A stretch of DNA of 63,010 nucleotides, the filler included, from Collodictyon triciliatum (taxonomy: Eukaryota), in NCBI GenBank assembly GCA_043381765.1. It is 4 parts of 4 records of this genome, joined end to end, with 100 filler letters (N's around TTAATTAATTAA, not from the genome) between each part and the next. Parts side by side here need not be neighbours in the genome. Positions count along the whole stretch, not along the records: positions 1 to 21,732 come from JBHJMP010001178.1; 3 more parts are not named here. One strand, given 5' to 3'. Under the pieces are notes generated by a model. The model was given only the letters and a program-made list of their open reading frames with translations. It made no database searches and was not told the DNA's origin. Position 1 is the first letter of the stretch, and every line of letters starts with the position of its first letter. Positions 1 to 63,010 of this stretch are shown here, piece after piece. The position numbers and the translations under genes were made by a program.

Positions 1-1354
1 AGACAAGGTTTACATCCTATTTCATTCCACAGGATGAGTTTTTTTAGGGGACAACGGGTCACTTTCCTTGCGTTTCTTGCTGGGCAACTCAGACAGAAAG
101 CGATATGTCGTTGTTTGTCTGGTATTCTCGGAAGTGGTGCTTGACCGTCCCCTGGTTTCGGAACCATGCGTAGCCGGCAGTGGACTTTGCTTAACCGGAG
201 TATGGATACGCGTTTGTGGTTTTAGGAATATACGCTCCTGCTTTCTCGGACTGTCTTTGGTGTGAAGTTCCAAGCTTGGATTCGACTTGTGCTGTCTGCT
301 CTTGCTCCTTGGTTCTCGGTGCGACGGGCTGGGGCAGGGTAAAGGGACTATCTTTGGTGGGCGCTGGTTCTTGTGTTGACTTCGCTTTGGAGTATCCTTT
401 CTGATAAGTAACGAAGACTGCCTTGATGCCTCCTATGCTAACCATATTCACGTCAGTCTGAATGGGTAGTTTAAGGGGAGGTATCTTTCGGGGTTTGGAG
501 ATGCGCTGCTCTTGGGTCTTGCGATGTGCGGGCTTGTCCGGTGTTGGCGATGGATGGCTCGAGTGCGAAGATTCTGAAGAGGAACCGAGATTTCCTTCCA
601 TGTCATCGTCGCTGTCGCTGTATGCACGTATCTGCTGTGAGTCTTGTGGACTCTGTTGTTGCCTGGCCTTGGCTTCCTTGACTCCGTTGCTGCTTGTCTG
701 CTTGGCAGGTGTATTCTTTTGCGGGGCTTTTACTTGTCGTTCGTTATTCGCGGCTGGCGGACGCTCTTTGAGGATGCGCTTTGGACACTTTTTGCCCATA
801 ACCGTAAACTTTGCAGGGAGCTGGTTCTTGTGACAAAGAAGCTTCACCACGGCCGTATCTGTGAAGAAGCCTTTGTCCTTTTTGATATCTCCACGTGGGT
901 CGGTCTGAATGGCTTCAGCTCCTCACGAATAAGTTGCGGCCACACGTCCAGTGGTATTTGGTAGAGCATCACCGATGTCTCTGTTGGTTTACTTGTGCTG
1001 AAGATGTTCATAATATCGATCAAACTTACCTGCTACAGCCCCACGAGCTTTCGGGCGTTTTCTGCAGTGCGGAAGGAAATCAGGCAAAGGTTTTCGCTGT
1101 CCGGTAAGCGCAATTGGATGGACTCTTCCCAAAGTTTGTTCGCTTTCAAGAAGGAGGCGAGCGCATCTGTTAGTATGCGAGCATTGTTCCTGTTGTAAAC
1201 GACTTGCTCGACCCTGTGCAAAAATATTGTCCGATCAGACAGACTTGCAGGCGGTTTCCTTGCACGGGTCTTCCTAGACTTACGTGTAACTCAGGGTTTT
1301 CCGCACCAGTTTTGGAATCAGAAGAACTGGCTGCAACTTGCGAGGGCTTTCAAC
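1..1354 (-). mobile_element. Decayed LINE-like (non-LTR retrotransposon) ORF1 region, copy A; runs off the window's left edge
   Basis: Its reverse complement aligns colinearly with ~51955-53305. The translation (MLYQIPLDVWPQLIREELKPFRP...GFFTDTAVVKLLCHKNQLPAKFTVMGKKC) resembles RRM-type ORF1 of L1/Tx1-like elements and is followed by a low-complexity basic tail. It has an in-frame TAG at 1033-1035 and a 2-nt deletion near 265. Confidence 0.7.
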
Positions 1355-2779
1355 AAAATCATTCCTTTGGATTCACTAACGTGTGTAGGAAAGGAGAAGA
1401 CATAATTAACTGTAAATTTTTTGAGAACGCTCGATTTTTTTGAAATCAAAGGAAAGTGCAAATTTTTCAACGGATTGAAAAAGGGTTTCTTGTGCTTCAC
1501 CAAGATGATGAATGAAATCCATTCAGAGCCATACAAAAACATGCGGTTAGTTCTATCAACGCCGTGGTGCAGGTAAGACGTGTAGTGAATCGTCTTTTCA
1601 ACAATGCACATGACGATGTAATATAAACTTGAACGATTTCGATGCAAAGTCTAATGGGGAGGTATTTTGTCTGTTTCTCGCACAGAATTTGTGTAGTGTT
1701 GTATTCATATTTTGCAACCAAATGCTAGGTATATCTCAATAGAAAAGAGACCGATAAAACAGGATGTGTTTGCGTACTGCTTGGGTGGTTGCCAGTCTAG
1801 GGTGTGACCAGAAAATCGCCACTAAAAAAAAAATTTTTTTTATTCCTATTTTTTGCGTATGAATCAAAAGGCCAATTTTTTTTTTGTTTTGAAAAAGCGG
1901 CACAATGTTAAAACAAAACGAGGTGTTCATATAAGACAAGCCATTTAGCGAAGCGATTTAATGATATTTGGAATCCGAAGAGGACGGGGCAGGTTGCGTC
2001 GCATTTTAGAGGACAGAATAGTATATGCAATTCTATTTTGTTCTTTTGTTCTATCGTTGAATTGTCTAAAATATATTCCGTAAACTATTATCTCTGTGTT
2101 ACAAATGTAGCACTCGCAAATCAATCAAAGGAATGTGGGAATTATGAAGTAATTATTATAAATGCCACATTAAGATGATTCCCAGACCAGAAAAGGGCGT
2201 TTGGATATGGCATTTCTAATAAAGGAATAATACAAGGAAGGTTCATGGAATAGTTATATTAATATATTTATATAGATATTTTCATTGAATAATAAGCAGA
2301 ACTTTTGGGAAAGAACCGGCCGAAGTCCAACTCCGAACTTTCCTGTCCCAGTTATGGCATTCAAAAGTTTGTATTTTGATTGGAAAGAAAAGTCGAGTGA
2401 TTTGAATGACGCAGAATCCCCACTGTGATCGGCGGCGTTGAGAGCCTTGCGCATGAGCTCGCAAGCGAGGCCAAACGCAACCGTCCTTGGGAATGAAAGG
2501 GCCAAGTGTGTGGGAATTGAACTCGGGTGTGTGCTGTGCTGGCGCAGCTCGGGTCGTATATAATCCTCGCGGCTGCCCTGTCGATTGGCAAAAGGTCGCA
2601 GATCAAAGGCTACGAAGCTAAGTGCAACTAACCCAGAGGAGAGGCAAGCTCGAACCGCAAAGTCCCAAGGACTGCAGCCCCATTGATCGCTTTTTGAGAG
2701 GAGTCGGGGACAGTGCTGGGCTAGTGATCTGCCAGTCGGCTAAAGTTTATGAATGAACGCAGGGCGGTTATGCAAAAAA

Positions 2780-2820
<41 letters not shown>

Positions 2821-3463
2821 ATATTTGCCGTTCCCTTCGTCCAAGTGGTGGAGCTTGCCAGGGGCAAGAACCTGTCTGGTTGGGGGAGGAAAAATGATTA
2901 TGATAAAGAAGAAAAAGAGTAAAGTGAACCAGGGAGTCTTGCAGCTCCTGTCAGGCAAGCCAACCGCGCTATGTCGCTCCTCTCATCTATACCTCAGCCC
3001 CTCCTTCCACGTCGAATCGCCTGACTCTGCACAACCAGTCTTGTTGATCGAGGCGCATGTTGTGTTTCGAGCAAGCTCTTCTCTCCTGTCTGGTTCTGCC
3101 TTTTTTTTAGCTCCTTCGTTCTATCTATATTTTGTCTTCCTGGCCGCCGCCGCCGCCACCACCACTATGGCTGGTGCAGCCGGTGGGTCTTTGTGCCTGA
3201 CTGGCCACGCGCCTGCCTAAGTGCAGCGGCCATGCGCACAGGCCATTGATGGCGACCCTTGTGCACGGCCGGCATTTATGCGCCTGCTGTGGCTGGGAGT
3301 GTGAGAGGAACAGAGACGCAGAGAAACAAAGCCGACAAGGAGGAGACCAACTCATATACTCACACACACACATACACACACACCAGCAGGCAGACAGAAC
3401 CGACCGGCCACACGGAGACGGACACGGACGCGGACTCCGGGCAGCGACGAGAAGAGAGGAGAG

Positions 3464-6408
3464 ATGAAGTTTGGGAAGCGGCTGGGACAGGAGGCGGTGG
3501 CGGAGTGGGCGGGGCACTACGTGGACTACAAATTGCTGAAGATGCTGATCAAGCAGGAGGCGGAGGGGGCGGCAGAGGGGGCGGCAGAGGCAGAGGCAGA
3601 GGCAGAGGCGGGGGCGTTCGAGCGGGAGCTGGTGCGGCAGGTGCAGGGCGTGGACGCGTTTGTGGACGGGGAGCTGGTGCGGCTGAGCCGGGCGCTGGCT
3701 GAGGCGGAGACGGGGCTGGCGGCGGAGGTGCGGCCGGAGGGCGTGCGGGCGTTTGCGGAGGTGTGCGAGGCGGTGGAGCGGGTGCGGGCGTTTGTGGCGC
3801 TCAACCACCTGGCGGTCACCAAGATCGCAAAGAAGCACGCCAAGCGCTGCCTGCCGCCGGGCGCCGACTGGCTGGACTGGGTGTGGCGCCGCTGGCAGCC
3901 GCTGGGCAAGGCGCAGCCCCTCACCAACCTGCTGGCCCACACCCACCGCCTCGCCGCACGCCTGCTGCCCCGCCCCCTCGTCGACCGCCACGCCGCATGC
4001 GCCTCCTGCTCCCACGCCCTGCCGCCGCCCCACGCCCCCGTCGTCGTCCTCGCCTGCGCCCACCGCCTCTGCCCCGACTGCCGCACCCGCCTCGCCGCAC
4101 ACGCCCGCGCCCGCGCAAAGGCCCACCTGCGCTGCCCGGAGTGCCTCGCCCGCCACGCCCTCGCCCACCTGCCCCCGGACGGGCCGCAGCCACACGCCCA
4201 GCCACATGACCAGCCACAGCCGCAGCCACAGCCACAGCCACAGCCGTCCCCGCCCGCCCCGTCTGCGCCCCGCAACATCGACCACGCGCTCTTTGCCGCC
4301 CACCCTGCCCCGCCCTCCCCGCCGCACTCGCTCTCCGACTCGTGGTCCCTCGCCGCCCACCTCGCCACAGACTCCTCCTGCGCCGCACTCTCGCCCACCA
4401 GAAACCGTATGCCTTTGCCGCACGCGCACCCACACACGCGCCTCCGCTTCTCACCCCTCCCCTCCTCCCCTCCTCCCCTCCCCCTGCAGCCCCCGCCACA
4501 GGCATCGGCATCGGCATCGGCATAGGCATCGGCATCGACACCGCCTCGCACCCCCACTCCGCCACGCACGGACACTCCAGCTGGACCTCGCTTCGCCCGC
4601 CCCCTGCAGCCACAACCAAAGCCACTGCTGCGTCATCGTCGCTGTCCCCAACACCATCGCCACAACAGCCACAGCCCATCGCAACCGCAGCCGCCACAAA
4701 GAAGGTCCTTTGGATCCACGTCTCCGGCTGCGACCCGGACCTGTGCTGCTTCGCGCCGCCGTCCGCATCCGTGGGCAACACAATCACCCCGACGCTCGGC
4801 GCCCTGCTGTCCGAGTCTGCCTACAGCCTGGGTCTGGCGTCCAAGCGCCTCCCGCCCCCGAGGCCAGCACGCCGCACAGCCACAGCCACAGCCACAGCCA
4901 CAGCCACAGCCGCATCTGGACCGCACGTGCGCGGGCTGCAGGGCGTGCGGGGCCGTGAGGCGGCGTGGTTTGCGGCGCTGACGGGCGTGTGGCCAGACCC
5001 CAGCGTGGTCCCGCCGCGCACGCAGCTCAAGAGGCACCCGCCGCTCTTTGCCCGCCTGCGCTCTGCACGCCGCTCCGCTGCGGTTTTCCTGCGCTCCGAC
5101 CAGAACGAGCTGCGCCGTTGGGCCCACCCGAGCGCCTCCACCCTGCAGCTCTTCAGCTCGGACGCCCTCACCGCAGCCGCCGTCGCCGCATTCCTGCGCC
5201 CCGCCACCCCAGACCCACCGCAGCCACAGCCGCAGCCACATGCGCACCACCGCCGCCGTCGCCACAGCAACAGCCACAAGCACAGCCACCGGCGTCCCGG
5301 CGCCAACCCGACGCCCACCCCCGTGCCCGACGTGACGTACGTGCACCTGGCCAACCCCCTGACGCGGGGCTCCGACGTGGAGACGCGTCTGCGCGCGACC
5401 ACCGAGGCCGACCGCCACGTGGGGCAACTGGTCGATGCGCTCAGGGACCGGCAGGCTGATGCCCGACTGGCTGCGGCCGAGGACTGGATGCTTGTCGTCA
5501 CCCTCATGCACGAGGAACCCGCTGGCGCCTGCGATCTGTCCACGGCCCTCCGCTGGCTCATCCAGTCGCTGCCTCCTCCCTCTCCAAATCCAAATCCAAA
5601 CCCAAACCCAAACCCAATCCCAGATCCAATCTCAGATCAAGACTCGGCCGCCCCCGCAGACGACCCGCGCATGACGCCCACCGCCATCCTCCTCCTCGCC
5701 AACCCGGCACTCGAGAGAGGCCCTCTTCCCCGCTCACCAACCTTTGTCGACATCGTCCCCACCATCCTCAACCACATCGACATCTCTGCAGACAGCTCGT
5801 CTCCACTCGATGGGTCGCCACTTCGCACAGGAAGGGCCGCAGCTGCTGGCTGGGCTGGCGAGGAAGACGAAGACGAAGACAGTGAAGATGATGATCATGG
5901 TGTCGAAGAAGATTTTGCTGGCCATGATTCTATTGATGACCAGTACTCTCTAAACCATTCTCCTGATGGTCGTGCCATCCGTCAGGACTCGCACGCTACC
6001 AGTAGCGACATCCAGTCGGCTCACTTGCGATACGTATCTGATAACCTCGGAACCATCAATATACAGCAAAACACGCTCTTTACCACAGCTTCATCCACGT
6101 CCTGCAGCTTCGACAAACCAGTCCAACAGGCTGCCAGGTCGCCTTTTACCAGTCACCCAGTCCTCGGAACCCCCTCTGGCTCCATCTCTGCATCCATAGG
6201 TAGCGTCCACCCCACTGTGCTTGGTGCCGTCGGTAGCCTATCATCGAAGGGATTCCTGGGGACTGCTTACCAATCACATCCGACTCACCCACAGGCTTCA
6301 GAGAAAATTGCACCCTCTTCAACCAACTGCTCCAATAGAAGATGGTCCACAATTGCTCACAATCGACAACTCATGAAAGACGAGGAAGTCTTTGAAATCG
6401 AATTATAA
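3464..6408 (+). CDS. SPX domain + C3HC4 RING + alkaline phosphatase/nucleotide pyrophosphatase-like domain protein (2 exons, about 953 aa)
   Basis: MKFGKRL...EWAGHYVDYKLLKMLIK...KIAKKHAK is SPX. CASC-x15-CAHRLCPDC-x17-CPEC (3998-4144) is a RING. KKVLWIHVSGCDPD...LTGVWPD...PDVTYVHL...EDWMLVVT...VDIVPTILNH...LDGSPL (4699-5823) is AP-superfamily. A phase-1 GT-AG intron 4407-4489 (or 4407-4501) joins ORFs 3464..4525 and 4342..6408. Confidence 0.8.
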
Positions 6409-6686
6409 TGTTCTAATCAAGATAATTCTTTTTCGTCAGTCATTTCCCTACTCACTCTGCCCCTTTCTCCTCTCCTTTCTCTTTCCCTCTCCCTCTCCCT
6501 CTCCCTCTCCCTCTCCCTCTCTCTCTTTTTCCGCTACAAATCCACTACTTCACTCCATTGCGCACTCACCTTTGTCTAGCCCGCCCTTGCAGCATCTCCC
6601 TATCTTTCCATTAAGTTCGTATCGTATTCCTTATCCCTTGGCGATAAGGTTCGGATTAAAAATTAAGGAGCAGTTAGATCCGCGGT

Positions 6687-9600
6687 TTATTGGTGTTTTT
6701 CATGTATCACGAAGCCTTTCCTTTTCTTCTTCCTGAATGTCTCGTCTCTGTCATCGTCGTTATCCGACTCATCCCCGGCTCCTTCGGCGAGTGCATCCGT
6801 GCCAAAGACAAACGCAGAGTCATCACCAGCTGCATTCTTTGCTTTTGTGGAGTTTGCTTTCTTTCCTTTGTTGTCCATCGCCATGGCATTCCCAGAAAGC
6901 CCAAGGCCGCCCAGCGGGTCCACGTAAGGGAACTTGGACTTCTGTGCACGTTTGGCTGGCCTGATGAGAGCAGCTATCCCCTGAGCCTTGCTGTCATCCC
7001 CGACTGTGCTGCTCTCGGGCTGCTTGAGAAGTGCGGACTCAATTACGGGCTTTCTTTTGTTCTTGTTTGCTGTGGCCTTCACCTTGGTTGCATATGTAGA
7101 CTCATATTAAATGCGGCTTGGAGGTTGCTTTAGGATTGCGCGAGGAGAAAGAAAAGAAAACCCCCCATTTCAAGATCAATCTATGTTGATGTATCAAGCT
7201 GCTCATTTAAAAAAAAAAAAAAGAAAAAGAAGAGTTATTTGTTTTATGATATTTATTAAGTTGTATTGTTACCTTTTTTGGGTTCCTGGTGAAGATAGGT
7301 GCACTCGATTTTCTAAATCGGTGGACATATGTTTTTACATTTTTCATATTTTATCAATTATATTAGAAGTCAGTAAGATTAAGGGGAATCGAGATATGGA
7401 TTCGAAAACAGTAGATTTGAGGAGCATCTTGTATTTAAATACGGCACGATTTGTTGGTGCCAGCACGACAGTGTAATAGTGGTATTGATTATAGCTAATT
7501 TTTTTTCTCCTCCTTCCTCATGTATTGTCTGAAGAACAGCACACACCTCTCTGCCATGTCAATTGCCATCGCCTTAGAATCCTGCGAACCAAGGTTTCTC
7601 ATCGACTGCAGTGTAAAGTCTAGGAGGTACGAGCGTTGTACCAGGGTGTTGATACGTTGCATGTGTCGCTCGGTGTATGGAATCATAGAGTCTATAATCT
7701 AAAGAGCGAACACAAGATTGCAAGATTACTCAACTTAATTGAGAATGCTTCGGTTTACTGGCTCTGAAGTGTTTGTATAACAAATAATCGTTCCTTGGAA
7801 GAATGAACAAGAATGAACAAGAATGAACAAGAATGAACAAGAATGAAAGAAAGTGAGAAATTGCCTCTCCAATGTAAGGTATTTCCTTCAATCGGTCGAT
7901 ATGGAGAGTTGTCAATAAGATATTGAGCACTTTTTGTGTAACAAAGGACTGTTTTCCTGATGTATTCCAATCCCGCATATACTAGTGATCAATAAAAGAA
8001 TTAAAACTGAAGCATGAAAGATTTTAATATTTATGTTAAATATGAATTGTATTTATCCCAAAAGAAACATCGAGTTGAAAATGGAAGGAACGAATCATAC
8101 TCCAACACATGTCCCAAGTTCCTTTTGTGGCAAACTTTTGATGACATCACCCAAGTTGATATCTAAAGGTAGAAATTGAAAGTCGATAAATATATGATCA
8201 TAATGAAAAAAAAAATCAAACGAGGGCGATTTTATGTGGGTAGGTCACAATATCTTGCAATCTTTCTAAGAGGTTCATGCTTATGATGAATTCACAAACC
8301 TGAATTAGATTCGATAAGATTTTCTAGTATTTTGTAAATTCGTGATGGTTGTTCCAATTCGAAAGCAAGAATAAGTGCGTTTTTATATTCTCTTAGGAGA
8401 AGGAAGTTCTGTATCTCTTGTTCCCTGGATAAGTATGTTACGATTGAGATAGATAGATAGATTTGACCATTAAATTGTTTTTTTTTCTGGGTAAATAAGG
8501 ACTAATTCATTGTAACGTTGTAAAAATAATAATAATCAAAAGATATCATAAAAAAATTCATACTTGAGTACTATCTTCTCTTGTGCAGCAATCTTCTCTT
8601 CTTCAACTTCTTTTGTAACATCTTTCCAAACATTGATAATGGAGTCTCTATAATTGAAAGATAATTTAAAATTAGCAATAATAATAACAATAAAAATAAT
8701 AAAGTAAAATGAAATGAACAGGGCTTTGATTGTGTATCATTAAAGTTTTCATCAATTATTGTCTCTGTGAGAAAGGAATTTAAAAGATACCCTCCACCAG
8801 TAATAATTATATTTTCGTCAGGGTGAACAGCAAGGGCCCAAATCTAGTGCGATTGTTGAAAAGAAAGGCTCATTAGATCTATGTGTTGTGCAGTATCCTT
8901 TGTACTTACTTCATTAAATACATTCCCATGAGACATCACGGATTTTTTTTTCTACTTTGTTCATTATCACTGCCATTATTTGTAAGGTAGACGGACTGAT
9001 GGCATCATATGGTCAAACCTTCTCAGTATGTGAATCGAAAGTTTCGACACATTCGTTTGTTTTCAAGGTCCATAACTTCAAAAGGCCATCTGACCCACTC
9101 GAAATGAGCTAATGCATTTGGTATTCCTTTATTTGAAATCACAAAGTATACTAATGATGGGGTTAAGATGACGGTGTATCCTCTTCTTTTTTTTTTTTTT
9201 ATGTATATTCATAACTTACTATTTGTTGTATTTTGTTTTACTAAATTTACATATAAAACATAAATGCAGTACCTGCATTCCCTTTGAGATGAAAGATACT
9301 CGCAAGACAGAGTTTAAGTGCCCTTCAAAGGTCTATAAATGTCAAGATTGCATTAGTGTAAACTACAACTTGGCAGTACGTCATCACATTTGTCAAAGTT
9401 GCTAAAAGGGAACAATAGAAAAACAAGAAACAAATTTATATTTGATAGATGGGAGAAGGGAATCATAGTCGAATTGGCTGAAATTACCATCAAACACGAA
9501 AAGTCCTTTACGGACCATATCTTAATCGTCTGGTCTCCAGAAGCAGTGGCAACCACTTGGTCGACAGGTGAAAACTCAACGCACCATATTCCTATTTCCA

Positions 9601-12600
9601 CCGTTTCAGTAATGTATTTGACCAGGTAGCCTCAATATATGGTGAAAATCATATGTTTGATTATAAATGAAGTAATAATGTGATTAGCCACCGCGCTTAT
9701 GTCCCTTCAGGGTCCCTTTTAGTTCCATATCAGGGAGAGACCATATCTTTGAAGGGGGGAAAAAAGAAGTCAAACAATGAATGATGGCACAATACAAAAC
9801 AGGTTAGTTGCATTAAGTTTGAATGGTTGGTCAAAAAAAAAAATGCCGTCACGAAATTATTAGAATGAAACCAGGAAAAAAAAAACTATCAGTTGTGTTT
9901 CAGGCACCTTGCTTGTTTTATCTTGAGAGCCGGTAGCAAATAAACGATCATTTGGTGCAACAGATATAGAATTGATATCTTTGTCATGGGCGAGAATGGT
10001 TTTGGTTGGATCAACTATGATGACATTAATTTGAGTATTTTTTTTTTTCATCCCTCAAGAATATATGAGCGTTCACAGTAAAATAAAAAAAATTATTTTT
10101 TAATCAATCATATATTCATCGAGTAGAGCCTACGGGAAATACTCTTGCGAATGCCTGGAAAAAAATATATATTAGGTGTAGTATATTTTATAAAATACAT
10201 ATCAGTGCAAGAACCGGCATCTGAAACTAGCTACTGAGCGATTTGGTATAAAAGAATTACTGCTTTTTTTAAACAAGGCAGTGGTGTTCCATAACTTTAT
10301 AGTCTTATCCTCTCCACCACTCAAGAAAAAGGCCTGTATTTTCATTTATATGGTGAATATAAACATACGGTGAGTCTCAATTAAATAGTGAATTGGAAGA
10401 ATAGTGGACTTTAAGAAAATAACACCTTGGTTTTTTTGGAAAATGCCACTGCAGAAACCGACGCCATGTGTCCCTCTCCAACACCGATGCATCTATTATG
10501 TGATATAGTTAGATAGCCAGTCATAACTGCTGCCGGAATATTTTTTATGTTTTATATATCAAAATGAAAGGAAAAAATATAGTAGTAACATAACTTTTCA
10601 GTAGTGCCATAGCTAAACTTCTAAATGAAAACATACTCCAATTTTTCCACGTCCCATAAACGAACAGTGTTATCTTTTGACCCCGAGCATAAAAGGGTCT
10701 TACATGTATTAATGGAACAGTAAGTTCATATCGCAAGGCATTGTTTGTTTGTTTGTTTTTTGTTTTTTTTTTCCTTTGTTTTTGTTTTTTGTTTAAAAAC
10801 AAAGGGGGTTACTTGAGACAACATGGTACTCTAATATTCAAATGACTTTTATACGCCGAGAGATTTAACTAAAGCCGTTGTTACATACTAACCTTGTCGA
10901 AAGATACATCGATTGATAAACAAATATCTTTATGACCATCAATTACATCACAATTCCACGTTTGCGTATCAAAAAGACGTATCTAATGCGTTTATTGATG
11001 TACAAAAGAAAAGCATATCAAATAGAAAAAAATCGTTTCGCCAAAATTAATTGAAGATGGTCAAAGTGATTTAGTGTATAATTTTTTATCTTTGTTTTGT
11101 TGTTATTGATGATTATGAGAAAAGCGTACTTGTTCGCTATTTGTCGCAGTAACGATACGGCTTTCATTACCCAAGAACTTCACATCAATAATCTGGATGC
11201 GAAGTGTTATATTTATGCGCAAACATTATAAAGCTATGACGCTGGAGCATCGATCGTAGAAAAAAACCTGTGAAATTTTGAAGGAAAAAGTAAAATGGAA
11301 ACCAACCTGGTCGTTGTATCCAATAAAAACCTTTTGTTTTTCCAGGGTTCTGTGATTTTCAAAGAAAAGTGATATTTTTCAAACTTACTCGCATTAAAGA
11401 GAGTGAGAATAACAGTTGCGTGAACAAAAAAAGAAACAAATTATCACTGTTGGCTGTTTGTTTAGAAAATAATGAAATCCTAACATTTGGTCAAAGAAAA
11501 TAAGATTCTGATCATTGGTGATCACGATTAGCTGCCCACTGGCATTTTTCTGTCTAAATAGTACGGTCGATGCATTACATTTAAATTCATAAGAAAAAAA
11601 TCTTTAGATAAGACGGTACCACTTATTTTCCTATCGAACTGGAAACATAATCAAGTGTGTTTTGGGATAAATAATAGTTTACATCATTCCTACAAATGGG
11701 CGAGCTTCATTCTCATAAGATGATGATATGACTGCAGCACCATTTGATAATTTCCATGATCTTAGCTGGCCCTTTTCTCCTGCTGTAACATACGTGCCTG
11801 TGTGCAATCTTGGTTAGTTTTTATTGTCAATTTGACACGATTTTCTCTTCTTTCGTTGTCTCTTTGTCCCTTTCTTTTCTTTATTAAGAGTGAATGCAGC
11901 ATGAATGATATCTAGATGTGTCTATAGATTTACAATTTTCAAGTTCGTTATCATTCTCTTGATGCACGATGCAAAGAGCTTCGACTACCTATGAAAAATA
12001 TGTGTGTATTTTTTTTGGACATTTTTTTTTAAAAAAAAAATTGTTTCCTTTATTCGATTCAAAGTCATATGGAGAAAATAAATCTATAAAAGAGAGAGAA
12101 AGAATATGCACACTTTTATTCATTCATTATTCAATAACAACACTCCGACACTCTTTCGTTTTTTTAGTAAGCTCAAAATATTCTCGCTTTTTATAAAATC
12201 ACACTAAATAAGGGTTGGTGTGCTTGTAGAAAAGTAGAGTCAGGTATGACTTGGTAATCATACAAACCTCAAAGGTGATGAAGGTGTCTTCGAGGGCATT
12301 TTTTAAGATGTTAATCTTATTCACAACACGATCACGACCGCCTGTCAGCAGATATTTCCCACCCTTTGTAAAAGCTAAAGATGTTGGCACACTCATATGT
12401 GCACTAAACTTGCCGATGGGCCTAAAGCCAATAAAAGCATAGAGAGGAGAAAAGATTGATATTGTGGTTAATTTGAATCATTCTGACATCGCAAGGCAGT
12501 NNNNNNNNNNNNNNNNNNNNNNNNNNNNNNNNNNNNNNNNNNNNNNNNNNNNNNNNNNNNNNNNNNNNNNNNNNNNNNNNNNNNNNNNNNNNNNNNNNNN

Positions 12601-13334
12601 NNNNNNNNNNNNNNNNNNNNNNNNNNNNNNNNNNNNNNNNNNNNNNNNNNNNNNNNNNNNNNNNNNNNNNNNNNNNNNNNNNNNNNNNNNNNNNNNNNNN
12701 NNNNNNNNNNNNNNNNNNNNNNNNNNNNNNNNNNNNNNNNNNNNNNNNNNNNNNNNNNNNNNNNNNNNNNNNNNNNNNNNNNNNNNNNNNNNNNNNNNNN
12801 NNNNNNNNNNNNNNNNNNNNNNNNNNNNNNNNNNNNNNNNNNNNNNNNNNNNNNNNNNNNNNNNNNNNNNNNNNNNNNNNNNNNNNNNNNNNNNNNNNNN
12901 NNNNNNNNNNNNNNNNNNNNNNNNNNNNNNNNNNNNNNNNNNNNNNNNNNNNNNNNNNNNNNNNNNNNNNNNNNNNNNNNNNNNNNNNNNNNNNNNNNNN
13001 NNNNNNNNNNNNNNNNNNNNNNNNNNNNNNNNNNNNNNNNNNNNNNNNNNNNNNNNNNNNNNNNNNNNNNNNNNNNNNNNNNNNNNNNNNNNNNNNNNNN
13101 NTTTTGTGGCCCTTTTTCGGGGTTCACGTGCCCATGACAATAATCGCAAATGAACGAAATAAATTTATATCAATCAAACCTTCCATGAGCGGATATTCTC
13201 GTACGATGTAAGGGAGTATGACTTGACAAGCAAATTACGCAGGTAAACCACAAAAGACGAGGAATCTGGGGCGACGGCGAGCGCACTGACAATGTCCTCC
13301 TAAGGTAAAAGGTTGAGGGATGAAATGCATGGAA

Positions 13335-13422
<88 letters not shown>

Positions 13423-13587
13423 CATGGTAAATTTGTGAATATATGACTATGCTATTGTATAATTTTTTTAAATGGTTCAATATAAGAAATAGATAGATAA
13501 ACATAAAAGAAAATTGGTAAATAGGCGTATTTTGCCTGAAAGTAGCGCTATGACCCACGCTGTCCCACTCTAAAACGAATGACTCGG

Positions 13588-13664
<77 letters not shown>

Positions 13665-13853
13665 AAAACTCACATTGCTCCAGGAGTGGACAGTTTGGCT
13701 CTTTGTCACATCGACCAGGCGTGTGGCTTCGTGGCTGACGCAGATGAGGCGGTCTCCTTCTTCGCAAAGCCGCACAATGCCGCCCGTGAAGATGGCCTCG
13801 TGGTGGGAGTCCACGCGGAATGTTGACTTGAGTCCCTTCAGAACACTGTGCAT
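6687..13853 (-). CDS. UTP13: U3 snoRNA-associated WD40 protein UTP13/TBL3, multi-exon, interrupted by assembly gap 12501-13101
   Basis: N-terminus LKSTFRV...IFTGG. WD40 exons include AHDKDINSISVAPNDRLFATGSQDKT and WCVEFSPVDQVVATASGDQTIKIW. Utp13 C-domain IPYTERHMQRINTLVQRSYLLDFTL is present. A phase-compatible mini-exon (~7273-7312) links it to the terminal exon 7082-6687. Confidence 0.9.
7798..7846. repeat. 10-mer tandem repeat (GAATGAACAA)n in a UTP13 intron
   Basis: About 4.5 direct copies are visible. Confidence 0.9.
13333..13421. repeat. (AAAT)n microsatellite
   Basis: Seen directly in the sequence. Confidence 0.95.
13590..13658. repeat. (GA)n microsatellite in UTP13 intron 1
   Basis: Seen directly in the sequence. 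Confidence 0.95.
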
Positions 13854-14493
13854 TCTTTCCTGTGTCCTATGAGCGAGAATCAAGGGCGGCGTCAGAGTAC
13901 TATCTTTGCAACGAGAGGGTCAGCCCCAAAGTCATAAGCAAAGCGGGGTGATGCCCACAAAAAAACAAAAAACAAAAAAAAAAAAAAAAACAAAAAATGA
14001 GACCAAAAAATGAGAATCCCTCGAGCAGGCAAGACTGAAACCAGAAACCAAGGCAGTCCAAGACGCTCACAGCAACCAACTCTGCTGGAGGCCTTGGTTG
14101 GGCAGTCGGCTCTGGTCCGATTTGCTCCTCATCGTTCTTCGCCCGCGATCTTTTCTGTTGTGTCTGACACCGCTGCTCATCGAGCCACCGACGAAGAGAA
14201 CAAAAGCGCCGCGATAGGCAACGAGGGCAGTACTATTCCCACCGTACCTTTGTGGTCTCACTCCCGTTGTTTGGTGCTGAGCAAGCCACACTCCCAGACA
14301 CTATCCGGACTTCACAATACTCTATCCCCGGCAATCGTATGTTTATTGGGCTTCAATCAGAGAGCAAGAAGTAAACCCCGCACGGCTCGAAGGGTTGTTC
14401 GCTGCGCAGTGGGATAAACGGTAGACTTGGAGGGATCGGTTGGGGCTTTTGAGGAATGCGCAAAGGCATGGGGCGACCGGCACTCGCGCTTGT

Positions 14494-15407
14494 TTACAAC
14501 TCGACGGGCTTCAGGGTTGGGGGCAGCGACTGCTTCAGCTTGCTGGCCTTCTCGGCATCCTTGACAATGAGGGTGTAGAGGTAGCGGCTGCAGCGCAGCT
14601 TGAACTTGGTGTTGTCCTTGTTCTTTTTGATCTTGATGGCTGCACAGCGAGAGGTTTCGAGGGAAGGGCTTAGGACCGTTGGTATGTGTGTCCCTTCGTG
14701 GAGAAAAAAAGTGGTGGAGGTCACCAGTGGGATGTGCAGACAATTAATGCTTACACTTGGCGTCCTTGCGGCGGGACTTGGTGAGGAAATCCTTGATCTC
14801 AGTGACGCGCTGGGGCTACACAGGAAATAAAACTTAAGACTCGGTACTGAGCGTCTGTTTTTGAAGTTTAGTTCCAGCGGTCGTGCAGAGATCCAGTTGA
14901 CTATTTGAGCTACTTTTGCGTAATGACAGTGGCCGCAGCATAGTACTTATAGATCGTCTTAGGCACAAAACGAGAGTCTGAGAAGAGAGTGGATCTCAGT
15001 TATGTTTCTGCGGTCGGGAAAAGCTATTGTTGCCACGGGTTAGGACAGCGCCAAGAGAGTCATAGTTTGACAAGCAAGGAGTTTGCGGCGACTGGAAACA
15101 CTGACTCCTGCGACATGAAAGTGCACATACAAATTTGACCCAAAGTCTGCAAAAATAGAGCCCGATCGAGTTGATCGCAGGAGCAGGCAGTTGGATTCTG
15201 ATCGGGTTACAACACTCCCCTTTCCGTACTTTCTTTCAGACTGACTAGTTTGGGGCTCCACAGCTTCGTGTGTGCCACGGGTGGGCTCCTGGTTGTATAC
15301 TTGCAGAGGAACAAAGTCCGGCTAACTAAGCCCTTGGGCTTCATATGACCGAGAGTTGACTTAAGGGCTCGTAAGGGGGGCAAGGAAGATGTATTATTTC
15401 TTACCAT
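14494..15407 (-). CDS. RPL38: 60S ribosomal protein L38 (eL38), 3 coding exons: 15407-15405, 14815-14755, 14639-14494
   Basis: The spliced product is [69 protein letters not shown]. The first exon is ATG|GTAAG and the GT-AG introns are phase-consistent. Confidence 0.95.
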
Positions 15408-15929
15408 TTTGGAGCGGGCTTCTGGGGTTTCGGTGCTGTTGGACGCGATACCTCACGGATGGACACGATAGAGTGGGAAGAGAATCATGGGTTTCAGAAT
15501 GCCGGAGGCTGTCTCTATTACAAGACAAATTCGAATTTTCTATTTCTGGAAAATAGGGTACTGCGGTTTTTTGTTTGCCTGTTGGAGCCCAATTCCACCC
15601 ATCGCCTCGCCCTTGTTGCGTTGCGGTGGACAAGAGGTCATACGGAATCCTTTTTCTTTTTTTTGGTTCCCCAGTACTATGTATGAGGAATACTTTATGG
15701 GGAGAGATAAAGCCGCTTTAATCAACAAAAAATAAAAAAAAAAATGTTGCGGCGACCAAAGTTGTGGATGTATTGGTGCGAAGGGGAAGTTTAAGCCAAT
15801 CTTGGATACACAGACTGAGGATATCAAGATGGAGGGTAAATGGTGGGTTCATTACAGGGCCTTACTGTAAACTGTTTTTTAGGGCTCTTTTTTTTTTTTT
15901 TTGGAAAATATGTCCTGTAGAAAAGAAAA

Positions 15930-17906
15930 CTATCGCGTCTTGGAATGAAGTCTGGATACTGTTCTTGTCCAGTAATCATCCTCGTTCTCGTTGGTTGCGG
16001 TGTCTTTATCTTTCTGACTTTTTATTTGTGCCGTGACTTCTTTTTTGCGCTGAAGCCAAATCGATTTCATCATGTTAAGTTCCTCGCTGAGTGTCGGTCT
16101 CTCAGATTTTTCAGGAGAAACTTTCTTTCTTTTTTCCGACTTATCACTTAGAAGCATAGGGTCGCTTTTTCGCAGAATCATGGCTAATTCACTTTGTTGG
16201 GCCTCTTTTGGAGAGAATCCAGCGGTCTGTTTTTGAGATTCTTGCTTTTCTTTTCTCAGTCGGTATACATCCCGAAGCCAACTCTGTATCTTTGCATCGT
16301 TAGCAAAATTCGATTGAGGTGCTATATATGGTGACTTTGGCCCTGTTGTTACACGACTGTCCCCGTCATTTTCATAAAATTCAGAATGGGCACTATGTCG
16401 GCTATTTCTTTTTGGGCTCACATCAAGACGAAAATGAGTCGAATCTATTTGAAGAGGACTTTTTGTTTCCTTTAATCTGCTCGGTGATGTAAACCTCTGT
16501 TTGCTCGGCTTAAAAGTTTCGTTCATGCGTGAGGAGGCTGTATTCTCCTTTATATTTCTTGTACGTGAACTTTGTAAGTCAAAGGAATCTGAAGGTGATT
16601 CCGAGCCTGAGTCTGAGTCATCCTTGATGGCAAACTCTTCGACAAACCTAGTCAGTGACCTTGATTCTAACGGACTTTCCGTGACTTCTTCACGTTGCCT
16701 CATTTTCGATTGGATTTTTCTCAGAGATTCTTTCTTTGATTTGGAATGCATAGTAACGGAATCGTTTAAAGAGGGTTCACCACGATATAGTATTTCTGCC
16801 TGTTTCCTCTGTTCCTCTTTTTGTTTTTGAAGTTCAAGCTCCTAGAAAGGAATGACATTAGCAATTACGAACATCAGTAATATAGTTTGTATGAAAAGTC
16901 TGAAATCATAATTTGAATATGAACTTTTGTGATTGAAATTAATGATACTTTAAAACCATAAAATCTTATGCTCACTAAGTAAGTGGATTCAATATAAAAT
17001 TAACCCACATGTATGGCTGTATTTAAGCGAATAACCATCTTGTTCATACTCGCCATGGAGGTCACCTATTATTTTTTATTTAGTTTTCATGAAATAATTG
17101 ATAGAGATTTTGCGTTAGACGATCCAGTATATAAGTGGTCAATACGTTAGCTATGATGCCATACTTTGCTTCGGTTATTTGGCCCAATCTTTCTCTCCTG
17201 GCTAAGGTGTGAGTCTTCAAAAGTCAGGGCGCGTGATGTGGGAATGTTTGGAGCACGAGACAAATTTGGTGGGTGACAAATAGAGCAACCAAATCGGCTG
17301 TTGTGGTGATGGTTGTGCCGCAAAGTTATCTGGGACGCGGGTATGATGCGATCTGGTGACTGCTTGAGGTACTGTAAATGAAGAATTGATATGTAGAATT
17401 TATCTTGTAAGTGCAAAATAAGTTTCCAATATATTAGTTCATCTCAGTTATTTTCAGTACTACTTTATATCTTCAGGATTCATGAAACCCTTTCACTAAA
17501 CGAGATGACACCGAAATAATATTTCATACAAGGTCTATATCAGTTCCTGACAAGTCTGCAATGCGTTGCCACAGTGTTTCGATGTGTCGCGACATTTCAA
17601 ACATAGTCTAAGTCAAAGCGGAACATCGAGCTGTTTAGATCGCTTGAATGTATGATGAGCGAGAGACCAATAAGCCAAATGTCGGGCATGTGCGATAATG
17701 ACGGGCATTATAGAGCAGAGGCACAATACCGGGGTGGGTTGCGCCTTCGTCTGCCGCGTGCGACCCGTCGATGCCTCTGCCGATGCTGCTCGCTTCTTTG
17801 GTGAGTCTGTGAGTTTCGGCATTGTGTGAAGTGCTCGGAATATCTCCGGGGTCAGCCGCACTGGTGTTGTCGGTCTGAAAGAGGTCGACGATCGCGTCTG
17901 CTGCAT
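15930..17906 (-). CDS. Hypothetical Ser/Lys/Glu-rich protein, about 4 exons
   Basis: Starts at ATG 17906 (MQQTRSSTSF...). Phase-0 GT-AG junctions chain exons near 17906-17730, 17371-17165, 17064-17035 and a long terminal exon to 15930. No family recognised. Confidence 0.55.
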
Positions 17907-18275
17907 CTCACTAAACTATATAAACAGTCGCCTTGGGCGCTGTGGAGTCTGAGTGAGCCACGCTGTGGAAGCTTCTTCTCATTCCACAAACCAGAAAAGA
18001 GGATGCTTGAAGAAAGAGGTGGGCCGCAGTTGGCTGCAAGGTCACGAATCAGCCGAGCCCACCCAGGACAGCGTGGAGAAAGAAAAAAGAAAAAAAGAGG
18101 CCTAGCAGGCGTGAATCATGCCTTCTCCCTTCTTACAGCTAGTTTTGTGCAGCAGAGACACAGAGCATGCGGAACTTGAACGTTGGGGAATGCCGGTTGG
18201 AGCAGGTTCAAACCGCGCCCTAGCATCTGAAGCGCAACAAGAGAGGTGGCCTTGAGCGCATCGTTTGTTTATTCA

Positions 18276-20301
18276 TTACTCGTCCTCGTCTCCGGCCTCC
18301 TCGGCCTCCCGCTTCTTGCGCTTCTGCTCCTCATACTCAGCCTCGTCCTTCGCGGTCGGGTCTGACGCCTCGTTCTCGGCCTGCGACTCGGTCTGGATGG
18401 GCGGAAGCGGCTGGGGTGTGAATGCTGCGGCCTGGTAGCGGAGGCCGTTGCCGTAGTAGACTGTTCCAAACTTCTTGCCGAGCCCTGTCGTGTGTGTGGA
18501 CGAGACTTTGTGTCAACAGCGGGTTGAAAAGACAGCTGGGTTATCTAAAGCGGCCTACCGTATGTGAAGGACCCGGGCCACACGTTGGATGCCAGAAACA
18601 CAGGGATGTGCTTTGAGCGGAGCAGCTCGGCTGTCGGGGACTTGAGACGCCATGCAGATAACCCAGGCGACACTAGTGGGGTCATCGAAACAATGGAGAT
18701 AGATACAGAGACAGAGATGAGATTCATCAAACAGAGGGTATCGCATGATATGAAGGCAGCAGCGCGGGGCATTTGTCTCGAAGGCTTACGCTTGTCCTCT
18801 GAGACCGGCGTGAGGATGCCTGGTCCAGTCTCTTTGTTTGGGTCTTCCTTCTCTTCCTCTCCCTCATCCTCCTCCCCCTCGACATTCTCTTTGGGGGCGC
18901 TCCAGTACGTGATGCGGCCCTGTGGAAGGATAAATCTCCGGTGGTGAACCCAGGTCGAGAGTTTGGCAAGCTCTTTGGAATCAGGCTCTTCAAACTCTGC
19001 ATTAATCTCAGGGTCCCCGGTAGCCACTGAGGAGAATTTGTCAAGAGAGTGAGTATGCGGTAACTTGACATTATTGAGCTCCGAATAAATTGAAAGATTT
19101 ATGTTTACGATGTGAATCAGTACAATTCTATATTAACTCATGATGATTCGTCGGAGATGTTATGCGAGGGTTGCTGCATACTTACACGTTTCTTCATCAG
19201 CATCTTCTCCAAAATGGAAGAATCCCTTGGGTGACACAGTTGTGCTGTGGACTATGCGTGATATTTGCGCTCTGAGGTAGGATGCTTCGTTTCCTGGGAA
19301 AGGTGGATAGCTAAGTACAGGCTTCTCGAGGTTTCCTGTAAATCCCTTGCGAATCTTTCGAGCTGCTACAATCTGTGCCGGTGTGACATCGGGAAGTTTT
19401 ACCCAAGGCTTGCCAAAAACTGTGTATGAAAAAGTGCGATACATAAGCACATTATTTATTTATTTATTTATTCTGGATGTGAATTAGGGAGAGAACATTC
19501 AATTCCCCCCGAAAAAAAAACAAAAAAAAAAGTGTTATATTGGTGAATTTAAAGTGTTCTAGATCGATGCATCGAGTTAGAGAGATGGGTAGGAAAAAGG
19601 AAAGGGGAATTTACGGCCAAACAATGTTAATGGAACACTGTGGTGCAAGCATAAAATTGTTCTTACTATTCGTAGTGACCCAGTAGATGTACTTGTTAGG
19701 TCCAGTCTGTTTTTCTGTTGGGACAACAACGGGCTTCTTTGGTTTGGGTCTTTTGGGTGCTGCTTCTCCATCGCCATCGCCGTCACCATCATCTCCTTCC
19801 TTATCACCAGCATCTTCATCCTTATCCTCCTTGTCCCCTTCCTCACCTTCATCACCTTTTACATCTGACTCCACGATGTAGTAATCATTATGGAATCCTG
19901 TGACTCTTCCAAAGTAACGGACATTCGTCAGCTGATGTGTACCCACAAGCTCTTTGATCGTGAGAAACTGGTGGTTGTATGTGTTTCAACCGTCAATATT
20001 AAGATAGTATTCCAGTATAAGTTTGAAAATCATAGATGAGACATCTTACAACATATTACAATCATTTTCTAGATTGTGCGCACATGCATTTACAGCTTAC
20101 ACCATTACTGGATATCAGATGTATAAAATAATCGTAACGGTGTATTACAAGGCGAAGGGAATCAGTTTGGTTCAGTCCAAGTCCAACCATACGGTGATAG
20201 CTAAACTCCTCGAGGAAGTTGGGCATTTCGACATCGGCTGTGTTTGTCTCTTCGTTCTCGTCATCTTCTCCTTTGGGTTTTTCTTGCTTCTGCGAGCATG
20301 T

Positions 20302-20351
<50 letters not shown>

Positions 20352-21055
20352 NNNNNNNNNNNNNNNNNNNNNNNNNNNNNNNNNNNNNNNNNNNNNNNNN
20401 NNNNNNNNNNNNNNNNNNNNNNNNNNNNNNNNNNNNNNNNNNNNNNNNNNNNNNNNNNNNNNNNNNNNNNNNNNNNAAAATTGATGATTTATGATTTGAC
20501 CACTACATGAATGTAATAAGATTCTTCTTAGATTGAGGAAATATCCATAGACTTGACTCTAATTTTGAACAAAGAAAGGATGATATGACAATACTCACGG
20601 TAAGCATTTTTGTTGCTCGTGAAAGTGCCTCATGTGCAGCCTCCTCATATGTGTCACCCTGCAGACCGTAATGGGCGATGTAGAAACAAAAAGTATGTTA
20701 GTCTGCGAGTTAAGTAATCAAAAAAAGAAAAATCCAGGAAGAGATTTCGCAACCACTTCATGGGCATTAATCAGTGATCCTCGAGCCAACAAAGAGAATA
20801 TTGAAGAAACAAGAGGCGAAAGTCTGGCACCGCATCAGTGGCGTCCTTGGATTTAGGCCGGCGAGGATCGAGAGCCGAGAGAGGCTTCTTGGTGCGGACT
20901 TGGGAGGAGTAGTGCTCAAAGGCTTTCCGGGGATCGGCCGGTTTGTCTGTGAGCAGTTGCGAGACGATTGTTGTCATGTGATCAAAGAGACTGTTTCCGT
21001 CGACATCGGGCTTCTGGAAGTAGTTGAGTGCGTCCTCGTATGTGATCTGCGACAT
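18276..21055 (-). CDS. Radial spoke head protein 4/6 family (RSPH4A/RSPH6A-like), spanning a gap
   Basis: Motifs [71 protein letters not shown]...[32 protein letters not shown] and [10 protein letters not shown], followed by an acidic C-terminus. Confidence 0.92.
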
Positions 21056-21966
21056 TGCTCGGTCCGGCTGCCTCTTGGCTGTCTTTGCGTCTGGGAGGGA
21101 AGGCGGCTGGGGTTGCGTTGCGCGATTCGCGCGGCTTTGGTTGTCTCTCTCTGCGGAGATTGTTTGCAGTGAATCTATGTGGGGAGTCAGACACGGCACA
21201 AAGGCAGGCTCCTGATTGTGATACGGTTTGATGGGAGGAGAGGCCGCGGCACAACCGTGTGTATGTATGTGTGTCTTCTGCGATTCTGCCGAGACTCGGG
21301 CGGCGAGCTTGTTTGTTCGATTGTGGGAGAACTGCTCGCCTCTTCTGATGGCTATGATCGTTTTCCAACGGAATCTCAAAATGAGCTTTTTGATTGAACA
21401 TACAGATCATGTGTATGTGTTTGTATATTGTTTCGTACATTGATATGAAGGATTTTTCTTTGAATAAAAGTTCCAACTGAGCATCGTAATTGTGGAAAAC
21501 ATTTATTTATTGCATTAGTATAGCAAATTTAGCAGAATTTCTCTAAATATACCACAATATATGATATTTTGCAAATGTTTTATCATCTTAGTGTCTGCTG
21601 TGATTCCAAGACCACAATGGCGGTACATTTTTAAGAAAAACATACACAGCGCAGTTCGCTAGAAAAAAACAAAAAACAAAAACAAAAAAACAAAAAAACA
21701 AAAAACAAAAAAACAAAAAAACAAAAAACAAANNNNNNNNNNNNNNNNNNNNNNNNNNNNNNNNNNNNNNNNNNNNTTAATTAATTAANNNNNNNNNNNN
21801 NNNNNNNNNNNNNNNNNNNNNNNNNNNNNNNNAAGAGAAAAGAAAAAAGAGAAAAGAAAAAAGAGAAAAGAAAAAAGAGAAAAGAAAAAAGAGAAAAGAA
21901 AAAAGAGAAAAGAAAAAAGAGAAAAGAAAAAAGAGAAAAGAAAAAAGAAAAAGAAAAAGAATTGCT

Positions 21967-24081
21967 ATGGATAAGGCTGCACGAGGGGAAAATGTAGAGC
22001 GTGTGCCAGTCTGGATCATGAGACAAGCTGGTCGTTACCTTCCTGAGTACCGTCAGCTCATGAGAGACAAAGAATTCTTCCAGGTGAGGACAATTTCGAA
22101 TTTTGCCAAAATATCTTTCTGGTCTCGAAAAATAGCCAAGTCGCCTTCTCATTCTTGTAGTATCTGATTTTGTGGTGAGAAAAAGAAAAGGAAGCAAACC
22201 CAATTATATGTGGCATATTTTTTTTTGAAAAGTTAAGCCAAACTGTGGTGCTATGATATTTATTCATAGATTAATATTGGATTTTCTTGATATGAAGTAG
22301 TTTTTCATAATTAATCATGAAATTTCATCATAAAGAGATGTTGAATTGCAACCACACAGTTATATATCATTTCTATGTCTTTTTACTTGTAATGCAATAT
22401 ACAACGGAAGAAATGACATTTCATATTGTAATATTTTCCCTAAAAAATAATAATCAGGCATGCAGAACCCCCGAGATTGCGAGTGAAATCACCCTTCAAC
22501 CAATCAACCGATTCCCACTGGATGCAGCCATCATATTCAGTGACATATTGGTTATCCCCCAAGCGATGGGAATGGAAGTGAAGGTCGCATTCCTTATATA
22601 TATATTATTGATTTGATGTTGTTTATGGTGAGATTTTACAAGCTCATCTTAATTACCTCTGTACCGAGCAAAACATCTCACACTTAACTGTGTCCCTTTT
22701 ATCGCCTACCCGTTATTATGAATTATTTTTATTTTATTTTGCAGTAATAGGTTTCTTATACCTGAAATATATAGAAATTCGATAAAATAACAAGAACTTC
22801 GATATTCACTGTTTTACATGAATCTTATTATCAGATGGAGAAAGGGTCTGGTCCTCATTTTCCATCTCCCCTGGTATCACCAGCAGATATTGAAAAATTG
22901 ACCCCAGCGGACCAAATAGACGTCAACAAGTCTCTTGGCTATGTCTTTGAAGCCATCACTATGACCAGACAAAAACTTGGCGGGAAGGTTTTGCCTCTTA
23001 CAATTAATGTCCTCTCAATGTCTCCCTTCGCCAATAGTACTGCTATTATTCGTACATACATATGTCGCCAACGAACATGGGTGGATACCACTTATATTGA
23101 AACTATCAATTCAACCATCTACTTCTCGCCGTCATATTTATCTCAATAGCTTTTATGCCCTTTTGCAGGTTCCATTGATAGGATTCTGCGGTGCTCCGTG
23201 GACGTTGCTTGCTTACATGACGGAAGGGAGTGGTTCTCGTCTATACTCTGTGGCCAAGACGTGGTTGTATCAGCACACCAAAGAATGCCACCAAATTCTT
23301 CAGCGTATCACTGACGTTGCCGTGGATTATCTCGTTGGTCAAGTGCTCGCTGGTGCTCAGGCCTTACAAGTCTTTGAATCTACTGCGGGTGAACTTAGTC
23401 CTGACGCTTTCAATGAATTCTCTCTTCCATATCTGAAGCAAATATGCGAAAGGGTGAAAAGTAAGCTTATTGAAATCAAAAGGACCAATCCCGAGCTTCT
23501 CCATGTAATTTATTCATATACATACTATACATTTCATGGAATCACCAAAAGCACTATGTTCTATGCAGAGATTGTTTCTTTCATAAGAATCGTTCTAAAC
23601 GACCACAAGATGGTTGACAGATATCTTAGCTGGGACATTTTTCTTCTTCTCTTCTATGGCAGTGATATTATTCCATAGACACTAGTGATTACTATTTTAT
23701 TTGCAGGATGAATCATTGCCGCCAATGATTGTGTTTGCCAAGGGAGCCCATTATGCGTTTGGGTCTTTGGCCAACAGCGGATACGATGCCATTTCGGTGG
23801 ACTGGACCGTATCACCTGCAGCTGCTCGACAGCAAACGGCATTTTCCATCACTCTACAGGGAAACATGGACCCAGGGCTGTTGTTCGGGCCAGAGGATTT
23901 AATCCGCAAAGAAGCTCGCCGTATGGTTGACGGGTTTGGGCCTCAGAAGTTAATCGGCAATCTAGGCCATGGAATGCACCCTTCGCACGACCCCGCCAAG
24001 CTTGGTGCCTACATCGATGAAATTCAAAAGTACTCCAAGGCCCTGGTAGAGAAGCAGTCAGCCAGTAAGGAGCCATCATAA
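21967..24081 (+). CDS. UROD: Uroporphyrinogen decarboxylase; the 5' end may lie in the upstream gap
   Basis: Motifs [54 protein letters not shown] and NLGHG. Five phase-consistent exons. Confidence 0.97.
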
Positions 24082-24379
24082 AAATAAAAAATAAATAAAA
24101 ATAGCAACCTTCGCTTTGAAGGAGAGCAAACCTAGCGTTGCCGTGTTGCTCTCGTTGTATGTCGTGGTCGATTCGTACATCTCGCTTAAACTGCATGCCA
24201 GGATGTGTTGGTGTGTAGCAATATCTTCTGGTAATATACCTCCAAAACAAAAAAGAAGTATCGAATAACGGGAAAAAAAAAACAAAAAGCAAGTATCAAA
24301 CAAAAGGAAAAAAAATAAAAAGCAAGTATGACCAATATGGGGGTTCTTTTTGTCTTAGTGGCGAATAACTGTATTTTCC

Positions 24380-24417
24380 GCTTACCTCGCTACACTTTGA
24401 ATCGAATAAAGGAAAAA
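24380..24417 (+). mobile_element. 38-nt A-tailed micro-insertion flanked by a perfect 16-bp direct repeat
   Basis: AATAACTGTATTTTCC occurs at 24364-24379 and 24418-24433. The core ACTTTGAATCGAATAAAGGAAA recurs at 27322 (+) and 12044-12065 (-). Confidence 0.65.
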
Positions 24418-24977
24418 AATAACTGTATTTTCCACTTTATCACGAATTGGCTCGATCATCCGAATGGGAAATTCGTTACGTTTCGATCAGAGGTAAAAGC
24501 AAAAAGCAACGAATCTTGTGCTCTATCGATTGACAAGAATCCCCAACCCAACGCCAAGGCTGCTTTGCTGCGGCCGGGGCTGTGCCATCTTCTCGCAAGA
24601 CAGTAAATATCGCAACCCTATCGATCATGCACAAGAGAGGCCTGAAAAGAGGAGCTCTCTGTATTCATCATATTCACAAGCATAAGAAAAAAAGAAAAAA
24701 AAAAGAAAAGCTTCGATGCGCCAAGAATTTTGCAGTAGCGAAAGCTCTAGAGGTTCTCCTATTTTCTTCTTTCTTTCTCCTTTTCCTCTGCCTCATCCTC
24801 AAACAGCAACAACTGTGCAGACTCACTGAAAGGAAAAGTCTGTCAGGATCACCGAGGAAAAGACAACATTCTCTTTCGCTCAAGCCTTGAATCTACATAT
24901 TTATGTGCTTTTAATAGGAACCCGGTCACACACAGACACCAAAGTACGCAACCACACACCCCAAAGTTTCTTCAAGC

Positions 24978-27900
24978 ATGAACCTTTCTCGCACAAAGCC
25001 AGTTTCTTCAGGGTTACCAAAAGACACAAAGAAGAAGAAAAAGAAGATCCCGAAACTCGAAGATTTGATCGCCACCCGCGACTACCTTGGAGCCACTACT
25101 TTGCTAGAGGTATGTTTTTTTTCTCCTCTATCGCCTCTTGGTGATTTCTTCGTCTTATTTGATATTCTGAATTAAACTGGATGAAAGTGGAGATTTGGCA
25201 AACTCAAATGAGCTTATCTTCTCCCTCTATTAATTGAATCTTTATGCAAGTATTTGATATTTTCGAACCATTCGAGCGTATAGAGTATATGATGAAATAA
25301 ATATCTGTGAAAACCATATATGACGATCAAAACTATATCACTATTCAGAAGCGAAGGCCTGTTTGATGAAATGATTAGAGACGCAGCAATAATAAACCAT
25401 ATTTGATGAATAAATACCGTTTAGTTCCAAAAAGCCACAAAAGAGGGAGATGATAAGATTCTCCTTTGGTTGGCTTACTCTGCCTTCCATTTGGGCGACT
25501 TCAAGAAGGCACTCAAGGTAGGAATTTTTTTCGGTGCCCTATTGAGAGAAAATAGACAGGAAACGATAAAATGATAATGAATTAATGTCCCCAATCAGCT
25601 AGTCTCAAGCATGATGTGTAATTTTAGATTTATTGTCCTTACATATAATTAAAATAATCATATAGACCTATCAAGATCTACTTGCAATCCCAAACACTGA
25701 CCCAATTGTCCATGTATACGTATCTTGCTGCTATTTTTACATGGGAATGTATAAAGAGGCTGAAGAGGAGGCTAACAAAGGTATATTATGTTTACAATAA
25801 ATTTCCTTCCAAATTGATGATTCATTTGAATACCCTCAACAACTGCTTGCCTTTTTTTTTTTTTTTTTTAAGAAAACAAATATGTGGTACGTATTCCTTT
25901 TAAAAATTTCGGTTATGCTAGGACCGGAGTGCTCTCTACAGAATCGAATATTATTTCACATCGCCCATAAAATGAATGATGAAAATAAGTTGATGGGTCA
26001 TCACCAAAAGCTGGAAGATACAATCGAGGACCAGGTCTTATTACTAGATTTTTTTATTTGGATATCTATCCAAATGCATATTCCAAACACAACATGCTCA
26101 TAGGTAAGGGAATACAGAAAGAAACTAAACCATCTCCACCATTAGTTGTGTTTATCTTCAATTCACTGTCTTCGAAGCCACTACCAGGAAGCCATAGACA
26201 TTTATAAGAGAATTCTACTGGAGAAGAGAGAATTCCTAGCCTTGAATGTATACGTGGCTATGTGTTATTACAAGCTGGATTATTATGATGTGTCGCACGA
26301 GGTTTTGGGAGTGTAATGATACCAACACTTCGTTTAAATTTTATTCATTTCTTTTTGTTATGATAATTCTGTTGCATTTTTTCTCGAATAAGTATTTCAT
26401 TCTAGTGAATCAGAACACATTGCATATAATCTGTTTACATAATACCCTTTTTTCTCTCTTCTTTTCAGGTATCTGCAGCAGCACCCAGATAGTGGCATAG
26501 CACTCAACCTGAAAGCGTGCAATCACTTCAGATTATACAATGGTAAAGCAGCAGAAGCAGAGATAAAAGAATTTCTAGATTCTTCGAGTTATTCACATGC
26601 AAGTGCACAGGATTTGATGAGGCACAATATGGTTTGTAATGGTTACATTAGACTCCCTTTTCTTTTTTCTGTCTCTATTTCTCTCCTTTATTTTTTCTTG
26701 GAATGAGAGACAAAAGGGGTTCGGTAGTTATAATCTGTAATTTTCAATCTCACTTTATCTAGTCATTTGTTGTGATACATGTACTACTTAGCTATCTAAT
26801 CTTTTACAACAGGTGGTTTTTCGAAATGGAGAAAATGCCCTTCAAACACTCGCTGCACTTGTTGATGTAATCCCTGAAGCACGATTAAACCTCGTAATAT
26901 TTCATTTGAGAAATGAAGAGTTCCAGGAGGCCTATGAGCTGATGAAAGACCTGGAGCCAACAACACCGCAGGTGAGCTAACTTTGCACAAAAAACATAAA
27001 TGAGTATATTAACTAATACTACTGTTTCATTCTGGTGAACAGGAGTATATTCTGAAAGGAGTCGTACATGCTGCTATCGGTCAACAAACAGACTCCAGAG
27101 ATCATCTAAGGACAGCACAGCAGTATTTTCAGCTGGTTGGAGCTTCGGCCAGTGAATGTGATACTATTCCTGGGAGGCAGTGTATGGCGCAATGTTTCTT
27201 TCTTCTGAAGCAGTTTGAGGACGTCTTAATTTACTTGAATTCAATCAAGGTGAGCAAACTACCAACAAGTATGCGTATTATTTTATTACAGTCGGATTTT
27301 TTTTTATTCTATCTGGATCATACTTTGAATCGAATAAAGGAAAAAAAATTCTATATGGGTCATTTTATTTTGAAATGAAAATGTAATTATACATTTTTTT
27401 CTTCTTTTTTAAATATCAGAGCTATTTTTACAATGATGATGACTTCAACAACAACCTTGGAGTGGCCAAGGCAGCAACTGGAGCCTTTAAAGATGCGGAA
27501 GAAACGTTCCTCCTCATCCAGAATGAAAGATATAAGTTGGAATACCACTATCAGGCTTGGCTTGCTCGTTGCTGTAATTTTTTCTTTTCCTCTATTCATT
27601 TATCGCATGCAAATATGTTAATTCACTGGTGTAGGTATGTAAAAATCAAAACCATTCACTTATTATCCTTATTCAATCTTTACGAATCACCCTAGACATT
27701 ATGAATGGAAAAGCACGACTTGCATGGGAACTTTATTTAAAAATGGAGACATCTGGAGAATCATTTAGTATTTTGCAGTTGATAGCTAATGATTGCTATA
27801 AAGTATCACTCATTTTCCACTTGCCTTGTCCAGCCTTCAAAAATATTCACTTTTATTTTTTTTCTGTCAAAGATAACATAAATTGACACAATTAATCACC

Positions 27901-28496
27901 TTACGGCTTCTTCGATTTCATTTTGCGAATCGATAGTGACGTTTTGATATTCTTTTCTCATCGTCTACTTATAAAAAACAGGTCGGTGAGTTCTATTATT
28001 CCGCGAAAGCTTTCGATGTGTTGGAGCGACTGGACCCAAATCCCGAGTACTGGGAGGGAAAAAGAGGCGCTTGTGTGGTGATTTTTTTTGTTTTGGTTTT
28101 GTCTACGATGCCCCATTTATTGCACGTTTTGCTGTGAGTATGTTGATATTTTCTTTCTAAAATATGATTCTTGTTTCATGCTCACATACTCCACATCTAC
28201 TTACAGGGTGTCTTCCAACGTGTAATTGCCGGAAATGAGTCGAAAGAACTTTTGCGGGATGTTGTGAGTATGCTGCGGAATACTAACAACCCGCAGGTGG
28301 AATACATCATCCGCATAATCAAAAAATGGGCGAAGGAAAACGGTGTTCAGGTAACTCATTGTATTTCGGATTAATTTGTATGTTTGTGCAAAGAGGAGTT
28401 TTACTGTCTTGATAATCTGCCAAGTAAAATATATCTCCAAAGGATGAAATTATCACTTTTAATATTTGCGACACAAATCATCAGGTGGGCCAGTGA
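24978..28496 (+). CDS. IFT56: Intraflagellar transport protein 56 (TTC26/DYF-13), multi-exon
   Basis: Motifs MNLSRTKP...[102 protein letters not shown] and [16 protein letters not shown]. The 3' end is at either 28374 or the mini-exon 28485-28496. Confidence 0.95.
27322..27347 (+). mobile_element. 26-nt A-tailed micro-insertion in an IFT56 intron with a degenerate 16-bp direct repeat
   Basis: ATTCTATCTGGATCAT (27306-27321) versus ATTCTATATGGGTCAT (27348-27363), 14/16 identical. The insert is identical to 24394-24419. Confidence 0.6.
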
Positions 28497-29018
28497 GCCA
28501 TTTCGACAAAAATAAATCGCGAGAACAAAAAAAAAAAAAAAGAAGCTGGGGATAGCTCTTCTCTTTCAGAAGAATTAAACGGGAGGAACTGGTGAGGGTG
28601 GTGAGGGGCGGATGCGAAACCTAAAAAAAACAAAAGCAAAAAAAACAAAAGGAAAAGGAAGAAAGGAAGAAAGCAAAAAGCAATCTGCTCCACCCTTTTC
28701 CGGATTTGATCATTACATGAAAACGGACTAAAGAGGATAATATTTGTGGCTTAGCGAGGATAGCACTGGGATAGCGTCCCCGGTGCCGAGCGTCCAGCAA
28801 ATCACCTGCGACCGGATGCTTGAGCTTGGGCGCAGAGATTCACCGCGAAATCTTGCAGACCTCTCCAACCTTTGGCTTCGAGAGCGCAAAAGAAGAAAAT
28901 AGACGCAAAAAGAAGAAGAAAATAGACGCAAAAAGGAGCAGAAGAAAACAGACACACACGAAGTAAACAAACACGAAGCAGATAAACAAGATAAAACACG
29001 CACAAGACCAGCACCGAG

Positions 29019-32000
29019 ATGGACGGCGCAGGAATCGACGATCAGCAGCCCAAGAAGAGACGCACAGGCTTCTCAGACGGACCAGGGGACTCGGACTTTG
29101 AGAGTGGCCGCGACTGGGTGTGTGAGCGCTCTTTCCTGCCCTTGCCTTCCCTATGACCCAACCGCACCCGTGTGTGAGCAATCTTTCTCGCCCCGCTCTG
29201 TGTGCAGGCACCCAACGACAAGAAAGCCTCGCTTGAGTCTCAACGCTACAACGCAGTCCCGCCGCCCGGCCACCACAGTCGCGAGCAAAGAGCCCAACGG
29301 TTCCAGGAACCACAAGGTCTGCTCCTGCATGCAAACCTCTTTTTCTCACACACAGCCCAAGCAACAGCCTCGGCTACCGTCGCCCCCTTATGCGTTTTCG
29401 TGTCTTGTTTGTGTGTAGTTTCTAAGCCTATTTTTTTTTTTTTTCTGTGATTCCGCCATCTTGTCTCGTCTCTTCATTCCATCTGCTTTCACGTGCGTGT
29501 ATTTGGTTGGGAATAGCCCCATTCGCACTTATTTTAGTCGGATCACGTATTTAACAAATATTCGCGCCGTAAACGTCTCCTTGGCTGTGGGCGGCTTTAG
29601 ATGCAAGACAAGGTCAACATGGGGAGGAAGGAAGACAAAGCCATAGTCATGGCCACAGGGGCCCTAGCTCCCGTGTTGATATTCCTTTCCGCACATACCC
29701 TGAAGTCGACTTTTTGGGTAAGCTATGCTTGTTTTTTTTTTTTTTTGTTACGTTTTATTAATGGAACAGCGTCGGTATCATTTGCCAGCCACTTTGTCTT
29801 ATCTAGATGGATATAGCATCATACTCACCAATCGACCTATCGTTCATAACACTCCTATCTTACTCTCTCTACAGCGCTTTCTTCATTTTTTGCATTCATT
29901 TTTTGAAATGATCTCAGTATGATTTTACAATTCATGAACCATGTATTGAAAGCGAGGTTGTTTAATATGCAGAACTACTGAAGACAGAGTCCTCAACTCT
30001 TCGCTTCATGGAATCTGATACCAAATGCCAAATAATCCTGAAAGGCAGAGGATTTGAAAGAGTGAAGACATTTTTTTCTTAAATGTTACTGGGACCTTCT
30101 GAATATTTGCTTGTGTGCTGTGTCAAAACCAACTGTTCTATCCCAAGACTGTCTGCTAACTGTCTTTTTTTTTTTTTTTATTTGCAGCCCGAAACCACCG
30201 ATGAAGATATGCACATTATCATCAACGGTCCTGATTACTCTACAGTGGGGGATGCCAAGTCTGACCTATTGATGTTTTTGAATGACACCCAAGTTCATCA
30301 ACGATTCAAAGGTAATAAGAATAAATCAGGGGTATCTAACCTATTGTATACCGAAAACGGCTTTAGATTCGTTACCTCCCAATATACACTACAGAAATAA
30401 GAGCCCACACAAATGTATCGGGCACACATTTTTCATTTTCATTTCTCAAGTTAACTTAAACGCATACTAAATACTAAGATATTTCTCCATTCGTTTTTTT
30501 TCCCTTCATTTTTCGCTATTTTCAATCTTGGAAAAGTGCGTCAGGCCCCACGATTTACCTCTGCTCCTACCTCAGAGAATGAGACACCCATCTGGTACTA
30601 TGTCAGCAAACAGACAAACGAGCAAGTTGGTCCTATGACACTTAGCAAGATGCGCTCTCTTTACGGATCACGCGAAGTTGACGACAATTCTTATGTTTGG
30701 AATGACAGCATGGACGGCTGGAAATTCATTCACCAGCTACCGGACTTGAAGAGAGATTTACAAAACGGACCCTCATCCAAATCGACATCGGATTCGGTAA
30801 TTGTATGTATTCCTAATCGAGTTGTCGGTCTTTTTATTGGAAAAGGTGGAGCACACATAAAGGACTTTGAGATGAGATATGGAACGAAGATACAGCCCCA
30901 AAAAGAAGCAGACATGTTTCCTGGAACTCAAGAAAGAGAACTCACTATAGTTGGCCCGCCCCAAAGCGTTGATGCGACAAAGCAAGGGATTCTCTCTTGG
31001 GTTGCTGAGGTGATGGTGCATACATATTTGGTCACCTCCCCTGAATTAATATTTCTTTCCCATTTTAAATCCTAAATTTTTAAGTCTTTTCAGAACTGCG
31101 TGCATATATTATGAATAGACAATGAGTGTCCAACAACATCGTAACCATAGCCTTATGCGTATCCACTGCAGGTGTGCGACAAAGGTCCAGGTCAAGGCCC
31201 ACCTTCCTCTGGTACTGGGGGCTATCGCTCGAATGCAACACCTGGAGCTGAAGTTGTTCAAGTCCCCAACTCGGTGATTGGTTTTCTTATTGGAAAGGCT
31301 GGTGCAAAAATCATCGAACTACAAGCCAAATCCGGTGCCAAAATCCAAACTGGTAAAGACAGCGAATCCGACCCAGTAGCAAACACTAGGCCAGTGTATA
31401 TCTCTGGGGAACCTCAACAGGTCGCTGCTGCCAAACAATTAGTACATGAGACAATATCAGAGGTTGGTATTATCGCGGCATCATTTTTTTTTTTAATTAT
31501 GGATGGATAGATGTTTGGTAGATGATACAACTAAAACCCAACTATGTAGGCAAACCAGAGGAGTCAAGGCTCTGGCGGAGGGAGCTCGTATGGGCCTAAT
31601 GGAGGCCACAGTGGCTCGTCATCAGAAGAGCTTATGGTGCCAGGGACAGCTGTGGGGATGATTATTGGGAAAGGGGGATCAAAAATTCAAGAGTTACAGT
31701 CGCTCACGGGAGCCAAAATCCAGCTCGTAACCACCTTTAACCCTCCAAACAGCGCTGCTGATCGACCCTTCACAATTACTGGAACACACGACCAGCGACA
31801 GCGAGCAAAACAGATGATTCATGAATTGATAAACGAGGTAATAGTCCAGCAGCATCACCATTGTATACCTGATATATTCAACTTTATTGTAGTCCACGAA
31901 AACTTTTAAGGAAGCAAATCCAGTAGCAAAGAAATTCACAACCATGTTTTGTTTTGTTTTGTTTTGTTTTGTTTTGTTTTGTTTTGTTTTGTTTTGTTTT

Positions 32001-32574
32001 GTTTTGTTTTGTTTTGTTTTGTTTTGTTTTGTTTTGTTTTGTTTTGTTTTGTTTTGTTGATTCGGTCTATCGCTTCATCCTGATGAAGGAAATGGACTAA
32101 CCTATCCTTTTGCGCTACCAGAGAGCGGCCAGCCAAGCAACCCAAGCAAGCCCAAACCCAAGCCCAAATCGCTTCCAGCCCGGGCAACGTGGTGGATATG
32201 GAGGACGGGGAGGCCACCCCAATCAAGGATTTTCTCACCAACAATTCCAGCAACATCAGCATCAGCACCAACAACAGCATAACCAGTACCAGCCGCCAAA
32301 TCAATGGGGACAGCACGGACAACAGGCACAAGCCTACGGACAGGATTACCAGAATGCATATGCTACCTTCCAATACGGCAATTATGGAGCATACGCACAC
32401 AACACCACGCAGTACCCTGGCTATCGCTGGGACGGACAGGCCTGGGTGTACGACCCAACCACAGACCCGAACTATAGTGCGGCCGCCGACAAAGACAGCA
32501 CGGGCGGGAATGCGGCCGCTAATCCCCCGAAGCCTGATGAGGTCAATCCTCCACTGCCCCCTGGAAGCCCTTAG
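29019..32574 (+). CDS. Multi-KH RNA-binding protein (FUBP/KSRP-like) with an N-terminal SF1/KHDC4-type KH and a GYF_2 domain
   Basis: Three KH domains (IPNRVVGLFIGKGG, VPNSVIGFLIGKAG, VPGTAVGMIIGKGG). GYF_2 motif WYYV...QVGPMTLSKM...YVWNDSMDGWK. Upstream exons encode RVDIPFRTYPEVDFL...ESDTKCQIILKGRG...MHIII. Q/Y/G-rich tail. Confidence 0.8.
31946..32056. repeat. (GTTTT)n microsatellite, intronic
   Basis: Seen directly in the sequence. Confidence 0.95.
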
Positions 32575-33499
32575 GCCACGCTGGTGACAACGAATCTGAG
32601 ACTCATGACGTCTGTCCGAGGTTATGCTTTTCCCATATTTTTGTTGTTCGATTGGCAGAATGAAAACAAATACCTGCTCGCTCACCACCGAATCAAAAAA
32701 CCTTATCATTTCGCTTCTTTTCTTCTATCTCCTTCCGCCATTTTCTCATCTGGCATTGAAGGGGAATAACCTGCACTCAACTCATATCCTTTTTGATGTC
32801 TGTCTGGCTGCAGCTTTTCCTCTCTTTTCCTTTTCTCGCACGACAAAGGCAGCCTAAATATCACCTATGATTCATACAGCAACCGAAGCACTAATCTGAA
32901 AGAAGATTTCTAAATTTCCCACTCGTGAGACTCTTTTTTTTTTTTTCCCCGCCTCCCCTATTCTTTTTCTTTAAAGCCTCTCTTTCTGATGCGTTTTCTC
33001 CTTTCGCACTAATGAAGACAAAGAGCCCAGTCCATCTCTCCACACGATAAGCCTCGGCTGTTGTAGTCTCTCAACCTCCCTTTGGCGCACAGCCACTCTG
33101 TTCTCTTTCGCCTCCACTTCATCACCGAACCCTGTTGTTTCCCTTCTGCCACAAACTCATCAGCCCCTGCAGCAAGGAAGACGACGATGGATGATAAACG
33201 AAACGAACAAAAGCAACTATCTTTGGAAGAGGGAGAGGCTGCCTTGTCTCTCCTGCGAGCACTGTTCCCAAACGCACCCACGAAACGCGTTCGGTTCGTT
33301 CTCGCGGGTCTTCTCAATTCCCAGGCGCACTCTGCACAGAAACAAAGCACAGAGTCGGGGGAATGCGCGATTCACACACTCTGCGCATATCTTTCGTACT
33401 CCACTCGCTCTCGCTCAGCACTTAGATTGCAGTCATGTCCCGCTGAGAACAAACATGACCTAACTGCTCAACTGTTGAAACATAGTCTTGGTGAGTCGA

Positions 33500-38195
<4,696 letters not shown>

Positions 38196-38621
38196 AATGA
38201 GGCGCAGCTTGGAAGCTGAAATCTTTATGATAAAAGAAAACAAAGACAATACGAGGACCAAGAAAATTTATTTATTTATTTATTTTATTCCTTTTCAAAA
38301 AAGAGCTGTTAAAAACGAAAAATATCTATTTTTGCGTTGTTGGTACAATTAATTATTTATCATGGTGATATAAAATTCTATTTTTTTTTATCCTAACACT
38401 TTAAGAAAAAAAAAAGGAAGAAATAGTGAGAAATGAGTATCCATTCTTTTAGTGCGTACGATGCATATACACACAACTAATAATACCTGAATATCACCAA
38501 TCTCTGACATTTGAATGCCTCGGTGGTGTATGACTGCGCGATCATCAGCATGATTCCACAGCGTTACATTCGATATACTTGGACAGATGAACCGTGATTA
38601 AAATATTATCAACATCCACGC

Positions 38622-41600
38622 TTATCCGGCACCATCTATGCGTCTTGGCGGGGAGGTGAACGACACATTCGCGAGTGAAGCTGTTTGGGGAGAGGATGGC
38701 GGTCTCGGCTTAAAGCGAGGTGTTCCTGTCGGGGATGTGCGCTCAAGCGACGCTTTTTGCCTCGGTGGTGCAGGCCCGGATGGGGGTTCAGTTGGTTGTT
38801 CACCCTTCAAGAAGCCGCGGGTGTTGGCCGCGCCGGAATAATCTGCTGCTCGGGGCGTCCCTCGAGCGTGCCTTCTCGATGAGTCAATAGCCGGAAGACC
38901 AATCGACGCTACCTAATGAATAATAGGAGAAAAAGAAAAAAACCAAAAGATTCAGGACTCAAGAGAGTTCCCATCAAGTAAAGCCCAGGAAGGAAACATG
39001 GCGAGTGGGCGTCCAAGGGAGATGAGGTTTGAAGAGGCTACCTTAGGTTCTGGTAATGTGGGCAGTTGGTGGACAGGTTTCAGCTTGACGATGCCTGCTG
39101 TCATCGTTGACGAATTGGGGTCCGGGTCTGAGTATGGGATGGCCAAAGACCCTTGAACGCCCTTCTGTCGGGGTGATAATCCCAACAGAACGACAGATGT
39201 ATTTGTGCCAGAGTCTGTTTTGATACGCAACTTGCCTGGGGCATTGCTGACCTGCTGGAGAGTACCAAAGTCTGAGGCGGTGCCGGATACTTCCCGCCGT
39301 TCTCGAAAAGTCAGAGCACCACTTCCTTGCGTACTGGCTGAACTTCTGACGCTCGACAAATCCAAGGGTGGCAAGGCGCTCTCAAGAAGTCGCTGTGTCA
39401 AGTCAGGCCAGTGTCCATTCTCCATCGTCTCTACCTGGGACTGGTATCCTTCGAAGGCCCTTCTACGCAGCAGAGCAGACTGTTGTGGCTGGTGAATGAT
39501 GGACACGTGCGAAGGGGTTTTCTCGGGTAGTCGGTGAAGTGGGGGAGGGAGCGAGAGTGGAGGCTCTTTTGTGCTGGAGGGGCGACTCAATCCCTCGGTT
39601 TCTTCTGCGTCCTCAGGGTTCTCAAGTTTATCATCCATATCCTCGGGGTTGCTGTTTTTATGTACACCAGGTGCGTCAAGAGGATGAGGCGGCTTGGGAG
39701 CAGAGGAAACTCGCTCAAGGTCAAGAAGTTGTAGTAAGAAATCCTGCTGGGTTTGCTCGGTAAGTGAGTCGTCACACAGAAAATTGTCCCTGAAGCCGTC
39801 ACCAAAATCGCAGCCGCGTAGGTTTTGGTGATTGTTTTTGTCTGATTCTGCGGGTATGATTAATGAATTTATTTTTCAAAGCAACATCAACCTTGAGGTA
39901 TTCCCTGGCGATATCTGATGCTATAGAATATGTCTACTGAAATAAGAAAAACGTAAAAACAGATATACATCCAAAAATAAAAATAAAAAAATAGACGCGA
40001 CACGTACTCGCTGACAGCATCTGTACTGTGTTTTGGTGGGCCCCAAGGACGCCGGTTTGCTGGTCCATCTGTGGTGAGGATTTCTGTGCAATGGAATCTG
40101 GAGAATGTAACGGATTCGCAGGTCTCCCCTTTTTCTTTGATTCTATGGTCTCCATGAGAAGTTTCAAACAACTAAGGTACACACCGTCTTCTGCGATGAA
40201 TAACGGAGTGTCTCCAGATTTGGTTGGGCGCATAGGGTCTGAATTATAATCCAGAAGCATCTTTGTAATGATATGGTCTCCTTTCATGCACGCAAAGTGG
40301 ATGGCTCTCTCTCCAAGGTTGTTTTCAATGTCCACACTCGCGCGGGAATTCAGTAGAAAGAGGACCCAATTCGCTTTTCCTTGCGCCGCTGCCATTTGAA
40401 GAGCGGTAACGTCACGACCATCAGCAAAATCAATATCAAATTGAGGTATATTGACAAGAAACTTTGCTATTTCAAGGCGGTCATATTTTACACACTCTTG
40501 TAAGAGTCCTTTTGGGCCTTTGTATTTTGCAAGAGTGCAATATTCTGCCAGCCTTTCTATAGTTTCCAATCTATTAAACTCGATGAGCTCATGTATGATT
40601 GTGTGTTCTTTGTCATTTTGCAAATCCCACTTGCAGCCAGCGTTGAGTAGGAACACACATAGGTCACCTTTGTCTTTGGTAGTTTTGGTCAGGTCACTCT
40701 TCATATCGGCTATCGCATAATGCAGTACGCATCTTTTATCCTTGTCTTGCGCGTCTTTGTCTGCACCAGCTTTTATCAGAATATCACATATATCCTTTAA
40801 TCCCAACCACGCAGCTAGATGTAGCCCTGTTTTCCCATCTCTGTCAACAACTTGGGTATCAACACCATAGCGTAGCATAACCATAACCATCGACTTCGAC
40901 TTGCGCGTTATAGCTTCGTGTAGCACTGGATTCTGTGATGCCAAACAAATAGGGGCGAACGAAAGGCCTTCTTGGAACATAAGCTCCAAACAGTCCTGGT
41001 CTTCTGTTTGCAGCGCTAAACAAAAGCATGAATGTCCGTCTCTTGTGAAACATCTGCCAGATTTTTCATAATCCAGTAAAAGTCTTAAAATGATGTACCT
41101 TTTCTCTAAGACACAGACGTGCATACTGCTGAGCCCGTAGTTGTTCAGTTTAGTAACATCTGCTCCACATTCCAAGAGAATTTTTGCAAGCTCCTCGTCA
41201 GAATTGTAGCAAGCCAGGTGAAGCGGGGTATTACCATCAGAGCCTGTTTTGTTAACAAAATTGAACTCTCGGGCCAGTACGCAAGTGGCGGTTATGTACC
41301 GGTTTCTGATGGCATAGCGCAGCATACTTTCATCACTTTTAGATCTCTTGAATCCAACTATATATTTCTTTTCCACGTGGCCAGTTACCAGACGAAGAAT
41401 ATTTATTCGACTCGGATAATCACCTGCATCTGATGCCCTCTTTAATATGTTATCATATTTTGAAGACTGGTCGACCACAGACTTTGGTATATGATGAGTC
41501 ATACGCACAGCCAGTTGGGGTGCTGTGATTCCATTGGAATCCTCTGCTTCTAATGACGGATTCGCAAGCAATATAATCTCGACACATTTCACACAGCCAC

Positions 41601-43382
41601 AATATATTGCGTCATGGAGGGCTGTTCTATTTTCCGGTGCTCGTTTGACTTCCATCGATGATGGGTCTTGTTTCAATAGAAATTCTAGTATTTCATGATG
41701 GTGGTTGCATATGGAAAGGTGAATGGCACACGGACCAATCGTACTCGTTTGAATCTTAGGTTGGGAACCATACCTCATGAGTGATTGCACTATATCAAAT
41801 CTCTTCTGTTTGACAACATCTGATTCAATTTGGAAAGTTGCATGCTCTTCAAAGTTATTTGGTCCGATGGCTACATGGAGTGCTGTTTTACCCTCTTTGT
41901 TTTTTGTGTGCACATTAAATCCACATTCCAAGATAATCTGAGCAGACACGACTTCAGCTATTTGGCAGGCATAATGCAGAGGAAAAATTCCCATGGGTGT
42001 TGCCATGCGTACAGAAGCTCCGTACTTTATAAGACAAGATACCATTGCATGAAGCTGATTTTCAATGGCATATAGAAGAGGCGTCACGTTTGTAGATAAC
42101 GCAATCGCATTTACGTTTGCCTTGAATTTAGCCAGGTACTCAATCATTTTTGCATATGAAGAGAACTTGTCCGAAGTTTCCCGGTAGCTTGGGGGTGATG
42201 AGCTAGGTGTTGGGATGGATGGAGGAGTACTAGCAGAAATATCAGAATTGTCGGAATATGCACTAGATGAGGAGCTCTGAATAAATGATGAAGCTTGCAT
42301 ATCTTTTCCAATTTGAGAGCCTTTGGAAAGATTGGAGACAGTTTGCAGAACTAAAAATAGAGGCGGTATATGAACAACCCCGGCATCGTTTGGGTCGAAT
42401 CCATCTTCAAGAAGAACAATTAAACACTCGAGATTGTTGACCATTATACATTCTTGAATGGGGGTCCATTTTTGGGACGATATATCATCTTTGTTATGAC
42501 TTTCATTCAATAATCTCTTGAGTATCATTCCTTTCCCAGCGCGGCACGCTATTATGATGGGCGAATCTCCATTTGTTGTGTTGTAGCATAAAATCGATGG
42601 AAATAGAAATATGATGCGGTCAACTACTAGGTAATATCCTAGATGTACAGCGTGATGAAATCCATTCCAACCATCTCTATCAGTCAGAGCCATATTGATT
42701 CCAAAGTCCATAAACCCAAGGGCAATATTTGTTTTCTTTTGTAAGAGGGCAGATATGAACAGCGTGGTACCAGTCGACGTTAATGCATTTATGTCTGCTC
42801 CGTTGTCTAGAAGAAGTTTCATCCCATCTGTATTGCTCTTTTCTAAGCATACCTGTTCAAAAACATATGTATTTAATTATACCAGGATTCTGATGAAAAT
42901 AACTGAAAAATGGAAAATAATGGACACGACAACCAAAGGGATTCAACACTTTGCACATAACCACAAAGTATATATGAGATAAACTTGGATGAAAAACATA
43001 TGTAAGATAAAATAACCTCCATTGGCGTTTTTCCATTCACCCCAGGCTTGTTGGGGTCTGCTTTAAGATTGAGCAGCACTTCAGTCAAACACTTGGCCTC
43101 TGGTCCAAGTGATACAGACCAGTAGAGCAGGGCGCATCCATGAACCATTTCGTTTGGATAAACTGAGCCTTCTTGCACCATTTTTGCCAAAGTGACGAAG
43201 TCAGACTCTCGCAAGTATTTCCATACATCAATCTTGGGTGGGACATCCCGCGCAGAGCCAACAGCAGAGGAAGGTGTGCGGGGGTATCCAAGTTTCTGTG
43301 CCAACCCAGAGCCACTTGTGTCATTCGTTTCAGACGGCCTTCGTGAGTCCGTTGGGGGTGATGGCTGTGTGAACTTTCGCAT
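38622..43382 (-). CDS. Large ankyrin-repeat protein with a disordered Pro/Ser-rich C-terminal region
   Basis: Many ANK motifs (GNTPLHLAC, GKTGLHLAA, GKTALHVAI, GERAIHFAC, GDTPLFIA) lie in a ~2.8-kb exon. The upstream exon ends ADPNKPGVNGKTPME. Downstream open exons are ~39848-38990 and ~38890-38622. Exact 3' exon boundaries are uncertain. Confidence 0.85.
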
Positions 43383-43587
43383 GCAGGCTGTATACAAGAA
43401 ATTGTGGTCTCTTTCCTTTCTTTGTTGGTGGTTTATTAATAATTAAAAAAATACAAAAAACAAAACAAAAAACAAAAAACAAAAAACNNNNNNNNNNNNN
43501 NNNNNNNNNNNNNNNNNNNNNNNNNNNNNNNTTAATTAATTAANNNNNNNNNNNNNNNNNNNNNNNNNNNNNNNNNNNNNNNNNNNN

Positions 43588-43683
<96 letters not shown>

Positions 43684-43795
43684 GTTATTAGTATTATTAT
43701 TATTATTAAACATGTCCTGATTCTTTTCTGCAAACACATGGCCCTCCCAACATGTTTCTTACATATCTCGATGTCTAAACTATGTACATGTGCAG

Positions 43796-44623
43796 AAAAA
43801 TGTGGAGCCCACAGAAGACACTACAACCACAACTGCACAGCGCGTGGGGCGATTCATCCCAGCAGTGGTTCTGTTTATGGTGATGCTCTTCTCCAGCATG
43901 CGGTCGCTGTACTATGTTTCGATCACGACAATTATTGTGTTTCGGAATCTCAACTCGCTGGCAGTGGCATTGGGTGATATCTGGCTCTTCAAAAAGACCA
44001 TCAGCAGCAAGACTTGGGGCTCTATGCTAGTCATTATCGTCGGCGCGTTCATATATGCAAACTGGGACTTGGAGTACCATCCTGTCGGTTACTTCTGGAC
44101 TTTTGTCAACATCGGAGCAATGTGCGGCTATTCGCTGTACGTGAAATGGGCACTGACTCACATCAATTACTCGTCCATGACCATGGTTTTGTACAACAAC
44201 AGCATATCCACCCCGATTTTCCTTTTGGTTTCCTACCTGAACGGAGAAAACTTCTCGTCCTTGCGAGATATGTTTTCCTCGCCAGTCGATGATTCAGGCA
44301 ACTTGCCTGAGGAGCAATCCTCACATGCAGCTCTTTGGGTTCTGCTGAGCTGCACTCTGTCTTTCACCATTAGTGCATCAGGCTTCTGGGCACAAAAAGT
44401 ATTTTCGCCAACTACCTGGATTACCCTCAACAATCTCAACAAAATCCCCGTGATTCTTCTCTCTGCATGCATTTTTCAGGATAACCTATCTTCCGGCAGT
44501 GTCTTTGGGCTTATGGTAAGTCTTGTGGGCGGTGCTTTGTACTCGTGGTCTTCAACGCAGACTGCTGCGGACAAAGCACAAAAGCTGAAAGAGGATGACC
44601 CCCAAAAGTCTAGTTCCGTGTGA
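43796..44623 (+). CDS. Nucleotide-sugar transporter (GDP-mannose transporter / SLC35D-like, TPT family); 5' part probably in or beyond the gap
   Basis: Multi-TM protein with SITTIIVFRNL, GYFWTFVN, MVLYNNSIS and SPTTWITLNNLNKIP. Confidence 0.85.
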   Translation, partial: KNVEPTEDTTTTTAQRVGRFIPAVVLFMVMLFSSMRSLYYVSITTIIVFRNLNSLAVALGDIWLFKKTISSKTWGSMLVIIVGAFIYANWDLEYHPVGYFWTFVNIGAMCGYSLYVKWALTHINYSSMTMVLYNNSISTPIFLLVSYLNGENFSSLRDMFSSPVDDSGNLPEEQSSHAALWVLLSCTLSFTISASGFWAQKVFSPTTWITLNNLNKIPVILLSACIFQDNLSSGSVFGLMVSLVGGALYSWSSTQTAADKAQKLKEDDPQKSSSV

Positions 44624-44956
44624 GCAAAGTTCGAAATAGGAAAAAAAGAAGAAGAAAAAAAAGAAAAGAGAGTGAGTGAAAGAATCAAGGATTCAGTTCA
44701 GTTCGTTGCTGACATCCTTTTGATGTAATCTCTCTTATCTTTCTTTTCTTTTGCGACGTGCCGCATAAGCAGCCCTTCCGGAGAAATAAATAAAATAATA
44801 TAAAGAATTAAAACAAGAGTAAAGTAATGTTTGTCAAAAATTGAAGCCCTTTTTTTTTTAATTATTTTGTTGTTGTTCTGTATATTTCAACCGATTGCGC
44901 AGAGACCACCACAGCAGAAAAAGAGAACAAGAGACAGAGGCCTGGACAAGAAGCAG

Positions 44957-45703
44957 TCAGACGAGGGGATAGGCATAGACAACCAAGGTGGGGTTCTCAC
45001 TGCCGATTTCTGCAAGTGGCCTGAGACCCTTCGCATTAACATAGTCCGCATAGACCAGCGAGCAGATGGGAGTGAATCCAAGGCGGGCAGAGGTGGACTG
45101 GGAGCGGGTGTTTGTGGCCTCGAGATAAGCCTCTCTATATCCGCGGAGCCTTGCGAGCTGCAGCGACCACACGCACAGGCGCTGCACAAGGCCTTTGCCC
45201 TGCACCGACTCATCGGCTGCAATCGTGAGGACATGGAGAAGCATGCCGCGCGGCAGGCCGGCCGGGTCGCAAGCATGGGCCGGCATCCGAATCTGCAGAT
45301 AGCGCACAAAGGTCGAGTGCAGCATCTCGTCCAGGTCTCCAAAGAGCTCTTGCGGGCATTCGTCTCCCTCGCTGTGCGCGTCGGCCGCATCCACACACAG
45401 GCACGATGCAACAACGCGGCCGCTGCCGTCCACACACACCGTCGAAATCCCGTCTGCTGCGCTGCGCCGGCTGAGCCCGTCCAGCCACTTGCGCAGCGCG
45501 CTGTCGCTCAGGCCCAAGGCCACGCTCACCGGCTCGCGCTGGAAGGCCTTGCTTGTCACTGCTGAGGCCGCCAGGTGCGTGCTTTGTGTCAGCCGTGCGA
45601 TGCGGAAAGTGTCCACCTGCTCCAGGAATTCCACCTTCACTGCTGCTGCTGCTGCTGCTTCAGTTGTTGTTTTTGTTGTTGCACCCGCTGCGTCCGCTTC
45701 CAT
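44957..45703 (-). CDS. GNAT-family N-acetyltransferase (arylalkylamine/dopamine NAT-like), intronless
   Basis: AFQREPVSVALG, acetyl-CoA motif A (LHVLTIAADESVQGKGL) and motif B (EATNTRSQSTSARLGF). Confidence 0.85.
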   Translation of the reverse strand: MEADAAGATTKTTTEAAAAAAVKVEFLEQVDTFRIARLTQSTHLAASAVTSKAFQREPVSVALGLSDSALRKWLDGLSRRSAADGISTVCVDGSGRVVASCLCVDAADAHSEGDECPQELFGDLDEMLHSTFVRYLQIRMPAHACDPAGLPRGMLLHVLTIAADESVQGKGLVQRLCVWSLQLARLRGYREAYLEATNTRSQSTSARLGFTPICSLVYADYVNAKGLRPLAEIGSENPTLVVYAYPLV

Positions 45704-46244
45704 CTTGCATAAAGGATTTTGTTCAGTGTTTTTTTTTTTTTTTTTGTTTTTTATAAAAAAACAGAGTATGGGCAGGGATGGGAAATATGACAATCTTTAT
45801 GCCTACTAGACTCCAATAAATTTAATGGGCATATACTTGTACATTTTGATGGCAGTTTTTTATATTTGATGTTATAAACAATCTTTTCTTGCTTCGTCGA
45901 TTGAATGATTAGATAAATTCCGCAAATAGAAGTATATTTTTTGGTTTGATTTGATCAGGCCACGGAATCTGATCCAACCCGCTAAAAGGCCGAGCCAAGA
46001 CCGATGTGAGCTGGACCGAAACCGCAGGATATCCAAAGTGTGTGCCAATGACAAGTAATACAAAGGCACACGTGAAGGACGGAGGAATCCAACAGAGTGG
46101 CGAAAAAAAGAATGCTTACCCAACAAGAATCCGATTTTCTGACTTCTGCGACATCTCACCCCCCATCCTTCTCCCTTCCTTGTTTCCTTTCCCCTCCGAA
46201 ACAAGGACCGATCGGCACGCGAATACAACCTTTTCGACTTGGAA

Positions 46245-50222
<3,978 letters not shown>

Positions 50223-50903
50223 TTCGGCCTCTTGCATGTTTTGCCGACCGACTCTCATCACCCTGATCATTTGATTCATCGCGGTCTCCCTTTCTCTTGC
50301 CTCTTTCTTTTTTTCTTTGCTTTCTTTTTTCTTCTTGTGTATAATTACAATCGCTTGCGCGGTGCTTCCACGCAACAGCAACGCTCGCGATGTCCAAGTG
50401 TATCCGTGGTCTAATCAGTCAACTCATGTCCAGTGCCGTAAGAGAGCCGCCTCCGTTTGAACTCAGTACACAGCAGGCGGGACGGAAAGGCAAGAAGACG
50501 GTTGTGCGTTTGGGCTAAGCGGGTTGCCCCTTGTGTTCTTCTCCATCTAGAGCGTTTGGTGCGTGGCTTCGTCTCTCTGTCTCTCTCCTTGTTCCGCCAG
50601 TCTGCCGCGCCTCACCACACAAAGCCGTGTGGAAATCACGGTGTGCTTTGCTTGTTTGTTGGAAGAGACAATGCCACAGGGGACATAAACGCACCCAGAC
50701 GCAGTTTTTCCTTCCCTCTCATCTGTTGGGCTGCAACACGCGGACCATGATTCGCATCCTTTTTCTTTTCGTCTTCTTTCACTTGCTTATTCTTTATGTG
50801 TTCATTTTTGTTTTCAGCCACGGACTTTTTCTTCTTTCCTTCTGTCCAGACTCCTTGACTGTCGTGCGCGAGAACTTGGGAGGTAGGAGCGGGCTGATGG
50901 TGT

Positions 50904-51442
50904 CTAGTTGTCGGCCGAGAGAGCTTCCTTGGCGGCTGCGTTTTGACAGGAAAAGAAAAGTAAAGTAAAGTAAGGAAAGTTTAGAGGCGAGGGTCTGTAA
51001 GCCTTCCTTGAGCAAGGATTCTCTATAAAAAAAAAAAAAAAACCATTACATATGCTCAGAAAAATGGAGCAAACCTCTGCGCTTTGCGTCCCGCTCGGCA
51101 TGCTTCTTGAGCAGCTTCTCTTTGAGGACAAGCTGATCCTCTTCAAACTCCACAGCCTTGACAGCAACATACGATCCGATCCCCATGAAGAGAACGTGCT
51201 CCCAAGGATCTGAGGTGATGAATAAAATGCCGATCAGGACATAGAAGGAACGATGTACAAGAATAGTTCTGTGAGAGAGGACCGGGAATAAGGGGCACAC
51301 AAACAGGTAAGTAAGAGGATTTTCAGAAGTCTTTGAATCGGGTGGGACTCTTACGCCAAGTCAGAGGCAGCTTGCGGGAGGCGTTTGAGAAGAGTTGAAC
51401 TGTGAGACCAAGCGCGGCACCGACAAGAGGAGCAAAACCCAT
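50904..51442 (-). CDS. NDUFC2: Mitochondrial complex I accessory subunit B14.5b/NDUFC2-like, 3 exons
   Basis: VGAALGLTVQLFSNASRKLP...PWEHVLFMGIG matches my recollection of the plant/algal B14.5b pattern (GALLGLG-Q-YSNA-RKLP...HPWEHV). The inferred last exon encodes AAKEALSADN*. Confidence 0.75.
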
Positions 51443-51954
51443 GGGCAGAAGATGTGGTTGTGAAAGACTGTCGGCTGGATGGGATATACAGAAAAAAGTG
51501 AGCATCAAGTAACAGTGGCTAAAGAATGGAAAATACACGGGCCAGCACGAAAGCTTTTGATCTTTGGCAGTGATAGCTTGTCTTTGTCATATTCAGTTTA
51601 TTATTATTATTATTATTATTATTCGGATTATCCTGTTATGCTGGTCGACTCCAGAGCATCGCAACTGGCTTCTGGCCCGCCTTCATGAGCATCAACGATC
51701 CTTGCCTGCAGCCCCACCCAACTCATCCTCACGCAAGCCCGCAAGGCAGGATCACATGAAGCTGTTCGAAACCCGCTATCTTAGCCCAGCCTCATGTGGA
51801 TATTTCCCGAGGGAGGTGGGTGCTCGTCTCCGAATCGCGAGGAGATTCAATAAACCCACAACCAGAAACAGGACAATCAACACCACATAGACGAAGTAGA
51901 TATCTGGCTTATTTCAAGAGGCTTGCACAGGATGGAAAACACAATCCGCGACCA

Positions 51955-53470
51955 GTCGAAGGCTTTGCAAGTTGCAGCCAGTTCTCTCGGTTCTAACACT
52001 GGTGCGGAAAACCCCGAGTTGTACGTAAGTCTAGGAAGACGTGAGCAAGGAAGCCGCCTGCAAGTCTGTCTGAGCGGACAGTATTTTTTACACGATGTCG
52101 AGCAAGACGTTTACAACAAGAACAAGGCCCACAGGCTCACCGATGCGCTCGCCTCCTTCTTGAAAGCGAACAAACTTTGGGAAGAGTCCATCCAACTGCG
52201 CTTACCGGACAGCGAATGCCTTTACCTGATTGCCTTCCGCACTACAGAAAACACCGTAAAGCTCATGGAGCTGAAGCAGATAAGTTTAAGATATTACGAT
52301 CAGCTCCGCTAGAAGTAAACCAACACAAACCTCGGTGATGCTCTACCAACTACCGCTGGACGTTTGGCCGCAACTCCTTCGTGAGGAGCTGAAGCCGTTC
52401 AGACCGACCCATGTGGATATCAAAAAGGATAAAGGCTTCTTTACAGACACGGCCGTGGTGAAGCTCCTTTGTCGGAAGAACCAGCTCCCTGCAAAGTTTA
52501 CGGTCATGGGCAAAAAGTGTCCAAAGCGCATCCTCAAAGAGCGTCCGCCAGCCGCGAACAACAAACGATAAGTAAAAACAAAACAAAAGAATACACCTGC
52601 CAAGCAGACAAGCAGCAACGGGGTCAAGGAAGCCAAGGCCAGGCAACAACAGAGCCCGCAAGACTCACAGCAGATACGCGCACACAGCGACAGCGACGAC
52701 GACATGGAAGGAAATCTCGGTTCCTCTTCAGAATCCTCGCACTCGAGCCCTCCACCGCCAACACCGGACAAGCTCGCACATCGCAAGACCCAAGAGCAGA
52801 GTATCTCCATACCCCGAAAGAAATCACCCCTTAAACTACCCATTCAGACTGACGTGAATATGGTTAACATAGGAGGCCTCAAGGCGGTCTTCGTTACTTA
52901 TTCAAAAAGATACCCACCACGAAGGCAGCACAAGAACCAGCGCCCACCAAAGATAGTCCGTTTACCCTGCCCCAGCCCGTCGCACCGAGAACCAAGGAGC
53001 AAGAGCAAACACCACAAGTCGAGTCCAAGCTTGGAACTTCACACACCAAAGACAGTCCGAGCAAGCAGGAGTGTATGTCTCTAAAACCACAAACGCGTAG
53101 ACATACTCCGGTAAAGCAAAGTCCACTGCCGGCTGCGCATGGTTCCGAAACCAGGGGACGGTCAAGCGCCACTTCCGTGAATGACAGACAAACAACGATG
53201 TATCGCTTTTTGTTTGAGTCGCCCAGCAAGAAACGCAAGGAAAGTGACTCGTTGTCCCCTCAAAAGACTCATCCTGTGGAATGAAATAGGATGTAAATCT
53301 TGTCTGAGATAGATGGTTGAAAGGACTCGTCGGAATCGATTTGAGAACTGCCATGTGCGTACTTTCATCGACCCGGCAACTTTATCCGCTCTTCTGTCAG
53401 TCTCGAACACAACCAGAAATCGCGTTGGAGCTGATTCACCTCGGGTGGAATGGTTCGCGTGTGAGAACAC
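51955..53470 (+). mobile_element. Decayed LINE-like element, copy B: ORF1 plus a remnant of the ORF2 start; may extend upstream to ~51625
   Basis: Homologous to the reverse complement of 1-1354. It carries a stop at 52569-52571 and frameshifts near 52290 and 52905. APE-endonuclease-like LILWNEIG and MCVLSSTR follow the ORF1 end. Confidence 0.7.
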
Positions 53471-53709
53471 TTTCTCTCCTTTCTATTTTCTTTTCTTCCT
53501 TCCACCCAAAGCACAAAAACTCCAACTACACAATCCATGGTTTTCCACTATCTTGTCCACAGCTCATTTGTTGTCCTAGAGGCGAAGGCGGTTTCCTCGG
53601 CTTTGTTTTCTCTCAATAAACTGTTGAAATGAAAAAACAATCAAAAAAAAACTCTTTGCAGGCTAGGATTTACAACATCGCCTCAGACTTTCTGCGATGC
53701 ACAACATAT

Positions 53710-54924
53710 TTATTTCTTTTCCAACTTGTTCTCACTTTCTTGTAAGGATGTGGTGCCTGTCGAAGCAGAACGCAATGACGCTTCCAATCTCTGCAAGAGA
53801 ATCTGCGCCCCGGGCACCGAAGCCGCCACACAACCACTCAACGCAGGGACAATGTCCCGTCGCGATTCCTCCGACCCGAAGACCGGATGCGAATGCATCA
53901 GCCCACGATTCAGAACCTGCATGGCAAACACTCTGTCTTTCTGGCCTCCGTGCTGAATCCAGGATGCAAGTGCAGGTATGATGTGAGGTGTGGCCCAGTC
54001 ACCAGGGAGAGGGTTGGACGAGCCCTGCAACTGAAACTCAAGCTGCGTGTGGCGCTCCAAAAGAATACGGGCGGCTGTGGCAGCCTCCTGCAGCAGGACC
54101 GGATGTGTGCTGTTTGCCGCAAAGACAAAGATGGGCCGGAAGGCCTTCGCGCGCAGCAGCGAGGAAACATAGACGGGGCACAAGGACCACATGCACAAGA
54201 CTCGGGCAGCCTCGATGTTGGGCCACAGCGTGCGACCATCTTGCATCCGAAGCATGCGGACCAACGATGCGTGCGGAATCCACCTGTCAAAGTCCCACAA
54301 AACTTGTTCATCGCTGGCAGCCTCGCCTGCTGCAGACTCGCACGGGGTGTATATGATGCGCACGATGGCCATCGCCATACATTGCGAGACCGAGCATGGC
54401 TTCTTCTCCTGGGCAGCAGCCTTGCTGCTCGACTCAGCCGCACTTATGTCAGAGTCTAGGATGAATCTCTGCAGACCCTCGAGATAGTCCTTCTGCTGGC
54501 GCAGCTCTCTTCGCCCGTGCGGATGCAGCGCCAGATTCCGCATCAACTGCATTAGTGATAAGGACAAGGCATCTATATCCTCGGCTTCTGTCGAGGTGGA
54601 ATCTGTGGTTCCTTCGCCCGAGTCGACGCTGAACCATCGGCCAAGGAAGCGATGGGCTGAAATCAGCCGCGGGAGGACATCAGGAGCTGAAAGAAGCGTT
54701 TGGGAGGAAGCCTCGCTGGAAACAAAAGAGCCCAGCATGGAGAATCCTCTCGCTCGGACTGCAGGGCTGAGTGACTCTCGGAGCAGAATCTCTGTCCATC
54801 CGAGCAGCGCCTGACGTTTCTCGGCGTCTCGCTCTTCTGCAGGCGCGTTCGAGGTCGGTGCGCTTTCTTTGTTTAGGCGCCGCAGGTATTCGTTGAAGGA
54901 CGAGATATCGCTTGTGTCTTCCAT
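53710..54924 (-). CDS. Hypothetical alpha-helical (ARM/HEAT-like) protein, 404 aa, intronless
   Basis: Long ATG-initiated ORF with Leu/Ala-rich helical segments (LMQLMRNLALHP, LLQEAATAARILL). No specific family recognised. Confidence 0.7.
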   Translation of the reverse strand: MEDTSDISSFNEYLRRLNKESAPTSNAPAEERDAEKRQALLGWTEILLRESLSPAVRARGFSMLGSFVSSEASSQTLLSAPDVLPRLISAHRFLGRWFSVDSGEGTTDSTSTEAEDIDALSLSLMQLMRNLALHPHGRRELRQQKDYLEGLQRFILDSDISAAESSSKAAAQEKKPCSVSQCMAMAIVRIIYTPCESAAGEAASDEQVLWDFDRWIPHASLVRMLRMQDGRTLWPNIEAARVLCMWSLCPVYVSSLLRAKAFRPIFVFAANSTHPVLLQEAATAARILLERHTQLEFQLQGSSNPLPGDWATPHIIPALASWIQHGGQKDRVFAMQVLNRGLMHSHPVFGSEESRRDIVPALSGCVAASVPGAQILLQRLEASLRSASTGTTSLQESENKLEKK

Positions 54925-54977
54925 GCGGATTACCTGCGTTTGTGCTGCCTTTTCTTGTTAGAGTCTCTGCTGTTTTC

Positions 54978-55139
54978 GTTTTTTGTTTTTTGTTTTTTTG
55001 TTTTTTGTTTTTTGTTTTTTGTTTTTTGTTTTTTGTTTTTTGTTTTTTGTTTTTTGTTTTTTGTTTTTTGTTTTTTGTTTTTTGTTTTTTGTTTTTTTGT
55101 TTTTTGTTTATGTTTTTGTTTTTGTTTTTTTGTTTTTTG
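54978..55139. repeat. (TTTTTTG)n tandem repeat
   Basis: Seen directly in the sequence. Confidence 0.9.

Positions 55140-63010: not shown

Follow-up and report, generated by a model that had tools for sequence, protein, structure and literature searches.

Gene Structure at the Locus

The locus under study occupies positions 3464-6408 of a stretch of 63,010 nt of Collodictyon triciliatum DNA (GenBank assembly GCA_043381765.1; four parts of four records, joined by filler letters), which is referred to as the window. It is crossed by two overlapping open frames, 3305..4525 (with an ATG at 3464) and 4210..6408, and the first-pass annotation had proposed that a phase-1 intron fuses them into one protein of about 953 aa in which an SPX domain, a RING finger, an alkaline phosphatase (AP)-superfamily domain and an acidic/Ser-rich tail follow one another. 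The arithmetic of this proposal is right and the domain order holds: the splice dinucleotides are GT at 4407-4408 and AG at 4488-4489, 83 nt are enclosed, the intron is phase 1 because exon 1 measures 943 nt, and the joined CDS of 2862 nt encodes 953 aa with no internal stop (Table 1). In the interval 4210-4700, 13 GT..AG pairs keep the frame open, i.e., 12 besides the proposed one, whose acceptor CTGCAG is similar to the TGCAG acceptors of both UROD introns of the window. The first Met of the downstream frame is found only at nt 5488, inside the AP-like domain.

Table 1. Features of the SPX-RING-AP locus, in positions of the window.
Feature	Position	Strand	Evidence
Exon 1, 943 nt: start codon, SPX, RING, Pro/Gln-rich linker; phase 1 end	3464..4406	+	ORF and sequence; cDNA contigs over 3624-4147 and 4258-4406
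SPX domain, residues 1 to about 170 (C-terminal limit approximate)	3464..3973	+	PF03105; PDB SPX matches; basic residues
C3HC4 RING finger, C179 to C227	3998..4144	+	Eight-ligand pattern; weak Pfam and PDB RING matches
Proposed 83-nt phase-1 intron, GTATGC...pyrimidine tract...CTGCAG	4407..4489	+	Arithmetic, contig fork, acceptor likeness
Exon 2: linker, AP-like domain, tail; TAA stop at 6406-6408	4490..6408	+	ORF 4210..6408; collinear cDNA contigs 4550-4865 and 4924-6468
TAG closing a 353-aa SPX-RING-only product upon intron retention	4523..4525	+	Frame 3305..4525; intron-retaining contig
Degenerate AP-superfamily domain, PF01663/Phosphodiest-like, residues 384-765	about 4696..5841	+	Subfamily HMM, protein library, ESM Atlas, AF2/Foldseek
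Acidic, then Ser/Thr-rich tail, 188 aa, 51% GC	5842..6405	+	Open frame; no recognisable family

The GC content of the region is 66-81%, so that long open frames arise easily here, and frames of 368-441 aa are present on other strands. The high GC raised the question of a bacterial contaminant or of a simple bacterial transfer; both were rejected because the SPX-RING exon, which is eukaryote-specific, is the most GC-rich part of the gene (GC3 0.90) and because its neighbours on the contig are eukaryotic. The nonsense change at 5159 described below raised the further question of whether TAG is read as sense; this was also rejected, since long, Pfam-supported frames of the window, for example a 980-aa ankyrin ORF and the exons of UROD, are TAG-free in the standard code.

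SPX Domain and RING Finger

The protein starts with MKFGK (M1-K2-F3-G4-K5) and its N-terminal region matches PF03105 in two stretches, with 53.7 bits against a Pfam cut-off of 27.8 (E = 4.5e-14); the SPX matches in the PDB are 5ijj (E = 6.8e-8), Vtc3, and XPR1. The YxxLK and KxxKKxxK motifs announced for this domain are present, as the basic surface residues Y22, K26, and K120-x2-K123-K124-x2-K127 are kept and the lysine helix is aligned to the sequence KIVKKHDK of Vtc3; the tyrosine, the first lysine and the K-x2-KK-x2-K helix correspond to the basic ligand surface of SPX domains. A (GGCAGA)n array at 3559-3609 inserts a Glu/Ala repeat into the domain. A single-sequence AF2 model of exon 1 reached a pLDDT of 55, with the RING part below 50, and was set aside.

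The RING finger is intact as first described, with all eight C3HC4 ligands at canonical spacing (C179, C182, C198, H200, C203, C206, C224, and C227), a pattern found in two of the 625 ORFs of the window and in none of 20,000 shuffles of exon 1. The Pfam RING models remain under their cut-offs (zf-RING_5, 18.8 vs. 27.9; zf-C3HC4, 14.3 vs. 21) and the RING matches in the PDB, those of TRIM23 and TRIM56, are weak (E = 0.08-0.19).

The AP-Like Domain and the Tail

For the downstream region a full-length AP/NPP-type domain had been claimed, and the homology stands. No match to PF01663 was obtained by Pfam for exon 2 at E <= 1, nor at E <= 10 for the AP-like domain or four sub-segments of it, the sole superfamily match being Sulfatase (E = 0.46), and none of the four repeat-free sub-segments had any Pfam match. 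Lost catalytic residues and inserts encoded by hexamer microsatellites (4875-4911, 5221-5289, and 5584-5638) break the domain up and so hide it from Pfam. In a library of 1.84 billion representative proteins, four matches were found at E <= 1e-3, three of which are PF01663 proteins aligned colinearly (E = 8.5e-5 to 8.6e-4). A subfamily HMM of 52 bacterial members, built with the window sequence left out from members that had been gathered with a profile including it, recovered the AP-like ORF at E = 9.4e-20 in three colinear pieces, in one frame and with no frameshifts; the runner-up among 625 ORFs had E = 2. In the ESM Atlas, the best 10 matches of the domain all belong to the same family or clan (score 0.94). 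The AF2 model (pLDDT 76.5, pTM 0.76) gave 214 Foldseek matches in the PDB at E <= 0.001 and, among the matches listed, all are AP-superfamily structures, including LtaP/LtaS, YejM/PbgA, Xac NPP, ENPP1/3, and sulfatases (E about 3e-7 to 4e-5), so that the AP fold named beforehand as a check was recovered; this fold evidence is partly circular because the family matched by the model had also supplied the alignment from which it was built. On the level of sequence comparison, the AP-like domain is confirmed as a true, very diverged homologue of the bacterial PF01663 proteins.

The motifs LTGVWP, EDW..V, VD..PT, and LDG are kept and the catalytic site is largely gone. At the metal-ligand columns, whose conservation in the remaining 54 rows of the family alignment A2 is 96-100%, MAFFT places D->S393, D->L605, H->gap, D->M654, and H->A702, and H655 alone is kept; with five of the six ligands replaced, the domain is to be considered a pseudoenzyme, a homologue but not a working member of the family. 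The nucleophile column holds S457, the Ser of an SGP motif, according to MAFFT, but Arg according to the HMM alignment, and it lies in a loop of pLDDT below 50; the family Ser column is aligned to the nucleophile Thr of ENPP5, which is Ala in 5veo. A domain that still works as a phosphodiesterase or phosphatase, with SPX-sensed phosphate controlling both a hydrolase and a ligase, would be in line with S457 and H655 in the MAFFT alignment and with fungal Gde1, in which SPX is fused to an active glycerophosphodiesterase (the 5ijj match being labelled only "SPX domain"); set against the substitution of the ligands by S, L, a gap, M, and A, the Arg of the HMM alignment and the poorly modelled loop, this reading is highly improbable. 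The residue losses indicate that the domain is most likely catalytically disabled and acts more as a binding or scaffold module, for a substrate or a phospho-ligand, than as a hydrolase. The binding module foreseen in the first-pass annotation fits the replaced ligands, and a phosphatase reading of the domain is set aside.

The acidic/Ser-rich tail is present as reported. It has neither a Pfam match nor a usable match in the ESM Atlas, and its frame stays open in 7 of 20,000 shuffles; for the AP-like frame the corresponding figure is 33 of 20,000.

Transcript Evidence

The cDNA runs X1-X4 were compared with the locus. Contigs carrying SMART-type template-switch adaptors cover 3624-4147, 4258-4406, and 4550-6468, and both halves of the gene are therefore transcribed. 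The gaps at 3268-3535, 4447-4549, and 4866-4923 coincide with microsatellites that were skipped in the comparison and are uninformative; run X3 covers only 6238-6468 and run X4 nothing, neither of which is evidence of absence. Altogether, the gene is seen in one lineage only, represented by the window and by two cDNA data sets that are closely related to it. The contigs of three runs end at 6468; a polyA site there was rejected, since 6469-6526 is a (CCTCTC)n array and the cover of X1 resumes at 6536-6672. A 30-letter loose end before 5172 is absent from the window.

The contigs of run X2 bear directly on the intron. Contig 9 ends exactly at 4406, the proposed donor, and contig 10 starts at 4377, overlaps it by 30 nt (k-1) and continues unspliced to 4446, keeping 40 nt or more from the 5' end of the intron; the break resembles a fork of the assembly graph at the predicted donor. 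A spliced joint 4406/4490 was not found among the cDNA contigs, in which the (GGCATC)n repeat just 3' of the acceptor was skipped. The intron is consequently well supported in an indirect way, and splicing at 4406/4490 is suggested by the fork and by the lack of a Met before nt 5488; to this extent the proposed fusion is upheld, its joint being absent from the contigs. Of the opposite outcome envisaged for the locus, intron-retaining transcripts next to a separate downstream one, the retention of at least part of the intron is seen in one contig. Because of the retaining contig, a second product, the 353-aa SPX-RING protein, is probably also made.

Of the differences between the window and the cDNA of the relatives, both in exon 1 are synonymous. 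Five of the six in the AP-like domain are also synonymous, and the sixth, C>A at 5159, turns TCG into the stop codon TAG and is seen only in run X1, in one contig at a depth of 15.7. The tail has six synonymous and seven non-synonymous differences. Two indels fall in the CDS, of 18 and 6 nt, both multiples of three.

These data allow two further readings to be weighed. According to the first, no fusion protein exists and the locus encodes the 353-aa SPX-RING ligase only, the AP-like frame being an untranslated 3' relic of a former gene on the same transcript; the retained intron, the missing joint, the nonsense change, the eroded metal site with its inserted microsatellites and the ease with which long ORFs arise by chance in a GC-rich stretch all agree with it. 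It is nevertheless unlikely, since the substitutions in the AP-like domain are mostly synonymous, both indels keep the frame, the tail of 51% GC is open over 188 codons and seldom so in shuffles, the contig fork falls exactly at the donor, and the HMM match runs through a single frame. The second reading accepts the fusion protein and regards the AP-like domain as functionless ballast in the course of being lost, so that the protein would work as a ligase of the type of Arabidopsis NLA and fission-yeast Pqr1. Loss of the catalytic site, repeat inserts falling in loops of low AF2 confidence, a nonsense allele in one relative, and no homologue conserved anywhere searched speak for it; the synonymous bias, which points to purifying selection on the domain, and the preserved core motifs speak against it, and it appears quite improbable.

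Interpretation

The reading that we prefer, and hold to be fairly probable, is that of one two-exon nuclear gene, in a flagellated eukaryote, for a 953-aa protein composed of SPX, a C3HC4 RING, a low-complexity linker, a dead AP-superfamily domain, and an acidic/Ser-rich tail that is disordered. If the protein works like NLA and Pqr1, its SPX domain would sense the phosphate status of the cell by way of inositol pyrophosphates, and its RING would bring in an E2 for the ubiquitination of targets; the binding of InsP and the E3 activity are accordingly those expected of the two families. The dead AP-fold domain would most likely serve as a binding or scaffold module in the recognition of the substrate or of a phospho-ligand, and incomplete removal of the 83-nt intron would yield the conventional 353-aa SPX-RING protein besides the fusion. 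The gene is a probable lineage-restricted variant of the NLA/Pqr1-type ligases equipped with a non-catalytic AP-fold module.

SPX domains are the common eukaryotic read-out of cellular phosphate status and are known in partnership with transporters, polyphosphate synthase, kinase inhibitors, transcription-factor binders, and RING ligases. As a speculative and rather doubtful extension, the protein could represent a fifth kind of SPX effector, an InsP-gated RING ligase that has captured and inactivated a bacterial-type phosphodiesterase domain as a receptor, either for a phosphoester metabolite as a second input of phosphate status or for substrate selection, and in which regulated retention of the intron would switch between a plain NLA-like form and a receptor-bearing one.

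A disabled phosphodiesterase fold in such a ligase would be a further case of a pseudoenzyme recruited to phosphate signalling, and the AP-like domain would give a defined module with which to seek a ligand or partner. A technical caution is also to be drawn, since surveys of architecture based on Pfam/CDD would call this gene a plain SPX-RING or miss it. The weight of the case is limited by its occurrence in one lineage and by functional roles that are predicted.

Comparison with Known Systems

Neither the SPX-RING-AP architecture nor a close homologue was found in the library of 1.84 billion representatives, and the architecture is absent from the literature searched. On metagenome contigs, 599 pattern matches to the AP-like domain and 265 to exon 1 were obtained, none of them confirmed by tblastn. 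Word-index searches with exon 1 scored 8000 candidates each and gave no match in the "near" mode and one in the "longer" mode (Coemansia Pho81, E = 8.1e-4); they are probably crowded by low-complexity words and uninformative about relatives. Within these sources, the statement that no SPX-RING protein with an AP-fold domain is known holds, and the fusion has no comparative support because no homologue with this architecture was found.

The closest systems are NLA and Pqr1, in which an N-terminal SPX is likewise followed by a C3HC4 RING and whose architecture is that of the 353-aa retained-intron product; the likeness is one of domain order, and the word-index searches brought back no SPX-RING protein. 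For Pqr1, both SPX and RING are described as required and the ligase as reducing phosphate transporter levels (PMC8294586). In contrast to the Collodictyon protein, NLA and Pqr1 are devoid of an AP-fold domain and of a long tail, and the Glu/Ala repeat insert in SPX is likewise a feature of the protein described here.

The AP-like domain finds its nearest relatives in bacterial PF01663 proteins annotated as "alkaline phosphatase family proteins" (e.g., P0002 and P0003), which are colinear with it over its whole length, share the same fold and the motifs LTGVWP, HVG..(L/V)D.(L/V)R, EDW(L/M).(L/V)V, VD(I/V).PT, and LDG, and are 25-36% identical to it in the 54 other rows of A2. They are stand-alone proteins of about 270-330 aa, some with a lipoprotein-type leader as in P0003, and keep all metal ligands, whereas the domain described here sits behind SPX-RING, has lost five of the six and carries three microsatellite inserts. 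Xac NPP and ENPP1-7 share superfamily and fold with it; the ENPPs are secreted or membrane-bound two-metal enzymes, whereas the AP-like domain is without a metal site and is predicted to be cytosolic because it lies behind SPX-RING with no visible signal peptide. The periplasmic domain of YejM/PbgA is among the best structural matches (ranks 3, 6, 7, 18, and 42), with 11-12% identity; this bacterial inner-membrane protein is unrelated to ubiquitination, and its AP-fold domain, which acts mainly as a sensor or binding module, offers a precedent. Finally, the SPX-ankyrin-GDPD proteins Gde1 and Pho81 of fungi are precedents for coupling SPX with a phosphodiester-hydrolase fold, with no RING and with GDPD being a TIM barrel, a fold different from that of AP.

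Joined Reading Frame, SPX Domain and RING Finger

Two overlapping stop-free frames are present at the locus, 3305..4525 (ATG at 3464) and 4210..6408, and the removal of the proposed intron joins 3464-4406 to 4490-6408 in 2862 nt, i.e., 953 codons, with the stop TAA at 6406-6408; since exon 1 is 943 nt long, the intron is in phase 1. The first-pass annotation had given the same intron, phase and length of ~953 aa, and this arithmetic is correct; 13 GT..AG pairs within the frame overlap leave the joined frame open, the proposed intron being one choice among these.

Coordinates of the proposed intron and of neighbouring genes in the window
Feature	Position	Strand	Remarks
Proposed intron	4407-4489	+	GT at 4407, AG ending 4489, 83 nt
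Radial-spoke-head gene pieces (PF04712) and UROD exons	18548-21406 and 22965-24081	- and +	
Ankyrin-repeat ORF, 980 aa, intron-free	39937-42876	-	Ank_2 E=5e-81

The 314 whole codons of exon 1 match the Pfam SPX model with 53.7 bits (cut-off 27.8, E=4.5e-14) and solved SPX domains with E values of 6.8e-8 (5ijj), ~9e-4 (Vtc3) and 5.8e-3 (XPR1). The translation begins with MKFGK and contains Y22, K26 and the cluster K120-x2-K123-K124-x2-K127, whose helix aligns with KIVKKHDK of Vtc3; the SPX domain with YxxLK and KxxKKxxK proposed at first reading is hence borne out. These residues are taken here, from the SPX structural literature, to form a putative inositol-polyphosphate surface.

The C3HC4 RING finger, previously described as intact, has all eight ligands (C179, C182, C198, H200, C203, C206, C224, and C227), and the curated Pfam RING profiles remain below threshold on exon 1. 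Their spacing is found in 2 of the 625 stop-to-stop ORFs of the window and in 0/20000 shuffles of exon 1; the other ORF with a complete pattern, 46143-46526 (+), is unrelated to the studied gene. The single-sequence AF2 model of exon 1 (pLDDT 55) is too poor to help.

A Divergent Domain of the Alkaline Phosphatase Superfamily

The downstream alkaline phosphatase (AP)-like domain shows clearly how Pfam can miss a domain. The Phosphodiest model, suggested as a check at first reading, gave no match: Pfam returned nothing on exon 2 at E<=1, and neither the trimmed domain nor any of four repeat-free sub-segments gave a Phosphodiest match at E<=10, the sole AP-superfamily match in that search being Sulfatase (E=0.46). 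Nevertheless, the homology is real, since library, profile/HMM, ESM Atlas and structure searches find the family, and the residue-level recognition of an AP/NPP-type domain was right. In particular, exhaustive phmmer against 1.84 billion representatives gave four matches at E<=1e-3, all of them with E above 1e-10; three are PF01663 Phosphodiest proteins colinear across the entire domain and the remaining one matches through a Pro/Asn repeat. The profile search returned 69 proteins, all with PF01663, whose source names, where they give an organism, are all bacterial, most rows being nameless. A subfamily HMM built from 52 of these, with neither the window sequence nor the three initial matches among them, recognized ORF 4210-6405 among the 625 window ORFs with E=9.4e-20 (runner-up E=2) as three colinear segments (model 22-135, 179-240, and 257-305); the profile that had collected its members did contain the window sequence. 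The nearest ESM Atlas clusters are PF01663 or clan members in 10/10 cases (score 0.94), with 165 of 256 features shared, just below the tool's guide value of 170. The AF2 model from the 55-row alignment (pLDDT 76.5, pTM 0.76, repeat inserts of low confidence) retrieves LtaP/LtaS, YejM/PbgA, Xac NPP, ENPP1/3/6 and sulfatases from the PDB by Foldseek (E 3e-7 to 4e-5, TM 0.43-0.51), evidence that is partly circular because the input alignment was taken from the PF01663 family.

In the same alignment, the window protein was compared at the columns that show 96-100% conservation among the 54 remaining rows. The family Asp is replaced by S393 in the GIDG motif, by L605 in DEAGH and by M654 in TDHG; the His of DEAGH falls in a gap, that of GGHGG is A702 and that of TDHG is kept as H655, while KHG...N reads P-S-V...R. 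The invariant family Ser pairs with the nucleophile Thr of ENPP5, the residue replaced by Ala in the sister entry 5veo; this column holds S457 in the MAFFT alignment versus Arg in the HMM alignment, and the loop has pLDDT <50 in the AF2 model. With five of the six metal ligands gone, a two-metal hydrolase is excluded on the residues, the domain is predicted to be catalytically disabled, and a still-active hydrolase is very improbable. The kept motifs LTGVWP, HVGxLVDALR, EDWMLVV, VDIVPT, and LDG are fold-core elements. Three inserts encoded by hexamer microsatellites (4875-4911, 5221-5289, and 5584-5638) break the domain; the CDS has seven such in-frame hexamer (or 12-nt) microsatellites, the others at 3559-3609, 4183-4246, 4501-4537, and 5863-5880; from left to right along the CDS, the seven code for EA, PQ, GI, TA, PQ/HR, PN, and ED repeats.

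Transcripts and Splicing

The frame of exon 2 has its first Met at nt 5488, already within the AP-like domain, and is therefore untranslatable alone from an ATG, which argues for the fusion. Contigs from two runs of relatives' cDNA, X1 and X2, span 3624-4147, 4258-4406/4446 and 4550-6468, and their presence on both sides of the intron bears in the same direction. They represent cDNA because loose ends carry an adaptor, presumably a SMART-type template-switch sequence, which immediately precedes + strand sequence in 5/6 junctions; the sixth (X2, behind 6448; 6446-6448) has the opposite sense, on a genomic CCC, which probably reflects artefactual priming by the template-switch oligo rather than the start of an antisense RNA.

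One X2 contig stops exactly at 4406, the predicted donor, and another spans 4377 into the intron, to 4446; their 30-letter overlap is as expected at a fork of a k=31 assembly graph, from which we infer two different continuations beyond 4406, one being the unspliced form. Collinearity of the contigs with the genome across 4258-4406 is against the alternative donors 4261, 4342, and 4345 in those molecules, and the acceptor (pyrimidine tract-CTGCAG) resembles those of two introns of the uroporphyrinogen decarboxylase (UROD) gene of the window, TTTTGCAG and TTTGCAG. Against the fusion, the intron-retaining form exists and the spliced joint 4406/4490 is not reported in the cDNA contigs, where the (GGCATC)n after the acceptor is skipped and the left arm of a spliced contig is only 30 letters. 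The intron-joined protein of the first-pass annotation, a fusion of SPX-RING and AP-like domain, is likely made, and the absence of any fusion is unlikely. Intron retention would give a plain SPX-RING protein of 353 aa with its stop at TAG 4523-4525, and this shorter product probably occurs too. An X1 contig covers 3000-3251 and continues to the left of this interval; compared with the window it shows deletions of 1 and 3 nt, and it may represent a long 5'UTR of the studied gene or an upstream transcript.

Differences between Relatives and the Window

The relatives' cDNA differs from the window at 22 CDS positions: two synonymous and no non-synonymous in exon 1, none and one in the linker, five and one (nonsense) in the AP-like domain, and six and seven in the tail. 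The two indels within the CDS have lengths divisible by three (18 and 6 nt) and correspond to length variation of two of the seven microsatellites (+18 nt behind 4606, +6 nt behind 5862), while one of the two indels 5' of the ATG is a single base. Shuffling leaves the frame open in 7/20000 cases for the tail and 33/20000 for the AP-like domain. The nonsense change, 5159 C>A (codon 538, TCG to TAG), is found in X1 only, on one contig at depth 15.7, and X2 retains C; it may be a true nonsense allele or an artefact, or it may mean that the AP-like domain is dispensable. This stop also counts on the side of no fusion; a fused protein with a decaying AP-like domain is quite improbable. Each run also has a contig matching from 5172 on and preceded by at least 255 unrelated letters, the last 30 of which are absent from the entire window; this sequence could come from a paralogue, a chimeric contig or a structural variant.

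Genomic Context

The window is draft eukaryotic nuclear DNA with N gaps and a non-genic GC of ~30-45%; a sharp island of 66-81% GC (~3400-5800) contains the studied gene, a strong compositional outlier against its neighbours. GC3 reaches 0.90 in exon 1 and 0.79 in the AP-like domain but 0.48 in the gene's own tail, versus 0.36-0.65 in eight other coding stretches, and GC skew switches from +0.4 to -0.4 at ~3800; biased gene conversion or a 5'-to-3' gradient may lie behind this composition. Among the neighbours are a radial-spoke-head gene, whose pieces point to a eukaryote with flagella or cilia, UROD with AT-rich introns of ~180-200 nt ending in TGCAG, a KH+GYF protein, the ankyrin-repeat ORF, a nucleotide-sugar-transporter-like gene and a GNAT-like ORF. 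ORF 42876-43442, in another frame directly after the ankyrin-repeat ORF, is possibly the N-terminal exon of that gene.

Novelty and Comparison with SPX-RING Ligases

In the parts available, a survey of SPX architectures lists SPX-VTC, SPX-CitMHS, SPX-RING-BET, Kelch-SPX and others (10.1101/2021.08.24.457498) and one of dinoflagellates lists SPX, SPX-EXS, SPX-VTC, and SPX-other (PMC12388464); these parts mention no AP-superfamily partner of SPX. Full-text literature gave nothing joining SPX, RING, 'nucleotide pyrophosphatase' and fusion, or pairing 'SPX domain' with 'alkaline phosphatase superfamily', and papers with 'SPX-RING' and 'phosphodiest' are, by title and abstract opening, on other subjects than such a fusion. 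The 1.84-billion library, metagenome scans and word-index searches, the last crowded by low-complexity words, returned no protein with this domain order, nor anything closely related to either half. The SPX-RING-AP architecture is lineage-restricted and apparently real and undescribed; the sequence observation of the first reading is confirmed, its interpretation only in part, splicing evidence being indirect and a stop occurring in one relative.

Pqr1 requires both SPX and RING, it is needed for clearing Pho84 and Pho842 off the cell surface, and Pho84 ubiquitination largely depends on it; Arabidopsis NLA, its likely functional orthologue, limits phosphate uptake via PHT1 (PMC8294586). By analogy, the window protein would link phosphate status to ubiquitination, with the dead AP-fold domain as a putative binding or scaffold module, and may be regarded as an SPX-RING ligase with an added domain. 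SPX and RING are common to it and to Pqr1 and NLA, whereas the putative pseudo-phosphodiesterase domain is its own.
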